Part shown: piece by piece, positions 1-64,000 of the stretch
Layout of the letters: every line of letters starts with the position of its first letter
How positions within the stretch are numbered: position 1 is the first letter of the stretch
NCBI GenBank assembly: GCA_964474705.1
Contig: CAYYUI010000004.1
Coordinates: 7,373 to 71,372 of the forward strand
Source: an uncultured bacterium
GTDB taxonomy: Bacteria > Muiribacteriota > Ozemobacteria > Ozemobacterales > Ozemobacteraceae
Reading direction: 5' to 3'
Length of the DNA stretch: 64,000 nt
Notes under the pieces: model-generated
The model's input: the letters and a program-made list of their open reading frames with translations, nothing else
Database searches by the model: none
Told to the model about the DNA's origin: nothing
Made by a program: the position numbers and the translations under genes

Positions 1-1110
1 CGCATTGATTACCGTTTCAAAATCAAAGCCGTTTGCTCTGGCTGATCGCTCTGAAAGCCCGGTTGAACCGGCCGCATATTCAAAAACTTTGCAGATACCC
101 GTCTGAATGGTTCCCGGGAACTCTTTTACATTGCCAACTATGGCATTTTCACCGGCAACGCGACCCTGCAGATTGGCAAGATCTCCGTAAGGCGCAAGTA
201 CTTTGCGCCCGGTAATGCGCTGATAAGTTTCCACACAGTCCCCAACTGCATAAATATCAGGATCCGATGTCTGCATATGCTTATCAACGACGACGCCACC
301 TGAAGAACCGATTTCCAGACCGCTGTGGCTCGCAAGATCACTGTTGGGAATAACGCCGATGGCGATAATTGCCAGCTGGCAATCGAGTTCGGCACCATTC
401 TGCAGTTTGATTCCGGTCAATTGCCCATCTTTGCCGAGGAAGGCTTCAAGACCGTTGTTTGACATTACGTTAGCGCCTTTGCTGCGCACATGGTTTTCGA
501 CCAGCTTTGCCATTTCCATGTCAAGAAATGAAAGCAGCTGCGGCAGCATTTCGACTACGGTTATTTCAATGCCTGCAAGATGCAGAGCCTCGCAGGTTTC
601 TATGCCGATAAGACCGCCGCCGATTACCACCGCTTTCCTGATCTTCTTCTCGTCAGCGATTTTGCGCAGAAAATCTGCATCCTGCATGGATTGAAGCGTT
701 GTAATACCCTTAAGATCTATGCCAGGTACTTTTGGCATTCTTGGGCGGGCTCCAGTTGCCAGAATGACTTTGTCGTAAGGCAGTTCTTCGGTTTTACGAG
801 TATTCAAATCTTCTACGACCACCACTTTTTTCTTGCGGTCAATCGAAATCGCTTCGGTAGAAGTTCTGGCAACGATTCCCTTGGCGGCCATAAAAAACTT
901 CGGGTCACGCACCACCCCTGCCGGAGTGCAGAGAAGCTGGTTTCGATCGTTAAAAAAGCCGCCGACATAATAGGGATAACCGCATGAAGCCATCGAAAGA
1001 TCAGGAGCCTTCTGTATTATGGTTATTTCGGCATCTTCATCAAGACGGCGCGCCCTGGCTGCTGCTTTAGGGCCTGCTGCCGAACCGCCGATTACAATAA
1101 TTTTCTTCAT
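1..1110 (-). CDS. FAD-dependent pyridine nucleotide-disulfide oxidoreductase (CoA-disulfide reductase / NADH oxidase family); C-terminus runs off the left edge
   Basis: Absent from the ORF track because there is no stop inside the window. My reverse-strand translation from the ATG at 1110..1108 gives MKKIIVIGGSAAGPKAAARARRL..PDLSMASCGYPYYVGG..KAVVIGGGLIGIETCEAL..DIYAVGDC. That shows two Rossmann GxGxxG motifs and the single redox Cys typical of the family. Confidence 0.85.
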   Translation of the reverse strand, partial: MKKIIVIGGSAAGPKAAARARRLDEDAEITIIQKAPDLSMASCGYPYYVGGFFNDRNQLLCTPAGVVRDPKFFMAAKGIVARTSTEAISIDRKKKVVVVEDLNTRKTEELPYDKVILATGARPRMPKVPGIDLKGITTLQSMQDADFLRKIADEKKIRKAVVIGGGLIGIETCEALHLAGIEITVVEMLPQLLSFLDMEMAKLVENHVRSKGANVMSNNGLEAFLGKDGQLTGIKLQNGAELDCQLAIIAIGVIPNSDLASHSGLEIGSSGGVVVDKHMQTSDPDIYAVGDCVETYQRITGRKVLAPYGDLANLQGRVAGENAIVGNVKEFPGTIQTGICKVFEYAAGSTGLSERSARANGFDFETVINA

Positions 1111-1206
1111 AATTTTACCTTTCCGTATAGAACTACCCGGCTCCCCAAATATTGGAGAAGCCATAAGATATAATAATACTTTTTTTCTAGCAATTCTGCA
1201 ATTAAT

Positions 1207-1218
1207 GGCTTATGCTAA
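1207..1218. promoter_or_regulatory. operator-like box GGCTTATGCTAA (reverse of TTAGCATAAGCC), 30 nt upstream of DUF5320 paralog 1
   Basis: A related 12-mer core recurs at 3199-3210, 3275-3286 and 16487-16498. Each copy lies upstream of a DUF5320 or DUF134 gene. Confidence 0.4.
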
Positions 1219-1247
1219 TAATATATAGAAAAGCTGGAGGGAAAATT

Positions 1248-1493
1248 ATGCCGGGCGGCGATAGAACAGGTCCATGTGGTCTTGGTGCAAAAACAGGTCG
1301 TGCCTGGGGCGACTGCAATTCAGCATCAGTCAGCATCCTGATGTTAATGGCAAGGTTTGCACTGGCAAACTGGAAGATAATCCTGGGTTTCCTGGTGACC
1401 CTAACCATCTCGTCGAAAGCAGGAAAGCTTTCTGACAAGCTTCTTCAAAGCAGAGCGACCAGAATTCTTTTGCCAGATAAGTCAGGTAGATAA
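1248..1493 (+). CDS. DUF5320-like small protein with a divergent, hydrophobic C-terminal half
   Basis: GGAGG at 1236-1240 precedes the ATG at 1248. The N-terminus MPGGDRTGPCGLGAKTGRAWGDC matches MPGFDRTGPNGQGPMTGRGMGNC of the gene at 3366. The remainder (SVSILMLMARFALANWKIILGFLVTLTI..) lacks the Gly/Arg region and coiled coil seen in the paralog. Confidence 0.5.
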   Translation: MPGGDRTGPCGLGAKTGRAWGDCNSASVSILMLMARFALANWKIILGFLVTLTISSKAGKLSDKLLQSRATRILLPDKSGR

Positions 1494-1508
1494 TGAGGTT
1501 ATGTATCT

Positions 1509-2435
1509 TTGACCAGATATAAACACCTGTTCGGGCCAGTTCCATCAAGACGTTTCGGGCGTTCTCTCGGAATCGATCTTACACCTTTTAAAACTTGCTC
1601 TTTCGACTGCATTTTCTGCCAACTAGGTCGCACGACCAGGCTCACTACCGACCGCAGTCAGTATATTCCACTAAAGCAGGTGTTAGCTGAACTCGACGAC
1701 TGGAAAAAGAGCGACGGGACGGCCGATATTATTACCCTGGCCGGTTCTGGTGAGCCAACACTGCATAGCGGCTTTGGGGAAATCATACAATATGCCCGGA
1801 GCCTCGGGTTTCCTGTTGCCTTGTTGACAAACGGTTCACTTCTGCATTTTCCGGAAGTCAGGGAAGCAGCGGCTAAAGCCGACATCGTCAAAGTTTCACT
1901 GAGTGCCTGGGATGACGAATCGTTAAAAACAATCAACAGACCGTCCACAGAAGTTGATTTTAAAAAACTTATTGCCGGTGAACGCCAGTTCAGAAATGAA
2001 TTCAAAGGGCGCCTCTTTGTCGAAGTCTTTGTTCTGCATGGAATCAACTCTGCACCGGAACAAATCGCCGCTATTGCCAGAATAGCCGAAACTCTTTCAG
2101 CAGACAAAATCCAGCTCAACACCTGCGTCAGGCCTCCGGCCGAATCTCTGGCGCAGGCAGAATCACAACAGAATTTATTGCGTCTCTCAGGCTTGTTTAA
2201 GCCGACAGCAGAGGTGATCGCAGAATTTGGAACGGATAAACATGTAGAGATACAGGTTAACGAAGATGCGATACTTGAAATGCTGAATCGCCGACCCTGC
2301 ACCTCGGTGCAGATTGCTGAAGTTTTTGGCATGCATCTGAATGAAGTGGCCAAATACGTTGGCAAACTTTTACGCAGCGGCAAAATAATGGCAGTTACAA
2401 GAAATGAGCAGACCTATTTCACCCGAGCGAATTGA
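1509..2435 (+). CDS. radical SAM protein (COG0731-like, no SPASM Cys cluster) with a C-terminal winged-helix-like tail
   Basis: TTG start. GPVPSRRFGRSLGIDLTPFKTCSFDCIFCQLG contains the CX3CX2C motif, followed by GSGEPTL. Confidence 0.8.
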   Translation: MTRYKHLFGPVPSRRFGRSLGIDLTPFKTCSFDCIFCQLGRTTRLTTDRSQYIPLKQVLAELDDWKKSDGTADIITLAGSGEPTLHSGFGEIIQYARSLGFPVALLTNGSLLHFPEVREAAAKADIVKVSLSAWDDESLKTINRPSTEVDFKKLIAGERQFRNEFKGRLFVEVFVLHGINSAPEQIAAIARIAETLSADKIQLNTCVRPPAESLAQAESQQNLLRLSGLFKPTAEVIAEFGTDKHVEIQVNEDAILEMLNRRPCTSVQIAEVFGMHLNEVAKYVGKLLRSGKIMAVTRNEQTYFTRAN

Positions 2436-2489
2436 CCGGCCTGGCCGGCCGATTTTTTGGCAACAGTAAAGACAAATCCGGGAGCTGAT

Positions 2490-3092
2490 ATGACAGACGA
2501 AGAACTGCAACTATGGTATGAAAAAGCGGTCAATTTCCATAAAAAACAGGTTCCAGGGCTCTTCATAGCCATCGTGATGACAGACTTGTGCCGAACACGA
2601 CTCGGCAATGTCAAAGATTGTCTCAATATCGTCTGTGAATCGGTCTCATGCCTGACCGATGTCATTCAACTCATGACCGGCTGCACAGTTGGCAATCGCT
2701 ATCTGACCATTCACGCCAATCTGGGGCGATTTGCGTTAACCATGTTCGATCGAGCCGATGGAAGAGGCGTCAGAGCCTACATAGACCTCGACAAAATCAT
2801 AGCAGCAGACACCCCTGAATTACACAGGTTTTTCTATCGAACCCGTTCCGCTGAAGTTAAAGCCGGTGGCCCTGCCCGGCTTGAATCAGGCAAGCAGATA
2901 ATCAAAGAGTTCATGACTGTTCGTGAACAGATAATTGGTCTTCAAGAAGTACAACTTGAAAAGTTCGGAAAACCTTTGAAACCAGGGGCAGCAAGATGCC
3001 CTGTATGCCGTGAGTCATTTCTGCAGATTAACGGAGAGGAAAAGTGTTCTGTCTGCAGAGGCGATTTCAGATATTATCAAATCAAAAACTGA
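2490..3092 (+). CDS. FmdE-family protein with C-terminal zinc ribbon
   Basis: The overall pattern (HKKQVPGLFIAIVMTD..VSCLTDVIQLMTGCTVGN) resembles the FmdE domain. The C-terminus carries CPVCR..CSVCR. The ATG at 2490 was preferred over the TTG at 2457. Confidence 0.65.
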   Translation: MTDEELQLWYEKAVNFHKKQVPGLFIAIVMTDLCRTRLGNVKDCLNIVCESVSCLTDVIQLMTGCTVGNRYLTIHANLGRFALTMFDRADGRGVRAYIDLDKIIAADTPELHRFFYRTRSAEVKAGGPARLESGKQIIKEFMTVREQIIGLQEVQLEKFGKPLKPGAARCPVCRESFLQINGEEKCSVCRGDFRYYQIKN

Positions 3093-3198
3093 TACTACTG
3101 CGGCACCCCATGCCTTATCATCAATTTCAAGCTGCCGCGGGATCAGCCTCGATAAAAAATTCAACGACCAGGATCACATATAATCAGGCAATTCATTA

Positions 3199-3210
3199 TT
3201 AGCATAAGCC
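3199..3210. promoter_or_regulatory. operator-like box TTAGCATAAGCC flanked by ATTAT/ATAAT arms
   Basis: Exact reverse complement of the box at 1207-1218. Confidence 0.35.
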
Positions 3211-3263
3211 CATAATAAAATCTCGGATCAAAGACGCATCAACAGTGTTCAAGCACGAAGCAA

Positions 3264-3299
3264 AAGCATTATTTTTAGCATATGCCAAAAATAATGCTT
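3264..3299. promoter_or_regulatory. 36-bp near-perfect palindrome AAGCATTATTTTT-AGCATATGCC-AAAAATAATGCTT
   Basis: The 13-nt arms at 3264-3276 and 3287-3299 are perfect reverse complements. The centre contains the self-complementary GCATATGC. It lies about 70 nt upstream of the DUF5320 gene. Confidence 0.6.
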
Positions 3300-3365
3300 G
3301 ATATTCCAGAAGTATTACTTTATTTTAATATTATAAGTTCTATTTTTCATTTAAGGAGAAAATCT

Positions 3366-3695
3366 ATGCCAGGTTTTGACAGAACGGGTCCGAATGGGCA
3401 GGGGCCGATGACCGGCCGCGGAATGGGAAATTGCCAGGCAGCTGGCTCAGGTCATATGCCTCGCGGTCGACGTGGCGGTTGCGGATTTGGCAATAGCTGG
3501 GGACGCGGGAGACGCCAGGGGTTTTACCGCAATGCTCCAGTAGGCATGCCTGTTGAAATGTCTGTTGATACTGACGACAACCAGAGGTATGAACTTCAAA
3601 ACCAGATTGATGATCTGAAAACACAGCTGATTGAAATAAAAAAGCTTCTACTCAGCAAAAAAACTGAAGCGAAAAGCGAAAGCAGTGACAAATAA
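3366..3695 (+). CDS. DUF5320 family protein
   Basis: AAGGAG RBS before the ATG at 3366. The protein has the MPGFDRTGPNGQGPMTGRGMGNC motif, a Gly/Arg-rich middle and a C-terminal coiled coil (YELQNQIDDLKTQLIEIKKLL). Confidence 0.75.
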   Translation: MPGFDRTGPNGQGPMTGRGMGNCQAAGSGHMPRGRRGGCGFGNSWGRGRRQGFYRNAPVGMPVEMSVDTDDNQRYELQNQIDDLKTQLIEIKKLLLSKKTEAKSESSDK

Positions 3696-3731
3696 GGCTA
3701 TCAACGGCTTATCACGCGCCTGAAAGGCAAC

Positions 3732-3840
3732 ACAGGCCCACAGAAATGTTTCTGAAGATAAACCAGAACCCGTAGACGACCTTCTATGGCGAGCAGGTTT
3801 CGGATAAAAAACAAAAACATTACTGATGGGCCTGTTTTTT
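3732..3840 (+). ncRNA. candidate structured RNA / complex terminator
   Basis: An outer stem pairs ACAGGCCCACAG (3732-3743) with CTGATGGGCCTGT (3823-3835), 12 of 13 positions, and is followed by a T run. Nested inside are the hairpins CAGAAA/TTTCTG, AAACC/GGTTT and CCGTAGA/TCTATGG. Confidence 0.3.
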
Positions 3841-3848
3841 CTCAAATG

Positions 3849-3857
3849 CCCCCCCCC
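3849..3857. repeat. C9 homopolymer tract
   Basis: Nine consecutive C bases, about 45 nt upstream of a TTGACA hexamer (3899-3904) that precedes the metal-uptake gene set. Confidence 0.9.
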
Positions 3858-3935
3858 AGGTTGCACCGATACAGTTTTTGGCAAATGCCAGTTCAAGATT
3901 GACAAACGAATCAATGTCAGGATATTTTATTTGCT

Positions 3936-4325
3936 ATGAATTATTTCACCAGGAAAAGATCAAGCTTTTTCTCTGCTCTGCTGATAAGCATTTTTGCGAT
4001 ATGGGGCATGGCTTTTCCTTTTCATCTGAGCCTAGAACATCAGAACAAAGACTCAGACAGGCACAGTCAAAACAGCGTTGGGCACAGCTGCTGCAATAAT
4101 CATGTTTTCACCCCTGACAGCAACAAATGCAGCTTTCAGAAATCTTCTCAAAATGAGTTCTGCCATATCTGCGATCTTGCCACCCAGTTTTTTACCAATG
4201 GGCTATTTTATAAAATTATTCCGGCCGGAATTCAGTCAGCTGAAAATTCTCCACTATTAGACACGGGGCTGACTTCGAGTTCCATCATTACCACCAGACT
4301 GGCAAGAGCACCACCCCTGAACTGA
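3936..4325 (+). CDS. small signal-anchored Cys/His-containing hypothetical protein
   Basis: The N-terminus has a hydrophobic segment (FFSALLISIFAIWGMAF), followed by HSCCNNH and FCHIC motifs. This is the first gene of the same-strand run that leads into the porin-like and ABC importer genes. Confidence 0.45.
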   Translation: MNYFTRKRSSFFSALLISIFAIWGMAFPFHLSLEHQNKDSDRHSQNSVGHSCCNNHVFTPDSNKCSFQKSSQNEFCHICDLATQFFTNGLFYKIIPAGIQSAENSPLLDTGLTSSSIITTRLARAPPLN

Positions 4326-4396
4326 TTGTTTACGCACTCAATTTAATACACGCCCGGTTTCTGGGCGTCAATATCAGCAATTCAGAGGTAACCCAG

Positions 4397-5800
4397 ATGA
4401 AACGTATTTTGCTATTCCTTTTCACGTATCTTGCGATTCTGCCAACTGTGGCAGGAGCCGCATCTGCAACCATAGATGACAGGTTGACAGCCATAGAAGC
4501 CAGAATGGCCGCCATGCAGATTAATTACGAACAACAGATCGCCTCTCTGACCCAGCAATTGAATGCTTTAAAACTGGTGGCATCAGCAACCCCATTGTCA
4601 TGTGAGACAGACGAACTGGCAGCCTTGAAAGCCGCCGCTGCCAGCGAAATGAAAACTGCTGAAACCAGCAGCTCGTCACAGCAGAATGATTCTGAAAGAA
4701 CATTCATTGCCGGCGATCTGAGTCGCCAGGCAGAAAACCCGGAACTCAGTGTGGTAGGAGATTTTGTTTACCGCCTGCAAAGCATCGACAACGTGCGCAA
4801 CAACTCAGACGCCATGATGCGCAATCTTGGAGTTCATTACGAAACGTATCTCGATCCTTATACCAAATTCAAAGGTGCTGTACCGGTCAAAGAAGATATT
4901 TCTAATCTTGGGGAAGCCTATATAACCAGATTTGGCGTCACCCGCAACCTGAATTTCACGATCGGTAAATTCCGACAGCAATTTGGCGTCGTACATCGCT
5001 GGCATCAGGCGGGTTTAGATCAGGTCGACTTCCCATTAGCCATGCGCCGGGTTCTTGGTGATGGTGGCATTGTCCAGAATGGTATCGCACTTGACTGGCA
5101 GCTTGGCGGTTCAGGCAGAACAACCCATGAACTGACCATGCAATTAACCGAATCGACCAACGCACGTCTTTTTTCCGGCAACACCAGAGGTATGCCTGCG
5201 ATGCTGCTGCATTTCAAGGCATTCAAGGACGTAGATACCGATACTTACCATGAAATCGGGCTGACAACCATGGCCGGCATAAACGATCAATGGTCGATAA
5301 AAAATGGTGCCACCGTTGGCACCCGTGACCTGAATCGACCGGTTTTTGCTTTTGGCCTTGATTTCACCCACCTATGGGAACCGGCTGACAATATGCGCTA
5401 TCGCAATTTCCTCTGGAGAAGCGAATTTTACGGCGTCAGAAAAGACATTCTTACCCCGGACACCGGCAACAAAGACAGCATTTTCGCATGGGGAGGCTAT
5501 ACCAACCTGCAATGGAAACTCGACCGTCAGCTTTCATCAGGTTTTCGTTTCGACTATTTCGAACCGGACAGCCAAAAATACGCTGCTGTGCCAGGCTTGT
5601 CGCTTTATCCCCTGGCAGTAGTCGCGCAAAGCCCCAGCGAGTGGCAATTGTGCCCTTATCTGACCTGGGAACAAAGCCCCTGGGTGAAGTATCGGCTTGA
5701 ATTCAACTATAAATCAGGCAACAACATGGGTCCCGACGAACGCCGGGTTATGCTGCAATGCATCTGGTCTGCCGGCCCACATAAACATGACCGCTATTGA
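4397..5800 (+). CDS. outer-membrane beta-barrel (porin-like) protein with N-terminal coiled coil
   Basis: Signal peptide MKRILLFLFTYLAILPTVAGAASA and a coiled segment (IEARMAAMQINYEQQIASLTQQLNALK). An alternating amphipathic C-terminal region ends in an aromatic residue (..HDRY). Confidence 0.6.
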   Translation: MKRILLFLFTYLAILPTVAGAASATIDDRLTAIEARMAAMQINYEQQIASLTQQLNALKLVASATPLSCETDELAALKAAAASEMKTAETSSSSQQNDSERTFIAGDLSRQAENPELSVVGDFVYRLQSIDNVRNNSDAMMRNLGVHYETYLDPYTKFKGAVPVKEDISNLGEAYITRFGVTRNLNFTIGKFRQQFGVVHRWHQAGLDQVDFPLAMRRVLGDGGIVQNGIALDWQLGGSGRTTHELTMQLTESTNARLFSGNTRGMPAMLLHFKAFKDVDTDTYHEIGLTTMAGINDQWSIKNGATVGTRDLNRPVFAFGLDFTHLWEPADNMRYRNFLWRSEFYGVRKDILTPDTGNKDSIFAWGGYTNLQWKLDRQLSSGFRFDYFEPDSQKYAAVPGLSLYPLAVVAQSPSEWQLCPYLTWEQSPWVKYRLEFNYKSGNNMGPDERRVMLQCIWSAGPHKHDRY

Positions 5801-5819
5801 AATCAGGAGACAGTTATTT

Positions 5820-6944
5820 ATGCTGAACGCTATATTTCCATTTCACTCAAGTTGTGACCAGGCAAACTGCTTCAGCAGAAGCAAACTCACATTTTTAAGA
5901 ACGATTGCTCTGATCCTGCTTTTGGCCTGCAGTATCTCGCCGACCTGTTCCGCACCGTTAAGAGTGGTAACCACACTGCCCGATTACGCCTATCTGGCCA
6001 GCAGAATAGGCGGCCATCTCGTTGAAGTTAAAGCCATGGTCGATGGCAGCCAGGATGCTCATTTCATAAGACCCAAACCTTCATTCGTCGAAATTCTCAG
6101 AAACGCCGATCTATTGATAGCAACCGGCCTGGATCTTGAAATGTGGTTACCGGCAGCTGTTGACAAGTCCGGCAATCACCGCATAAGAAGCGGAGAACCT
6201 GGTTATGTCGCAACCGCTTCCGGAATGAATCTTAAAGACAAACCGGTCGCCCTGTCACACATTGAAGGCGGACTGCATCTGTATGGCAACCCTCATGTAA
6301 CAGTCAGTGCAATCAACATCATTCAGGCAATCGACAATATAAGGGTCGGCCTGAGCCGCAATCTTGCAGTCAGCAAAGAAACCATAAATCAGAACGCCGC
6401 CAGACTGACGGCTGACATTTGCAGACAACTCTATGGTGAAGAATTAATAACCATGCTCGGTCAGGACACCCTGCTTGATCTGCATAAAAGCGGCAAACTG
6501 CTGAACTTTCTCGAGCAGAAACAATTCAAAGGCAAACCCCTCGCCGGGTATGCAGGGGGATGGCTAGGAAAACTCCTGCCGCTGCGCGGTACCCGCATCG
6601 TCAGCTATCATAAAAACTGGCTTTATCTTTTCAACGACTTCGGTCTACTCGAGGGAGGCTTCATCGAGCCCAAGCCAGGTATTCCACCCTCGCCCAGGCA
6701 TCTCGCTGAGCTAAAAAAGAATATGAAGGAACAGAATGTCCGTCTGATCATATCAGCAGATTACTTTGACGAAAAAACGGTTCAGCAACTGGCTGCCGAT
6801 ACCGGAGCAATAGCGACCATGCTGCCATATTATGTCGGCGGCCGGCCAGAAATCGACACATGGGAAAAGCTCATGGATTTCTGGGTAAACAGCATTGCCG
6901 AAAGTGCCCGTCATGCGGGTATAACCGGCGCAAATTCTAAATGA
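5820..6944 (+). CDS. metal (Zn/Mn-type) ABC transporter substrate-binding protein, ZnuA/TroA family
   Basis: AGGAGA RBS before the ATG at 5820. LRVVTTLPDYAYLASRIGG..DAHFIRPKPS..LHLYGNPHV is typical of cluster A-I binding proteins. The longer track ORF from 5697 overlaps the porin gene. Confidence 0.85.
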   Translation: MLNAIFPFHSSCDQANCFSRSKLTFLRTIALILLLACSISPTCSAPLRVVTTLPDYAYLASRIGGHLVEVKAMVDGSQDAHFIRPKPSFVEILRNADLLIATGLDLEMWLPAAVDKSGNHRIRSGEPGYVATASGMNLKDKPVALSHIEGGLHLYGNPHVTVSAINIIQAIDNIRVGLSRNLAVSKETINQNAARLTADICRQLYGEELITMLGQDTLLDLHKSGKLLNFLEQKQFKGKPLAGYAGGWLGKLLPLRGTRIVSYHKNWLYLFNDFGLLEGGFIEPKPGIPPSPRHLAELKKNMKEQNVRLIISADYFDEKTVQQLAADTGAIATMLPYYVGGRPEIDTWEKLMDFWVNSIAESARHAGITGANSK

Positions 6945-7660
6945 ACAGCGAACAGACAATTATCAAATGCACTGATCTGGCCGTAGGTTACGATGGCGAA
7001 GCGGTTCTTTCCGGCATCAATCTTGAGATACGGCGAGGTGACTTTCTGCCATTCTCAGGCCCGAACGGTTCTGGAAAAACCACTCTGTTGCGCACGATTC
7101 TTGGTTTATTACAACCGGTCCGCGGCGAATTGCATCACCCATTTGCCAAAAAACCGCCTGGTTATGTGCCGCAGATTTCAACTCTCGACAGGCTGTACCC
7201 GGTAACTGCCAGAGAAGTGGTCTGCATGGGCTTTTATCCAGAGCTTGGCCTGTGGAAACAGCCCACTTCTGAAATGCAGAAACTGGTAGACGGTTATCTA
7301 GAACGTTTCAATCTCTCCAGGCACTCATCACGACCACTTGACGAGCTTTCCGGAGGTATGCGTCAGAAAGTTCTTATCGCCAGAGCCCTGGTTAGCGGAG
7401 CCGAAGTTCTGATCATGGATGAACCGGCAGCCGGTCTCGACGAACAGTCAGAATTCGATCTGGTCAGGCTTCTATACCAGCTGGCGGAACATGACAACAA
7501 AACAGTTCTATTTGCTCAGCACAGTCTTGAACCGATCATTGGCCTGGCAGACGAAGTTATCAGCTTCGCAGCCGGGCAGACAAAAAGAACCAGTCTTAGT
7601 GAACTGCTGCAAAGAAGACATATTCATAACAGTCGGGATAAAACAGATGTTCAATCATGA
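6941..7660 (+). CDS. metal ABC transporter ATP-binding protein
   Basis: Walker A GPNGSGKTT, signature LSGGMRQK and Walker B VLIMDEP. ATGA overlap with the upstream gene. Confidence 0.9.
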   Translation: MNSEQTIIKCTDLAVGYDGEAVLSGINLEIRRGDFLPFSGPNGSGKTTLLRTILGLLQPVRGELHHPFAKKPPGYVPQISTLDRLYPVTAREVVCMGFYPELGLWKQPTSEMQKLVDGYLERFNLSRHSSRPLDELSGGMRQKVLIARALVSGAEVLIMDEPAAGLDEQSEFDLVRLLYQLAEHDNKTVLFAQHSLEPIIGLADEVISFAAGQTKRTSLSELLQRRHIHNSRDKTDVQS

Positions 7661-8876
7661 CAGCATCGCCTCGGTCATAAGCATTTATGGGGGAGCATTA
7701 CCGGCCGCGTTTCTGATGGCAGTGACTTTTGCCATCTTCGGCATGTTTGTAGTTCTAAAAAAAATGGTATTCATCGGGGTGACCCTTTCAGAGGTGGCTG
7801 CCTGCGGGGTTGCTCTGGCGCTGATCTATGAATTGCCGCCGTTTGTCGGGGCTGCTCTTCTGTGTCTTTTCGTAGTCGCGATTCTGGCATACCCGTATGA
7901 GCACGCCAACCTTCCCCGCGATACCATTCTGGGAACGATATTCATTTTCGCTTCCGGAATGGGCATTCTGCTGGTGGCCCACAGTGGTTTCGGGCTTGAA
8001 AAGGTTAAAGCCATTCTGTATGGAAACCTTCTTTTTGCTTCATCAGCAGACCTCATAACCATTGCCGCCGTCATGCTGCCGTCTCTGCTGGCACTATTCG
8101 TCTTTTACAGGCCAATACTGTATTCGTTCCTTGATCGCGAATCTTCAATCACTCTCGGAATCAACGTCTGGCACTATGAACTGCTGTTTTTCATACTGCT
8201 TGGGCTTATTGTCGCCTCGGCATCACGTATTGCCGGAGTAATGCTTGTCTTCTGCTATCTTGTCATTCCGGCGGCAACAGCATTGCTTTTATCCCGGCAC
8301 CTTCTAGCGGGCATGATTATTGCAACAATTATGGCTATCGTCTCTACCATTCTTGGAATAATGACTTCCTACCAGGCAGATTTGCCACCAAATCAGCTGA
8401 TAGCTGTCATTTCAAGCTGCATGCTCGTCATTGCCATGTTCTATCGAAAATGTCGCAGCAGTTTTTCCAGGCCGGGCGCATTGGTAGTAGCCGGCACAAT
8501 ATTTCTGGCGCTGTTTTTGTTCCTCAACAGTCTGCATCCGGCAGCCGAAATTGCTTCAGCTGCCGATTTTTCGACCCTGCCTCTCCAGGAAAAACCCGCA
8601 GTAGAGATACAGCCTCAGACTGAATGTAATCTGCCACACGACTGGGCAACAATTACCGAAAACCTGGAAAAAGCGCTTATGAACGACAAAAAAGATGCAG
8701 TCAGGAACGCTGTCGAAACCCTCAAATCAAATCCACCGCCTTTTTTCTGCACTGCAATTGTCGAGATGATAAAACAAAAGACTGGCCGATCATTCGACTG
8801 GGACTACGATCTCCCCGCAAACTCGGAAAAGAATCTTCAGACATTGCATAAATTGGCTGAAGAACTGAAATTGTGA
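7647..8876 (+). CDS. metal ABC transporter permease (ABC-3 family) with about 135-aa C-terminal extension
   Basis: Multi-TM core starting MFNHDSIASVISIYGGALPAAFLMAV. The start was chosen at the ATG at 7647, which overlaps the ATPase stop. The tail after about 8445 adds one TM helix and a soluble domain. Confidence 0.8.
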   Translation: MFNHDSIASVISIYGGALPAAFLMAVTFAIFGMFVVLKKMVFIGVTLSEVAACGVALALIYELPPFVGAALLCLFVVAILAYPYEHANLPRDTILGTIFIFASGMGILLVAHSGFGLEKVKAILYGNLLFASSADLITIAAVMLPSLLALFVFYRPILYSFLDRESSITLGINVWHYELLFFILLGLIVASASRIAGVMLVFCYLVIPAATALLLSRHLLAGMIIATIMAIVSTILGIMTSYQADLPPNQLIAVISSCMLVIAMFYRKCRSSFSRPGALVVAGTIFLALFLFLNSLHPAAEIASAADFSTLPLQEKPAVEIQPQTECNLPHDWATITENLEKALMNDKKDAVRNAVETLKSNPPPFFCTAIVEMIKQKTGRSFDWDYDLPANSEKNLQTLHKLAEELKL

Positions 8877-8926
8877 TTTTTCACGCTAAAGTCTGCTTCC
8901 AGATTGTCTGCAAGCGGCCTGGCAGA

Positions 8927-9730
8927 TCAGACAGCAAATTCTATAGTTCGTCCTGAAAATACCTCTTCGCATCTGAACCTTATATGAAAGAGACTGATGA
9001 CCGAAGCATCGACGCAATGGCAGGGCATTAACAGACCAGGCTTAAGCTGTTCGAAAAAAGCAAATGTCTCATCGATGATCCCGCTGTCTTCCTTGATATG
9101 AAAACCGCCGATAACTGCAACCACCTTGTCGACACCGGTCACACGCCGGGCGTGCTCGATAATGTTGCATATGCCTGAATGCGCGCAACCAGAAATCACC
9201 AGTAAACCCTCAGATGTAGTAATTGCCAGGCCCGAATCATCAGAAACGAAGTCAGGCTGATCATTCTCGTTCTTGAAAGTGGTGGTTCTGGCTTCAAAGT
9301 CGTTCAATCTGGGTATCTGCCCCAGAAACACCACATTTTCACTGACTTTATAAGGCTCAGAGCTCAGAATCAGATCGAAGGCAGACTCAGCATGCTGCTG
9401 GTCATAATTCAGGCCAATATAAACCGAACCCTTTTCGCGATATCTTTTGATAAAACAACCAGGATGGCAGAGCAAAGGTCGTTTTGTCAGGTGGAAAAAG
9501 CCATTGCCATGATCGTAATGCCCATGACTAAGTATTGCAATAGGGGCAGAGTCAACATTTATACCAAGCAAGCCGGCATTTTCAAGAAAGAGGCGACTCT
9601 GACCAGAATCAAATAGAATATTCTGCCCGGCTTCAATAAACATTGAAAGGCCATGTTCGCCTCCACAGCCATTTCCTGGATTGTTATCAACGAGAAAAGT
9701 TATTCTGATTTTATTCTGAGCCGCGTTCAT
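8927..9730 (-). CDS. MBL-fold metallo-hydrolase
   Basis: HGHYDHGNG metal-binding motif, with later CAHSG and PCHC motifs. Its start overlaps the upstream stop by 4 nt. Confidence 0.8.
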   Translation of the reverse strand: MNAAQNKIRITFLVDNNPGNGCGGEHGLSMFIEAGQNILFDSGQSRLFLENAGLLGINVDSAPIAILSHGHYDHGNGFFHLTKRPLLCHPGCFIKRYREKGSVYIGLNYDQQHAESAFDLILSSEPYKVSENVVFLGQIPRLNDFEARTTTFKNENDQPDFVSDDSGLAITTSEGLLVISGCAHSGICNIIEHARRVTGVDKVVAVIGGFHIKEDSGIIDETFAFFEQLKPGLLMPCHCVDASVISLFHIRFRCEEVFSGRTIEFAV

Positions 9731-10557
9731 GCAAGCTTTTCCGACATCGTTCTACAGCAGTAACGATCATGCAGCTCAATAATGCGATTGTCGCAAAAGC
9801 CATTGCCAAGCGTGTCGACCAGCCTGCAGACGGCATACTGCGACGACTCCAGTTCGTATTCAGCGACCCATTCACGATACTCATCTTCACAGCCATCTGG
9901 AACCGGGCATCGATATTTTATCGTTTTTATTTTCATTCTAAAAGGCTTTGGGGTCAGCCGGGCGCGGTAGCATTTCTGATGGCGGCAAAGAAGAGCATAG
10001 AGGTTATCGGCGTTGATACGTTGACAAAAATCGCTGAACAGCGAAGATTCAGGCTCGATATACTGCCCGAGAACGATCAGGCGTATCCCCTTTGTGGTTT
10101 CATATACTCGCCAGGTGGTGCCGGGCAGAATCTGCTGAGAATGCAGTCGCCGCAAAAGATCTATGATGGCGGCCTTGTTATCGATTTTTTTGAAGGTCAG
10201 GGTCTCCCAGAAGGTTTTTTTATAGGAATCTATGTCGAAAATGCTCACAGAACCAGTATTGAGCACCAGCGCTCCATAGTAGTTTCTGGTGATGATATTT
10301 TCTGCATCTATCTCTTCGACAATATGCTCGCGGGTTGGGCGCTCATAACCGCTCTCGCGCTTTACCTGCCGATTGACAATCTGCTGAACCATTGTGGCTT
10401 TGAGACGACAGCAGTCTTCAGCATGGCGCTGAGATTCGTTCGATCCGGCAGAGCAATGAATTCGCCGCTTTTCGCCGTCGATTTCAACTTCGAAATCACC
10501 CGCCGCCCAGAAACGAAAAAGATGCAGCCGCTCAAGTAAGCATTTTTTTTCAGTCAT
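9727..10557 (-). CDS. hypothetical Cys-rich cytoplasmic protein
   Basis: ORF with no recognisable family. The start at 10557 (MTEKK) gives an 8-nt ATGACTGA overlap with the upstream gene. A GTG at 10605 is an alternative start. Confidence 0.55.
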   Translation of the reverse strand: MTEKKCLLERLHLFRFWAAGDFEVEIDGEKRRIHCSAGSNESQRHAEDCCRLKATMVQQIVNRQVKRESGYERPTREHIVEEIDAENIITRNYYGALVLNTGSVSIFDIDSYKKTFWETLTFKKIDNKAAIIDLLRRLHSQQILPGTTWRVYETTKGIRLIVLGQYIEPESSLFSDFCQRINADNLYALLCRHQKCYRARLTPKPFRMKIKTIKYRCPVPDGCEDEYREWVAEYELESSQYAVCRLVDTLGNGFCDNRIIELHDRYCCRTMSEKLA

Positions 10558-11206
10558 CACTGCCGCAGTATCCGCCTTCGCAGCTGCTGCAGGAACCGCC
10601 TTCACAACCAGAACCAGCTTCGGAATTCAGATCCTGCATTGTCTGGTTGATGATCTCGTTACTGAGATCCTGGCCGCTTTTCAAACCGTCTTCAAGAGCC
10701 TGATCAGCTGTCTGACCGGCTTCCTGTAAAGCTTTTTCAGTGAGCTGTCTGCCCATATCCAGACCCTGTTTTGTGGCCTCATCAGCGACTTTCAGACTCT
10801 GCTCGACTACCTTGCCGGTGAATTCGCTGGTCTGCTTGAGAATATCGCCAACCTGAGCGTTGATATCTTTGAGAAGAACATCTATCATTTTGCCGCTGTC
10901 ACCATGTGATTTTACAAGCAGGCTTTTTACCTGTTCATCAACTGCTTCGATGGCCTTTTTAACCTGTTCATCGTTACCGCCGAGCGATTTACCGATCACT
11001 CCTTCAAGGTGGCTTTTCATGGTATCCACAACCAATCGGGTGGCCTGATCGTTAGTGTCGTTGGTCAATTGCGCCAGTTTGGTCACATTCGCCAGAATCG
11101 GCGCCGCAACCTCATCTGCAGTTCCGGTAATTTCGGCCGAAAGTGGCGATACCAAAATTCCAAAAGCCATAACCATACCAGCAAAATTCCTGACTATTTT
11201 ATTCAT
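10550..11206 (-). CDS. secreted helical-repeat protein with Cys-rich C-terminal tail
   Basis: AGGTGG RBS before the ATG at 11206. Signal peptide MNKIVRNFAGMVMAFGILVSPLSA, a long Lys/Glu/Gln-rich helical region, and the tail GSGCEGGSCSSCEGGYCGSDD. Confidence 0.6.
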   Translation of the reverse strand: MNKIVRNFAGMVMAFGILVSPLSAEITGTADEVAAPILANVTKLAQLTNDTNDQATRLVVDTMKSHLEGVIGKSLGGNDEQVKKAIEAVDEQVKSLLVKSHGDSGKMIDVLLKDINAQVGDILKQTSEFTGKVVEQSLKVADEATKQGLDMGRQLTEKALQEAGQTADQALEDGLKSGQDLSNEIINQTMQDLNSEAGSGCEGGSCSSCEGGYCGSDD

Positions 11207-11818
11207 AGATTCCACCTTGTTCAGATTTCAACAGAACTCAGAAATCATACCTGTACAAATGCCAACCAGGCAAGCCCAACCCAGAATTTGTCAAATCATT
11301 GAATCTGTCAAAAGTTAAATAGAGTCTGTTCTACAACCCGTCTTCTCTCCGGGCCTGTTGATCGTTTTTTAGAGAGGGCTTAATTATTGATAAACAGAAT
11401 TAAAACAGATTTTATTGCCCCTTTGCGAAGAATACTCCAGGCGTGGACAGAAGGCGGGGTTACTTTTTCGGAAGCTTGTTTTGCACAGTATGTGCACATG
11501 CAGAACCGCGCAGGACAGAGCGGTTCTGCTCAGCGAAACGTTTTGCCGAAGGCAAAGGCCAGGTCTGAGCAAATCGCTGTAGGCCTGACAGCATATTTTC
11601 TGATGGTATCGAGTATCGCTGACATCCTGTCAGCAAAAAAGTATTTAAGCAGGAAACTTTTTTGTCGCGTGAGCCAGAAGAGTGGCGAGCGACGCCCGAC
11701 TGATAGTCGCGCTGGCCTTTATAACCGACACTTGTTTTACTGGACTCAATAATACAGTCATTAAAAAGCAGCTATCAACATGGTTCTGTTGCGGGCAAAA
11801 TGCCTTATGAAGATAAAA

Positions 11819-11855
11819 ACCCGCCCATAAAAAGATCAAATATCTCCGGGCGGGT
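11819..11855 (-). terminator. hairpin plus T-run downstream of the peroxiredoxin gene
   Basis: The reverse strand reads ACCCGCCC-(21 nt)-GGGCGGGT followed by TTTTATCTT. The loop is long. Confidence 0.45.
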
Positions 11856-11871
11856 ATAAGTCAGAGTGCTA

Positions 11872-12525
11872 TCAGAGTTTCTTGTAAACAAACCACCAGT
11901 CGTAGCTGTCTTTCTCGGCTTTACGCTTCATTGCAGTTTCCATGTCTTTGGCCGGCGGCACAATGACTTTGTCCTGAAGCAATTCGTTGTTTGGCCAGTT
12001 TTCTGGAAGAGCGACCTTGTTGGCATCAGCAACCTGCATGGCCTTGAGAGCACGCAGAACTTCGTCGACCTGACGTCCTATTTCCTGCGGATAATAAATG
12101 ATCAGTCTGGTAATACCGTTGGGATCGATTATGAATACGGCACGAACGGTGTTAGCGCCTTTGCCCGGGTGAAGCATTCCCAGTTTTCTGGCGATAGAAC
12201 CCTGATCGTCGGCGATGATCGGGAAAGGAATCTTTACCTGCAGCTTTTCTTCGATCCATTCGACCCATTTAATGTGCGAGAAAACCTGATCGATTGACAA
12301 ACCTACCAGTTCGGCGTTGAGCTTCTTGAATTCCGCTTCACGTTTTGCAAAAGCAACGAATTCAGTGGTGCATACCGGGGTAAAATCGCCAGGATGACTG
12401 AAAAGAACTATCCATTTGCCGGCATAATCTTTGGGAAAGCTTTTCATACCATGAGTGGTCTGTACGGTAAATTCAGGCATTCTATCTCCGAGAAGTGGCA
12501 TTACAAAATTCTGTACGTTTTCCAT
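11872..12525 (-). CDS. 1-Cys peroxiredoxin (Prx6-type)
   Basis: [14 protein letters not shown] active-site motif, and near full-length resemblance to Prx6-family proteins. Confidence 0.93.
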
Positions 12526-12565
12526 TATTTCCTCCAGTTAAATTTGAAACTACGCCGTTGTAAAA

Positions 12566-12580
12566 GCAACCGGTGTGCCA
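12566..12580 (-). promoter_or_regulatory. sigma54 (-24/-12) promoter for the peroxiredoxin gene
   Basis: The reverse strand reads TGGCAC-ACCGG-TTGC with consensus spacing. It lies about 40 nt upstream of the ATG at 12525. Confidence 0.7.
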
Positions 12581-12636
12581 GATCCTTCATATCTTTTTCT
12601 GATGCTGATCAGCGCTGTTTCTAAAATGGAAATCCA

Positions 12637-12690
12637 CCGAAATATCGTCAGACACCACAACGCTATTTCGTTATCACCAATATTTCGTTA
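12637..12690. promoter_or_regulatory. candidate enhancer (UAS): three copies of CGAAATA in mixed orientation
   Basis: CCGAAATATCG (12637-12647), CTATTTCG (12663-12670) and ATATTTCG (12680-12687) lie 60-110 nt upstream of the sigma54 promoter. Confidence 0.3.
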
Positions 12691-12754
12691 CTTTCTTTTG
12701 TTTAAGATACACCCACTGCAAATCACACTCAGAATAGCTTGCTGATCAGCGGTT

Positions 12755-14251
12755 TCAGCAGTTTTTCTTATCAAGGCCAATTTTTTTTATTTTGCTCTGC
12801 AGGGTTGTCGGCTTGAGATTCAGAAGAGCTGCCGCCCCGTCTTTACCGTAAATGCGGCCACCACACTGCTGCAGAGCGCGGGTTATAATCCGCCCGATTT
12901 CAGTCTCGAAATCAGATACAGCGGCATCATCGGTGGCAAATGCTGCCGTTCGCACTTTTATCTGTGTTTCAAAAAATATATGTTCAGGCTCGATCTGACC
13001 ACCGCGACAGTTGATCAGAGCTCTCTCAACAGTATTCTGCAGCTCTCTGACATTTCCCGGCCAGGCATTTTCAAGCAGCTTGCGCATCGCCGGGCCCGAA
13101 ATCACCACTTTGTCATAACCAAATCTGGCTCGCAATCGTTCAACAAAGTGATGCGCCAGCAAAACGACGTCACCTTGCCTGTCTCGAAGCGGTGGAACCA
13201 TTATCGGAAAAACATTAAGGCGATAATACAGGTCTTCACGAAATCGGCCCAGCTTAATCTTCTCTTCAAGCCTGACGTTTGTAGCGCTGATGACACGCAC
13301 ATCGGCATGCAGCGTTTTTTCACCGCCCAGACGTTCGAAGGTGCCCTGCTGAATGGCACGCAACAGTTTCGGCTGGGTCTCGATCGGCAGATCACCCAGT
13401 TCATCGAGAAACAGAGTGCCGCCATCAGCGAGTTCAAATCGTCCCTTTCTGGTCGAAACCGCACCGGTAAAGGCACCTTTTTCATGGCCAAACAATTCAC
13501 TTTCGGCCAGGTTATGATGCAAAGCCGAGCAATTCAGCGTTATAAAAGGCTGCTTTGCACGTCCGGAAAGGGCATGCACTGCTTTGGCAACCTGTTCTTT
13601 GCCGGCGCCAGTCTCGCCCAGAATCAGAACATGCGAGTCGGTAGGAGCGACGAGTCGTATTTTTTCAAGCACCTGCTGCCATTTAGTCGAGTTTCCGATC
13701 AGGCCTCCTGCTACCTGTGCCATTTCTGCGACAAACGAATTTCTCTCAAAAACCAGAGTCTCCTTCTCACTCATCAGGCGGTCATTCTGCAATGCCTGAG
13801 CCAGAGCTATCGCCAGAAGCTTTGCCAGGATGCCGGCAATTTTTACCCGTTCAGGCGTGAACAGGTCACATTGCCGATGATCGAGGGTCATCAACCCAAT
13901 CGTTTCGCTGCCGGCCTTCAGGGGTGTCAACATGCATGAATGCACGGCCGGCAATTCTATCACTCCATCCCAGGTGTCGCGTTGTTGCGGATCACCACGG
14001 TCTTTGATCACTGAAACCTCGCCATGCCTGAGAACTGCACGGATATCTGGCCGGTCGTCAGCACAAATCATCTGATTTGCGAGTTTATCGTTATTGAGAA
14101 CCCCGCTGCTAAAACGTACCTGAAGCATATCTCCCTTTTCCAGGCTCATTATTACAGCCAGTTCAAAAGGAATGACCTCTTGTATTGCCTCGAGGACAAT
14201 ACCCATGGCTTTTTCGGGGCTAAGAGCCAGCGATATTTCAGTTGTAAGCAT
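12755..14251 (-). CDS. sigma54-dependent transcriptional activator with N-terminal GAF domain
   Basis: Walker [15 protein letters not shown] loop, [13 protein letters not shown], and a C-terminal Fis-type HTH. Confidence 0.92.
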
Positions 14252-14271
14252 CGATCACCTGCATGGCTGCA

Positions 14272-15015
14272 CTATACCACCACGTTTTTGAAAAGCAGAT
14301 GTTTCTTGAGCAGCATCGTGCCGCCGCCTTCTGAAACGATGCATTTAACGCGTTCAGCATCCGCCACATAAGAACCGCTCAGTTGGGTAATTCTCGTGCC
14401 GGCAAAGGCTTCCGGGCACATCGGCGTCGACGGCCCAAGCATCAGTGCGGCGCGGTTCCGTTTCAGAGACTGCAGCAGACCATCGCAGGTGCCGTTTATG
14501 ATGCTGGTCGAAGTAATGATGGCGACATCACATTCTTCAAGAGCACGAAAACCCTGCTCGGGCGAAATGACATCAGGTTTGTCGGGGTTGAGTTCGACGA
14601 CTTCGAAGCGGCAGCCGGTAGCCTTGATCGCAGGAACTACCGGAGCAAAGTAGCCTACCATGACCACATGATCTTCAGGCTGTATTTTCAGCAGCGATAC
14701 CGCTTCACCACTGACAAAATTGCGGTTATTGGTCGCATTCAGAGCATTAAAAACCGTCAAACCGGCGGCGCGAGCCAGATCGTTGTCATGACCCAGCCAG
14801 GCCAGCACAGTTTCTGCAGCACTGCCGGCAATAGTGCCCGCAGCAGGTAAGTGAGTGCAGGAGCAGGCCCTGTCGTTGACCAGAGTGCATGCCAGGCCAA
14901 TGTGCCCGTTATCTAGTTCAGCACAGGAATACCCGAGACCAAAACGCAGATCTTTAACGATACGGCCGGCGGCCCAGGGTTTCGCGATTTCAATCAGTTT
15001 TTCCGCAATTTTCAT
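14272..15015 (-). CDS. DUF364/DUF4213 (putative metal-chelation Rossmann-like) protein
   Basis: AAGGAGAGAG RBS before the ATG at 15015. The sequence pattern (LRFGLGYSCAELDNGHIGLA..VVMVGYF..DVAIITSTSIINGT) is typical of that family, as far as I recall. Confidence 0.65.
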   Translation of the reverse strand: MKIAEKLIEIAKPWAAGRIVKDLRFGLGYSCAELDNGHIGLACTLVNDRACSCTHLPAAGTIAGSAAETVLAWLGHDNDLARAAGLTVFNALNATNNRNFVSGEAVSLLKIQPEDHVVMVGYFAPVVPAIKATGCRFEVVELNPDKPDVISPEQGFRALEECDVAIITSTSIINGTCDGLLQSLKRNRAALMLGPSTPMCPEAFAGTRITQLSGSYVADAERVKCIVSEGGGTMLLKKHLLFKNVVV

Positions 15016-15109
15016 TCTCTCTCCTTTGTAATGCCGGAACATGCAAACATGCTCTTACGACATTCTATTTTTTATATTTTCAGGCTAACCTGTCTAAGTT
15101 ATTATTGAA

Positions 15110-15127
15110 ATCATACATATGTATGAT
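15110..15127. promoter_or_regulatory. perfect 18-bp palindrome ATCATACATATGTATGAT in a divergent promoter region
   Basis: Read directly from the sequence. It lies between the DUF364-activator operon (minus strand) and the CoA-binding protein gene (plus strand). Confidence 0.55.
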
Positions 15128-15165
15128 AATTTATTACAAGATAATACCAGCCTGCAAGGAGTTTT

Positions 15166-15540
15166 ATGAGCCAGAAAAAGGAACGCGTGGTAGTGCTTGG
15201 CGCCAGCCCAAACCCTGAACGTTATTCATACAAGGCCGTCTGCATGTTGCTTGAACATGGGCATGAAGTAGTTCCGGTACATCCGGTTGCCGATAAAATC
15301 GAGAATTTGCCGGTAGTCGCCAGGCTGCATCAGGTTACCGGCCATGTCGACACCCTGACTCTTTACCTTTCTGCCGATACTTTGACAGCGCTTGAAAATG
15401 ACATCGTCAACCTCAAACCCGGCCGCGTCATTTTCAATCCAGGAACCGAAAACCCAACTCTGATGGAAAATCTGCGTAAGAGAGGGCTCAATGTGGTTCA
15501 GGCCTGTACTTTGGTATTACTGCGTACCGGCCAATACTGA
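15166..15540 (+). CDS. CoA-binding domain protein
   Basis: VVVLGASPNPERYSYKAV..HGHEVVPVHP is typical of the small CoA-binding (YccU-like) family. Confidence 0.75.
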   Translation: MSQKKERVVVLGASPNPERYSYKAVCMLLEHGHEVVPVHPVADKIENLPVVARLHQVTGHVDTLTLYLSADTLTALENDIVNLKPGRVIFNPGTENPTLMENLRKRGLNVVQACTLVLLRTGQY

Positions 15541-15543
15541 CGG

Positions 15544-15888
15544 ATGACAGAAATTCCCGACGGACAGAACTCGCCACAGCAGGAACTTCCTGAGCAGGCT
15601 GTACCAGAGAAAAGTTACCGCCAGCCGCCGCCAATGGACCCTTTTCTGGTGGATATTTTTCAGGCGGGCCTGATATGTGGTGTCACAGCTGCCATATTGC
15701 TGATTTTCAATTATTTTGATGATCCCCGGGGCGGCAAGATTGATTTTGTGACCGGGGTCGGCTTCTCTATGGTCTCATGCTTTTTCGGCGCCATTATGAT
15801 GTATTTCAGAGGAATAATGCGTGGGCGCAGATTCATAGACTCTGGCCGTCTGGTGAAAAGAACCGGCAAAAAGTCGCGAAAACGCTGA
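15544..15888 (+). CDS. small two-TM membrane protein, hypothetical
   Basis: Two hydrophobic helices and a basic C-terminus. It follows 3 nt after the upstream stop. Confidence 0.5.
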   Translation: MTEIPDGQNSPQQELPEQAVPEKSYRQPPPMDPFLVDIFQAGLICGVTAAILLIFNYFDDPRGGKIDFVTGVGFSMVSCFFGAIMMYFRGIMRGRRFIDSGRLVKRTGKKSRKR

Positions 15889-16077
15889 GCTACGCCGCTT
15901 TGCCGCTATAGCAAAGCGGCAACAGTTGCCAAAATAGTCGATTTTTAATAACGAAGCGATTGCTTCAGGGCTTAGCCCTTTGCGAAAACCAGCGGATAGC
16001 CAAGTGTCGCAGAATCACCGAAGTTCGAACGAACTGACCAGCGACATGTTACCAACCATCATTAAATTTTGGTCGAA

Positions 16078-16433
16078 TTCGTAATCGTTGTCGATTTACT
16101 TGTTCGAAGATGACAACGGTTGCCGCAACGCTGCGCTCTGCGCAAACGCTTACCTAACTATCAAATGCCGGTTTCGGCAGGTCAGGGATTGCATGAGCGA
16201 GCTTGTTCTGCCAGAATGGCATTTTGCTGCGTAAGTCAGGGATGCAAAAGCGCCCCAGCATTCAATAGTTCTCTGCAAACGATGCCGCAAAGACCGGACG
16301 CTTTGCCTGGCAGGCAAACGCTGGTGATTGCCGCAGGATGCGGCTTTTTAACATGAGTCGTTATGTCGCGTAACCCAGGATAGCGGAAGTGGCGGCAATA
16401 ACGGCCGCATCGCTTCACTCCTCGCAGTGAAGC
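16078..16433. repeat. composite non-coding repeat element (copy 1)
   Basis: Contains TTCGTAATCGTTGTCG, a hairpin CGTTGTC(16086-16092)/GACAACG(16112-16118), degenerate internal repeats (GTCAGGGAT twice, CAAACG three times), and a terminal hairpin GCTTCACT-CCTCGC-AGTGAAGC (16412-16433). The modules are shared with 43388-43607 and 38905-39010. Confidence 0.6.
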
Positions 16434-16452
16434 AATCTTAATCCTGAAAAGC

Positions 16453-16481
16453 TTGACTTAGGAGAGCTGGCGTCATAAAAT
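16453..16481 (+). promoter_or_regulatory. sigma70-type promoter TTGACT-N17-TAAAAT for the DUF134 cluster
   Basis: The hexamers lie at 16453-16458 and 16476-16481 with a 17-nt spacer. Confidence 0.55.
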
Positions 16482-16486
16482 AGTTA

Positions 16487-16498
16487 TTAGCTTATGCC
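16487..16498. promoter_or_regulatory. operator-like box TTAGCTTATGCC (extends to ..CCAAAAA)
   Basis: Sits between the -10 hexamer and the RBS of the DUF134 gene. It matches 3275-3291 at 16 of 17 positions. Confidence 0.45.
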
Positions 16499-16520
16499 AA
16501 AAAAAGGATTCTGATTTTTT

Positions 16521-16928
16521 ATGGTAAGACCAAGACTGCAGCGCCGGGTAAGCGGCGAATTCTCGACCACCTACTTCAAACCGGCCGGCATACCCGTTCG
16601 CGACCTTGAAACCGTAAGTCTGACGTTTGACGAGCTCGAAGCCGTAAGGCTGACCGACCTTGAAGAGCTTTATCAGGCTGACGCGGCTGCCAAAATGAAC
16701 ATTTCGCGGCAGACTCTCGGCAACATCGTGGCCTCTGCCCACAAAAAGATTGCCGAGGCGTTGATAAAAGGCAAAGCAATCAAGATAGAGGGCGGAACGG
16801 TAGAATACATGCACAATCTTTATTACTGCCCGGCATGCGAAAATACTTTTCAAAAGAATGAAAACAAGGAAAACTGCCCTTCCTGCCACAGCGGGAAGAT
16901 CGAGCCGGCAGAAAAACCAAAACCCTGA
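16521..16928 (+). CDS. DUF134 (UPF0251) predicted DNA-binding protein with C-terminal zinc ribbon
   Basis: MVRPRLQRRV..YFKPAGIP..LTFDELEAVRLTDLEELYQADAAAKMNISRQT is the family signature. The C-terminus carries CPAC..CPSC. Confidence 0.8.
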   Translation: MVRPRLQRRVSGEFSTTYFKPAGIPVRDLETVSLTFDELEAVRLTDLEELYQADAAAKMNISRQTLGNIVASAHKKIAEALIKGKAIKIEGGTVEYMHNLYYCPACENTFQKNENKENCPSCHSGKIEPAEKPKP

Positions 16929-16956
16929 GATTACGGGCACACAAGGAGAACCGCTG

Positions 16957-17322
16957 ATGAAATACGCTATTTCTTTAAGAGAACGGAGCCTCGATGCCAT
17001 TGTCGACCCGAGATTCGGCAGAGCCCAGATGTTCGCTCTCTATGACAGTGTCAACGACAGCTGCACCTGGCATGGCAACACTCAAAACCTTCAGGCAGCC
17101 CAGGGAGCCGGCATTCAGAGTGCCCAGAACATTGTGAATCTGGGCGCGGAAGCCGTCATCACCGGTCATTGCGGACCAAAGGCTTTCAGGGTTCTCAATG
17201 CTGCCGGCGTCAAAATTTACAATGTCAGCGGTCAAATGAGTGCCAGGGAAGCCATAAAGCAGATAGAAAACGGCAACATCAAGCCGGCAGATAATGCAGA
17301 TGTCGAAGGGCACTGGGTATAA
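16957..17322 (+). CDS. NifB/NifX-family (dinitrogenase FeMo-cofactor-binding-like) domain protein
   Basis: FGRAQMFALYD..GAEAVITGHCGPKAFRVLNAAGVKIY matches the NifX/NafY-like fold family. AAGGAG RBS. Confidence 0.8.
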   Translation: MKYAISLRERSLDAIVDPRFGRAQMFALYDSVNDSCTWHGNTQNLQAAQGAGIQSAQNIVNLGAEAVITGHCGPKAFRVLNAAGVKIYNVSGQMSAREAIKQIENGNIKPADNADVEGHWV

Positions 17323-17325
17323 GCG

Positions 17326-19158
17326 ATGAAAATTGCAGTCTGCAGCGGCAAAGGCGGCACCGGAAAAACGACCGTTTCACTGAGTCTGGCCTGGGCACTC
17401 GGCCAGGCCGAAAGTTTCCGGCAATCGGTCTGCCTGCTCGACTGCGATGTAGAAGAGCCGAACTGTCACCTGTTTTTGCATTGCGATTATGATGCTTCTG
17501 AGACAGTATCTGCCGACAAACCTGAGTTCATTGCAGACAAATGCATTGGGTGCGGGCGCTGCGCCAACAAATGCCGGTATAATGCCATCGCCATGGTTAA
17601 AGGCACGCCGCTGGTCTTCAACGACATGTGCCACTCATGCGGCGTCTGCGCAGCCGTCTGCCCGCATCAGGCGATCAAAATGCAGCAGGTGCCGATCGGC
17701 GAAATTCTACGTGCGACCGAGAACCGCTATTTCAGGTTTGCTTACGGTCGACTGAAAATCGGCGAATCGCAAAGCCCGCTGGTAATAAGCCGGCTGATCA
17801 AATCAGCACCAGACAGCGCTCTCGTGATTCTCGACGGTCCGCCCGGCACGGCCTGCAGCGCTGTCAAAACTATTGGAACCGCAGACCGGGTAATTCTGGT
17901 AACCGAGCCCACGCCTTTTGGCGCCCATGACCTCAGTCTGGCCCTCAATCTGTGCAATGAGCTCGAAAAACCTGTGGGTATCGTCATCAACCGCTCAGAC
18001 GAGAACGACCTTATCATCGAACAACTAGCAGACCGGCACGCAGTACCCATAGTTGGCCGCATTCCCTACAGCCGGGAATACGCCCGTACCTGCTGCGAAG
18101 GCAGAATCCTATCCGCAGAATTTCCAGTCCTTCGGCCGATCTTTACTGACTGTTACACAAGGTTTATCGCTGCAGCGAAAGTTCCAGTCAGGTTTAACAT
18201 GACCAACAGTCCTGAATACGGCCAAAGTCCGGCAACTGCTGACACAAAGCCGGGCAATTACCAGGAAATCACCATTTTGAGCGGCAAGGGCGGCACCGGT
18301 AAAACTACAGTAACCGGCGCTTTTGCAGCTCTGGCAGAAAGCAGGGTTTTTGCCGACTGTGACGTTGACGCTGCCAATCTTGGCCTGCTTCTCAGGGGGC
18401 GAAACCTTTATAGAAGCAGCATCAGCCTAGGATCACAAGCGACAATCAACCCTCTAAAATGCACCAAATGCGGCAAATGCTACGAAGAGTGCCGTTTTGA
18501 AGCTATACAACCCGACCCAACCAATGGCAGTTACAGAGTGCATGAATCTCATTGTGAAGGCTGCGGTCTCTGCATCGAGATATGCCCCTCCAAAGCCATA
18601 AACGAAAAGCGCTGTGAAACAGGCAAACTGATGATGTCTGAAGGCCTTGGCAGCACCCTGATCCATGCCGACCTCAACACCGCCGCCGAGAATTCGGGCA
18701 AACTGGTTTCGATGGTTCGCGATCTGGCTTTTGCGGTAGTCGAACAGCAGAACAAAGAATGGCTGATCTGTGATGGCCCGCCGGGTACTGCCTGCCCGGC
18801 CATCGCTGCCGTAACCGGCTCAGACCGGGTCATTCTCATAACTGAGCCCTCAGTAGCCGCTCTGCACGATCTCGAACGCGTCATCAAACTGGTGAGACAT
18901 TTTGGCCTGACTCCTGAAATCATCATCAACAAAGCCGATATCAATGCTCCGGGTACCAGACGCATTCACGATCTGGCAACTGCCGGCGGCTTCAGAGTCA
19001 TTGGCGAAATTCCCTTTGACGACGCTGTTAAACAATCAATAAAAGCAGGAATTCCGATCGTCGAATACGACCGGAACAGCCCGGCTTCGCAATCTCTGGT
19101 CAACATCTGGAAGAAAATCAAGGAGACCCGTAATGAAAATCGCAATCCCCGTAACTGA
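17326..19158 (+). CDS. fused tandem MinD/CooC-type P-loop ATPase, each half with two 4Fe-4S ferredoxin motifs
   Basis: Two GKGGTGKTT Walker A motifs (aa 8 and about 320). Four CxxCxxCxxxCP motifs: CIGCGRCANKC, CHSCGVCAAVCP, CTKCGKCYEEC and CEGCGLCIEICP. Confidence 0.85.
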   Translation: MKIAVCSGKGGTGKTTVSLSLAWALGQAESFRQSVCLLDCDVEEPNCHLFLHCDYDASETVSADKPEFIADKCIGCGRCANKCRYNAIAMVKGTPLVFNDMCHSCGVCAAVCPHQAIKMQQVPIGEILRATENRYFRFAYGRLKIGESQSPLVISRLIKSAPDSALVILDGPPGTACSAVKTIGTADRVILVTEPTPFGAHDLSLALNLCNELEKPVGIVINRSDENDLIIEQLADRHAVPIVGRIPYSREYARTCCEGRILSAEFPVLRPIFTDCYTRFIAAAKVPVRFNMTNSPEYGQSPATADTKPGNYQEITILSGKGGTGKTTVTGAFAALAESRVFADCDVDAANLGLLLRGRNLYRSSISLGSQATINPLKCTKCGKCYEECRFEAIQPDPTNGSYRVHESHCEGCGLCIEICPSKAINEKRCETGKLMMSEGLGSTLIHADLNTAAENSGKLVSMVRDLAFAVVEQQNKEWLICDGPPGTACPAIAAVTGSDRVILITEPSVAALHDLERVIKLVRHFGLTPEIIINKADINAPGTRRIHDLATAGGFRVIGEIPFDDAVKQSIKAGIPIVEYDRNSPASQSLVNIWKKIKETRNENRNPRN

Positions 19159-19471
19159 AGGAACTCTCTGCACTCACTTTGGTCATTGCCAGCAGTTCTG
19201 TATTCTTACCATCAACGACAAAAAGCAGATCAGCAATAAAGAAATGCTGACCCCACCGCCGCATGAACCTGGTGTTCTGCCGCGCTGGCTTGCCGAACAG
19301 AAAGCCACTCTCATTCTTGCCGGCGGTATGGGTCATCGGGCTCAGGAACTGTTCGCTCAGAATGGCATTCAGGTAATTACCGGCGTTCAAGGCGGCCAGA
19401 CTCCTGAAACCGCTGCTGAAGCATACCTGAATGGAACGCTTCAGACCGGTGCTAATGCCTGCTCTCATTAA
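19133..19471 (+). CDS. NifB/NifX-family domain protein (second copy)
   Basis: MKIAIPVTEG..HFGHC..LILAGGMGHRAQELFAQNGIQV. AAGGAG RBS. It overlaps the ATPase gene by 26 nt. Confidence 0.8.
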   Translation: MKIAIPVTEGTLCTHFGHCQQFCILTINDKKQISNKEMLTPPPHEPGVLPRWLAEQKATLILAGGMGHRAQELFAQNGIQVITGVQGGQTPETAAEAYLNGTLQTGANACSH

Positions 19472-19481
19472 AAGTCGAAAA

Positions 19482-19510
19482 TCCGGGGGACTTTTTTGTC
19501 GTCCCCCGGA
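19482..19510 (+). terminator. stem-loop TCCGGGGGAC-(9 nt)-GTCCCCCGGA
   Basis: Perfect 10-bp GC-rich stem immediately after the stop of the NifX-like gene. It has a T-rich loop and a weak trailing U tract. Confidence 0.55.
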
Positions 19511-19585
19511 TAATTAGATTGTATAATTGACTTAAAGTTGGCTAAGACCGACAAAGCAGACTCAAGCAATGAGATGGAGTGACAG

Positions 19586-20527
19586 ATGAGCGAACTGCTT
19601 GTTGCAGACGAAATTACCAAAGTCGTCGGATGGGTAAAAAAAGAAAAGATTGTCGATCATGTTTCCCTGAGGCTGAACGAAGGTGAAATCACCGGCCTGC
19701 TCGGGCCAAACGGGGCCGGAAAAACTACCACCATGAAAATGCTTCTCGGCCTCACAAGCATAAGCACCGGGAAAGCCGAAATATTCGGCGCTCCCGTTCC
19801 AACAGCGGCATCGCGAGCAGGGGTCGGGTTTCTGCCTGAAGCAATTCAGCACCCTGATCATCTTTCGGTATACGAATACGTAAGATTTCATGCCCGACTC
19901 AGCGCAATAGAGAACGAAACCGCCAGAATCGAAGAACACCTGCGACAGGTCGAAATGTGGGAATATCGCGACCGCCTGCTCAATGCCTGTTCGAAAGGCA
20001 TGCGACAGCGCACCGATATTGCCAGAATACTACTGCGCCAGGCCAGACTTATTTTTCTCGATGAACCGTTCAGCGGCCTTGACCCCTGTGGCCAGGTAAT
20101 GCTCAAGGAACTGTTGATGACGCTGAAAAAGCAGAACATCAGCATTCTGGTAAATTCACACGCTGCCGGAATCCTGGCCGATGTCTGCGACACCGTATGT
20201 GTCATGAACCGTGGCCGTATCGTCATCAACGACCGCCTCGAAAAACTGCTGAAAACTTCACAGACAAAGGTAGTTGCCGCTTTTGCAGACAAAACCGCCG
20301 TTACAGGCTTTATATCAGGCAGAACCGCGCTCAAGTCAAGATTGATCGAACCAGCCATGGTTGAATTCATCGTCGAAGATTCTGCCGTGCTCAATGAATT
20401 GACCAGGGCCGTCATCGCAGCCGGCGGCAATCTGCTCGAACTTACTCCGATCATGCTCACCCTCGACCAGTTGTTCGTTAAAACCCTTGGCGATCGGCCG
20501 CCTGCACCGGAAGGAGGGCAGAAGTAA
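19586..20527 (+). CDS. ABC transporter ATP-binding protein
   Basis: GPNGAGKTT Walker A, CSKGMRQR signature-like motif, LIFLDEP Walker B. Confidence 0.9.
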   Translation: MSELLVADEITKVVGWVKKEKIVDHVSLRLNEGEITGLLGPNGAGKTTTMKMLLGLTSISTGKAEIFGAPVPTAASRAGVGFLPEAIQHPDHLSVYEYVRFHARLSAIENETARIEEHLRQVEMWEYRDRLLNACSKGMRQRTDIARILLRQARLIFLDEPFSGLDPCGQVMLKELLMTLKKQNISILVNSHAAGILADVCDTVCVMNRGRIVINDRLEKLLKTSQTKVVAAFADKTAVTGFISGRTALKSRLIEPAMVEFIVEDSAVLNELTRAVIAAGGNLLELTPIMLTLDQLFVKTLGDRPPAPEGGQK

Positions 20528-20528
20528 C

Positions 20529-21302
20529 ATGCTGGCACGCATCAAACTCATCATGTGGGATACCTTTCTCGATGTTGCCAGACATAAAATGCTGGCTGTC
20601 CACCTGGTTTTCGTCTGCATCGCCCTCGGCATGTTCAATCTTTTCGGGCATTTTTCGACGACCCCCAGTCTTGAATACCGCATGATCCAGGATGTCGGCC
20701 TGTCGATCATCTCGCTCTTCGGTTTTCTGATTGCATTGTTTATCGGGTCGACAACCCTGCGCGACGAGATACAGCGCAAAACCATCTACGCAGTTTTCAC
20801 TCTGCCGATGGGTCGCTGGGAGCTGTATACCGGCAAATTTCTCGGAACTTTACTTGCAGCGGTTATCAACATGCTGATCATGCTTGGCATTCTGATCCTG
20901 CTGCTGTATATCAAATTTGGAGTTCTCTGGGCGGGTTTTCAATGGGTAGCACTGTTCATGATTCTGGAATTTGCGATCATGACCGGCATGGTGTTGCTGT
21001 TCTCTCTAACCGACTCGTTGATTGTCTGCTTTTCCCTGTCGATTTTCTGCGTACTGCTCGGCAGCATGGCCGAACATGTGCAGCACCTGGCATTCGAAGC
21101 CGATATTCCGCTGCTTTCCTATCTTACTGATGTTGTTTACTGGGTTATTCCCAATTTCGGCTATTTCAACATCAAATACAAAATTCTCAAAGACCTCGCT
21201 ATTTCTCCGTCCTTTGCAATGTGGGCCATCGGCTATGCGGCATGTTACCTGTTTTTCCTGCTGGTTGCCGGTTCCTGGGCTTTACAGAAAAAGGATCTGT
21301 GA
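20529..21302 (+). CDS. ABC-2 type permease
   Basis: Six predicted TM segments. The ATG lies 2 nt after the ATPase stop. The longer track ORF from 20487 overlaps the ATPase gene. Confidence 0.7.
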   Translation: MLARIKLIMWDTFLDVARHKMLAVHLVFVCIALGMFNLFGHFSTTPSLEYRMIQDVGLSIISLFGFLIALFIGSTTLRDEIQRKTIYAVFTLPMGRWELYTGKFLGTLLAAVINMLIMLGILILLLYIKFGVLWAGFQWVALFMILEFAIMTGMVLLFSLTDSLIVCFSLSIFCVLLGSMAEHVQHLAFEADIPLLSYLTDVVYWVIPNFGYFNIKYKILKDLAISPSFAMWAIGYAACYLFFLLVAGSWALQKKDL

Positions 21303-21303
21303 T

Positions 21304-22323
21304 ATGACCGAGCGCAGATATCTGCTGTTATTATTCTTCTCTCTGTTTTTAACAGCGGTTTCCAGGCACTTTTATCTGGAGCAGCACCGTCTCGAAATGA
21401 AAGGCAACAGCGCGCTCCAGAGCCTTGAACAGATTCAGAAGCGTTCGGGTGCTTTTTTTGAAAATGATGACTCAACAGACGGCGAAGAGGCTGACCATGA
21501 TCATGCCGCTGCCAATGCATACGATCACCACGGTCCCGAACATGATGGTGAGGAAGCAGGGCATCAACCGGCTGTCGATACCGATCATGTTCACACGCAC
21601 GATCATTCGGGTCATACACATGAACATGCAGCTTCAGAAGGCCAGTCAACTGCGACCGGCCATGCACATGACGATCTGCATGGAACCACAGCCATGACAA
21701 CCTGTCAGCACACACATGGCGAGCATCATGACGGTCATGAGCACCACGAACATGGCAAAGCCAATGATCCGGCCGTTTCTCCCGGCATGGTTCTGTTGCT
21801 GCGCCAGCTTGGATTCGCCGAACTGGCAGCCAATCTATTATGGATTCAGATGGATGCAGACTCACACCGCGGTCTCTGGCATCGCGTCGAATTTGCCCTC
21901 GAGCTGATTCCGGCTCTCGACCCAACTTTTGTCGATGCTTATCTACTCCGGTCTTTTCTGCTCGACGAGTATCAGAAGCGCCATGAAGAAGCCCTGCAGA
22001 TACTGGAAGACGCGGCTAAGCTTTTGCCGAATCGCATCGAACTCTGGCAACAGATCGGGCTTGTCTGCGTCAATCACACCGGCCGCCATGGCCCGAAAAG
22101 ACGCCTGCAGAGGGCTCTGGAAGCCTTCCAGGCTATGGCTTCATTCCCGGATGCTCCTCCTCAATCGGCCAGGTTGATTGCCGTAACTCTCGCGGCCATG
22201 GAACGCCGGGATGAAGCTATCAGGCTGCTTCAGGAAAGTTCCAGAGACCCAGACAGGTCAATTGATCAGCAGCACATTGATAAAAGTATGATCGAGCGCA
22301 TTCAAAAAGGCGAAAAGTTCTGA
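21304..22323 (+). CDS. signal-anchored His/Asp-rich protein with TPR-like C-terminal domain
   Basis: N-terminal anchor LLLLFFSLFLTAV. A tract of about 110 aa follows (DHDHAAANAYDHHGPEHDGEE..HVHTHDHSGHTHEH..HTHGEHHDGHEHHEHG), then helical repeats. Confidence 0.6.
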   Translation: MTERRYLLLLFFSLFLTAVSRHFYLEQHRLEMKGNSALQSLEQIQKRSGAFFENDDSTDGEEADHDHAAANAYDHHGPEHDGEEAGHQPAVDTDHVHTHDHSGHTHEHAASEGQSTATGHAHDDLHGTTAMTTCQHTHGEHHDGHEHHEHGKANDPAVSPGMVLLLRQLGFAELAANLLWIQMDADSHRGLWHRVEFALELIPALDPTFVDAYLLRSFLLDEYQKRHEEALQILEDAAKLLPNRIELWQQIGLVCVNHTGRHGPKRRLQRALEAFQAMASFPDAPPQSARLIAVTLAAMERRDEAIRLLQESSRDPDRSIDQQHIDKSMIERIQKGEKF

Positions 22324-22401
22324 CGCCTGCGCAGCAAGCCCATTATTTGATTGCCTTTGTTTCAGATAAACTGTTAAACTTCGGTACTGACAGAAGATTT
22401 T

Positions 22402-22428
22402 TGTAACATTGTGAGCGTAGCTTCCGTA
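22402..22428 (+). promoter_or_regulatory. possible ECF-type promoter TGTAAC-N17-CGTA
   Basis: Resembles the TGAAAC-N16-CGTA class. It lies about 60 nt upstream of the ECF sigma gene. The spacing is one nt longer than the class consensus. Confidence 0.3.
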
Positions 22429-22488
22429 ATTATTGATGAGGGAAACCCTGATTCTCGTTGCAGAATTGCAGGTTAAGCGCATGAGCTG

Positions 22489-23034
22489 ATGCAGAACGGC
22501 CAAAATGACTGTAATGCCTTGATCGAGCTGGCCAGGAAAGGGCAGAAAAGCGCCTTTACCCAGCTGGTTAAAATGTATTACGGCACCGTGATGTATTACC
22601 TTCTGGGCATGAACATCAAGCATGCCGATGCAGAAGATGTCGCCCAGGAAGCGTTTATTAATGCTTTCCGCAAGATCGATCAGGTCAATACCTCGGGCAG
22701 TTTCATCGGCTGGCTGCTGAGAATTGCCCGCAATCAGTTCATTGATAAACTTAGACGCGAAAAGAAAATCGACACAACCGGCAGTCAATACGAGCTCGAA
22801 GAAGTTCCTGACGGGCGCACCCCTGAAGCGCATGTCGTTTCGGCAGCCGGAGTCGAGTCGATCTTCTCTGATCTGAAGCCCCGCGAACGCGTCATTCTTG
22901 AACTGCGGGTGTTCCAGACCATGCCTTTTGCAGAAATTGCCGAAGTCATGGAGATGAGCGAAGGCAATGTGCGCCTGGTTTTTCACCGATTGATCGCCAG
23001 GCTGCGTGCCAGATTTGAAGGTAAGGCAGACTGA
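22489..23034 (+). CDS. ECF (group 4) RNA polymerase sigma factor
   Basis: Region 2 (DAEDVAQEAFINAFRKIDQ..FIGWLLRIARNQFIDKLRR) and region 4 (ERVILELRVFQTMPFAEIAEVMEMSEGNVRLVFHR). Confidence 0.88.
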   Translation: MQNGQNDCNALIELARKGQKSAFTQLVKMYYGTVMYYLLGMNIKHADAEDVAQEAFINAFRKIDQVNTSGSFIGWLLRIARNQFIDKLRREKKIDTTGSQYELEEVPDGRTPEAHVVSAAGVESIFSDLKPRERVILELRVFQTMPFAEIAEVMEMSEGNVRLVFHRLIARLRARFEGKAD

Positions 23035-23035
23035 T

Positions 23036-23506
23036 ATGTCCACAGGTGAATGCGAAAAAATTATCGACCAGGTCACAGACCCGCGAAATCTGAATGACCA
23101 GTGCCGGCAGCACATCAAAACCTGCAAGGAATGTGCCGCCGTAGTCGCCTGCATGACCTGGGCCAGAGCCAAAGGTTCGCCCACTGCCGACCTGAAACCT
23201 TCGCAGGCCTTTCTCAACCGAATCGATCAGGCTCTTGACTCTGGGCCTGCCGGCGGCGGTGCAGCCGGTGCCACCGGGAACAACCTGCTGGCATGGGTGC
23301 TCGGCATCGGGTTGTCTGCTGCTCTGCTTTTCGGAGTAGTTTCAACTTTCGACCGCCAGCCGGCAAATACTACCACTAACAGTTTTACCAGTTCCAACGG
23401 CACTTCAACCTCAGTTTCGCCTGCCGAATCCGAAAGCCGGATTCTGAAAACCCAGCAGACAGCTCCAGTCTTGAAGTTTCCATCGCCCGCCGATGATGTC
23501 GAATAA
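23036..23506 (+). CDS. zf-HC2 anti-sigma factor, single TM
   Basis: HIKTCKEC (H-x3-C-x2-C) motif and the TM helix LLAWVLGIGLSAALLFGVV. It starts 2 nt after the sigma gene. Confidence 0.65.
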   Translation: MSTGECEKIIDQVTDPRNLNDQCRQHIKTCKECAAVVACMTWARAKGSPTADLKPSQAFLNRIDQALDSGPAGGGAAGATGNNLLAWVLGIGLSAALLFGVVSTFDRQPANTTTNSFTSSNGTSTSVSPAESESRILKTQQTAPVLKFPSPADDVE

Positions 23507-24683
23507 CTGCCGAAAAGGCTCGGCGCTGCTGATGGTAATGGTTCTGGCAGCCTGCCTGGGCATGTTGTCACTCAGCTATTTCAGAGTAGCACGCGAAAGC
23601 CGTCACAGCGGCAAATGGCACGAACTTAAATATACTGCCGGCGAAGCCGCCAGATCACTCCAGGAAGAAGCATACGCCACCCTGGTAAAAGATCTTAAAA
23701 ATCAGAAATCGCAGGCATTCTGGTTTATGCTTGGGGCTGTTTCTGGTGCCCGCAATGAAATGCGCCTGCCATTTGCCCGACAAAACCTTGAAAAAATGCT
23801 TCCAGAGGGGTATGGCTGTGACTTCAGCTGTGAGCTGAAAATCGTCAGCTTCAAAGCGGTTGCGTCGGATGGGCGGCCATATTTCGGCCGTCATGAAGGA
23901 CACGGCATACTCGGGATCATTACCCGGGTAGAAATTTTCGCCCGCAGCGATAACCAGCGCAAACCCGTTGGACGGCACCAGATTGAAACACATCATGACT
24001 ACCTGGTTGCCTCGATGCTGAGTCCTGACAGTAGTGGTCTACCTCTCAAGAATGCTCTGATCGTGAGAAAACAACGAGACTTCGACTCAAAAAACACAAT
24101 TGAATCAGAAGCTGTTCAGCTGCTGACCTATCAGAACGACCCACCAGGGCCGCCAGAACACCCCGAAGACCTTAAGGTTTTCGATCGCTATTCTCTCTGG
24201 GCCAGGCGCGACCTGTCTATCGAAGACCTGCAAAGGCTGCGTATTCTCGACACAACAACAAGAACCCTCAACCTCAATGGCATCAATCATTGCCGTGGCA
24301 CCATCACCCTTGACGGCCAATGGCAGATTCGTGGCCAGGGAGTGCTTATCGCCGACAGTTTCGTCATCAGTGCTTCTCTGAAAAAATCTGACCCGACAGC
24401 CCTGGCGGTTTTTTATGCCCGGCACGGAAATATCTGTGTTAACACCACCGGCGAGATACATGCAGCCCTGATTGCAATAAATCGCAATGGTTCAGGGCAG
24501 GTCGAAGCAAGACAACCCCTGAATTTGAACGGCATGCTGCTTGCCGATAACCTGAATCTGCAGAACTGGAGCGTTGGCAAACATACGATTGTCTATGACC
24601 GCATGCTCTCAGAACCAGAAAAAACATTTCAGATAAGTGTTTCTCGCTGGGTAAACTACCTTGGTAGCGGGGAAAAATCATGA
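23493..24683 (+). CDS. GspK-like large minor pseudopilin (no Glu+5)
   Basis: The N-terminus RKG-SALLMVMVLAACLGML has a prepilin-like hydrophobic helix lacking Glu at +5. First gene of a big/small/medium triad. Confidence 0.45.
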   Translation: MMSNNCRKGSALLMVMVLAACLGMLSLSYFRVARESRHSGKWHELKYTAGEAARSLQEEAYATLVKDLKNQKSQAFWFMLGAVSGARNEMRLPFARQNLEKMLPEGYGCDFSCELKIVSFKAVASDGRPYFGRHEGHGILGIITRVEIFARSDNQRKPVGRHQIETHHDYLVASMLSPDSSGLPLKNALIVRKQRDFDSKNTIESEAVQLLTYQNDPPGPPEHPEDLKVFDRYSLWARRDLSIEDLQRLRILDTTTRTLNLNGINHCRGTITLDGQWQIRGQGVLIADSFVISASLKKSDPTALAVFYARHGNICVNTTGEIHAALIAINRNGSGQVEARQPLNLNGMLLADNLNLQNWSVGKHTIVYDRMLSEPEKTFQISVSRWVNYLGSGEKS

Positions 24684-25129
24684 AAGCTGCACAAAAGGGC
24701 ATTCTGCTGCCAGAAATTCTGCTGGCCATACTGATTCTCGGGCTGGTCAGCGGTTCGGTTTTTTTCATGATTTCAGCATCAAATCGAAACAGCATGAATG
24801 CCTGGCACAAACTGCTCGGTGAGCAGATGTGCACCGAAGTGATCGAAGTGTTTCGCAGTATCGGCTATAACCGCCTTTCTGAGTGTCACGAACAGTCTAT
24901 TGCCGATTACCGGCTCAACGAATGGCAGCCGGTAACAGGCTCGAGTCAGGTGACCGGCATTGCGAGACCTGATGCCTGTGCAATGTTCGAACGAAAAATA
25001 ACCATGCAGCTCCTCGAAAAAGACGGAATCAACGGGATTCTGCTCAAAGTCTCCTCAAGACTGCAGAAAAACGGCAATGCCGATGACAACGAGGTCAGCT
25101 GTTCAGCCCTGCTGATGGAACAGCCATGA
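24680..25129 (+). CDS. GspI-like small pseudopilin
   Basis: QKG-ILLPEILLAILILGL has Glu at +5. ATGA overlap with the upstream gene. Confidence 0.55.
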   Translation: MKAAQKGILLPEILLAILILGLVSGSVFFMISASNRNSMNAWHKLLGEQMCTEVIEVFRSIGYNRLSECHEQSIADYRLNEWQPVTGSSQVTGIARPDACAMFERKITMQLLEKDGINGILLKVSSRLQKNGNADDNEVSCSALLMEQP

Positions 25130-25848
25130 AAAAAGCCTTTACACTTCTTGAAGTGCTGATAACCCTGGCATTATCAGCGGTTATCGGCATTGCGGCCTTT
25201 ACCCTGTATCGTGGCGGAGTTCAATCATCATTGTCCGGAGTGGTGAATTTTGACATGCTCGCCGAAGGCCGCAAAGTCATTGCTCAGATACGCGATGATC
25301 TCAAGCATGCCTGTATTCCATATCATGGCGCTTTTTCGCTGTCTTTCAACGATCTGCTGCAGATAGATTTTTCGCAGACACGCGGGCTTGAAGGCGCTGA
25401 ATTCAATCTGTTGCGCTTCAGATATGAAGCTGATTTCGCCCGCAGCGACCTGCCGGCGCCGGAATATCTTCTCAGGCCTCTGTTGAGTGTCAAATACCGT
25501 CTTGAAGCCGTAAAAGAATCTGGTCTGCTCAAACTGATACGCGAAATCAGCCCCGGGTCTGATCAGGCAAAAATTGAGATTCTCAGCGAACGGGTGAGTT
25601 TTTTCCGCATCAACCCGGTAAAAGTGACCGGCCCCGATGGCCGCGACAGCTGGTTCTGGAACATTTCCCTGCAGCTGAGTCAGCAGACCGGCAGGTCAGG
25701 CAGCACCAGACCCGACAGCGACAAAACCCGGGGGGCCGGTTCCATGGAATTCTATGACGTCGTCTGCTCGGAATTCTTCAATGCGATAAACAATTATCGC
25801 CATTCGCCACGCAACTGGAATACCGGCCTCAAATACACCCCTGACTGA
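25126..25848 (+). CDS. GspJ-like pseudopilin (prepilin-type N-terminal methylation motif)
   Basis: MKKA-FTLLEVLITLAL has Glu at +5. ATGA overlap with the upstream gene. Confidence 0.65.
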   Translation: MKKAFTLLEVLITLALSAVIGIAAFTLYRGGVQSSLSGVVNFDMLAEGRKVIAQIRDDLKHACIPYHGAFSLSFNDLLQIDFSQTRGLEGAEFNLLRFRYEADFARSDLPAPEYLLRPLLSVKYRLEAVKESGLLKLIREISPGSDQAKIEILSERVSFFRINPVKVTGPDGRDSWFWNISLQLSQQTGRSGSTRPDSDKTRGAGSMEFYDVVCSEFFNAINNYRHSPRNWNTGLKYTPD

Positions 25849-26000
25849 CAGCGGATCAGGCTACCAACTTTACACTTCTTAACGCTCATTAAGACTCCTT
25901 AATGTGATAAATGCAGCATTTCAGCCGAAATTTTTACTAAGGAGGAAAAACTACCCATCGGGTGCAGTCAGGGATTGAAATGCAGCAATCAGGAGGCTTT

Positions 26001-26762
26001 ATGAGCATCAGCAGTGTATCCGGAACATCTGTGTGGACGCAGATGCAGCAATTTCGCTCCGGAAAAGTCAATCTGCAGAAGACCGACCTGCAGTCCATGC
26101 AGCAGGAAGCCGCAAAGGCTAACGAACAGACACAGTCAACCAACCCGTTCGACACGCTTCTAGCCGCGTTCGATGAAATCGACACCAACCAGGATGGCAT
26201 CAGCATCGACGAGCTTGCAAGCTACGCCAGCGAAAACGGCCCTCCTGAAGGTGGCCCACAACGGGGCGGCAGACCGGCCGGCCCACCTCCAGGCCCGCCC
26301 CCCGGGCCGCCGCCAAGTATGGCCGGCGAACTCGGCCAGACTTCAATGAACAGTGCGGGCGGAATGCCGGAAAGCATCAGTAAGGACGAACTGCTTCAGA
26401 TACAGAGCGACATGGAATCAGAAGGAATCGAAGTTCCTGAGCAGCTCAGCGACATGATTTCCAACTTCGAATCTCTTGACACCGACCAGGATGGGAAAGT
26501 TTCGATCGATGAGATGATGGCCGCCCAGAAAAAGGAAGAAACGACAGCAACATCGACAGATAGCGGTGAAAGCCAGAAACTCGACTTCCTGAAGTTGATC
26601 GAACAGTATGCGAATGACTATTCTGAAGAATCATCTTCTGAAGTTTCTTCGGATGCGGGCAACGATATGGCGATCAAGTTCATGCGGGCGATGAACCAGT
26701 ATGCCAACTTTGCATCGTATTCGAACCAGAGGTCTTCTTCGCTGTTCGACCTCGAAGCCTGA
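26001..26762 (+). CDS. EF-hand calcium-binding protein with Pro/Gly-rich linker
   Basis: Two canonical loops, DTNQDGISIDEL and DTDQDGKVSIDEM, flank GGRPAGPPPGPPPGPPP. AGGAGG RBS before the ATG at 26001. Confidence 0.7.
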   Translation: MSISSVSGTSVWTQMQQFRSGKVNLQKTDLQSMQQEAAKANEQTQSTNPFDTLLAAFDEIDTNQDGISIDELASYASENGPPEGGPQRGGRPAGPPPGPPPGPPPSMAGELGQTSMNSAGGMPESISKDELLQIQSDMESEGIEVPEQLSDMISNFESLDTDQDGKVSIDEMMAAQKKEETTATSTDSGESQKLDFLKLIEQYANDYSEESSSEVSSDAGNDMAIKFMRAMNQYANFASYSNQRSSSLFDLEA

Positions 26763-26944
26763 TTATCGGTTTTTCCTTCCAGACCCTGGCTCTGCCTTGA
26801 AAAAGGCAGAGCCTTTTCTTTTGGCCAGTGATTTCAATCTACAGGCTAAAAAAAAGTGCTGCTCCGGCGATGGAGCAGCCAATCTGAGGTTAGTTGTGAG
26901 TTGTATGAATCAGGATCTGGTTAGACGTGATTCATGGATTTGGT

Positions 26945-27481
26945 CTACCTTTCATTTTCTGAGTCGTCTTCAGCATTTTCAAAACGATCACCCGTGAAGC
27001 TACGCCGATGGTCAGGGGGCTGAGGCCTTTCGTGCAGCTTTTTAAACTGATCTTCAGACAAAATTTTGCGCAGTTCCTGCATCTGCTGGAAATGGCTGAT
27101 GATCGATTCTTCTACCGCCTTACCTTCTTCTGCCGCGATTTTTTTGGCATCCTCCAGAGAAAGGGTCGGGTCAGAAAGCTTTTTATAAATCAGATGGCGT
27201 TTATGGCCGGCTTTCATGATCTGGGTATTTTTTTGAAACCAGATGCGCAACTGCAATAACTGTGGATTTGAAATATCCAGATCATCGATCAGCTTAAAAA
27301 AACCGATGCTGTTGAACATCATTGGATGACCCGGCCCACCAGGCCCATGCTGCGATGGTGGGCCCATCGGGGCAAACATCGGCCCTGCGCCTGCCTGATT
27401 ATTCATCTCAGCAGAATAGAGAACCAGAGTAACGGCAATTAGAGACACTGAGAGAATGAAGAGTGACAACTGCTTTTTCAT
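26945..27481 (-). CDS. periplasmic Spy/CpxP-family protein
   Basis: Signal peptide, a Met/Pro/Gly/His-rich stretch (GPMFAPMGPPSQHGPGGPGHPMMF), and two LTxxQ-like motifs (ISNPQLLQL, LSEDQFKKL). Divergent from the two-component genes. Confidence 0.65.
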   Translation of the reverse strand: MKKQLSLFILSVSLIAVTLVLYSAEMNNQAGAGPMFAPMGPPSQHGPGGPGHPMMFNSIGFFKLIDDLDISNPQLLQLRIWFQKNTQIMKAGHKRHLIYKKLSDPTLSLEDAKKIAAEEGKAVEESIISHFQQMQELRKILSEDQFKKLHERPQPPDHRRSFTGDRFENAEDDSENER

Positions 27482-27581
27482 TTCGCACCTCCGAATTTCT
27501 TCGTTAGCCTAACTATAATGAAAGTTACGTTCAGATGCTGTTAAGACAATGCAAAGAAGCGTTAAGTAACCGACAGCTATC

Positions 27582-27596
27582 TTTACATTTCTTTAC
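27582..27596 (-). promoter_or_regulatory. CpxR-type tandem box GTAAA-N5-GTAAA
   Basis: The reverse strand reads GTAAA-GAAAT-GTAAA. It lies in the divergent cpxP-like / response-regulator intergenic region. Confidence 0.55.
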
Positions 27597-27667
27597 CCGG
27601 AGCTAAGAGAGCCCGGGTTGCAAAACCAGCAAGGATTGGACAGAATTAAGAGTGAGTCATACACGAG

Positions 27668-28372
27668 GTGAAACAAGTGAAACGCATTCTGATAATCGAT
27701 GACGATACCGAACTATGTGAACTCCTGCAGGAATACCTTTCAGCCGAAAAATTCGACACTTTCTGCGCCCATACCGGGGTTACAGGACTCGAAAAAACCA
27801 GGAGCGAAAATTTTGACCTCGTCATTCTTGACGTCATGCTGCCTGAATTAAACGGTCTTGAAGTGCTCAAGAGCATCAGATCGTTTTCGAAAATTCCGGT
27901 GATCATGCTGACAGCCAAGGGCGATGAGGTTGACCGCATTCTCGGTCTCGAACTCGGCGCTGATGATTACCTGCCCAAACCTTTCAGTCCCCGCGAACTG
28001 GTAGCACGCATCAAAGCGGTGTTCAGAAGGCTTTCGCCCGAAGGCGGTGACCTGGCAAAAGAGCCGTTTCATGTCGAAATTTCCGATATCTACATTGAAA
28101 GCAACACTCGCACGGCCACCAGAGCGGGAGAAGATCTCGAGCTGACCGAAGTTGAATTCAGCATTCTCGAAAACCTCATGCGTTCTGCCGGTAGTGTCGT
28201 TGAACGCCAGGATCTCGCGGTAAAGGTTCTTGGGCGCCGTCTATCCTATGATGACCGCAGTCTGGACGTTCACATGAGCAATCTGCGCCGAAAGCTTGGC
28301 CCGACAGTCCAGAACAAAGATCGGATCAAGACGATCAGAGGTGTTGGATATCTTTATGTCAAGCCAGAGTAG
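27668..28372 (+). CDS. OmpR-family response regulator (CpxR-like)
   Basis: Receiver domain (ILIIDDD..DLVILDVMLP..MLTAKG) and winged-helix output (TIRGVGY). Confidence 0.92.
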   Translation: MKQVKRILIIDDDTELCELLQEYLSAEKFDTFCAHTGVTGLEKTRSENFDLVILDVMLPELNGLEVLKSIRSFSKIPVIMLTAKGDEVDRILGLELGADDYLPKPFSPRELVARIKAVFRRLSPEGGDLAKEPFHVEISDIYIESNTRTATRAGEDLELTEVEFSILENLMRSAGSVVERQDLAVKVLGRRLSYDDRSLDVHMSNLRRKLGPTVQNKDRIKTIRGVGYLYVKPE

Positions 28373-29984
28373 TGCACAGATGCAGCCTCCCAAATTTTAC
28401 GGTTCAAAACTCTTTCTGAAGTTTTTTTTCTGGGTGTGGCTGACACTGATTATTACCGGCATAATGGCCGGCCTGTATGCCTATTTTTACCATTTCGAGC
28501 CCGAAAGACAGAGATTTTTTGCCATGGGCAGGCAGATTATCGAAGAAAATGGCAGAATTCTTGTCAACGCCTATGAAAAACTGGGGCCAGAAAGCGCATC
28601 ATATCTCAGGCTCCCTGGCAGCTTCTGGTTGTATGATGCCGATCTAAAAAACATACTGGCAAAAATCGCCCGCAAGCATGGCGGGCCCAAAATGGGGCCA
28701 GGCATGCCTGGCGAACCACCAGGAGATTTCGATCGCCCACCCCGGCGACCGGACAACGAGTTTTTTCAGGGAAAACACATGTCACCGGGAATGCCGGAAC
28801 CTCCAGATAACACAGAATCAAACGAAAACGCGCCCCCAAACACGCAGAATCCTGAACCTCCACCATGGGAACGCGATTTCGACCGCCTGTTCAAAGAAAA
28901 CGAGAAGGAAATCAGACAGCTGGCAACCCGCCTGCTGGCAGGGCATACAATTCTCTCAGAGACAATCGGAGGCGAAATCCTTCTCGGAGCCGCGATCAAA
29001 TCAGATTCCGGAAAGAACTACGCGATTGTCTGCCATCTTCCCAACCCGGTGCCAATGCGGGCCAGATTCATTATTTCCAGAATCATCGAAAATCTGCCGG
29101 TATTTCTACTTACTACCGGATTGCTCTGCTTCATGCTGGCACGTTACATCATAAAACCTCTTATCGACCTGCGAACTGCGAGCAAAAGTTTCGCGATGGG
29201 CGATCTAAAAACCAGAATCACCGGCCCAACCCTGGACCGGTTCGACGAGATCAGCGATCTGGCCGGCGACTTCAATGAAATGGCCGAGAAAATAGAAAAG
29301 CTTGTCAGCGGCCAGCGACGCCTTTTCAATGATATTTCACACGAGCTTCGCTCGCCCCTTGCCCGCCTTCAGGTAAGCATAGAGCTCCTGCAGCGTAAAT
29401 CACCAGACGCCGATCAGAGCATGCTTACACGTATCGGCACGGAAATTTCCCGGATGAATGCCCTGATCGAAGAGTTGCTGCAGTTCTCAAAGCTTGAAAA
29501 CAACGAAATCAGCAGCACGCCAGAAAGATTTCAACTGCCTGAGGTTCTGGCACAAATATGTAACGATGCCAACTTTGAAGGCAGGGCAAGAAACTGCCTG
29601 GTGAAACTGTCTGCGCCTGAACACCTCGAATTTTCGGGTATTCCACAGCTTATTGAACGTGCAGTAGAAAACATTCTGCGCAATGCGCTCAAACACAGTC
29701 CTGACAACTCTGAAATAAAGGTTCAACTGCAGCTGCTCGACAATGCTGCAATTATAACAGTTGCCGACCAGGGTCCCGGAATTCCAGAAGCAGAACTACA
29801 GAGAGTCTTCACGCCATTTTACTCACTTTCTGAAGAACGCAACCCACAGAAAGGCGGCATTGGTCTTGGCCTGGCCATTGCGCAGCGCGCCATAAAGCTG
29901 CATCAGGGGCAGATAACTTTGAAAAACAACCTCGAAGGCGGTCTTACTGCCACGATAGCCCTGCCTCTCGTCACAAAAGCCTGA
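28356..29984 (+). CDS. sensor histidine kinase (CpxA-like) with Pro/Met-rich periplasmic loop
   Basis: Two TM helices, HAMP, the H-box SHELRSPL, and N/G boxes (NALKHS, DQGPGI, GGIGLGLAI). The start at the ATG at 28356 overlaps the regulator gene. Confidence 0.9.
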   Translation: MSSQSSAQMQPPKFYGSKLFLKFFFWVWLTLIITGIMAGLYAYFYHFEPERQRFFAMGRQIIEENGRILVNAYEKLGPESASYLRLPGSFWLYDADLKNILAKIARKHGGPKMGPGMPGEPPGDFDRPPRRPDNEFFQGKHMSPGMPEPPDNTESNENAPPNTQNPEPPPWERDFDRLFKENEKEIRQLATRLLAGHTILSETIGGEILLGAAIKSDSGKNYAIVCHLPNPVPMRARFIISRIIENLPVFLLTTGLLCFMLARYIIKPLIDLRTASKSFAMGDLKTRITGPTLDRFDEISDLAGDFNEMAEKIEKLVSGQRRLFNDISHELRSPLARLQVSIELLQRKSPDADQSMLTRIGTEISRMNALIEELLQFSKLENNEISSTPERFQLPEVLAQICNDANFEGRARNCLVKLSAPEHLEFSGIPQLIERAVENILRNALKHSPDNSEIKVQLQLLDNAAIITVADQGPGIPEAELQRVFTPFYSLSEERNPQKGGIGLGLAIAQRAIKLHQGQITLKNNLEGGLTATIALPLVTKA

Positions 29985-30128
29985 AAGTTTTAATTATGCA
30001 GTTATCAATAATTCAGAAATTCAAACGGGTCTGAGCGAGCAATAAAATATCCTGGCGGCAACACTCTTGCGTTAGATGCGCGGTTGCGCTACACTTGCAG
30101 GGCAAAATCACCCCAAAGGAATACCCTC

Positions 30129-31889
30129 ATGAACAATTACCGGACTCACACCTGTGGCGAACTTCGTGGCAGTGACTGCGGCAAGCAGGTTCGGCTTTCT
30201 GGCTGGATACATCGCAAACGTGATCTTGGCGGCGTGCTCTTTGTCACCCTGCGCGACAACTATGGCATTACCCAGGTTCTCGCTGCTCCAGGTTCCCAGG
30301 CATACAGCGATTTCAACAATCTGAGGGTTGAATCGGTCGTAACCATCGAAGGCAAGGTCATCAGTCGCGGTGCCAACGTCAATAAAGACATGCCGACCGG
30401 CGAAATCGAAGTCGAAGTCAGTTCTGTGACCCTGCAGAGCGCCGCTGATGTGCTGCCTTTCCAGGTTGCTGACGAAGACAACGCGCCGGAAACCACGCGC
30501 CTGACCTACCGTTTTCTCGATCTGCGCCGCGAAAAGCTGCACAAGAACATTCTGCTGCGCTCGAAGGTCATCGCCAGTATTCGCCGCCGCATGATCGAAA
30601 TGGGATTCACCGAATTTCAGACTCCCATTCTCACCAGCAGCTCCCCGGAAGGGGCCCGCGATTATCTCGTACCCAGCCGCCTCTATCCGGGCAAATTTTA
30701 CGCTCTGCCCCAGGCACCGCAGCAGTTCAAGCAGCTGCTGATGGTATCCGGCTTCGACCGCTATTTCCAGATTGCGCCGTGCTTCAGAGACGAAGATGCC
30801 CGCGCTGACCGCTCACCCGGTGAATTTTACCAGCTTGACGTCGAAATGTCGTTTGTAACTCAGGATGACGTTTTCGCTTATCTTGAAAAGATGTTCTACG
30901 GCCTGTTCACAGAATTCTCAGACTGGAAAGTGACTACACCGGCTTTTCCGCGCATTACCTATGAAGACGCCATGATGCGCTACGGCGTCGATAAGCCCGA
31001 CCTGCGCTACGGCCTCGAAATTTCTGACGTTTCTGACATCTTCGCCGCCTCTGATTTCAACGCTTTTAAAACGGTCGTCGAGGCCGGCGGTTGTGTCAGA
31101 GCCATCTGCGTCGACAACATCGCCGACAAATCACGCAAGTTCTTCAAGGATCTCGAAGATTACGCAAAGGAACTCGGCGCCAAGGGTCTCGCTTCACTGG
31201 TTTACACCGACAGCGAAATCAAGGGCAGCCTGGCAAAACCGCTTTCTGACGCCAGCAAAAATGCCCTGCGCGAACGCATGGGCGCCAAAAACGGTTCAGG
31301 CCTGCTGATCGTCGCCGATGACAAGAACAAAGCCTCGATCATTCTCGGCAAAGTCAGAATCAAACTTGCTGACGAACTCGATCTGCGCGAAAAGAACAGC
31401 TACCGCTTCTGCTGGATCGTAGATTTTCCGATGTTCGAAAAAGACGAAGAAACCGGCCAGACCATTTTCAGCCACAACCCGTTCTCGATGCCACAGGGCG
31501 GCATGGAAGCCCTGCTGACCAGAGACCCGCTGACCATCAAAGCCTATCAGTATGACATCGTCTGCAACGGCATCGAACTCAGCTCGGGCGCCATCAGAAA
31601 CCACCTGCCCGAAATCATGTATAAAGCCTTTGAAATCGCCGGTTACGACAGCAGCGTCGTCGACAACAAATTCGGCGGCATGATCAAAGCCTTCAAATTC
31701 GGCGCCCCGCCGCACGGCGGCATCGCACCCGGCGTCGACCGCATCGTCATGTTGCTCGCCAATGAACCCAACATTCGCGAAGTCATCGCTTTCCCGATGG
31801 CCCAGAACGCCCAGGATCTGCTGATGCAGGCTCCGAACGAAGCCACCGAAAAACAGCTCAAAGAACTGCATCTTAAAATCGTCGACTGA
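30129..31889 (+). CDS. aspS: aspartate--tRNA ligase
   Basis: [13 protein letters not shown].., [19 protein letters not shown] (motif 2) and the GGIAPGVDR class II motif 3. Bacterial-type length. Confidence 0.95.
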
Positions 31890-31910
31890 TTTTACCAGCA
31901 ACAACCCGAT

Positions 31911-31940
31911 GGGCGGCCTCACAATTCTGTGAAGCCGCCC
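31911..31940 (+). terminator. stem-loop GGGCGGCcTCAC-AATTCT-GTGAaGCCGCCC
   Basis: Interrupted stem with 11 paired positions, 20 nt after the aspS stop, followed by GTTCTCTTT. Confidence 0.55.
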
Positions 31941-32029
31941 GTTCTCTTTAAGCACAAAGCCGACGAAATCTTGCCGGGGTGAGAATGAACGGGTATACTG
32001 TCCTAAGATTTTGCAATCCTGGAGAATAA

Positions 32030-32656
32030 ATGAGAGCTTCGACAAAAAAGACGGTTTCAGAGCACTTTACCTGGGCAGATTATCAGCAGTGGCCTGACGA
32101 ACATCGCTGCGAGATCATCGACGGGCAGATATATGATATGACTCCAGCACCGGGAACAGCGCATCAGGAAGTATCAGCAAATCTGATGTATGAATTTTGC
32201 GGCTTCTTCAAAGATAAACCTTGCAAAGTCTTTGCTGCGCCATTCGATGTCAGGCTTGCCGAGAAGAAAGAAACCGGCAACAGCTGCTCAAACGTCGTTC
32301 AGCCAGATATTTCGATTATCTGTGACCAGAAGAAGATCGATGAAAAGGGTTGCGCCGGTGCGCCTGACCTGGTGGTCGAAATTCTTTCGTCATCGACGGC
32401 CTCGAAAGATCAGGTCAAAAAGCGCCGCCTGTATGAACGACACGGTGTCAAAGAATACTGGCTCATTCACCCGATCGAACGCTACGCGCACATTTATGCC
32501 CTCAAAGATGCCAGATACGAATTCATCGGCGTTTTTGACGATGAAGCGACCCTCGAATCACAGATATTTACCGGGCTTGCCGTAAAAATGGCCGAAATTC
32601 TCCCGGCTCTGAAAGCCGTTAAAGAAAAAGCCGCACGCTACAAAGCCCGAAAATAA
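32030..32656 (+). CDS. Uma2-family (DUF820) endonuclease
   Basis: EIIDGQIY.MTPAP...H, QPDISII and PDLVVEILS motifs of the PD-(D/E)xK Uma2 family. Confidence 0.85.
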   Translation: MRASTKKTVSEHFTWADYQQWPDEHRCEIIDGQIYDMTPAPGTAHQEVSANLMYEFCGFFKDKPCKVFAAPFDVRLAEKKETGNSCSNVVQPDISIICDQKKIDEKGCAGAPDLVVEILSSSTASKDQVKKRRLYERHGVKEYWLIHPIERYAHIYALKDARYEFIGVFDDEATLESQIFTGLAVKMAEILPALKAVKEKAARYKARK

Positions 32657-32712
32657 GGTTTTATTCCCCCAGAATCGTCGACTGATCGACAAGAAAAACC
32701 GCTCTTCAGCAC

Positions 32713-32737
32713 AAAAGCCGCCATTTCGGCGGCTTTT
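32713..32737. terminator. bidirectional terminator AAAAGCCGCC-ATTTC-GGCGGCTTTT
   Basis: Perfect stem flanked by an A-run and a T-run, between convergent genes. Confidence 0.7.
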
Positions 32738-32759
32738 GTATTTTAAGCTCGGTATTTTT

Positions 32760-33761
32760 CTAATTTTTGCCCTTATTGTCGGTAACAAATACCGAACCGA
32801 TTTCAAGCATGTGCGACCAGACGCGGTTGAATCGTGACTCAAACTCGACTGAACCGGGCAGCATTCCGGCCAATTCCTTTTCAGAAACAGGAGAGATGGC
32901 TGTGTAATCAGACAATTTCACCAGAAGGAGGCCGGACAAAAATACTTTTTCGGCATTCTGTGGCATAGGCAATTCACGATAGTTGGCAAATACGAGAGGT
33001 TTAAGCGGAACTTCATAGATTCTCACGGCAGAAATCAGGCCTGCATCGTTGTTAACGCCACGCAGATCGGCATAGTATTTCTTTTCGCCGTCAGCAGCCA
33101 GAAGACGAAGTGACCTGGAATACACTTTTTCCAGATCGGCATGAAAAGCAATGACCCCTCTGGCACTGGCCTGGGCCCGGTCACTTTCAGTCCCTGAATA
33201 TGCAACCTTTTCCGGGGTGACGTAGATTGACGAAAATGGCAGATTTGCATCAAATTCCCATTGAGTCGGTACTGCCGGAGCGACAAAGGGCGATTCGTCG
33301 GAAAAACTTCTTTCAGCGGCATCCACCAGAGCGTATTTTACATAAACGTCGGCAGCATTTCGGGCAGAAGCGTATAATCTTCTACCACCCCTGATTTTAT
33401 CAAGAAGAAATGCATCAAATATACGACAGGCCGACCTGGCCGAGTTCAACTTCGCGGGCCAGGCATACATTTTCAGGTATAGTTTCAGAGAATCGGCATT
33501 CCTGATCTCTGGAAGCGGGAAACCCATAGAGAGAAGATTGCTGTAGACAATGTTGTCGATATCAGGTCTGGATGCAGAAATATTCTTCAGAAGCGGTTCC
33601 ATATGCTCTGCGTCAACCGATGTGCCGACAATCTGATGCTGCGGAAAATAAACCAGCTGCAATTTCAGCATTTGATCTATATTCCAGCCTTCACCTCGTG
33701 CATAAACAGAACTGTTAAAAAGCACACTCGCCAGAAGAACCACAAAAATTATCTTTTTCAT
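32760..33761 (-). CDS. secreted hypothetical protein
   Basis: Signal peptide MKKIIFVVLLASVLFNSSVYA. No family recognised. Confidence 0.55.
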   Translation of the reverse strand: MKKIIFVVLLASVLFNSSVYARGEGWNIDQMLKLQLVYFPQHQIVGTSVDAEHMEPLLKNISASRPDIDNIVYSNLLSMGFPLPEIRNADSLKLYLKMYAWPAKLNSARSACRIFDAFLLDKIRGGRRLYASARNAADVYVKYALVDAAERSFSDESPFVAPAVPTQWEFDANLPFSSIYVTPEKVAYSGTESDRAQASARGVIAFHADLEKVYSRSLRLLAADGEKKYYADLRGVNNDAGLISAVRIYEVPLKPLVFANYRELPMPQNAEKVFLSGLLLVKLSDYTAISPVSEKELAGMLPGSVEFESRFNRVWSHMLEIGSVFVTDNKGKN

Positions 33762-33956
33762 TGAACTCCACCCTGCTGCATTTTCATAATACGAAGCAAC
33801 GTCATCAGAACTGAATTATAGCACTTCAATCCATCCTTTTTCCATAAACTATGGCCACCAGAGGTCAGCATTGCTGTTTTGCGACAAAACTGTTGTCTTG
33901 GCATTCTCAAAATGACATACTTGGCAGAATATCAGGTTCTTCGGGCAAGGGAACTC

Positions 33957-36305
33957 ATGACAAGAGCGCTTTTTTCGCTGACAATCTTTACCGGCTCATT
34001 TCTGCTGTTCATGATACAGCCAATGGTCGGCAAGATTCTACTGCCGGCGCTTGGCGGTGTGCCTGCAGTCTGGACTACCTGCATGCTGTTTTTTCAGGCG
34101 GCACTGCTGGCCGGTTACATCTATGCCGAAAGAGGCATACGCCTGCTCGGCTGCGCCAGACAGTCGATGCTGCACCTGATGCTGATGATCGGAGCCTGGC
34201 TGCTGCTACCGGTCAATATTGATCTTACCGGTGCCGAAACTGCCTACGCAACGCCGGTTATCTGGCTGGTCAGCCGGTTGAGCGCCTCGATCGGCATTCT
34301 GTTCTTTCTGCTCGCCGCCAATGCCCCGCTGGTGCAGCGTTATTATTCACAGACCGCACAGCCTGATGCCGACGACCCATATTTTCTCTATTCAGCCAGC
34401 AATACCGGAAGTCTGCTGGCACTCCTGCTGTTTCCGCTCATGCTCGAACCATTCCTGGGAGCGGCACAGATAAGATGGCTCTGGTCGATCGGCTATCTGC
34501 TGCTGACCATACTTCTCAGTTTCTGCGCTTTCATTACCTGGAATCCGGAGCCCCTCACAAAACGCGGCAGCGAACAGTCCGGCCGAAAAAATGCCGAGGC
34601 TGACGACTGCAAACAAATCACAGCTTCCAGTAAAAAGGGCGATAATCAGGCGACCGTTGTAATGACAGAACCCGGTTTTAAGAACGTCAACTGGCACCAG
34701 GCCATAACCTGGGCATTTCTGGGTTTCATGCCCTGCGGTGCCATGCTGGCGGTCACTACCCATATCACTACCGATATTTCTTCAGCGCCACTGCTCTGGA
34801 TTGTGCCTCTGGCCGGGTATCTGGTCTCGTTCATTCTGGTATTTGCCAGATCGCCATTCTGGCGGCAGATAAAATGGGAACGTTTTCTGTTTCCATCAAC
34901 GCTGCTGGGGCTGCTGATGTATTACTACGTGCTCACCGAACGCGCCTGGCTGGCGATTGGCATGCACTTTCTCTTCATGATGCTCGCCTGTATGTTCTTT
35001 CACAGCCGACTGGCGCAAGCAAGGCCGGCTGTCGAACAACTCAATTCATTCTACGTGTGGATGTCAGCCGGAGGGGTTGCCGCCGGAATTTTCACGAGCG
35101 TCATTGCTCCGCTTGTCTTCGTAACCCAGGCAGAATACCTTCTGATCATGCTGATTACCGCCCTGGCTGCCGCTTTCTGTTCTGGCTCGACACCCCGCAC
35201 CAGTCTGGTAATACGGCAGGAAACATTGATTTCCGGCTTCTTTTCGCTGGCATTCTGTCTTCTGATCTATTACAGCCGTAAAGGCGCCGAAGACTTACTT
35301 TCTCTGGAAACTGCCAGACAACTCGCCTTTTCGCTTTTTCTCATTTTCATGTTTTTTCGGCGGCCGATCAGCACCGGCTTCGTGCTGCTGCTGACTTTTG
35401 CAGCGCTGCAGATAGCCGGCAAACCATCAGACGCGCGCATTCTTCACCAGGAACGCAGTTTTTACGGGATTCTCAAAGTATCGCGGCTGGCTACCGATGG
35501 CCAGACCCGCGACCCCGACCTTAAAATCGCCGGAATCGCCGACATTTTTCATCGTCTGCATCATGGCTATACGTTGCATGGCGTCGAACGGCGCGTCAAA
35601 GTCAGATATCAGCTGCCGCTTTCATATTATTCCCGCGAAGGCCCAATCGGCGCGCTTTTTAAAGCCGCCATCATCAACCGCAACTGTCGCAATATCGGGG
35701 TGGTTGGCCTTGGCTGCGGCACAATCGCCTGGTATGGGCGCGCCTGGCAGAACATCGATTTTTTCGAAATTGACCCGGCAGTGATAAGAATTGCCCGAAA
35801 CCCAGACTATTTCACCTTTTTGAGCAACTGCCGGTCAAGCCTGCGCATCATTGCGGGTGATGCCAGGGTGCAGCTGCGGCATGTCCCTGACCGGCATTAT
35901 GATCTTCTGGTTCTCGATGCTTATTCATCAGGCTCAGTGCCAACCCATCTTCTGACACTCGAAGCCTTTGAACTATATCAACGCAAACTTCAGCAGAATG
36001 GGCTTATCGTTTTTCATATTTCGAACCGCTACCTCAAACTGTCACCAGTCATAGAGCGCATCTGCAAAAAACTTGGCATGAACTGCCTTGAAGCTTTTTA
36101 TGAACCCGAGCGTGACTCGATACGCTACGACTGGTATGATTATGACCAGATGGCGAGTTCACACTGGGTTGCCGCCTCGATGCGCCCCGAAAAACTCGAA
36201 ATGCTTAAAAACACCGGCATCTGGACCCAGGTGCCCGCTTATGACAATTACAACCTCTGGACCGACGACTATGCCAACCTCTTTCAAGTCTACAACTGGC
36301 GCTGA
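33957..36305 (+). CDS. fused polytopic membrane / spermidine-synthase-like methyltransferase-fold protein
   Basis: N-terminus FLLFMIQPMVGKILLPALGGVPAVW plus more than 10 TM helices. The C-terminus has VVGLGCGT..FFEIDP..GDARV..LVLDAYSS. The start at the ATG at 33957 follows AAGGGA. Confidence 0.75.
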   Translation: MTRALFSLTIFTGSFLLFMIQPMVGKILLPALGGVPAVWTTCMLFFQAALLAGYIYAERGIRLLGCARQSMLHLMLMIGAWLLLPVNIDLTGAETAYATPVIWLVSRLSASIGILFFLLAANAPLVQRYYSQTAQPDADDPYFLYSASNTGSLLALLLFPLMLEPFLGAAQIRWLWSIGYLLLTILLSFCAFITWNPEPLTKRGSEQSGRKNAEADDCKQITASSKKGDNQATVVMTEPGFKNVNWHQAITWAFLGFMPCGAMLAVTTHITTDISSAPLLWIVPLAGYLVSFILVFARSPFWRQIKWERFLFPSTLLGLLMYYYVLTERAWLAIGMHFLFMMLACMFFHSRLAQARPAVEQLNSFYVWMSAGGVAAGIFTSVIAPLVFVTQAEYLLIMLITALAAAFCSGSTPRTSLVIRQETLISGFFSLAFCLLIYYSRKGAEDLLSLETARQLAFSLFLIFMFFRRPISTGFVLLLTFAALQIAGKPSDARILHQERSFYGILKVSRLATDGQTRDPDLKIAGIADIFHRLHHGYTLHGVERRVKVRYQLPLSYYSREGPIGALFKAAIINRNCRNIGVVGLGCGTIAWYGRAWQNIDFFEIDPAVIRIARNPDYFTFLSNCRSSLRIIAGDARVQLRHVPDRHYDLLVLDAYSSGSVPTHLLTLEAFELYQRKLQQNGLIVFHISNRYLKLSPVIERICKKLGMNCLEAFYEPERDSIRYDWYDYDQMASSHWVAASMRPEKLEMLKNTGIWTQVPAYDNYNLWTDDYANLFQVYNWR

Positions 36306-38883
36306 AGCGCGGCGCTTTCCGATAGAAGACAGCCTGCCTGCAATAAAAATTGCACTGCAGGCCGGTAAAGATGTCATTCTCACTGCTGAACCAGGGGCCG
36401 GCAAGTCGACGATCGTGCCATTGGCCCTCAAAAGCGAAGCCTGGCTTGGAAAATCACGCATTCTGATGCTGCAGCCACGCCGGGTCGCTGCCGTAGCCAT
36501 TGCCCGCCGCATGGCCAGCCTCGACAATTCGGTGCCGGGGCGGGTAATCGGCCATAACGTGCGTTTCAGCAGTAATATCGGCCGCGACACCCGCATTGAA
36601 GTGCTTACCGAAGGCATTCTAACGCGGCGACTTCAGAAAGACCCGCTGCTCGAAAATGTCGGGCTCGTCATCTTCGATGAGTTTCATGAACGCAGCGTGC
36701 ACGCCGATCTCTGCCTCGCCCTGTGCCGCGAGATCAAGCGTGAAGTTCGCCCCGATCTGCGCATCATTGTCATGTCGGCCACCATCGACACCGAACTGAT
36801 CGAAAACTATCTCGATGAAGCCCTCACCATTGCCGGCAAGGGTTTTCTCTACCCGGTCGACGTGCAGTGGCGCCCGGTCGCCGGCGGCCGCGACCAGTTC
36901 TCTGCCGCGGCCGAAACAATCGCTGAGATCGTTTCGGCTTCAGATGCGAAAGAAGAATACCTGGTCTTTCTGCCCGGAGCCGGCGAAATAAAAACCGTAC
37001 AGCAGATTCTTGAGGGCAGATCAGCGACCGCCAGGCACAGGGTTCTCGCATTGCATGGCTCGATGAGCATCGAAGACCAGGAAGCCGCTCTGCAGCCAGC
37101 CAGCGTGCCGCGCATCATTCTCAGCACCAATATTGCTGAAACTTCACTGACTATAGATGGCATCACCACCGTGATCGATACCGGCTGGTGCCGCCGCCAG
37201 AATTTCGATGCCCAGACCGGCCTCGAAAAACTCGAAATGCAGCGCATCAGCAAAGCTTCGGCGAAACAGCGTGCCGGCCGCGCCGGGCGCCTGCGCCCTG
37301 GCCGCGCCATCAGATTCTGGAGCAAAGCTGAACACGAACAGCTTGCTGAAAATGAAGAACCGGAAATTGTCAGAACCGACCCGACCCCGACGATTCTCGA
37401 ACTTTTCACCTGGGGCTGCTCTGACCCGCATGCCTTCAAATGGCTGCAGAGCCCCGGCGAAGACAAAATCAGCCGGGCCATCGACCTGCTCCAGATGCTG
37501 CACGCCGTCGATTCAGGGCTGCATGTCACCCCGCTCGGCAGGCAGATATGCGAATTGCCGGTCGAACCCAGACTGGCGCGCATGCTTTTAACTGCCGCCG
37601 AAATGGGAGTTGCCCGGGCAGCAGCCATGGCCGTGGCATTGATCGCTGAAAAAGATATAATTCTCAGTGATTTTTCTGTTAATGATGGTCCGTCTGGCGG
37701 CAATGCCGCTGACCCCGACCTGGATCTTCGCCTGGAACTGCTTGAACCTGGCAATCGAAGCAGCAGTTACCGCATCGACCGTAACGCCGTCTGGCGAATC
37801 GAAAAGGCACAGAAGCAGCTTCTCGATCTGTTGAAACCTGAACAGCTCAAAGCCATTCCGGCAACGAAGGCAAACCCGCGCGACCTGCTGCACCGGGCGC
37901 TGCTGAGCGCTTTTCCCGACCGGGTCTGTATGCGGCGCGGCAGCCAGGGATCGACTGCCTATACAATCTGCAGCGGCCAGGGTCTGAGTCTAAGTTCGAA
38001 CGGGCTGCTGAAAAATCACGAATTCATTCTCGCTCTCAGAGTCGATGCGCGGCTGCGGGCCGCCACCAACGACGGGCGCATCTTTCTCGGCTGCGCCATC
38101 AACCCCGAATGGCTGAAAAATGGTGATGGCGCACCCTGCCAGTCGGCCCGCGAAATCTTTTTCAACACGCAGAATCAGAAACTGGCCGCCCGCGAACGCC
38201 TCTGGTATGGCAAACTGCTGCTTGCCGACCACGAAACGCAGATCAGGCCAGGCGACGCCGCCGAGGCCGGAAAAATACTTCTTCAGGCCGCTGCCAATGA
38301 TCTGAGCCGGGCAATGAATCTCGAAGACCCTGCCAACGCCGAATTTATGGGGCGCATCGCCCTGCTCAAACGCAGTGCCGCCGGCCGTGATTTCCCGGCT
38401 CTCGACCGTGACTGGCTGCTGCTGCAGATTGAAGAGATGGCCGAACATTGTCGCAGTTTCGCTGATCTGCAGAAACAGTCACTGGCGCAGCTGTATCTGC
38501 AGCAACTCCCCTGGAACCGCCGCGAACAGTTCGAAAAGCTGGTTCCGGAAAGATACGAAGTTCCTTCGGGCAGCAGCGTCAGAATTCAATACCAGGCCGA
38601 TGGTCCGCCGGTTCTGGCGGTAAAGATACAGGAACTCTTCGGTCTCGCCACCACCCCGGCCGTCTGCAACGGCGAACAGCCGATGCTGGTTCACCTGCTC
38701 TCGCCGGCCGGCCGGCCGGTGCAGATCACCGCCGACCTCGCCTCATTCTGGAAAACCGGCTACCGCCAGGTTGTCGGCGAGCTCAAAGGCCGTTACCCCA
38801 GGCACCCATGGCCCGACGAACCCGATAAAGCCACCCCTTTCAAAGGCACCAAAAAACAGCTCGAACGCCACCTGAAACAGTAG
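36271..38883 (+). CDS. hrpB: ATP-dependent RNA helicase HrpB
   Basis: AEPGAGKST, the DEFH box (VIFDEFHERS), SATID, TNIAETSLTIDG, QRAGRAGR and the HrpB C-terminal domain. The start overlaps the upstream gene by 35 nt and is uncertain. Confidence 0.9.
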   Translation: MPTSFKSTTGAEARRFPIEDSLPAIKIALQAGKDVILTAEPGAGKSTIVPLALKSEAWLGKSRILMLQPRRVAAVAIARRMASLDNSVPGRVIGHNVRFSSNIGRDTRIEVLTEGILTRRLQKDPLLENVGLVIFDEFHERSVHADLCLALCREIKREVRPDLRIIVMSATIDTELIENYLDEALTIAGKGFLYPVDVQWRPVAGGRDQFSAAAETIAEIVSASDAKEEYLVFLPGAGEIKTVQQILEGRSATARHRVLALHGSMSIEDQEAALQPASVPRIILSTNIAETSLTIDGITTVIDTGWCRRQNFDAQTGLEKLEMQRISKASAKQRAGRAGRLRPGRAIRFWSKAEHEQLAENEEPEIVRTDPTPTILELFTWGCSDPHAFKWLQSPGEDKISRAIDLLQMLHAVDSGLHVTPLGRQICELPVEPRLARMLLTAAEMGVARAAAMAVALIAEKDIILSDFSVNDGPSGGNAADPDLDLRLELLEPGNRSSSYRIDRNAVWRIEKAQKQLLDLLKPEQLKAIPATKANPRDLLHRALLSAFPDRVCMRRGSQGSTAYTICSGQGLSLSSNGLLKNHEFILALRVDARLRAATNDGRIFLGCAINPEWLKNGDGAPCQSAREIFFNTQNQKLAARERLWYGKLLLADHETQIRPGDAAEAGKILLQAAANDLSRAMNLEDPANAEFMGRIALLKRSAAGRDFPALDRDWLLLQIEEMAEHCRSFADLQKQSLAQLYLQQLPWNRREQFEKLVPERYEVPSGSSVRIQYQADGPPVLAVKIQELFGLATTPAVCNGEQPMLVHLLSPAGRPVQITADLASFWKTGYRQVVGELKGRYPRHPWPDEPDKATPFKGTKKQLERHLKQ

Positions 38884-38904
38884 CCGTTCTGCAGCGTATC
38901 ATTT

Positions 38905-39010
38905 ATCTTGATCGTGTTCGTAATCGTAGTCTTGCAGCGTGCGATCAGCTCAGAACTGGCTTATGTATTCGAAATACGACTTCAGGGCGTTACCCTTCGC
39001 AATGACAGCG
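38905..39010. repeat. short copy of the composite non-coding repeat family
   Basis: TTCGTAATCGTAGTC (38917-38931) and CGAAATACGACT..CGTTACCCTTCGCAATGACAG (to 39008) parallel modules of the 16.1-kb and 43.4-kb elements. Confidence 0.4.
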
Positions 39011-39019
39011 CCAAACCCG

Positions 39020-40252
39020 TCAGCCTTTTATGACGCCGAGCGGGCGCAATTTTACGACCGGTTCGACAAGGTCTCGCTGGCTGGCCATGACGGTATCGAT
39101 ATCTTTGTAGGCCTGTGGCGCCTCACCGAAGTCGAAAGTTTCGCCCTTCTTTTTGCCGTACCCGCGAGCTTTTTGCCAGCGATCGAAGACGATGCCTTCC
39201 ATAGCGCGATTACATTCTTCGAGCGTCAGGTTGCGACTGGCCTCTTTGCGGCCCATACGGCGCCCGGCGCCATGCGAACAGGAAGTGAACGACTCAGGGT
39301 TACCGAGTCCACGCACGATATAAGAGAAAGCGCCCATGCTTCCCGGAATGATGCCAAGCTGGTCTTTGCGCGCCGAGGTCGCCCCTTTGCGATGTACCCA
39401 GAAGTTGCGGCCAAAATGATTCTCGAGGGCCGCGTAGTTGTGATGAATGTTGATCTCTTCGATAAATCCGATTCCAGGAAACAGCTCCAGCATCACTTTC
39501 TTGAAGGCGGCCATCATGCGGGCACGGTTTTCAAGAGCATAGCGCAGGGCAAAATTCATGTCGCGAATGTAATTGCGGCCTTCATCGGCATCAGAAGGCA
39601 GAAATGCCAGATCGCGGTTCGGTATGCCGGCGTGCCATTTCTCGTTGAGCGCGAAAGCCAGTTTGTGATAATGGGCGGCGATGCGATAACCCAGATTGCG
39701 CGAACCTGAATGCAGCATCATCCAGACCAGGCCATCTTCGTCGGCCTGCAGTTCGATAAAGTGGTTGCCACCACCCAGGGTGCCCAGATTTTTGCGGTCA
39801 TGGTTCAGATGATCGCGGTCGAACCAGTCTGGCATTTTGTCGCCAAGCTCGGCTTCGTAGGCGGCAAAGCCTTCCCATTCCTGGGCAAAACGATGGCTGT
39901 TGCCTTCGCCAACCGGAACCAGCTTTTTCACCCCGGCAAGAATTGCCCTGATCTGCTCTTTATCGCCAAGCTCGTCGACCATGATGCTGGTTTTCACCGC
40001 ACCCATGCCGCATCCGATATCGACGCCAACCGCATTCGGAATAACCGATTCACGGCAGGCAATTACCCCGCCGATCGGCATGCCGTAACCGACATGGCAG
40101 TCTGGCATAAGAGCCACATGCAGATCGACTGACGGGTGCGAAGCCAGATCGGCTGCCTGTTTCAGAGCATCCGGCTCCAGTTCGGCACACCATGATTTGA
40201 TCGCTATACGCGCATCTGGTGAGATGCTTTTTTTATCTTTTATCCATTCCAT
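39020..40252 (-). CDS. rtcB: RNA-splicing ligase RtcB
   Basis: MPDCHVGYGMPIGGV, GVDIGCGM, GGGNHFIE, GSRNLG and SCSHGAGR motifs. Confidence 0.95.
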   Translation of the reverse strand: MEWIKDKKSISPDARIAIKSWCAELEPDALKQAADLASHPSVDLHVALMPDCHVGYGMPIGGVIACRESVIPNAVGVDIGCGMGAVKTSIMVDELGDKEQIRAILAGVKKLVPVGEGNSHRFAQEWEGFAAYEAELGDKMPDWFDRDHLNHDRKNLGTLGGGNHFIELQADEDGLVWMMLHSGSRNLGYRIAAHYHKLAFALNEKWHAGIPNRDLAFLPSDADEGRNYIRDMNFALRYALENRARMMAAFKKVMLELFPGIGFIEEINIHHNYAALENHFGRNFWVHRKGATSARKDQLGIIPGSMGAFSYIVRGLGNPESFTSCSHGAGRRMGRKEASRNLTLEECNRAMEGIVFDRWQKARGYGKKKGETFDFGEAPQAYKDIDTVMASQRDLVEPVVKLRPLGVIKG

Positions 40253-40454
40253 AACAAGCCTCCCGGCTCTGTTTTTTTGAAGCAGGCCTGCATCGAATGC
40301 TGCAGCCCGCGCGTTTTTGGCAATTGTCGGTCACTCTCCTGCCGACAAGGCAATATTTGAACCCTGCCAATACAAAATAGAATCGATTCGACAACCCTTC
40401 GTCTCTCCGGGTGCAGTTATCAATAACCGTTGATCGCTCTACAAGCAGTTTTTG

Positions 40455-41480
40455 TCAGCCCTGCAAAGAAGACAGTTCGATTTTCCAGAGCTGTTCATCC
40501 AGTCTGGTGATTGAAAAATCGACCGGCAGAAAAAGTTTGATTACCTGCAGATTGGTCTTGGTATGCAGTGAAGGTTCGGTTGTCGTGAAACTGCCACCTC
40601 CGGCAAGTGCCATCGGAATCAGTATCTGGTCAGCAAGATACTCATCCACCGCCGCCTGCGATTTTACGAAGCGGTTGGCGCCAACACTGGCAATATGAGC
40701 CACCTTGCGGCGCGACACGCCCAGTTCGCCAAAGCCGGTGAACATGACCGAACCGTGCTGAAAGTCAACTCTGACCATCGCCACATTTCCCGGCCCGACG
40801 GAATCGACGGTAATCGCCCGCCTCCTGCTGACCGGAAACCTTACCGACTTCACGATCGCCAGGCTTTCGTCTTCGGCGATTTCCCAGGGAATCTTCGACA
40901 CGGCCGCCAGAACTTCGGCTCCGAGCATGTCTCCTGATCGGCACAGGTCGAGGCGGTTCGGTTTGCCGAAAGGCACTACTTTGACCTCGACCCGGCCGCC
41001 ACCGGCCGGATAAAAGCCCCAGGTTTTCAATTCAGCAGAACATTGGCCGCCAAATCTGTTAACCATAGGCAGAAAAACTTCGGAAATATAATGAAAGGTC
41101 GGCGACAGAGGGTTATGAGTGCCACCTTCAAGAACTACAGTCGAAGAAGCAGGTGCCATCAGCAGCGGCGGCAGAACCGTCTGCAGCACCAGCATGGCGC
41201 TGCCGGCACTGCCAACCGCGAAATGGTAGTCATCGTCTTGAACGAAGCCAGGCTTGAATACCAGATGTTGCGAAGAGATATCATCGCCACTGATCTCTGC
41301 CGAGCAGATTTCACGGGCAGCATGCACACAAGTGAGATGCTGCCGCATCAACCCTGGTTTCCTGCGTTTCGATCTGATGTTTTCGATGGTAAATGCCTTG
41401 CCGGTGCAGACAGACAATGCCAGTGCCGTGCGCAATACCTGGCCGCCACCTTCCCCCATCGACCCGTCGATTCTGATCAT
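40455..41480 (-). CDS. rtcA: RNA 3'-terminal phosphate cyclase RtcA
   Basis: IDGSMGEGGGQVLRTALALS..RKPGLMRQHL and the overall length (341 aa). Confidence 0.92.
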   Translation of the reverse strand: MIRIDGSMGEGGGQVLRTALALSVCTGKAFTIENIRSKRRKPGLMRQHLTCVHAAREICSAEISGDDISSQHLVFKPGFVQDDDYHFAVGSAGSAMLVLQTVLPPLLMAPASSTVVLEGGTHNPLSPTFHYISEVFLPMVNRFGGQCSAELKTWGFYPAGGGRVEVKVVPFGKPNRLDLCRSGDMLGAEVLAAVSKIPWEIAEDESLAIVKSVRFPVSRRRAITVDSVGPGNVAMVRVDFQHGSVMFTGFGELGVSRRKVAHIASVGANRFVKSQAAVDEYLADQILIPMALAGGGSFTTTEPSLHTKTNLQVIKLFLPVDFSITRLDEQLWKIELSSLQG

Positions 41481-41555
41481 TTTAATGCTCCATTATTCTC
41501 TATTTGAATTTTACCTTGCCTCAGCATTCTTGAACACTGGCAAAACAGATCCTGA

Positions 41556-42653
41556 TCAGAGCATGTTGACAAGCTTTTCAGTCAGGCCCTTTTCGCCGAG
41601 AACCAGTTTGAGGGTAGATTTTTCGGCAACTTTTTCAATGAGTTCAAGTTCACGCAGGCGCATCAAAGTCGGGTTGCCTTCGAGCATTCTGGCGGTATTG
41701 CACTGACTTCTGGTCGCGGCGGTTTCTTCACGTCTGATGATCTGGTTTGCTTCGGCTTCTTTCTGCGCAGCGACGACCCGGTTCATGATTTCTCGCATCT
41801 TGCCAGGCAGAATAATATCTTTGATACCGAAACCGCATACTTCGATGCCGTAGTTTTGTGCCTTAGCTTTCAGAGCAGCCGAAATTTCTTCAGCGAGCTG
41901 ATCCTTGGCAGCCAACATTTCATCGATCTTGCGGGCCCCGACAACGGTGCGCATGATCAACTGACATTCGCGATACAGAGCTGTTTCTGCCGCTTCACAG
42001 ACTGAGACTGATTTCAGAGCATCGACGATCCTGAAATTAGCAACCGCATTCAGGCGCAGGCTGACTTTGTCGGCAGTGATGATTTCCTGGCCCGAAAGAT
42101 CGAGAACCTTCTCCTTTTTACTGACGGTAACGAACTTCAGAGCCGAAATATTTTTCCAGAAAGCATAGAACCCGGGCTGTAATTCTTCGACGAATCTGCC
42201 GTCTCTGAAATACACACAGGTTTCACCCTGTTCGACCTGAACGGCTTCGAGAAGCTCTTTGGCAATCGGCGCTTTGCCGATCCTGAAGAGCTGGCGGTGT
42301 TCAAAACGCGGGTCTTCGACAGTCAATTCTTCGACACGCACATTTTTCTGAGTCTTCCAGATCAGCTGCCGGCCGACCCCAAGAAGAGTGTAGAAACGAT
42401 CGTCGAGCCAGACAATCGCGCGCTGGCTGTCTTTAAGATCGACAACGACGACACGGTCGTTCAGCAGGCCGGAACTGGCAATCTGGTCGATTTCTTCATG
42501 CCAGACGAACAGGTCTTTCTCACGCAGAACATCGATGGTTTCGCCGACAATGGTTCTGGCGAGATACCAGCCGGGTTTGAGAACTTCGATGAGCTTGCCG
42601 TTTCTGAAGCGCAAACCGGTTTCTGCATTCTTAACCCTGACGATTCTGATCAT
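41556..42653 (-). CDS. SPFH/band-7 (slipin-like) protein with duplicated N-terminal lead-in and no obvious TM helix
   Basis: AAGGAG RBS before the ATG at 42653. The SPFH core is ..ITADKVSLRLNAVANFRIVD..IKDIILPGKMREIMNRVVAAQKEAEA. The track ORF start at 42785 has no RBS. Confidence 0.85.
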   Translation of the reverse strand: MIRIVRVKNAETGLRFRNGKLIEVLKPGWYLARTIVGETIDVLREKDLFVWHEEIDQIASSGLLNDRVVVVDLKDSQRAIVWLDDRFYTLLGVGRQLIWKTQKNVRVEELTVEDPRFEHRQLFRIGKAPIAKELLEAVQVEQGETCVYFRDGRFVEELQPGFYAFWKNISALKFVTVSKKEKVLDLSGQEIITADKVSLRLNAVANFRIVDALKSVSVCEAAETALYRECQLIMRTVVGARKIDEMLAAKDQLAEEISAALKAKAQNYGIEVCGFGIKDIILPGKMREIMNRVVAAQKEAEANQIIRREETAATRSQCNTARMLEGNPTLMRLRELELIEKVAEKSTLKLVLGEKGLTEKLVNML

Positions 42654-43006
42654 ATTTATCTCCTTTTCAACCGCTGCGCGGCTGCTGAATTTCAGTGCCC
42701 TCGGAACATCCGGTTCATCTGCCAGTCGGGCAACGATGGAGTCAGCTTGAGTCAGATGCGTTCCCCGTTGCCTTCTCTCCTGCATCTGCTGGAAAGATGC
42801 CTGCGGGGCCCGGCAATCTGACGGTATCTGCTGCCTGCATGATCGCTGCTGCGACTACCCGATTCAACCGATCATTCAATGTCTCCGCCGGCCCGGAATC
42901 CCCTGGATTCCTGCTGCTGCGGCTGCGTCGTCTCTACGGACCGGCCGGCTCAGGCCCGGCACCTTACCCGGTGTTCTTCAGGCTAAGACTGCTTTGTTAA
43001 GCAGTG

Positions 43007-43079
43007 AGGCTGGAACAGGATTCGAACCTGCTACTCATGGCTGACAAGGCCATTGCTCTACCATATGAGCTATCCAGGT
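43007..43079 (-). ncRNA. tRNA-Thr(UGU)-shaped element with defective acceptor end (tRNA mimic or pseudo-tRNA)
   Basis: The reverse strand folds as ACCTGGA-TA-GCTC-ATATGGTA-GAGC-A-ATGGC-CTTGTCA-GCCAT-GAGTA-GCAGG-TTCGAAT-CCTGT-TCCAGCC-T. U8, A14, G18G19, A21, the TTCGAAT T-loop and all D, anticodon and T stems are intact. But 1:72 is A/C, 2:71 is C/C, position 37 is C, and no CCA is encoded. Confidence 0.6.
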
Positions 43080-43167
43080 GTCTGTATCGCCTTCAAAGCA
43101 GGCCCGGCATACCCTTTGCCCACGGGCGGGCACCGACCTGGTCGAATCAACAGACATCTATGTATAT

Positions 43168-43183
43168 TGCAACGACCATGCCA
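43168..43183 (-). promoter_or_regulatory. sigma54 (-24/-12) promoter of the rtc operon
   Basis: The reverse strand reads TGGCAT-GGTCG-TTGCA with consensus spacing. The predicted start near 43157 is about 78 nt upstream of the tRNA-like element and about 500 nt upstream of the SPFH start codon. Confidence 0.7.
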
Positions 43184-43302
43184 ACCTTGAAAAAACAGCA
43201 AAAACTGCATCAGCAAACGATCACAGCCCAACCTCTCGAAATTTTTGCCCGAATAATTTATATTGTTTATTATATTTTATATACTATAATATACTTTAGT
43301 GA

Positions 43303-43359
43303 CGACTGCCGCGTCGTTCCGCTTCGCTGACGCTACGCAGAACTCCTCGCAGTGACAGG
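43303..43359. repeat. 57-nt direct repeat, copy A
   Basis: CGACTGCCGCGTCGTTCCGCTTCGCTGACGCTACGCAGAACTCCTCGCAGTGACAGG. It matches copy B at 55 of 57 positions. Confidence 0.9.
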
Positions 43360-43418
43360 GGTGGCAGATACTTATCTATCTCGCTCGTGGTCATGCTATT
43401 TGTGGTAGTGGTAATCGC

Positions 43419-43448
43419 GGTCGTGGTCGTGGTCGTGGTCGTGGTCGT
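43419..43448. repeat. tandem hexamer (GGTCGT)x5
   Basis: Read directly from the sequence. It is preceded by the degenerate units GGTAGT and GGTAAT. Confidence 0.9.
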
Positions 43449-43471
43449 TGTCGAACCCTGAACCGACAACG
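43446..43471. repeat. hairpin CGTTGTCG-AACCCTGAAC-CGACAACG
   Basis: Perfect 8-bp stem that extends imperfectly outward. The CGTTGTC/GACAACG stem sequence also occurs at 16086-16118. Confidence 0.8.
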
Positions 43472-43550
43472 ACTATCACCATGCTACGCCTGGCTGAAAA
43501 CGAAAGTATGCATGAATCAGATGGTGTCTGATACGAAATATTTGTCATAG

Positions 43551-43607
43551 CGACTGCCACGTCGTTCCGCTTCGCTGACGCTACGCAGAACTCCCCGCAG
43601 TGACAGG
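43551..43607. repeat. 57-nt direct repeat, copy B
   Basis: CGACTGCCACGTCGTTCCGCTTCGCTGACGCTACGCAGAACTCCCCGCAGTGACAGG. Confidence 0.9.
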
Positions 43608-43708
43608 ACTGGCATGTCGTCTGAGCAAATGGCTATTCTCAGCAGCGTTTAATCATCTCGCACAGGCTGGCAGATTCGAGCGAGGTGAGACTGACAGGAG
43701 ACAGGCAT

Positions 43709-45328
43709 ATGAGAAAAAAGAATGTAGTAATTGGCTTTCTCGGCACCGTTCTCGACCGGCGTGGCAAACAGAATCGCTGGGAAAACTGGCGCCCTTCGGT
43801 TGCCGTCTGCCAGCACGAAGACCTGCTGATCGACAGATTTCATCTGCTGTGCAGTCACCGCGACGTTTCACTCGCTGATCAGGTAAAAGCCGATATTGCT
43901 GCCATTTCGCCTGAAACAGAAGTAAAGATTGAATTCGTCGAGTTTAAAAACCCCTGGGATTTCGAGGAAGTCTTTTCCGGGATGCTCGACTATTCACACC
44001 AGTACAAGTTCAAAGAGAATGAAGAATATCTGATGCATATCACCACCGGCACCCACGTCACCCAGATATGCACCTTTCTCCTCACCGAAGCCGGCTTTTT
44101 TCCGGGCAAACTGTTGCAGACCGGCCCGGGCCGACACAATTCCCCACCCGGCAGTTACGAAATCATCGATCTCGACCTGTCGAGATACGACAGCATCGCC
44201 CGTCGGTTCGCCCAGCAGACGGTAGACGATATTTCATTTCTCAAATCCGGCATAAAAACCCGCAACCCGCATTTCAACGCCCTGATCGCCGAAGTCGAAA
44301 AAGTCACCCTGCGCAGCGACATGCCGATTATGCTTTCAGGGCCAACTGGTGCCGGGAAATCCAGGCTGGCGCGACAGATATTCGAACTGCGGCGGCAGCA
44401 CAACAGAATCAAAGGCAGGTTTATCGAAGTTAACTGCGCCACTCTGCGTGGTGATATGGCAATGTCGGTGCTGTTCGGCCACAAAAAGGGTGCCTTCACC
44501 GGTGCAACCGAGAATCGCGATGGTCTGCTCAAGACAGCCAACGGCGGCATTCTCTTTCTCGATGAGATCGGCGAACTTGGTCTCGACGAACAGGCGATGC
44601 TGCTGCGCGCTATCGAAGAAAAAGTTTATCTGCCGGTAGGCTCTGACAAAGAAGTTAACAGCGACTTTCAGCTGATAACCGGCACCAACCGAAATCTTCG
44701 TGATGAATGCCGTGCCGGTCGTTTCAGACAAGACCTGCTGGCCCGCATAAAATTCTGGGAATTCACCATTCCGGGTCTCAAAGACAGGCCCGAAGATATC
44801 GAACCGAACATCGACTTTGAACTGCAGCAGCACTCAAAACGGCTTGGCGAACCGGTCGGCTTCAGCAGTGAAGCTCGTCAGCGGTTCACAAGCTTCGCGA
44901 CATCGGCAGAAGCACTCTGGACCGCGAATTTTCGCGACCTCAACAGCTCACTGACCCGCATGATCACCTTATCTGAAGGGCACCGAATCGGCACAACCGA
45001 AGTCGAACAGGAAATACGTAAACTTCAGAACGGCTGGGGCCAGGAAAGTAACGGCGAGAACGGGCAATCTAGATTGATTGCTGCGCTTCTGTCGCCAGAA
45101 ACTCTTGCCGGTCTCGATCTTTTCGATCGCATACAACTTGAAAAGGTTCTGGAAATCTGCCTTGTCTGTGACAGTATGGCCGAGGCCGGCCGCCGCCTGT
45201 TCGGCAATTCGATACGCAACAAGCAGTCGAGCAACGATTCAGACCGGCTGCGAAAATATCTGCAGCGCTTCGGCATCAGCTGGAAAAACATTGCCGGCGC
45301 TGCAAACACAGCTTCAGCTGACCTCTGA
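43709..45328 (+). CDS. rtcR: sigma54-dependent activator RtcR (CARF-type N-terminal domain, AAA+, HTH)
   Basis: MRKKNVVIGFLGTVLDRRGK..RWENWRPSV..HITTGTHV is RtcR-like. Walker A GPTGAGKS and the GAFTGA loop are present. The gene is divergent from rtcA/rtcB. Confidence 0.9.
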   Translation: MRKKNVVIGFLGTVLDRRGKQNRWENWRPSVAVCQHEDLLIDRFHLLCSHRDVSLADQVKADIAAISPETEVKIEFVEFKNPWDFEEVFSGMLDYSHQYKFKENEEYLMHITTGTHVTQICTFLLTEAGFFPGKLLQTGPGRHNSPPGSYEIIDLDLSRYDSIARRFAQQTVDDISFLKSGIKTRNPHFNALIAEVEKVTLRSDMPIMLSGPTGAGKSRLARQIFELRRQHNRIKGRFIEVNCATLRGDMAMSVLFGHKKGAFTGATENRDGLLKTANGGILFLDEIGELGLDEQAMLLRAIEEKVYLPVGSDKEVNSDFQLITGTNRNLRDECRAGRFRQDLLARIKFWEFTIPGLKDRPEDIEPNIDFELQQHSKRLGEPVGFSSEARQRFTSFATSAEALWTANFRDLNSSLTRMITLSEGHRIGTTEVEQEIRKLQNGWGQESNGENGQSRLIAALLSPETLAGLDLFDRIQLEKVLEICLVCDSMAEAGRRLFGNSIRNKQSSNDSDRLRKYLQRFGISWKNIAGAANTASADL

Positions 45329-45355
45329 CCGGCCTATAAAGGTTCTCTAAAAGCA

Positions 45356-45382
45356 GCACAGCGCCACAGAATGGCGCTGTGC
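45356..45382. terminator. bidirectional stem-loop GCACAGCGCCA-CAGAA-TGGCGCTGTGC
   Basis: Perfect 11-bp stem between convergent genes. Confidence 0.65.
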
Positions 45383-45409
45383 AAACAAACAGATTAACGA
45401 TCGATCGAA

Positions 45410-46774
45410 TCAGTTCGAGAATTCCTTGCCGAGCATGACCACGGTTTTAACGAAGTTGTAGCGGGCCGGGTTGATCTCTTTCAGATAGGCCGGGGTAGCG
45501 TAATACATCACTGCTGCCTGAGTCATATCGACATAGGCATCGTAGGTCGTCATGTTCTTGTCGAAAGTGGTTTTCCATTTGGTGGTGACTTCAGGGTGAA
45601 AATACAGAAACCGCAGGGTCATCTCGCGGATGAGGGTCTGTTTGAAACGCTTGCCCCTGGCGGCATCATCGAGAGTCGAAAACGATGGCATGAACCAGGA
45701 ATTCTGGGTAATGAAAACGAAACCCTCTGATGAAAAGGCCGTTTCGGTATCAGTAGTCGGCACGTAAGCGATCGCTTCGGTACAGGTCGAGAAAAACTTC
45801 GGCAGTTCGGCAAACAGTTCGGCAATGGCGCTGCGCAACAGTTCAGGTGCTTCTTTATAGCTGGCCGGCAGATTAGCTGAAGCGGTTCCAACATCGACCT
45901 GAGTGACGATCGGCATATAATCACCGTCAGGAATCGCAGGCGGCGGGCGGGTTGCCGGAATTTCGACATTGCCGCCGGGATTGTCGTTGCCGCCGGTTGT
46001 CGTGGTATCACTGGCGACCGAAGGGTTTGTCCAGCCGGTTACCGTCTGGTTATTCATCACCATCGTTTTGACAAAATCATAGCGGCTCTTGTATTTGCTC
46101 TGCAGGTTGGAGGCTTCTGTGCAGTACATCGAAACAGCGAACGCCAGATCAACCCAGGCAGCGGTTTTGCCTGGAGCCGTAACCATGTTGATTTCGGCCG
46201 CCGGGCCGTAAACCTTGACCGGCAGCTTAGACTGGGCGGCAATACTGGCATACTTCTTCGCAATTTCGGGGTGTTCCTGGAGGAAGCCGTAAGTCATACC
46301 TCTGACCAGAATGGTTTTAAAACGATTGACCAGCTGGGTATCGGTTGGGGTGGTTTTATAAACCTCTTTGAAGCGTCTGATGAAGATGACCGACGGTGTC
46401 ATGACCCCGGCTCCGATCTGAACGATACCATGTTGATCATTGAAGCCGACATATTTTACTTCATATTGAACCGGTGACGGATCAAGGAAAACCATACGTG
46501 TCGAAGCCGTAAAACTGGCAGGGAGAGCGGCAAGAACATCCTTGATCGCCTGAACGTAACTCAGGCTCCACTGGTTCTGGTTTTCGGCCTGATCTTCGGC
46601 GACGACTACGTCATATTTTGCACTGATCGAGTCTTTCAGAGCAGTCAGAGCATCGGTGCCGGTAGCTACTTCGAGAGTCTGGTAAACTGAATCGAGATAA
46701 CTGGCATTCTGTGCCCTGACGGGAACAACCAGCAGCGTTGCGCACAGAACGAACAGAGCGATCAGCTTTTTCAT
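45410..46774 (-). CDS. secreted protein made of two tandem inactive copies of the adjacent zincin-like domain
   Basis: Signal peptide. The segments FKTILVRGMTYGF..SRYDFVKTMVM and FKQTLIREMTLRF..ARYNFVKTVVMLGKEF align with FKRTLVHEMTHCF..NRYNFIKQYVMDGKEY of the gene at 46787, but both His of HExxH are replaced. Confidence 0.6.
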   Translation of the reverse strand: MKKLIALFVLCATLLVVPVRAQNASYLDSVYQTLEVATGTDALTALKDSISAKYDVVVAEDQAENQNQWSLSYVQAIKDVLAALPASFTASTRMVFLDPSPVQYEVKYVGFNDQHGIVQIGAGVMTPSVIFIRRFKEVYKTTPTDTQLVNRFKTILVRGMTYGFLQEHPEIAKKYASIAAQSKLPVKVYGPAAEINMVTAPGKTAAWVDLAFAVSMYCTEASNLQSKYKSRYDFVKTMVMNNQTVTGWTNPSVASDTTTTGGNDNPGGNVEIPATRPPPAIPDGDYMPIVTQVDVGTASANLPASYKEAPELLRSAIAELFAELPKFFSTCTEAIAYVPTTDTETAFSSEGFVFITQNSWFMPSFSTLDDAARGKRFKQTLIREMTLRFLYFHPEVTTKWKTTFDKNMTTYDAYVDMTQAAVMYYATPAYLKEINPARYNFVKTVVMLGKEFSN

Positions 46775-46786
46775 AGACTGATTCCT

Positions 46787-48019
46787 TTACTGCAGATATT
46801 CTTTGCCATCCATTACATACTGCTTGATGAAGTTGTAGCGGTTGAGATCCATGGTGGCGCCGCTTCTGGAAACGAACATGCCGTTTCTGATCGAGCCGCC
46901 GGTGTAATAGGTGGCTACTGATTCTGCCATGTCTTCAGCGGGCTGCGTACGGCCGTAGCCGGTCGGGCTGGTGCCGGACAGACGACCACCCGGCCAGAAT
47001 CTGCCTGCCCAGGCCTGGTAGACCTGCGGGTAGGTATTCTGAAAACAATGAGTCATTTCATGCACGAGAGTGCGTTTGAAATTATGCTTCAGATATGCCA
47101 TCTGTTCAGCCTGAGTGGGTGCGCGCCCGTAAGCTGCCACCATGGAATTGTAGGCATTCTGGGTCATCGACACGCTGAGGTCGAGCATGTGAACCTTGCG
47201 CTGCGGCACCATAACATAGGCTGAAGCACTTGGCGGAATAAAGGAAGCGTTCGGCTGCCCGTCACGATAAACGACATCGGTGCATTTTCTGAAGAATGAG
47301 GGCAGCTCGCTAAATGTTTCATTGGCGGCATTCAGCTGGTTGATGCTCCAGGAGCAGTTATTGGCACCATCGGTCAGACTGATGCCGTATTTGGCCAGAA
47401 CCGCCGCCCGCACCGCTTCTTTATCTGTTGCAGTACCGGTAGAAGTGGCGGTGGCAGTAGAGGTCGAAGTAGAGGTAGCCGTTGCCGTCGAAGTCGAAGT
47501 GGCGGTCGAGGTCGAGGTCGAAGTCGAAGTCGAAGTTGCGGTGGATGTAGACGTAGATGTGGCCGTGGATGTGGACGTAGAAGTTGCAGTGGCGGTAGAT
47601 GTAGAGGTCCTGGTGACTGTAGATGTAGAGGTTGTGGTTCTGGTAGCGGTAGAGGTCGAAGTGGCGGTGGCTGTCGGCTTGGGGAAAATGCGTTCGCAGG
47701 GGATGACGACAATGACGATGCGGGTGCCGCACATTCGGCCGGCAATGACGCGCATGATGCTGTTGATCACCGACTGCAGCTTTTCCATGGCTTTCTGCTG
47801 CGCCGGATCGCCGACCGGGTCAGGAACATCGACAACTTCCGGATTGTCGTCGGTGCCGGCATAGGAGGCTTCGGGCCTGTCGGTGATTACTGAAGTGCCG
47901 GAGTTGCCGGCGCGATAAATGGTGTCAAGATAACTTTCGCCTTGCGCCGTAACCGGCACTGCACCGGCCACGACAAACAAAACCGTGGCCAACAGCGCGA
48001 TCATCAGTCGTCTGTTCAT
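46787..48019 (-). CDS. secreted HExxH zincin-like metallopeptidase with long Thr/Ser/Ala linker
   Basis: Signal peptide, a linker of about 85 aa built of TSTSTAT-type repeats, then LVHEMTHCFQ plus a downstream PAEDMAES. Confidence 0.6.
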   Translation of the reverse strand: MNRRLMIALLATVLFVVAGAVPVTAQGESYLDTIYRAGNSGTSVITDRPEASYAGTDDNPEVVDVPDPVGDPAQQKAMEKLQSVINSIMRVIAGRMCGTRIVIVVIPCERIFPKPTATATSTSTATRTTTSTSTVTRTSTSTATATSTSTSTATSTSTSTATSTSTSTSTSTATSTSTATATSTSTSTATATSTGTATDKEAVRAAVLAKYGISLTDGANNCSWSINQLNAANETFSELPSFFRKCTDVVYRDGQPNASFIPPSASAYVMVPQRKVHMLDLSVSMTQNAYNSMVAAYGRAPTQAEQMAYLKHNFKRTLVHEMTHCFQNTYPQVYQAWAGRFWPGGRLSGTSPTGYGRTQPAEDMAESVATYYTGGSIRNGMFVSRSGATMDLNRYNFIKQYVMDGKEYLQ

Positions 48020-48093
48020 TTTCAGCCTCCCCGCCCGTACATGATGTTCATCTAATTATACGCATTTTTTCTGGAGTTCGTTGCAAAAAATCT

Positions 48094-48660
48094 TCAGGGA
48101 TTGTTAAGTTGACGATTGAGGCGGGAAGGAAAAATTGCGGTTTTGATGGCAAATGGCTTTTCACGGCCGGTCGCAGTTTTCAGCTGCAGATCGATGGCGA
48201 CGCTGAGCCGGAATGTTCCTGAACCTGGCGTGGCAAATCTTTCGAGCTGCAGCTGCCAGGTCAAAGATGCCACATGGCTCTTTATCAAAACCTTTTCGCC
48301 GCCGTGATCTTCGCGCCGGCTTATGCTGCCGCCACCCGGGATAGGATCATACTGATAAACAACCGGCAGAATTTTGCCACGGGCGCTGCTGTAGATGTTG
48401 AAGGTCAGCTGAGCCGGCGCTGCCTGTATCTGTTTGTCAATGCCACCTGCCGGGCCGCTGAGAACGGCATTGTTAAGATCGGTACGCAGGCGGGCGAGAA
48501 AAAGCGCGCTCTCCTGCATCAGAACTGCTACATTCTCACTGCGCGAATAGCCCTGACGAAAATTGATGAAAAGCATGATGGCTATACCGAGAAAAACTCC
48601 TGAAATCCCGCAGACAACGAGTATTTCGGCAAGGGTGAAGCCGCGTTTATAGATTTTCAT
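48094..48660 (-). CDS. GspJ-like pseudopilin (prepilin-type N-terminal methylation motif)
   Basis: MKIYKRG-FTLAEILVV has Glu at +5. Confidence 0.7.
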   Translation of the reverse strand: MKIYKRGFTLAEILVVCGISGVFLGIAIMLFINFRQGYSRSENVAVLMQESALFLARLRTDLNNAVLSGPAGGIDKQIQAAPAQLTFNIYSSARGKILPVVYQYDPIPGGGSISRREDHGGEKVLIKSHVASLTWQLQLERFATPGSGTFRLSVAIDLQLKTATGREKPFAIKTAIFPSRLNRQLNNP

Positions 48661-49087
48661 TGGCCACCAGCGTTTTCAAAGTGAATTCACGCATTCTGTC
48701 AGAAGCCCTGGCAGATGGAAAAGCGATTTTGACAGTAATTTTCTTGAATACAACCCGATTATTACGCCTGATTTCCTCGATCGCCAGCGACGGTTTGAGT
48801 TCAGACGACGCGGTGAGCCTGAACACTGCCGGACCGCCGGCAAAGGCCCTGCCGTCAGCAATCAGGCTGGAATCATAATTTCCTGGCCGGATAAGATTGA
48901 AAGGCAGCGAGATAATCTGTTCCATCAGTTCGAGAGCTGCAGTGTGCGCCCGAAACTCGCCTTCAGTGACCTGAATGTTAACGTTGCCTGAAGAAAAGGT
49001 CATAAAAACCGGCAGCATGATCATCGACAGAATGCCCATCGACAGCACGATTTCAACCAGCGAAATACCCAGACGTCGATTATTCAT
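48647..49087 (-). CDS. GspI-like small pseudopilin
   Basis: MNNRRLG-ISLVEIVLSMGIL has Glu at +5. The start at 49087 overlaps the upstream stop by 8 nt. The longer track ORF runs inside the upstream gene. Confidence 0.6.
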   Translation of the reverse strand: MNNRRLGISLVEIVLSMGILSMIMLPVFMTFSSGNVNIQVTEGEFRAHTAALELMEQIISLPFNLIRPGNYDSSLIADGRAFAGGPAVFRLTASSELKPSLAIEEIRRNNRVVFKKITVKIAFPSARASDRMREFTLKTLVANENL

Positions 49088-51191
49088 TCCAATATGAATC
49101 CCTCGGGTCGACAAACACCTTGTAAAATCGGTCATAACCGGAATAAGTCGGATCCTGGCCGGCTCTGAAGCGCACCATGCCGCCCTGAAAGCGATGATCG
49201 GCGTATATGGAACCCACACACAGAGTGCCGAACAGATCGAACTTTGAACCATAGGCCAGTTCGGCATCTGGAGCAATCAGGTTCACGTGGTTCGGCTGCG
49301 TCGAGGCAAATGAAACCGAGCCGCTGCCCCGCAGAACGACGGTCAGGGCCTGGTCGGCGGCCGCACATGAAATACCACGCAAAACCAGGTTGCCTGACTC
49401 GATAACGATGATACCACCGCCTTTTACTACCATCGGCTGAGGCTTTCCGGCTGCAGGAATCTGCATATCGAGACCGCGCGGGTTTCTGATTCTGACTACG
49501 GCGTTCAGCTCGAGCTCACCCTGCTGGTTGAGGTAGCGGTCCCAGAATTCACTTATTGTTTCGACCTCGACCTGAACCCGACCGGCCAGCTGCTGCGCCA
49601 CGCTTTCCGCTGATGGTCTCCCTTTGAAAAAAACGTGCTGATCACGCTGCAAAGTCAGCTGATCAGATGCTTCGGCAGTGAAAGCACGCGTCGACGAGGG
49701 AAAAGTGCGACCAGGCCGCGCATCGAGAACATCCTGCATGCTGTTGTAGGAATCCATGTAGGGGAGTTCCACCACCCGGCTCATCAGAGAGGCATATTCC
49801 TCGTATGATTTGAAAAGCATGCCGGTCTTCAGCAGCGGACCGCCAACGCTGCGGCGACCGACCTCATCTATATCGACCGAGTTGTTATAATCATCGCCTG
49901 AGATGGAGCGCAGCAGATACAGAGGCGGGGGGCTGGCCGCCGTAAAAAGTGATGCAACATCGGCTTCTTCAGGTTTGATTTCAAGATTGGCAAACCTGAT
50001 GAATGCAGCCATGACCGGCCCAAAAATTCTGGTGCGCGACTGATAGCCCTTTCGGGCATCCCCATAGAGATGCAGAAGCGAGGATTTTGAACTGTAATGA
50101 TTCTTTTCGCCGGTAGAAAGGATATTGCCTTCGTACATCGCTTCTGATTCTTTTCGACTGCTGCGATCATGGAAACCGTCGAGCACAAAACTGTGCCCGA
50201 AGCTGTAACTGACCTGTCTGATCGATTCGTTGCTTTTATCCCAGGGGAGCTGCAATGGCCCCGGAAAAGTTTCCGGCAGAGAGTTGGCCGGGGTAGTGAA
50301 CTTGACCGGAGAAAAAACATTTGGATTGCTGACATCATAAAAGTGAAAGATTTCGCCCAGATCACCAGCCCCGGAACATAGATTCAGCCTGATGCCACGG
50401 CCCCCGAGCCACAGCCAGCCACGGCGCTGCCAGACATCAGCCAGCTTCTCTTCTTTGAAAACATCAGCAATATTGCCGGGCTCAAGAGGAGTGTCGGGTG
50501 TCGCGTGGTTGTAACAGACCAGAGGGCGCGGGCCATCGGTGATCATACCGCGGTAATCGTTGCGGATAAGATTGAAGGCATCTTCACTGCGCCGGGCTGC
50601 ATCACCTACATACATGGTGAACTTGCCCAGCACTCCTGGAACTGAGCTGGTCACCCGTACCTGGCGCCTGATCGAGATTTTCCGTTGTGAGGCCTTGTAG
50701 ACACCCGTAGCCTCGATGACCAGAAAACCATTTCGGGCAACCGGATCAGCCCATACCGACGGGTCGGTTTCACTGGCTTCAAAATCACGCAGCCAGACAT
50801 CGACACGAATCGACGCGTCCTTGTCGACCTCACGGGCGAAACCTTCAAGATCACGATTCCAGCTGGCATCAAGAAGGTCATTGATACAGGTATCGTTGAA
50901 TTCACCAGGTTTAAACAGTAATTTTGCCAGTTCTTTGGCCCCGGAGCCGCTTTCAAGATTACGGGTAATACTGGCACGTACAGCCCCTATACTGCTGTTT
51001 ATACCGGCTTCCGCGAGAAAATGTGCCACTTCGCCGTTGACAATCGTCTGCATGCCACTGTGCTGGTGACCGACGAATGTATATAGAGACACAGCCAGAA
51101 TCAGCAGAACTGTGCCGATGATCAGAGCGATCATGATGGCGAACCCACGTGTTCCCGCGGTAATCTTAACTGACTGGAAATCTGCTGGCAT
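49080..51191 (-). CDS. large GspK-like minor pseudopilin-type protein (703 aa)
   Basis: The N-terminus TRG-FAIMIALIIGTVLLILAV is a prepilin-like helix without Glu+5. The large extracytoplasmic region has no recognised family. Confidence 0.45.
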   Translation of the reverse strand: MPADFQSVKITAGTRGFAIMIALIIGTVLLILAVSLYTFVGHQHSGMQTIVNGEVAHFLAEAGINSSIGAVRASITRNLESGSGAKELAKLLFKPGEFNDTCINDLLDASWNRDLEGFAREVDKDASIRVDVWLRDFEASETDPSVWADPVARNGFLVIEATGVYKASQRKISIRRQVRVTSSVPGVLGKFTMYVGDAARRSEDAFNLIRNDYRGMITDGPRPLVCYNHATPDTPLEPGNIADVFKEEKLADVWQRRGWLWLGGRGIRLNLCSGAGDLGEIFHFYDVSNPNVFSPVKFTTPANSLPETFPGPLQLPWDKSNESIRQVSYSFGHSFVLDGFHDRSSRKESEAMYEGNILSTGEKNHYSSKSSLLHLYGDARKGYQSRTRIFGPVMAAFIRFANLEIKPEEADVASLFTAASPPPLYLLRSISGDDYNNSVDIDEVGRRSVGGPLLKTGMLFKSYEEYASLMSRVVELPYMDSYNSMQDVLDARPGRTFPSSTRAFTAEASDQLTLQRDQHVFFKGRPSAESVAQQLAGRVQVEVETISEFWDRYLNQQGELELNAVVRIRNPRGLDMQIPAAGKPQPMVVKGGGIIVIESGNLVLRGISCAAADQALTVVLRGSGSVSFASTQPNHVNLIAPDAELAYGSKFDLFGTLCVGSIYADHRFQGGMVRFRAGQDPTYSGYDRFYKVFVDPRDSYWNE

Positions 51192-51197
51192 AGTAAA

Positions 51198-51226
51198 ATA
51201 ATCTCAACCCAACCGACTATTGTCAA
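51198..51226 (-). promoter_or_regulatory. possible sigma70 promoter TTGACA-N17-GATTAT that would give a near-leaderless mRNA
   Basis: The -35 (51226..51221) lies inside the palindrome TTGTCAACCGCATTGACAA. The -10 ends 6 nt before the ATG at 51191, and no SD is visible. Confidence 0.3.
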
Positions 51227-51286
51227 CCGCATTGACAAAACTCTGGGCAAAATGAATTATAATGAATACCAAATACGGAGGAATCC

Positions 51287-51757
51287 ATGAAAGCTGTAAT
51301 GATTGTCTGCATGTTACTGATCGGAATCGGAGGCTTTGCCATGATTGAAACCTATAGTCTCGAGCAGCTTACCGGCGGCGCCGACTGTATTGTCAAAGGC
51401 AAAATCACCGCGATCAAAGAAACCGGCCGATTGCCGGAAGGGCCTGAGATTCTTGCCTGTCTCTTCGAAATCGATGAAACCCTCAAGGGTGAGCCAAAAG
51501 CAGGTGAAAGCATCAAAATCAAAAACTACCGGGGCATCGAAGATTACCCCGAATTCAAAAATGGCGCGACCTATCTGTTGTTTCTAAAAAAGGCCGAGGG
51601 GCATTTCGAGTTGTTCAACGGCGTACAGGGCAGCTGGCCGGTCGACACCGAAGGCCGCTTCCAGGGGATGGGCTACGGAAAAACTCTTGAACAGGTCAAA
51701 GCGGTTCTTGAATCCATTCCGCTCAAACAACCGAAGTTTCAGCCTCTAACCTTTTAA
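51287..51757 (+). CDS. secreted hypothetical protein
   Basis: N-terminal hydrophobic signal, GGAGG RBS, no family recognised. Confidence 0.5.
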   Translation: MKAVMIVCMLLIGIGGFAMIETYSLEQLTGGADCIVKGKITAIKETGRLPEGPEILACLFEIDETLKGEPKAGESIKIKNYRGIEDYPEFKNGATYLLFLKKAEGHFELFNGVQGSWPVDTEGRFQGMGYGKTLEQVKAVLESIPLKQPKFQPLTF

Positions 51758-51780
51758 TTACCCTGTTTTCTGATGAAAAA

Positions 51781-51811
51781 AAACTCCCGGGAGCAGAGCC
51801 ACCGGGAGTTT
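51781..51811. terminator. bidirectional terminator AAACTCCCGG-(11 nt)-CCGGGAGTTT
   Basis: Stem flanked by an A-run and a T-run, between convergent genes. Confidence 0.75.
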
Positions 51812-51822
51812 TTGTGTAATTC

Positions 51823-52611
51823 TTATTCGCCGAGGAGATTCAGAATACTCTGACGATTTTCATCCTGGATCTTGAAAGCCTTGATGGCAAACTTTGACTG
51901 GAGCTCTGAGAGACTGAGATTGATAAGCTCTGCCGCCATATCGACATCTTCAATTCTGGACTGCGCTGCAGTGACGTTCACCAGTTCATTCTGCAGGCTG
52001 GCAACCTGACCAGAAACGGCGTTTACCGCGGCACCGATCGAGCCACGCTGTGAAGTCAAGCCGTTAAGAGCCTGGGCAATCTGAGCAACCGCATTGCTGG
52101 CCGCCTGAGTGGAGGCGACAGACATGGTTTCGATGCCGAGGGAGGCACTGCTGACCGGTGGTTGCGAAAAAGCTTCACCACCCTGCATTTTGAGCTGCAG
52201 AGAACCGTCAAGCAGATTCTGACCATTGAAGACTGTGCTGCCTGCGGTCTGATCGATCTGAGCAACCAGCTGATCTACCTCGAGCTGCATATTGGCGCGG
52301 TCAGAATCGGTCAAAGTGCCGTTGGATGCCTGAACTGCCAGTTCATTGAGACGCTGCAGCTGTTCGCCAAGCGAGCTGAGCGCCCCATCAGCGGTTTGCA
52401 ACATCGATACTTCATTTTGGCGGCTGCCGATCTGCTTGATCAGACCTCTGGTCTGAGACTCAAGACCCATGGCCATGGCCATGCCGGTAGCATCATCGCT
52501 TGCCTTGATTATTTTTTTGCCGCTTGCGAGGCGTTCTAAAGATTTCCCGCGGGCCTCGTCGGTCCGGAGAAGGTTACCGTGTACCCTGTCTGAATTTGTT
52601 CTGCTGACCAC
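51823..52611 (-). CDS. flagellin (short, D0/D1-only type)
   Basis: GTG start after AGGAGG. KSLERLASGKKIIKASDDATGMAMAMGLESQTRGL..LQTADGAL..NELAVQASNGT and the C-terminal ..AAQSRIEDVDMAAE match the flagellin N and C domains. Confidence 0.85.
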   Translation of the reverse strand: MVSRTNSDRVHGNLLRTDEARGKSLERLASGKKIIKASDDATGMAMAMGLESQTRGLIKQIGSRQNEVSMLQTADGALSSLGEQLQRLNELAVQASNGTLTDSDRANMQLEVDQLVAQIDQTAGSTVFNGQNLLDGSLQLKMQGGEAFSQPPVSSASLGIETMSVASTQAASNAVAQIAQALNGLTSQRGSIGAAVNAVSGQVASLQNELVNVTAAQSRIEDVDMAAELINLSLSELQSKFAIKAFKIQDENRQSILNLLGE

Positions 52612-52698
52612 GGTAGAGACCTCCTTGTCTGCTATTTTATCCGTACTCTAAATATATACTATTTGACGCGATTAGTCCAGTGTGGGGTGTAACCCGCT

Positions 52699-53049
52699 TC
52701 AGCCACCCATTGCCTCGACTGCTTCCTGTTCGGTGGGGTAAGCTTCGCCCATCTGAAGAAGGCCAACCATTTTAAATACACCGCTGGCAAGTTCACTGAG
52801 ACCGGTATAAGCCAGTTCGCCATTCTTCTCATCGACAATGATCTCTGCCAGCTCGATAATCTGGGCAATCCCTTGAGAGTTGATAACCGGGGAGGCGGCA
52901 AGATTGAGAATGAACTTCCGATGGCCCTCTGGCAGAGCCTTCTGAACCGTGGCAAAAATTACCGCGCCGCCGTTTTCATCAACGTACCCACATGGCCGAA
53001 GAATGAACACACCTTTGACATTCGCCGTTGTAATAGTGAAATTACTCAT
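52699..53049 (-). CDS. STAS-domain anti-sigma-factor antagonist
   Basis: SpoIIAA-like length and pattern (LNLAASPVINSQGIAQIIEL). Confidence 0.75.
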   Translation of the reverse strand: MSNFTITTANVKGVFILRPCGYVDENGGAVIFATVQKALPEGHRKFILNLAASPVINSQGIAQIIELAEIIVDEKNGELAYTGLSELASGVFKMVGLLQMGEAYPTEQEAVEAMGG

Positions 53050-53087
53050 GCCCTGATCTTATAGTTTCCTGAGAAGTATGTCAATTT

Positions 53088-55415
53088 TTAAAAGGCGGTT
53101 TTCAATTCACCCTGAATGACACTCCGGTTATCACCTGTAACCTTGACCTGGCCATGGAACTGGCTGCCGACTGCCGGCAATTCACCGAAACTTTCCGGGA
53201 AAACGATTTCGTAGCGTTTTTCAGTGGCGTTTTCGGTAATGATTACCAGACGCTTGTCTTTGTCAGATTCGTTGACCAGACCCTTCAGGGTTCTGGTAGA
53301 ATTTTTTGCCGCCAGACCTGCCTTTTTTGCCGGGCTCTGCCTGGGAGATGTCGAAGGTGCAAGAAAACCGAACCATATTACTGCAGTCAGAACCGCTCCT
53401 ACCGCATATGCAGCCACAGTAAAACGAATCAGTTCCGGTTCGACATCTGCCTTTTTTTCAGAATCCTGGCGGATTTTCTGTATTTTTTCAAGCTGATAGG
53501 CTGAACGCTGCGAACGATTGCGGTTCTCTTCTTCCAGGCGTTCCTCTGCGGCTGCAAAAAGTGCAGCTTCGGTTTTGCCGGGGTCGGCGGCCACAATCTG
53601 CCTGGCGAGTTCAGCATAGAGTTCTTTATAGAGACCTGCTTTCGCTGATCGGCCGGTTCGCGCCTCTATATAGAACCAGATGAAAATCTCCTCGTCAGGG
53701 TTGGATCTGAAAATTGAGATTATCTGCTGCAGGTTCTCTTCATCGCCTTCGTTTTTGATGGCGGCAAGCAGAGTCTGACTGACTGAAGCGAAATCAAAAT
53801 GAGCCAGGCAGAAGATCGCATTTCGCCTCTGGGAAGGTTTGATCGAATGCAGCATCTGTTCAACCAGAGAAATTGCCTGCTTCTTGTCGAACAGTGCAAA
53901 AACCTTGATCGCCGCAACCTTGACTTCATCGAAACGATGTTTTATCAGCTGAGGCAGCAGCGGATGCAGAGCTTCCGGATTAATGGCACACAGCGCATCG
54001 ATTGCGGCAGTAAGAAGTTCAGAGTTGTCACTTTCGAGAAAGCGTGCGACAAATTCTGAATCGCGGCGACTGCCGCAACGTTCGACCGCTGCAAGTATCG
54101 CCACCTGTTCTTCAACCGGCAGTTGAGCAGTCTGCGACTGAACACCGGCCATGAATCTGGCAAAATTCTCTTTATTGAGCGTGTCATAGAGGCGCATGCG
54201 CTGTTCAGGCGGGTAATCGAGCAGGCTCTTCGGCCTGGCCTGTTCCGGCTGGGAAACCTCAGGCTCGAGCCGGCCAGATTCAAGAAACTGCCTGACCTGC
54301 AGCCGGATTTTCTCATCGCGCTCTTTTTCCAGGTAGCTTTCTATGAGGGTGCGCGGCTCTTCAATACCGTGCCTGATCAGCTCACAAAGTTTCAGAGCCG
54401 ATTTCAGGCGGGTTTCGGCTTCGCCGGACTTCAGACCAAGACTGAAACGATCGATGAACAGTCGAACGCGCTTTTCCTGAAAATGACTTTCGAGAACCTG
54501 CAGCATCTGAGCCGGTTCGGCATTGACAATCCCGGCCATGAAAAGCGACTGCAGCACTCCCTTGAGAATCGCATCGATCAGCTGAAATTTTTCGCCGACG
54601 CAGGCCTGCCTGGCCTCCAGCAACCGCATCGGAATCTGCCGGTCGGGATTGGCCATGAACACCAGGCCGGCCTTTCTGATGAGACCCGCATCGGTTTCAA
54701 CGCTGATATAGCGCAACATCAGCGATTCAATCTGCTTGAAGGGAAAAAAGAACGAATGAATCAGAGCCGCCTGCTTTTCGGCATCGCTGCTGGCAAAAAG
54801 CATCGATTCGAAGTGCCGCAGAGCTTCACTGGGATCATAGCGATACAGAATTCTTACCGCCCTGGATCTGATGCCGAAATGACTATTGAGAAGCAGCGGC
54901 ACGATATGTTCACGCAGACGGTCGGGGCACAGTCGCTCAAGAGCTTCGATAGCAGCGCTCAACACTCTCGGATCGCTATGGCTGCACAGCCCGGCCACTG
55001 CTTCGACATCTTCCGCCGCACCGTACTTTTTCAGAAACTTGAGGGCTGAAGGCAGCAGCTGCAAAGAAAATGCGGGCCAGCCCGCCTGCCGCAAGCCTGT
55101 TGCTACTGCGGCAGCATCTGCCTTCTTAACCGATTCAAGCATCAATGCAATAGCCATTTCGTCACGATCAGGCTTTTGCAGAAGTTCAACGAGCTCGGCA
55201 GCACCGCCTCTTACTTTTTCACGGCTTTCACAGCGGGCCAGAACCTTCTGTATCTGAAAACGGATGCCCGGATCATTTTCAACGGCAAGAAACTCGCGGA
55301 GTCTTACCAGCTGCTCATCGGTAAATGAAAGGTCTTCAAGACGCGACAGAACTGAAAAACGGATCGACGGATCCGGAGAACGGAGATCAGCGAAAAAATC
55401 TTTTACCTGATCCAT
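53088..55415 (-). CDS. HEAT-repeat protein with C-terminal TM helix and small beta domain
   Basis: Repeated xDPxxR helical units (SPDPSIRFSVL, ENDPGIRFQI, HSDPRVLSAAIEAL) and the TM helix FTVAAYAVGAVLTAVIWFGFL. Confidence 0.6.
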   Translation of the reverse strand: MDQVKDFFADLRSPDPSIRFSVLSRLEDLSFTDEQLVRLREFLAVENDPGIRFQIQKVLARCESREKVRGGAAELVELLQKPDRDEMAIALMLESVKKADAAAVATGLRQAGWPAFSLQLLPSALKFLKKYGAAEDVEAVAGLCSHSDPRVLSAAIEALERLCPDRLREHIVPLLLNSHFGIRSRAVRILYRYDPSEALRHFESMLFASSDAEKQAALIHSFFFPFKQIESLMLRYISVETDAGLIRKAGLVFMANPDRQIPMRLLEARQACVGEKFQLIDAILKGVLQSLFMAGIVNAEPAQMLQVLESHFQEKRVRLFIDRFSLGLKSGEAETRLKSALKLCELIRHGIEEPRTLIESYLEKERDEKIRLQVRQFLESGRLEPEVSQPEQARPKSLLDYPPEQRMRLYDTLNKENFARFMAGVQSQTAQLPVEEQVAILAAVERCGSRRDSEFVARFLESDNSELLTAAIDALCAINPEALHPLLPQLIKHRFDEVKVAAIKVFALFDKKQAISLVEQMLHSIKPSQRRNAIFCLAHFDFASVSQTLLAAIKNEGDEENLQQIISIFRSNPDEEIFIWFYIEARTGRSAKAGLYKELYAELARQIVAADPGKTEAALFAAAEERLEEENRNRSQRSAYQLEKIQKIRQDSEKKADVEPELIRFTVAAYAVGAVLTAVIWFGFLAPSTSPRQSPAKKAGLAAKNSTRTLKGLVNESDKDKRLVIITENATEKRYEIVFPESFGELPAVGSQFHGQVKVTGDNRSVIQGELKTAF

Positions 55416-55428
55416 CGGCCCTGCTTAA

Positions 55429-56535
55429 TCAGTTTTTGCGCAACAGCTGCGCTTCTTTTTCCAGCAGAGTGAACCCCTGCTTCAACGGCAATGCCAGACT
55501 GAACATCTGAGCGGCAGTGTCGCGGTCTTTGTTGGCAAGCATCAGCAGGCCGATGTTCCGCAGAACATAGCGCTGCAATGGATGTTTGCGGTTCGCGTAA
55601 AACGCTTTTTTGAAGGCATCTTCAGCCAGCCTTTTCTGACCCTGTGACCAGAATGAAATACCCTTGAGACTGCCAACCGCAATCCTGAGATTTTCGAAAT
55701 TTCCTGACTTCTCTACTTCGAGAAGCTTTTCGAGTTGTTCGATGAAACCGGCAGCTTCCGGGTAATTTTTCGCCTGCCAGGCTTTTACTGCCAATACATA
55801 CAGGCCGTTGAGCATATCCTGGCGCTTTTTCACAATGTCGATTCCGGATTCAGCAAGTTTGCCGGCAAAATCAGGGTCGGCCCGGAGAACGTTCTGCAGT
55901 TTGTCATACATTTCGACATCGGTCTGCGCCTGATGTGCCGAAATGAGTGTATCCTCGTAATACGCCGGACCTCTGAAACCGGCTTCTGGTGAGAGACTGT
56001 CTTCGTATGCCAGCCACATGTCGCCGGTGAGGGGGTAGAACGATTCATCGGCAAAGAGTGCGAAAGCGATATCGGCATAGCGTTTCGTTTCTGCCGGCCA
56101 GGCTTTGACCGAAGCGATCATGCCTTCGGCGCTCTCAGGAAAATCCAGACCAATTCTGGTAATCAGGGCGTCGACAGGCGGTTTCATCGCCACCTCGACT
56201 ACAATCGAACCTTGATTTAAACAACTGCCGGGAGTGACGATAAAAGTGAACTCGGCACTGTTGCCCTCACTTACCAGACCCGAGGTATGAGTGGCCGGAT
56301 CTGATTTCCAGCTTTCCGGCAGAATGAGCCTGAGTTCAGCCTTATCTACGTTGCCGATAAGCATCTGAAGCTTTACATTAACCGTTACCGGTTTGCCCAG
56401 TTCAGGGGGAGCCGCCAGCCCGGCACTCAGGTTGAACCACTCTGGAATCTGCACTGTTTCAGCAGCGGCAGCAGCTGATATAAGAAGCATCACCAGCATG
56501 ATCACTGAAAAAATAACCGGGTGGTGCTGTTTCAT
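55429..56535 (-). CDS. secreted protein, N-terminal beta domain plus TPR-like helical domain
   Basis: Signal peptide ending AAAAAE. C-terminal helical repeats. Confidence 0.5.
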   Translation of the reverse strand: MKQHHPVIFSVIMLVMLLISAAAAAETVQIPEWFNLSAGLAAPPELGKPVTVNVKLQMLIGNVDKAELRLILPESWKSDPATHTSGLVSEGNSAEFTFIVTPGSCLNQGSIVVEVAMKPPVDALITRIGLDFPESAEGMIASVKAWPAETKRYADIAFALFADESFYPLTGDMWLAYEDSLSPEAGFRGPAYYEDTLISAHQAQTDVEMYDKLQNVLRADPDFAGKLAESGIDIVKKRQDMLNGLYVLAVKAWQAKNYPEAAGFIEQLEKLLEVEKSGNFENLRIAVGSLKGISFWSQGQKRLAEDAFKKAFYANRKHPLQRYVLRNIGLLMLANKDRDTAAQMFSLALPLKQGFTLLEKEAQLLRKN

Positions 56536-56550
56536 AAAAGTTTGGCTCCT

Positions 56551-57129
56551 TTAGTTTATTTTCCGGGGTTTTTCGTCGTCAGAAACCGGAGCAAAATCGT
56601 CGCTTTCAGAAACTTCGTCAGAGTCATCACTCGCGGTCTTGCTTTCTGAAAAGCTGTTGTCATCCTGCTGCCCAGTTTCTTCGTGGCCTTCCTTGCGGCC
56701 GTAGATGATCTCCATGAATCGCGGAAAGGTATCGTCGACCATATGAACCAGAACCATCATCGCCAGATCGAACTGTTTACGGGTCAGCCAGCCATCTTCG
56801 AGAATATGCTGGCAGCAGGCCGAGAGTGAACGACCGTCTTTGCCAAGTTCGAATCTGATATCGAGAATCTCGTTGGTGACCTGCATGATGAACTGAAGAA
56901 CGTCTTTGCGGTTCAAATCGACATTGCGGATAAAGTTGGGCACCCTGAAGATCAGGTGACTGTTATGCAGATAAATGACCAGATGCATGGTCAGGTTATG
57001 CCCCTGCATGTAAAGCTCGAGCGCCTCTTCATCGAGCTGACTGAACCGCATATTATCGGCTTCAAGGTAACCTTTTACCGCTTCGATCACCTGGCGGCCG
57101 CTGTCGTTAACGTTTTCTTCCGCACTCAT
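56551..57129 (-). CDS. YbjN-like (chaperone-like fold) protein with acidic tail
   Basis: The size and pattern resemble the YbjN family. The C-terminal tail is rich in Asp, Glu and Ser. ATGA-type overlap with the upstream gene. Confidence 0.45.
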   Translation of the reverse strand: MSAEENVNDSGRQVIEAVKGYLEADNMRFSQLDEEALELYMQGHNLTMHLVIYLHNSHLIFRVPNFIRNVDLNRKDVLQFIMQVTNEILDIRFELGKDGRSLSACCQHILEDGWLTRKQFDLAMMVLVHMVDDTFPRFMEIIYGRKEGHEETGQQDDNSFSESKTASDDSDEVSESDDFAPVSDDEKPRKIN

Positions 57130-58547
57130 CGTGGCACCTCGGCAATTATACGTTTGAATTCTTCGCCTGAAATATCAAAGGCTTTGCAGGCAAAACCGAG
57201 AATCTTTTTTTCAGAATCTTCGACGATGCCATCGCGGAAAGCAGCCTGACAAAGGTTTTTAAACAGACGCTGATGACTGAATTTTTCACGCAGCCCGCCT
57301 GAAACCTCGATACCAGCCAGCTGACGGCGGACGTTGTTGAACATGGTTATATATGCATCTTCAGAAACGTTGAGAGCATTACGAAGCTTCTGCAGCAGAT
57401 CGCGCTCTGCAGGCTCTATCTGGCCGTCACGCATCACTTCAAGCAGGACCAGTGAAAAGAATTCTGCGACGTTCAACGGCGATTTCCTGAGTTCAGGTGG
57501 CTTTTCTGCAGAGTCATGTGTCAAAAATGGCTTGAGAAGCCGATAAAAATCAAACTGTTCGAGCCGCCGGCCAAACCGGTTCAAAATTCGCCAGGCGCGG
57601 TTACGGCACCAGGCATCGACCCTTTTCTCGGCCTGGGTTTGCGGAGTCATCTCACAGAGCAGCTGCATGTTGCCGGCAGCAACCCCGGCTGCACCATTGA
57701 GAATCTGGCTTTCGATGAGCTTTTGCAGTTTCTGAATACGGGAATTGGCCATCGCGCCATTTTCGTTATGCAGACGTTCGCAATATTCTTCAATCGCCTG
57801 GTCGCAGCGCTCAGCGGCTTTCAGCAGATGGCGCTGCACTGCACCGATTTCTGAGTAATGCATAAGCAGACGCAGATTGAGCTCAGAAAACTCAGGGTTA
57901 CTTATCTGACCTGCTTCAAGCAACCAGGAGGCGCGGTGTAGAAGAGCATTAAAATAGAATTGATCGTTTTCGATGGCCGTGACGAACAGCTTCTGCGCTT
58001 CATCATCGCGACCGGCCTTTTCACAGAGAATGGCGAGGTTGCAGAAAGCTTCCGGAGCGTTGGGTATTGCATCCATCGCTTTCCTGTAGCTGGCCTCAGC
58101 GGCAGCAACGTCACCGGAAAGCCTCTGGCACATGCCGAGAAGGTTCCATACCCGGGCCAGCGTCGAATCGGCAGTCAGAGTTGCCTGATAATGCTCTGTC
58201 GCACCGGCTATGTCACCGTTGGCCTGGCATCTGATGCCGGCAGCAAAACTGCCGGTCGTATCGAAGTGTTCGGTCTTGAAAATACAGTTTTCCGAGAAAG
58301 CTGCCCCTGACTCTGCGCCGGATCTGGTAAAAGCTACCAGTGATGCATTGTTGAGACGGCGGAGCATATCAGCAGAGACTTCGCCCCTGGCAAGCTCAGC
58401 ACCGGTAGAAAACGAAAAAAGCGTTGCCTGGCCATCGAGTTCGGCCATCAGGGTGATGTTGTCGTTGATGAGTTCTGACCAGGCAGCAGAAGAGATGCCA
58501 AAAGTCAGACTGCTGAGTTCTCCTGCGTCAGACAGCTTCACTTCCAT
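57126..58547 (-). CDS. TPR protein with two C-terminal TerB-like modules
   Basis: Central TPR units. DGQIEPAERDLLQKL and DGIVEDSEKKIL resemble TerB-type DGxxxxxE motifs. Confidence 0.5.
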   Translation of the reverse strand: MEVKLSDAGELSSLTFGISSAAWSELINDNITLMAELDGQATLFSFSTGAELARGEVSADMLRRLNNASLVAFTRSGAESGAAFSENCIFKTEHFDTTGSFAAGIRCQANGDIAGATEHYQATLTADSTLARVWNLLGMCQRLSGDVAAAEASYRKAMDAIPNAPEAFCNLAILCEKAGRDDEAQKLFVTAIENDQFYFNALLHRASWLLEAGQISNPEFSELNLRLLMHYSEIGAVQRHLLKAAERCDQAIEEYCERLHNENGAMANSRIQKLQKLIESQILNGAAGVAAGNMQLLCEMTPQTQAEKRVDAWCRNRAWRILNRFGRRLEQFDFYRLLKPFLTHDSAEKPPELRKSPLNVAEFFSLVLLEVMRDGQIEPAERDLLQKLRNALNVSEDAYITMFNNVRRQLAGIEVSGGLREKFSHQRLFKNLCQAAFRDGIVEDSEKKILGFACKAFDISGEEFKRIIAEVPR

Positions 58548-58571
58548 GTAAATTCCTCTTTTTTCAGATTT

Positions 58572-59078
58572 CTACGGCTCCGGTGGAAACGCGGAACCCT
58601 TCTGACTGTAGACCCCAAATTCAAGAATGCCCCAGACCCCGCCGGTTCTGGCAAAAACCAGCTCGATGTTCTCGGAAACAGGGGTCTGATCAACCGCGCT
58701 GTTATCTGACCATGAAAGACTGAGATTCGCCCGGCCGACCGCCTGGTCATCGGCAACCTGAATACCGATTTCAGTAATCTGAAAATCCTTGACGACTGCA
58801 CCGGCAAAAAATTTGTTCAATCTGGCTACGAATTTATCAGCGCCTTTTTCTGTTATATTGCCAACTCGACGGTATTGGAGATTGGTATCGAGACAGGCAT
58901 TGGCGGCAGCAGAGTCTTCAGCCCGCACTGCGGCGGCAAAACTGTCAAGAACCGCGGCCACTTCGAGCTGTTCTGGGTCGAGGGTCGAGGCCGTATCGCC
59001 ACCGCCGCCGCCACCACAGCCGATCAGCAGAATACTGAAGCTTATCAGCAGCACCAGACAAATTCCTGTAATTTTCAA
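58572..59078 (-). CDS. lipoprotein, NTF2/SnoaL-like
   Basis: Lipobox LLIGC followed by a Gly linker. About 140 aa with an alpha+beta pattern. Confidence 0.5.
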   Translation of the reverse strand: MKITGICLVLLISFSILLIGCGGGGGGDTASTLDPEQLEVAAVLDSFAAAVRAEDSAAANACLDTNLQYRRVGNITEKGADKFVARLNKFFAGAVVKDFQITEIGIQVADDQAVGRANLSLSWSDNSAVDQTPVSENIELVFARTGGVWGILEFGVYSQKGSAFPPEP

Positions 59079-59179
59079 ACGATTTCTCCATCTGATCGAG
59101 GTTTCGGCATTCTGCCGCCAGATTCAGCATCCGGCGGCAGAAAACCAGAAATCTTCATTTCATGACAGAACCGGGCAGT

Positions 59180-60121
59180 TCAGGCCTTGCCGGAGCAGCC
59201 CATGATGCGCATTTTGCGCTGAACTACTTCTTTGATCGCCTGGCGGGCGGGGCCCATGTATTTGCGCGGGTCAAATTCAGCGGGATTTTCGAAGAATACT
59301 TTGCGGATCTGGCCGGTCATGGCAAGACGCAGATCGGTATCGACGTTAATCTTGCAGACGCCGGTTTTCGAGGCCTGACCGATCATGTCTTCAGGAACGC
59401 CGCGGGAACCAGGAATCTTGGCACCGTATTTATTGCAGATGTCGGTCAGATCCTGGGGGACTGAGCTGGCGCCATGCAGAACCAGTGGGAAACCGGGCAA
59501 TTTTTCCTGGATTTTCGCGAGGCGATCGAAAGCCAGCTTCGGTTCGCCTTTGAATTTATAGGCGCCGTGACTGGTACCAATAGCGATTGCCAGAGAATCA
59601 CAACCTGACTTTTTCACGAATTCAAGAGCTTCATCGGGGTCGGTATAGGTAGCGTCTTTTGAATCGACCTTGACTTCATCTTCGACACCGGCCAGTTTGC
59701 CGAGTTCGGCTTCGACGGTGACGCCGCGGGCATGAGCGTATTCGACAACCTCTCTGGTGATGCGGATGTTTTCAGCGAGCGGATGCTTGGAAGCATCGAT
59801 CATTACCGATGTAAAACCGCCGTCGATACACTTTTTGCAGATATCGAAATCATCGCCATGATCGAGGTGCAGAACAACCGGAATCGAAACGCCTGAAGCT
59901 TCAGCCATTTCCATTGAAGCCTGGATAAGGTGAATGAGATATTCATGGCGGGCATACTTGCGGGCGCCAGCCGAAACCTGAATGATCAAAGGCGCCTTTT
60001 CTTCGATAGCCGCCTCGAAAATACCCTGAACGATTTCCATATTATTGACGTTGAAAGCGCCAATCGCATATCCGCCCTTGTAGGCCTTTTCAAAAAGAGC
60101 CTTCGAACTTACCAGTGGCAT
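59180..60121 (-). CDS. fba: class II fructose-1,6-bisphosphate aldolase
   Basis: GYAIGAFNVNNME, LHLDHG, the GTSHGAYK-type motif and VLHGASS. Confidence 0.93.
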   Translation of the reverse strand: MPLVSSKALFEKAYKGGYAIGAFNVNNMEIVQGIFEAAIEEKAPLIIQVSAGARKYARHEYLIHLIQASMEMAEASGVSIPVVLHLDHGDDFDICKKCIDGGFTSVMIDASKHPLAENIRITREVVEYAHARGVTVEAELGKLAGVEDEVKVDSKDATYTDPDEALEFVKKSGCDSLAIAIGTSHGAYKFKGEPKLAFDRLAKIQEKLPGFPLVLHGASSVPQDLTDICNKYGAKIPGSRGVPEDMIGQASKTGVCKINVDTDLRLAMTGQIRKVFFENPAEFDPRKYMGPARQAIKEVVQRKMRIMGCSGKA

Positions 60122-60314
60122 TGATGTCCTCCTGTGCCTGACTTTGTGCCGATGCGTCGCGGCAAAATCATCTGCAACGTCATCTTCCTCATACGAGAGG
60201 ATTCTAGCAATTTAAAGTTTAAAAGTCAAAAAAACCCTGAATCCTGACGTAATTACCTGAGCTGAGTGTACACAATCGGTCGGTTGGTATGATATAATAT
60301 ATAAGGGGTATTGA

Positions 60315-61817
60315 GTGGTTAAAACCGGAAAACTTCTGGCCCTGCTTGGCGTGCTTCTGCTGGCTGCGGCTGTTACAGTTCCTGTTGCAGCCATATCGCC
60401 GCAGGGCAGCGAATACCTGCGCAAAGCCCGGGTGTTTTTCTCATCCAACGATTATCGCATGGCTCTCGATTATCTGCAACGCGCCCGACAACTCGATCCT
60501 GACGCACCGGAAATCCTCGAATTCGCACCCCAGCTGCAAAAAGTGGTCGACGAGCGTGTCAAAGAACTGCGTCAAAGAGCCAGTTTCTTTCTCGAGTCCA
60601 AAAATCTTCCTGAAGCCGAAAAACTTTTCAGCGAAGTTCTTACCCTGGCCGCCGATGACGAATATTCGCTTCTCAAGCTCAAGGAAATCACTTCGACCTA
60701 CAAGCAGATTGAAGAATTCAAGAACCAGGGAATCGACATCCAGGCGTCGAGCGGTAGAAGCCACGATCTCGATATGTATTCGGCCGTTTCCTACATGAAC
60801 CGGGCCAGAGGCTTTTTCGCTCAGGGCGACAGGGTTAACGCCCTCGATATGGTCGAAAAAGTTTTGAAACGTGAACCCGGTTATAAGCCGGCGCTCGAAC
60901 TGAAAGACCGCATTCTGCACATCAACCGCCTCGAATCTTTTGTCGAAAAAGCCGAGACAGCCTTTCTTGAAGGGCGCATGCGTGAGACCATAGAATCGTT
61001 GAATGCCCTGATCCTTGAGATGCCTGACCGGCATGAGTTCGTTCTCATGCGAGCCAAGGCTTTTCTCAAACTCAAAAATTTCCGCAGCGCCGAGAAAGAT
61101 CTCTGGAAATACCATCATGCCAAACCCGACACGGCAACAATTTTTCCGCTGCTTTCCGAAGCTTATCTCGGCCAGGAAAACTACCTGAACGCCTATGCCT
61201 TCGCCCATGCTCCCGAAACCGGTGCGCCGATTAAATCCTTCGGCTACCGTTTCCGTTGCCATTTTTTCGCCTTTCCGCTGCCATATTGCCTGCTCGGACT
61301 CCTGATCGGCCTGATGCCACTGGCTATTTATTTCACCTGGCATGCCGCTGAAGCCCTGTTTTTTGAGCGATTTTCAGTCAGTTCACTGGGTCTGGCAATC
61401 TCCTGTATTATCACCATCATTTTTAAATCCCCCGAACATTGCCTCGGGAACCTTATCGTCGTCGCCAGAGATCTGAACATCGCCTGGGTGAATTACCTTA
61501 CCGGTATCACCCTGCTGAAAATCGGCCAGATAGAAGGTGCTCAACGTTTTCTCGCTTTCAGTTTCACCAACGAAACTATACGACCTCGGGCTTACTATTT
61601 TTACGGAATAACCCGCAAACTTCTTAAAAACCATCTCTGCGAGCTTGATTTTGAAGAATCGTTACTTTGCGGTCTCAGCCGACATCGAAGTGGCTGGCAC
61701 CCGAATTTTGTCAAACAGATTGAGCGCGAACTGTTAATAAGTTATAGTAAAGACAAGTCAGACGAAACTTTTGAAGGAATGGCTTTCAAACTCGTCGAGG
61801 ATGTAACAGGGGGCTGA
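60315..61817 (+). CDS. TPR-repeat protein with C-terminal membrane domain
   Basis: GTG start, a signal or anchor sequence, several TPR units, then 3-4 hydrophobic helices. Confidence 0.6.
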   Translation: MVKTGKLLALLGVLLLAAAVTVPVAAISPQGSEYLRKARVFFSSNDYRMALDYLQRARQLDPDAPEILEFAPQLQKVVDERVKELRQRASFFLESKNLPEAEKLFSEVLTLAADDEYSLLKLKEITSTYKQIEEFKNQGIDIQASSGRSHDLDMYSAVSYMNRARGFFAQGDRVNALDMVEKVLKREPGYKPALELKDRILHINRLESFVEKAETAFLEGRMRETIESLNALILEMPDRHEFVLMRAKAFLKLKNFRSAEKDLWKYHHAKPDTATIFPLLSEAYLGQENYLNAYAFAHAPETGAPIKSFGYRFRCHFFAFPLPYCLLGLLIGLMPLAIYFTWHAAEALFFERFSVSSLGLAISCIITIIFKSPEHCLGNLIVVARDLNIAWVNYLTGITLLKIGQIEGAQRFLAFSFTNETIRPRAYYFYGITRKLLKNHLCELDFEESLLCGLSRHRSGWHPNFVKQIERELLISYSKDKSDETFEGMAFKLVEDVTGG

Positions 61818-61819
61818 CT

Positions 61820-64000
61820 ATGCTGAAAAGTTCTCGTTTTTTATGGTTGGGAATCATTTTCATTCTTCTTTCTGACGCTGCTTATGCAGCCGATGCTCTC
61901 GGTTTTGCCAAAAAAATACTGAGTCTTGCCGATTTAAAGTGTGAATACGGCTGGGGCGTCGACACCTACGAGGACGTAATACCAATCAAACAGATAAGAC
62001 CGATGGTTTCGGGGATTGAACCGATGCTCGATCCAGGCAAACTTGACAATGGCGGCGACCTCACAAAAATGGTCAAGGAATCTGATGGCAAAAAGGTTCT
62101 CAACGAGATAAACAAGAACGGCGGCGTCATCTGCCGCAACGAAAACTTCATCAATTTCCTCAACAAACATTTTTATCTTGATTCGGGCAGTTACGGCGAC
62201 GAAGAAGTTCCTGTCTGGCACGATCAGAAAATCGAAAAATTCCCTTATCCCTACGACCCGGGAAAGAAACCCCATACCAAGCGCTTCTTCCTGTGCCTTA
62301 AAAAAGAACCGACCTGGCATTTCATTCCGCCTGCAGGCGATGTAAAGCCTGATGCAATTTCGTGTGAGGTCAACAAAAGCCTGTGCGACTATAATAACAC
62401 CTGTAAAAAAGAAGAAATCAAGGAAGACAAAAACCTTGACGGTGACACCGATGACGAAGGTGAAAAAGAAACCAAAGAAGAACACCATCAGACGACTCCC
62501 AACGTCTACACCAAACTGGGCGACTATCTTAAAAGCCTCAAAACCGAATGTCCGGGCGTCGAAATGGATCAGAGTGGCGTCGAATTCAAACTGATTTTTA
62601 AAGACCGCACTCCGCCGACAATTGAAGGTTGCGCCGAAGACAAATTTCCCGAACTTGGCACCAACAGGCCTGCCACCACCGGTGACTGGTACAAAATCGA
62701 AGGGCTGAAAATCAGCGACAACTCGTCAAAATACATCGGCACCTGTCTTGCTCTCGGCAAAATCGACAAAATTCCCGCCCTCGACTGGACATCCGAAGAA
62801 AACTGGGTGACAGAGCCCCCGAGGGCTCTTAAATCAGGTGACGACAGCGACTATATCATCATGCCGAACGCCTGCCACGGTGTAATGCGTTACAGCGTCT
62901 TTGCCTGGGACCAGTCAGGAAACGTCAATCCGGGTGAACCGAACATCAGGCAGGATGACCCAGGTAACTGTTACGGCCTGCGCAACCCGCCCGACGGCAA
63001 CGCAGATCTCGGCGACATTCCAAACAAGGCTCTGCCCTGGCCGATTGTCGCTTCCTGGCCCGCAGGAACCGGCGATATCGACGAAACAAACATTGAAAAA
63101 ATCGATATGACTACTGTCAAGCCTGGCGATCGTCGCAGTGAAGGCTACGTTCACATTCGCGACAATGACCTGCCGAACGTTCTCGTTCGCATCGAGTCGG
63201 TAAAAGACGGTTCAAAAATGTTTTTCCCACCGGTAATGCCCCCTGGCAGCCTGCCAATCTTCAACTCCACTGAGTTCGACAAAGCTGCTGCCGATCCTGA
63301 CGGCAACGCCAAGGTTTATCGCAATTTTGTCGGCATCACTCCGGAAGTGAAATTTGATACCACCAAACTCGCCGATGCAAATCTGAAACTGCCGATCTAT
63401 TTCAAAGTTCTGGCCGCGGCACCCCGCAAAATCTTGAGTAGTGGTGATATTGGCATTCATGACGACGACAGGACCAGAGTTGAATTTTTCAAAGATACAG
63501 CAAAACTTGAGTTCACCAAAACGCACGTCAGGCTTGAAGACTACAACCAGTCAGATACCAGACCAGACGGCTCGCTTGAAAACAACGAAGGCACCTTCGG
63601 GGCCCGCAACGGCTTTGGCGGTGAAATCTGCGCTCTGCTTACCGAACCTCTTCAGGAAGACGTCGAATACAAAATCAGCATCTGGGTAGACGACAACGTC
63701 AAATGGGCGACCGTCGACGAAGCAAACAAGGTTCTTGAAAAGATTATTGCAGTTCCAACCGGAGTTGTAGCCGGCGAAGTCAAAGTTGAAGTGCCGAATC
63801 AGTATCCAACCGCCTCGTATCGCACCGCCCTGACCAAAGACAAAGCCGTATCAGAGCCTTTAACCGTCGTCTTCCGTGAACCAACGCCTGATTTTAAAGG
63901 CGAACCGTCCGAAAAGGCTCTTGACTCGCAAAAATTCCCATACATCATGGCTACAGCAACCGATTACGCCGGACTCACCCGAAAGATCAAGCTCTACGTC
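61820..64000 (+). CDS. large secreted hypothetical protein, C-terminus beyond the right edge
   Basis: Absent from the ORF track because there is no stop inside the window. My translation from the ATG at 61820 is open for 727 codons: MLKSSRFLWLGIIFILLSDAAYAADA.. (signal peptide). It starts 3 nt after the TPR gene. Confidence 0.7.
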   Translation, partial: MLKSSRFLWLGIIFILLSDAAYAADALGFAKKILSLADLKCEYGWGVDTYEDVIPIKQIRPMVSGIEPMLDPGKLDNGGDLTKMVKESDGKKVLNEINKNGGVICRNENFINFLNKHFYLDSGSYGDEEVPVWHDQKIEKFPYPYDPGKKPHTKRFFLCLKKEPTWHFIPPAGDVKPDAISCEVNKSLCDYNNTCKKEEIKEDKNLDGDTDDEGEKETKEEHHQTTPNVYTKLGDYLKSLKTECPGVEMDQSGVEFKLIFKDRTPPTIEGCAEDKFPELGTNRPATTGDWYKIEGLKISDNSSKYIGTCLALGKIDKIPALDWTSEENWVTEPPRALKSGDDSDYIIMPNACHGVMRYSVFAWDQSGNVNPGEPNIRQDDPGNCYGLRNPPDGNADLGDIPNKALPWPIVASWPAGTGDIDETNIEKIDMTTVKPGDRRSEGYVHIRDNDLPNVLVRIESVKDGSKMFFPPVMPPGSLPIFNSTEFDKAAADPDGNAKVYRNFVGITPEVKFDTTKLADANLKLPIYFKVLAAAPRKILSSGDIGIHDDDRTRVEFFKDTAKLEFTKTHVRLEDYNQSDTRPDGSLENNEGTFGARNGFGGEICALLTEPLQEDVEYKISIWVDDNVKWATVDEANKVLEKIIAVPTGVVAGEVKVEVPNQYPTASYRTALTKDKAVSEPLTVVFREPTPDFKGEPSEKALDSQKFPYIMATATDYAGLTRKIKLYV

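Follow-up and report, generated by a model that had tools for sequence, protein, structure and literature searches.

How bacterial Rtc repair systems find their substrates, and why an SPFH or Ro scaffold together with a tRNA look-alike is present in many of them, is the question raised by a tRNA-shaped element at the head of an SPFH-rtcA-rtcB operon. The element lies in a 64 kb stretch of DNA from a Rifleibacteriota genome, which is called the window; the features of the locus are listed in Table 1. The gene identities proposed originally for rtcR, the SPFH gene, rtcA and rtcB were all borne out by Pfam and NF profile matches; for rtcR, the coordinates are those of the ORF, and translation may begin a few codons further in. 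Within the seven ORFs scanned, including two neighbours of unknown function and the hrpB ORF (931 AA as called), no TROVE/Ro match was obtained. Direct reading also verified the sigma54 promoter as described, ~78 nt upstream of the tRNA-shaped element and divergent from rtcR. The element is placed ahead of SPFH-rtcA-rtcB; the Band_7 ORF starts 353 nt downstream of it on the same strand and has the ribosome-binding site AAGGAG 7 nt before its ATG.

Table 1. Features of the rtc locus in the 64 kb window and the evidence on which each was assigned.
Feature	Position	Strand	Evidence
rtcB, RNA ligase	39020..40252	-	Pfam RtcB 6.1e-109
rtcA, RNA 3'-terminal phosphate cyclase	40455..41480	-	Pfam RTC 1.2e-80; NF003246 403.6 bits
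SPFH/Band-7 ('slipin') gene, 365 AA	41556..42653	-	Pfam Band_7 E 2.3e-33
Conserved structured 'rod' RNA, ~290 nt	42697..42983	-	Window fold, family covariation, P3-arm model, position
6-bp trailer hairpin CTGCTT-AACA-AAGCAG, directly 3' of the mimic	42989..43004	-	Direct reading and MFE fold
tRNA mimic of the predicted b7a type	43007..43079	-	ARAGORN, Rfam RF00005, R1 covariance model, family covariation
5' leader stem-loop between predicted start site and mimic	43079..43156	-	MFE fold of 42984-43157
sigma54 -24/-12 promoter TGGCATGGTCGTTGCA, facing mimic and rtc genes	43168..43183	-	Read directly
rtcR, divergent sigma54 activator with CARF-like RtcR domain	43685..45328	+	NF038308 760 bits; Pfam RtcR and Sigma54_activat

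ARAGORN called the element as tRNA-Thr(tgt) at 43006-43079 (-), and the Rfam tRNA model RF00005 matched it at 43007-43079 (-) with 48 bits over a gathering score of 29; this was the sole tRNA or Rfam match within the window, with Rfam applied at gathering score. Both programs and direct reading agree with the complete cloverleaf of the original prediction, in which the tertiary-contact positions U8, A14, G18G19 and A21 and the T arm GGTTCGAATCC are retained. The mismatches A1/C72 and C2/C71 were likewise read directly and leave an acceptor stem of 5 bp; exactly these two terminal pairs are non-canonical in the RF00005 match. The anticodon loop reads CTTGTCA (RNA: CUUGUCA) with the anticodon UGU, so that position 37 is the pyrimidine C, as had been noticed, and no CCA is encoded at the 3' end. 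A 7-bp acceptor stem with pairs 1:72 and 2:71 and a CCA, as found in canonical decoding tRNAs, are therefore lacking, and the canonical loop (conserved anticodon, 7 nt, U33, R37) is departed from in C37 and in the differing orthologues.

A covariance model, R1, was built from orthologous elements. The window element scored 78.4 bits, a value which is partly given by construction, since the element is part of the seed alignment; about 40 orthologues outside the seed score as well. Across 916 kb of related loci, no ordinary tRNA scored above 71.1 bits. The scores do not separate mimics cleanly from ordinary tRNAs, as eight of the latter, with 62-71 bits, overlap the lowest mimics with 61-65 bits. 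Upstream of the orthologous SPFH genes and on the same strand, R1 matches (61-89 bits) were present in 70/75 genome loci, 75 being those with enough upstream sequence, and the SPFH homologues comprise 365-368 AA. The groups bearing the mimic are Rifleibacteriota, Planctomycetota, Desulfobacterales, Thermoanaerobaculia/Acidobacteriota, Hydrogenedentes and Omnitrophota, which amounts to at least six phyla; it was further found on two IMG/VR contigs and in one more genome locus (L081). In metagenome loci, which were ascertained by an RNA motif, the mimic was recovered in 62/73 and SPFH in 53/63. Most of the 80 genome loci hold the module without a detectable rtcR and without a sigma54 promoter; dozens of Planctomycetota loci conserve the RNA-SPFH module without detectable rtcR. 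In Planctomycetota, arrays of 20-40 seemingly complete tRNA genes end with the mimic. Cluster P0094, from a genome without rtc genes, still has the mimic together with the rod RNA described below; its assignment as a P. aeruginosa locus was rejected, since the genome is an unrelated one.

In the alignment of the mimic family, 90.6% of the cells are paired, two-sided changes occur in 15/21 pairs, and 0/500 shuffles were as good. The D, anticodon and T stems are among the covarying ones, compensatory changes being present in all four stems, and the tertiary-contact positions are invariant. In the anticodon stem, pairing reaches 98%, and each pair shows 3-10 compensatory changes. At the acceptor end, pair 1:72 is formed in 14/70 mimics (18.7 in shuffles) and pair 2:71 in 18/70 (18.9 in shuffles), i.e., pairing at both positions is at chance level across the family; selection against pairing was rejected, since the frequency is at chance and not below it. 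Pairs 3:70 and 4:69 form above chance. In the eight ordinary tRNAs of the same alignment, both terminal pairs and 3:70 are formed, and the array tRNAs keep the terminal acceptor pairs as well as standard anticodon loops. The relatives do not carry a perfectly paired acceptor either, and the mimic body is kept across the related loci.

The anticodon loop is similarly free. Across the family, 27 different triplets occur, loops of 6 or 8 nt were counted in 8/71 mimics, and U33 is found in 40/63. On near-identical bodies, UGU in the window is replaced by CAU in the orthologous locus L003 and by AAU in L001, with SPFH identities of 87% and 62%, respectively. What is kept is thus the D/T-loop elbow, the T arm, the anticodon stem and 3-5 bp of the acceptor stem; the anticodon loop and the two terminal acceptor pairs vary freely, which argues for recognition of the mimic by its tRNA shape and against its use in decoding. 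Of 70 mimics, 15 encode a canonical CCA at positions 74-76 (2.7 expected); at least some mimics may undergo tRNA-like maturation and could behave biochemically as tRNAs do. The damaged acceptor end is a selected or tolerated trait of the family instead of random decay. The original reading as a co-transcribed tRNA mimic, which is neither a normal decoding tRNA nor a pseudogene, is supported by the orthologues, the covarying stems and the chance-level pairing at 1:72 and 2:71 family-wide.

The ~330 nt following the mimic, originally described as a generic GC-rich leader, instead contain a conserved structured RNA of ~290 nt, called the rod RNA, which takes up nearly all the space before the ribosome-binding site of the SPFH gene. 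Three parts are distinguished: P1, a long helix closing the structure; P2, a hairpin with an insert; and P3, a long arm. The window rod folds with an MFE of -128.5 kcal/mol (z -3.46), and its closing helix reads GCCU..GAACACCGG / CCGGAUGUUC..GGGC. The inverted repeat GGAATCC-AGG-GGATTCC reported for the leader was found by direct reading. Of 52 pairs in the family consensus, 48 show two-sided changes, and 0/500 shuffles were as good. When the window is placed in the MAFFT alignment of the rod, most pairs of the P3 arm form, but the fit is poor in the central part of P1. With a model of the P3 arm from which Rifleibacteriota sequences had been left out, L003 was matched at E 1e-5; the match in the window, with only 13.8 bits and E 0.37, fell on 42723-42856 (-), the exact place expected; the leaders of the window and L003 align directly. 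A profile using sequence only works well within Planctomycetota; with it, the window reached just 3.6 bits and L003 13.5 bits, and a profile made solely from Rifleibacteriota retrieved nothing outside that phylum. The membership of the window rod is therefore weaker than that of the Planctomycetota copies, because it depends on the structure-aware model, the position and transitivity via L003.

Mimic and rod keep a defined spacing: 10-95 nt separate the mimic from the start of the rod RNA in 63/73 loci bearing a b7a-type element, 63 being those in which the sequence profile detects the rod. This spacing holds where both RNAs are located 1-4 kb from the SPFH gene, and also in L026, where rtcB comes first. 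An intrinsic terminator following the rod was rejected as a general feature; a run of at least four T is present in 25/61 loci and absent in the window and L003. Searches of Rfam 15 at E<=10 yielded no credible rod matches for the window region 42600-43200 and for 5350-6050 of locus L043, and literature searches for an RNA motif tied to SPFH or Band-7 returned nothing. The covarying structured RNA of ~290 nt after the mimic, without Rfam match, is new here.

Sites of the form TGGCAY-N5-TTGCW, searched with one mismatch allowed, were located 84-122 nt upstream of the mimic in six rtcR-bearing loci (the window, L001, L002, L003, L023 and L034). The same search gave no site in the loci without rtcR, including those of Planctomycetota, nor in the rtcR-bearing loci L026 and L077. 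Between the predicted transcription start and the mimic, the basal helix UGUCUGU/ACAGACA of the 5' leader stem-loop abuts mimic position 1; in the comparison, which covered the Rifleibacteriota, the stem-loop is kept in the relatives, with a compensatory change from U-A to G-C in L001. The trailer hairpin on the other side of the mimic, also part of the original prediction, has counterparts at the same place in L003 and L001 and as GCAGG-N7-CCTGC in Planctomycetota.

For the SPFH protein of the window, no N-terminal transmembrane helix was predicted. Its AF2 model (pLDDT 85.7) shows three 5-stranded beta modules, the SPFH core and a helix of 42 residues. Best matches in Foldseek were stomatin, HflK/C and prohibitin, and the longest alignments were those with the major vault protein (MVP; 450-476 columns, identity ~13%). 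Stomatin, HflK/C, prohibitin and MVP are proteins solved as rings or cages. Judging from the model, the SPFH protein probably forms a ring or cage as well, without a membrane anchor.

We consider it the best explanation, with a probability of roughly 0.6, that the mimic and the adjoining rod RNA are the RNA partner of an SPFH repair scaffold, to which the mimic contributes a tRNA shape instead of decoding. In the Rifleibacteriota genome, the mimic would be the first structured module in an RNA of ~500 nt made from the RtcR/sigma54 promoter, the transcript being ordered as 5' hairpin, mimic, small hairpin, ~290-nt rod and SPFH-rtcA-rtcB coding region. Once transcribed and processed, mimic and rod would bind the SPFH protein, which probably assembles into a ring or cage, and would dock or organise the repair enzymes RtcB and RtcA (RlaP in other taxa) and damaged tRNA substrates, thereby acting on repair. 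The tRNA-like module of YrlA, which goes with Ro60 in the Salmonella rsr-yrlBA-rtcBA operon, would be the parallel. A more specific form of the scaffold reading is more doubtful and is put forward tentatively: a bipartite RNA of ~400 nt, consisting of the mimic, the hairpin and the three-helix rod, might join an SPFH oligomer in a cytoplasmic vault- or Ro-like RNP which organises tRNA repair by RtcB, RtcA and RlaP. The acceptor end would then be unpaired since the mimic is never excised or charged.

A conserved tRNA shape could also be a mere processing signal, as known from tRNA punctuation and the MALAT1 mascRNA. It would be kept solely for cuts by RNase P and RNase Z or a 3' exonuclease, which free or stabilise the downstream rod or mRNA, and the excised piece would have no function. 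With the elbow, the T arm and the acceptor-proximal pairs, the parts recognised by these enzymes are indeed conserved, with a free anticodon loop; a subset of mimics shows an excess of CCA at positions 74-76, and the mimic of Planctomycetota ends long tRNA arrays which must be processed. In P. aeruginosa, PA4581.1 accumulates independently of the downstream genes (PMC8743555). However, in the anticodon stem, which RNase P and RNase Z do not need, 98% pairing and 3-10 compensatory changes for each pair were found, the lost pairs 1:72 and 2:71 are those nearest to the RNase P cleavage site, and a near-obligate link to one SPFH family across phyla is unexpected for a generic signal. We regard a pure processing signal as unlikely. 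The same holds for the functions suggested originally, i.e., a decoy or sentinel which is cut by anticodon nucleases or competes for them, or a source of 2',3'-cyclic-phosphate fragments feeding back on the CARF domain of RtcR. These functions would fit the finding that RtcR of Salmonella responds to nicked tRNAs or tRNA fragments (PMC7790460, PMC10159003), the position of the mimic as first product of the RtcR-dependent promoter in six loci, and an anticodon loop whose fast change could reflect an arms race with nucleases; a role as sponge for toxin RNases was suggested for the operonic tRNAs of the Anabaena arrays (PMC8421152). Yet most of the 80 genome loci are without detectable rtcR and sigma54 promoter, among them dozens from Planctomycetota which keep the module, and RtcR signalling can therefore not be the ancestral or general role. 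Since many loops are without U33 (present in 40/63) or have 6 or 8 nt (8/71), they are poor copies of nuclease targets, which weakens the decoy and sentinel roles, and the analogous tRNA-like domain of YrlA is uncleaved in Salmonella according to published work.

Two simpler origins were considered. A genuine additional tRNA-Thr(UGU), co-induced with the repair operon as a substitute for damaged tRNA, would agree with the scoring of the element as a tRNA by ARAGORN and RF00005, with the arrays of 20-40 seemingly complete tRNA genes which Planctomycetota relatives have at this site and with the L-arrays co-regulated with rtcB in Anabaena (PMC8421152). It is largely refuted by the 5-bp acceptor stem, C37 and the missing CCA, by the orthologues with 87% and 62% SPFH identity which bear CAU and AAU on the same body, and by terminal pairs and an anticodon which are unconstrained in the family, unlike in the array tRNAs of the same alignment. 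A recent tRNA pseudogene, or a functionless remnant of a lost tRNA array, might be suspected from the mismatched acceptor end, the missing CCA and the odd position 37. The same position in at least six phyla, the invariant tertiary contacts and the compensatory changes in four stems speak against it, and the relatives are likewise without a perfectly paired acceptor; the comparative sequence evidence refutes this origin.

Taken alone, the window element is ordinary for its predicted class. Its value lies in the sharply defined module to which it belongs, in which the mimic, whose acceptor stem has 3-5 bp, is combined with a covarying ~290-nt RNA and with an SPFH protein for which no transmembrane helix is predicted. 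This module is present in culturable organisms (Rhodopirellula baltica, Bremerella, Adhaeretor mobilis, Aeoliella); in P. aeruginosa, which is culturable too, the mimic and the SPFH gene are known from the literature (PMC13637947). Should the RNAs bind the SPFH protein, RNA binding would become known for the first time in an SPFH superfamily member outside the vault, the Ro/Y RNA, vault and SPFH systems would be linked mechanistically, and a large structured RNA would join the short list of widespread bacterial ncRNAs without known function. If the bipartite RNA proposed above is real, a new family of large structured RNAs and a new class of RNP would exist in at least six bacterial phyla.

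Among the known systems, YrlA/YrlB with Ro60 (Rsr) in the Salmonella rsr-yrlBA-rtcBA operon likewise combines a mimic with co-encoded RtcB, RtcA, RtcR/sigma54 and a scaffold protein. The topology of YrlA is permuted, its tRNA-like domain being set on the Ro-binding stem, whereas the cloverleaf of the window is linear. Y RNA models gave no match at gathering score over the window and none at E<=10 over 42600-43200. Together with the absence of TROVE matches noted above, this sustains the distinction from YrlA drawn originally.

The eukaryotic vault consists of the MVP cage, vault RNA and the TROVE protein TEP1. Beta-sheet repeats, an SPFH 'shoulder', a long helix and small structured RNAs are shared with the SPFH-RNA module, and there is a parallel between TROVE and SPFH. 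The two differ in that MVP has nine beta modules and the 365-AA SPFH protein three, and the closest folds of the latter by E-value are stomatin and HflK/C. The likeness is best taken as an analogy, not as membership. A preprint on bacterial MVP homologues concerns other, larger proteins and contains nothing on RNA repair (10.1101/872010). In Anabaena, operonic tRNA L-arrays are co-regulated with rtcB, and array tRNAs are located near rtcB in other cyanobacteria (PMC8421152); the window has the mimic alone and no array, whereas the mimics of Planctomycetota end arrays.

PA4581.1 of P. aeruginosa ('tRNA-Arg4') occupies the same rtcR/rtc intergenic position upstream of an SPFH gene. The order there is rtcR (PA4581), PA4581.1, PA4582 (SPFH, PaFlo8)-rtcB-PA4584 (RlaP)-rtcA, and PA4581.1 has no CCA and atypical identity positions (PMC13637947, PMC13086221). 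The likeness is one of position and description; the annotation as Arg, compared to Thr for the window, fits an unconstrained anticodon. The RNA of PA4581.1 is detectable by qRT-PCR, and its level is unchanged upon induction of the Rtc proteins (PMC13637947). In RNA-seq of a clinical isolate, it was up ~30-fold with no significant change of PA4582 and rtcB (PMC8743555, supplement). Since its levels are independent of Rtc induction, PA4582 and rtcB, strict sigma54 co-expression may not hold everywhere.

A class named b7a-tRNA (band 7-associated tRNA) was reportedly predicted by Burroughs and Aravind in Nucleic Acids Res in 2016. As described second-hand by Wang et al. (2018), it is a predicted ncRNA closely resembling a real tRNA, located beside a Band-7/SPFH gene in RtcB repair loci and occasionally exchanged with YrlA, as Band-7 is with Rsr; in that account, the class was a prediction without validation as of 2018 (bioRxiv 10.1101/312249). 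The tRNA cloverleaf, the Band-7/SPFH neighbour and the RtcB-type repair locus are shared by the window element; R1 shows its homology to the elements which occupy this position in other Band-7 loci, and no defining feature given in the second-hand description differs. The window element is thus best assigned to the predicted b7a-tRNA class of non-decoding tRNA look-alikes, and the 'different kind' of mimic supposed originally turns out to match, as far as that description goes, a class of 2016 and to share its position with PA4581.1. To the second-hand description of this class, the present analysis adds the loss of pairs 1:72 and 2:71, the free anticodon loop, the rod of ~290 nt and the placement behind a sigma54 promoter in rtcR loci.

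Both general tools applied to the window call the tRNA-shaped element (the mimic) a tRNA. ARAGORN returned it as the only tRNA of the whole window, and for Rfam at the gathering threshold tRNA (RF00005; cut-off 29 bits) was the only family, scoring 48 bits. Exactly the pairs 1:72 and 2:71 are non-canonical in the RF00005 alignment. On the minus strand, U8, A14, G18G19, A21 and the T arm GGTTCGAATCC are all present; the anticodon loop is CUUGUCA, hence C37, and CCA is not encoded. The original prediction had thus described the element accurately throughout: its tRNA shape and two mismatched acceptor pairs are borne out by direct reading, ARAGORN and RF00005, the assignments of rtcR, SPFH, rtcA and rtcB agree with domain searches, the proposed σ54 promoter can be read as a -24/-12 element, and a Ro gene, stated to be absent, was not detected (no TROVE match in the seven ORFs scanned at the locus). 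The host is Candidatus Rifleibacteriota according to its SPFH homologues, and hrpB is convergent. Just past rtcR, two ORFs were without a Pfam match, the shorter of which has a weak serine-rich-protein match.

Coordinates of features in the window and in related loci (L numbers are fetched loci around SPFH homologues)
Feature	Position	Strand	Remarks
rtcR	window 43685-45328	(+)	NF038308, 760 bits
SPFH/Band_7	window 41556-42653	(-)	strong AAGGAG 7 nt ahead of ATG; length agrees with 365-368-aa homologues
rtcA	window 40455-41480	(-)	
rtcB	window 39020-40252	(-)	
ORF, 454 aa	window 45410-46774	(-)	
ORF, 410 aa	window 46787-48019	(-)	
σ54 -24/-12 element TGGCATGGTCGTTGCA	window 43183-43168	(-)	direct reading and motif search
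5' leader stem-loop	window 43079-43156	(-)	fold; 78 nt from predicted σ54 start to mimic
Mimic, ARAGORN	window 43006-43079	(-)	tRNA-Thr(tgt)
Mimic, Rfam	window 43007-43079	(-)	RF00005
Hairpin, 6 bp	window 42989-43004		direct reading
Hairpin GGAATCC-AGG-GGATTCC	window		farther along the leader than the 6-bp hairpin
Rod RNA	window 42697-42983	(-)	
Rod RNA	L043 5567-5862; L007 5593-5949		
R2 match	window 42723-42856	(-)	13.8 bits, E 0.37; expected place
R2 match	L003		29.7 bits, E 1e-5; expected place
R2 match	L034 (Omnitrophota)		35.9 bits
R2 match	held-out Planctomycetota		40-103 bits
Mimics with encoded CCA, examples	L009 5443-5527; L011 5466-5550; L012 5104-5188; L017 4379-4462; L050 1822-1906; L069 1717-1800		
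tRNA arrays upstream of SPFH	L004, L007, L009, L027, L028, L029, L031, L043, L052, L056 and others	(+)	
tRNA-Cys(GCA), examples	L014 5278-5351; L043 5247-5318; L011 5294-5366; L057 5310-5382		
RlaP genes	L043 7124-8140; 8916-9680	(+)	PF10127
Mimics on IMG/VR contigs	L082 2472-2556; L083 2462-2545		
tRNA-like match	L023 11203-11327	(+)	Desulfobacterales MAG

[quoted passage not shown] The abstract of the 2016 b7a-tRNA paper is said to present SPFH/Band-7 modules with "a novel tRNA-like molecule" as the counterpart of Ro with Y RNAs. Wang et al. 2018 (bioRxiv 10.1101/312249) state that some bacteria have, beside the RtcB gene, genes for a Band-7 protein and for a predicted ncRNA. The latter, by their account, "strongly resembles an authentic tRNA", is sometimes swapped with YrlA/Rsr and was without experimental validation as of 2018. 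In P. aeruginosa, PA4581.1 ("tRNA-Arg4") is located between rtcR and PA4582 (SPFH, PaFlo8)-rtcB-PA4584 (RlaP)-rtcA, is without CCA, has atypical identity positions and was seen by qRT-PCR at a level unchanged on Rtc protein induction (PMC13637947; PMC13086221; PMC12776372). RNA-seq of a late cystic-fibrosis clinical isolate gave an increase of log2 4.9 for PA4581.1 (adjusted p 4e-11) and no significant change for PA4582 and rtcB in the same comparison (PMC8743555 supplement file 3). These data suggest that accumulation of the mimic can be uncoupled from the ORFs that follow it. The window element has every defining feature of b7a-tRNA that could be tested; a canonical tRNA identity (acceptor terminus and anticodon are unconstrained) and a Y RNA/Ro identity both failed their tests. 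The "different kind" of mimic originally envisaged thus falls into this class, and the finding as first stated is not novel.

For comparison, 18 diverse SPFH homologues were aligned (A1) and 80 genome loci were fetched, mostly from Planctomycetota, others from Rifleibacteriota, Desulfobacterales, Thermoanaerobaculia/Acidobacteriota, Hydrogenedentes and Omnitrophota. In most loci ARAGORN found tRNA genes upstream of SPFH and on its strand; one of these is proximal, at 300-550 nt from the start of SPFH, and has odd, variable anticodons. When 32 proximal elements were aligned using MAFFT (A2), 90.6% of the cloverleaf cells were paired, 15 of 21 pairs had two-sided changes and the tertiary-contact positions were invariant or almost so; none of 500 shuffles attained the observed values and slid controls gave 30-41% pairing. 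A covariance model, R1, was built with an acceptor stem of 5 bp and searched against the window and all 80 loci; it matched with 61-89 bits on the SPFH strand in 70 of the 75 loci having at least 600 nt upstream. The window mimic scored 78.4 bits; ordinary tRNAs (n = 8) scored 62-71 bits, overlapping the lower tail of the mimics.

Acceptor and anticodon statistics were obtained from the R1 alignment of 71 SPFH-linked elements. Pair 1:72 is formed in 14/70 mimics (18.7 from shuffles), 2:71 in 18/70 (18.9), 3:70 in 36/70 (22) and 4:69 in 46/70 (29); both terminal pairs together with 3:70 are rare in mimics and present in 8/8 ordinary tRNAs. Since the terminal pairs are at chance level, the crippled end is a family trait from lost constraint; selection against pairing at 1:72 and 2:71 is ruled out by frequencies near those of the shuffles. 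Relatives therefore do not carry the perfectly paired acceptor that would have spoken for a recent pseudogene. The anticodon loop has 7 nt in 63 mimics, 6 nt in 5 and 8 nt in 3, with 27 different triplets and U33 in 40/63. CCA is encoded at positions 74-76 in 15/70 mimics (2.7 expected), and six of these have CCACCA at positions 71-76, a degradation tag put on tRNAs with unstable acceptor stems.

A spare decoding tRNA is essentially refuted because the anticodon differs on an almost identical body, being UGU in the window, CAU in L003 (87% SPFH identity) and AAU in L001 (62%). The same holds for a pseudogene, as these closest relatives keep the body with a different anticodon loop. The swap is incompatible with an essential tRNA-Thr as well as with a recent pseudogene, and the original prediction was right in rejecting random pseudogene decay for what is a family-wide trait. 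The mimic is not constrained as a decoder; it is a tRNA-shaped RNA selected for its body, not for acceptor terminus or anticodon.

What had been regarded as a generic GC-rich leader after the mimic is a covarying RNA of ~290 nt (rod RNA). The mimic-SPFH interval has conserved islands across phyla, and RNAalifold with 62 sequences gave three elements: P1, a long closing helix whose internal loop is GA-rich; P2, a hairpin that takes a variable insert; and P3, a long arm. The consensus of 52 pairs was scored on an independent, sequence-only MAFFT alignment of 61 sequences (A6): 84.9% of cells were paired (shuffles 72.4 ± 0.4%, slid 33-47%), 48/52 pairs had two-sided changes, compensatory cells numbered 447 against 147 ± 12 in shuffles (0/500 as high) and the covariation score was 0.413 (slid 0.08-0.12). 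About half of the loci have a T-rich tract after P1; the window and L003 have none. Rfam 15 gave no credible match for the window or L043 leader, even at E ≤ 10, and nothing in the literature searched ties SPFH or Band-7 to a rod-like RNA; the tandem rod RNA is the part of the finding that may be new.

A sequence profile found the rod RNA in 67 loci, and in all 63 of these which carry a mimic it starts 10-95 nt past it. This spacing holds in held-out L012, L017, L019, L020, L050 and L060, in which 1-4 kb separates both RNAs from the SPFH gene downstream, and in L026, where rtcB lies between the RNAs and SPFH. For reverse ascertainment, metagenomes were scanned for a 19-nt P3 motif: a mimic was located 119-257 nt upstream in 62/73 loci with room upstream, and SPFH downstream in 53/63 with room downstream. 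The leftover loci mostly have neither, as expected of chance 19-mer matches. RNA-based and protein-based ascertainment thus give the same picture.

Membership of the window leader was examined separately. Window 42686-42990 folds with -128.5 kcal/mol (z = -3.46) and the expected closing helix; in A6, most P3-arm consensus pairs form and the middle of P1 fits badly. Sequence alone is weak evidence here: a sequence-only rod profile scored the window at 3.6 bits and L003 at 13.5 bits, where 550 shuffles peaked at 1.4 bits, and a Rifleibacteriota-only profile did not reach into other phyla. A P3-arm alignment and covariance model including no Rifleibacteriota sequence (A7/R2) gave the tabulated matches. 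As the window leader aligns directly with that of L003, which is in the family, membership is accepted by transitivity, making the assignment probable and less secure than in other phyla. The base of the 5' leader stem-loop abuts position 1 of the mimic; Rifleibacteriota relatives keep this stem-loop, and in L001 a U-A pair has become G-C, a compensatory change. With rod RNA and 5' stem-loop structured, the ~500-nt untranslated RNA is almost wholly structured.

In rtcR loci the mimic lies directly behind a σ54 promoter. With one mismatch allowed, six loci with divergent rtcR (the window, L001, L002, L003, L023 and L034) have TGGCAY-N5-TTGCW at 84-122 nt ahead of the mimic. The site was not found in any locus lacking rtcR, and of the loci with rtcR, L026 and L077 also gave none. 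By tblastn, rtcR was not detected in most of the 80 loci, and rtcA and rtcB were not found within the fetched flanks of most Planctomycetota loci. RtcR/σ54 control is thus one regulatory context among several, and a role specific to RtcR signalling, such as the feed-forward ligand originally suggested, cannot be the general function of a module conserved mostly without detectable rtcR. That the mimic acts as a nuclease decoy or RtcR-ligand source is unlikely, and a pure RNase P/Z processing signal appears equally improbable. The mimic is fixed in tandem with the rod RNA and one SPFH family inside RNA-repair gene sets.

Several neighbouring features were recorded. In Planctomycetota the mimic can directly follow an array of 20-40 tRNA genes, all on the same strand; contig CAWDRV010000004.1 has two such array-SPFH loci (L004 and L007, ~50 kb apart). 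L-arrays near rtcB are known from cyanobacteria (PMC8421152). In many Planctomycetota loci, with an array or without, a tRNA-Cys(GCA) gene with a complete acceptor stem precedes the mimic by ~100-180 nt. The order in Adhaeretor mobilis (L043) is rtcA, 30 tRNA genes, mimic, SPFH, RlaP, DUF1559, RlaP, placing the array between rtcA and SPFH-RlaP; the two RlaP nucleotidyltransferase genes tie the module to tRNA-repair enzymes characterised in Pseudomonas (PMC12776372). Two IMG/VR contigs classed as viral (L082, L083) carry mimic, rod RNA and SPFH, L082 with more tRNA genes upstream; they may be phages or prophage-adjacent host DNA. In L023, ~1.1 kb past rtcB, there is a tRNA-like match in which both terminal acceptor pairs form and 48 nt are inserted at the anticodon-loop position. 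It may be an alignment artefact, or else an intron-bearing or otherwise interrupted tRNA beside an RNA ligase operon.

The AlphaFold2 model of the window SPFH protein (mean pLDDT 85.7) has three tandem five-stranded beta modules (residues 2-44, 68-111 and 135-178) ahead of the SPFH alpha/beta core, followed by a 42-residue helix and a second helix; no N-terminal transmembrane helix is predicted. The top match of Foldseek against the PDB was human stomatin (E 3e-15, 24% identity), followed by HflK/C, prohibitin, erlin and QmcA. Alignments to major vault protein entries (E 4e-10 to 3e-8) were by far the longest, at 450-476 columns, a length suggesting that they take in the N-terminal beta modules. 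RtcR activation would produce the whole structured RNA together with the SPFH, RtcA and RtcB proteins; mimic and rod RNA would bind the SPFH oligomer, and the tRNA-shaped module would recruit or position tRNA-handling enzymes or substrates, comparable to the proposal for YrlA with Ro60. Such a vault-like or Ro-like SPFH ribonucleoprotein may be new, its RNA part having strong comparative evidence and the complex being drawn by analogy: stomatin, HflK/C, prohibitin, erlin, QmcA and major vault protein were all solved as rings or cages, and by this likeness the window SPFH protein may form a soluble cage.
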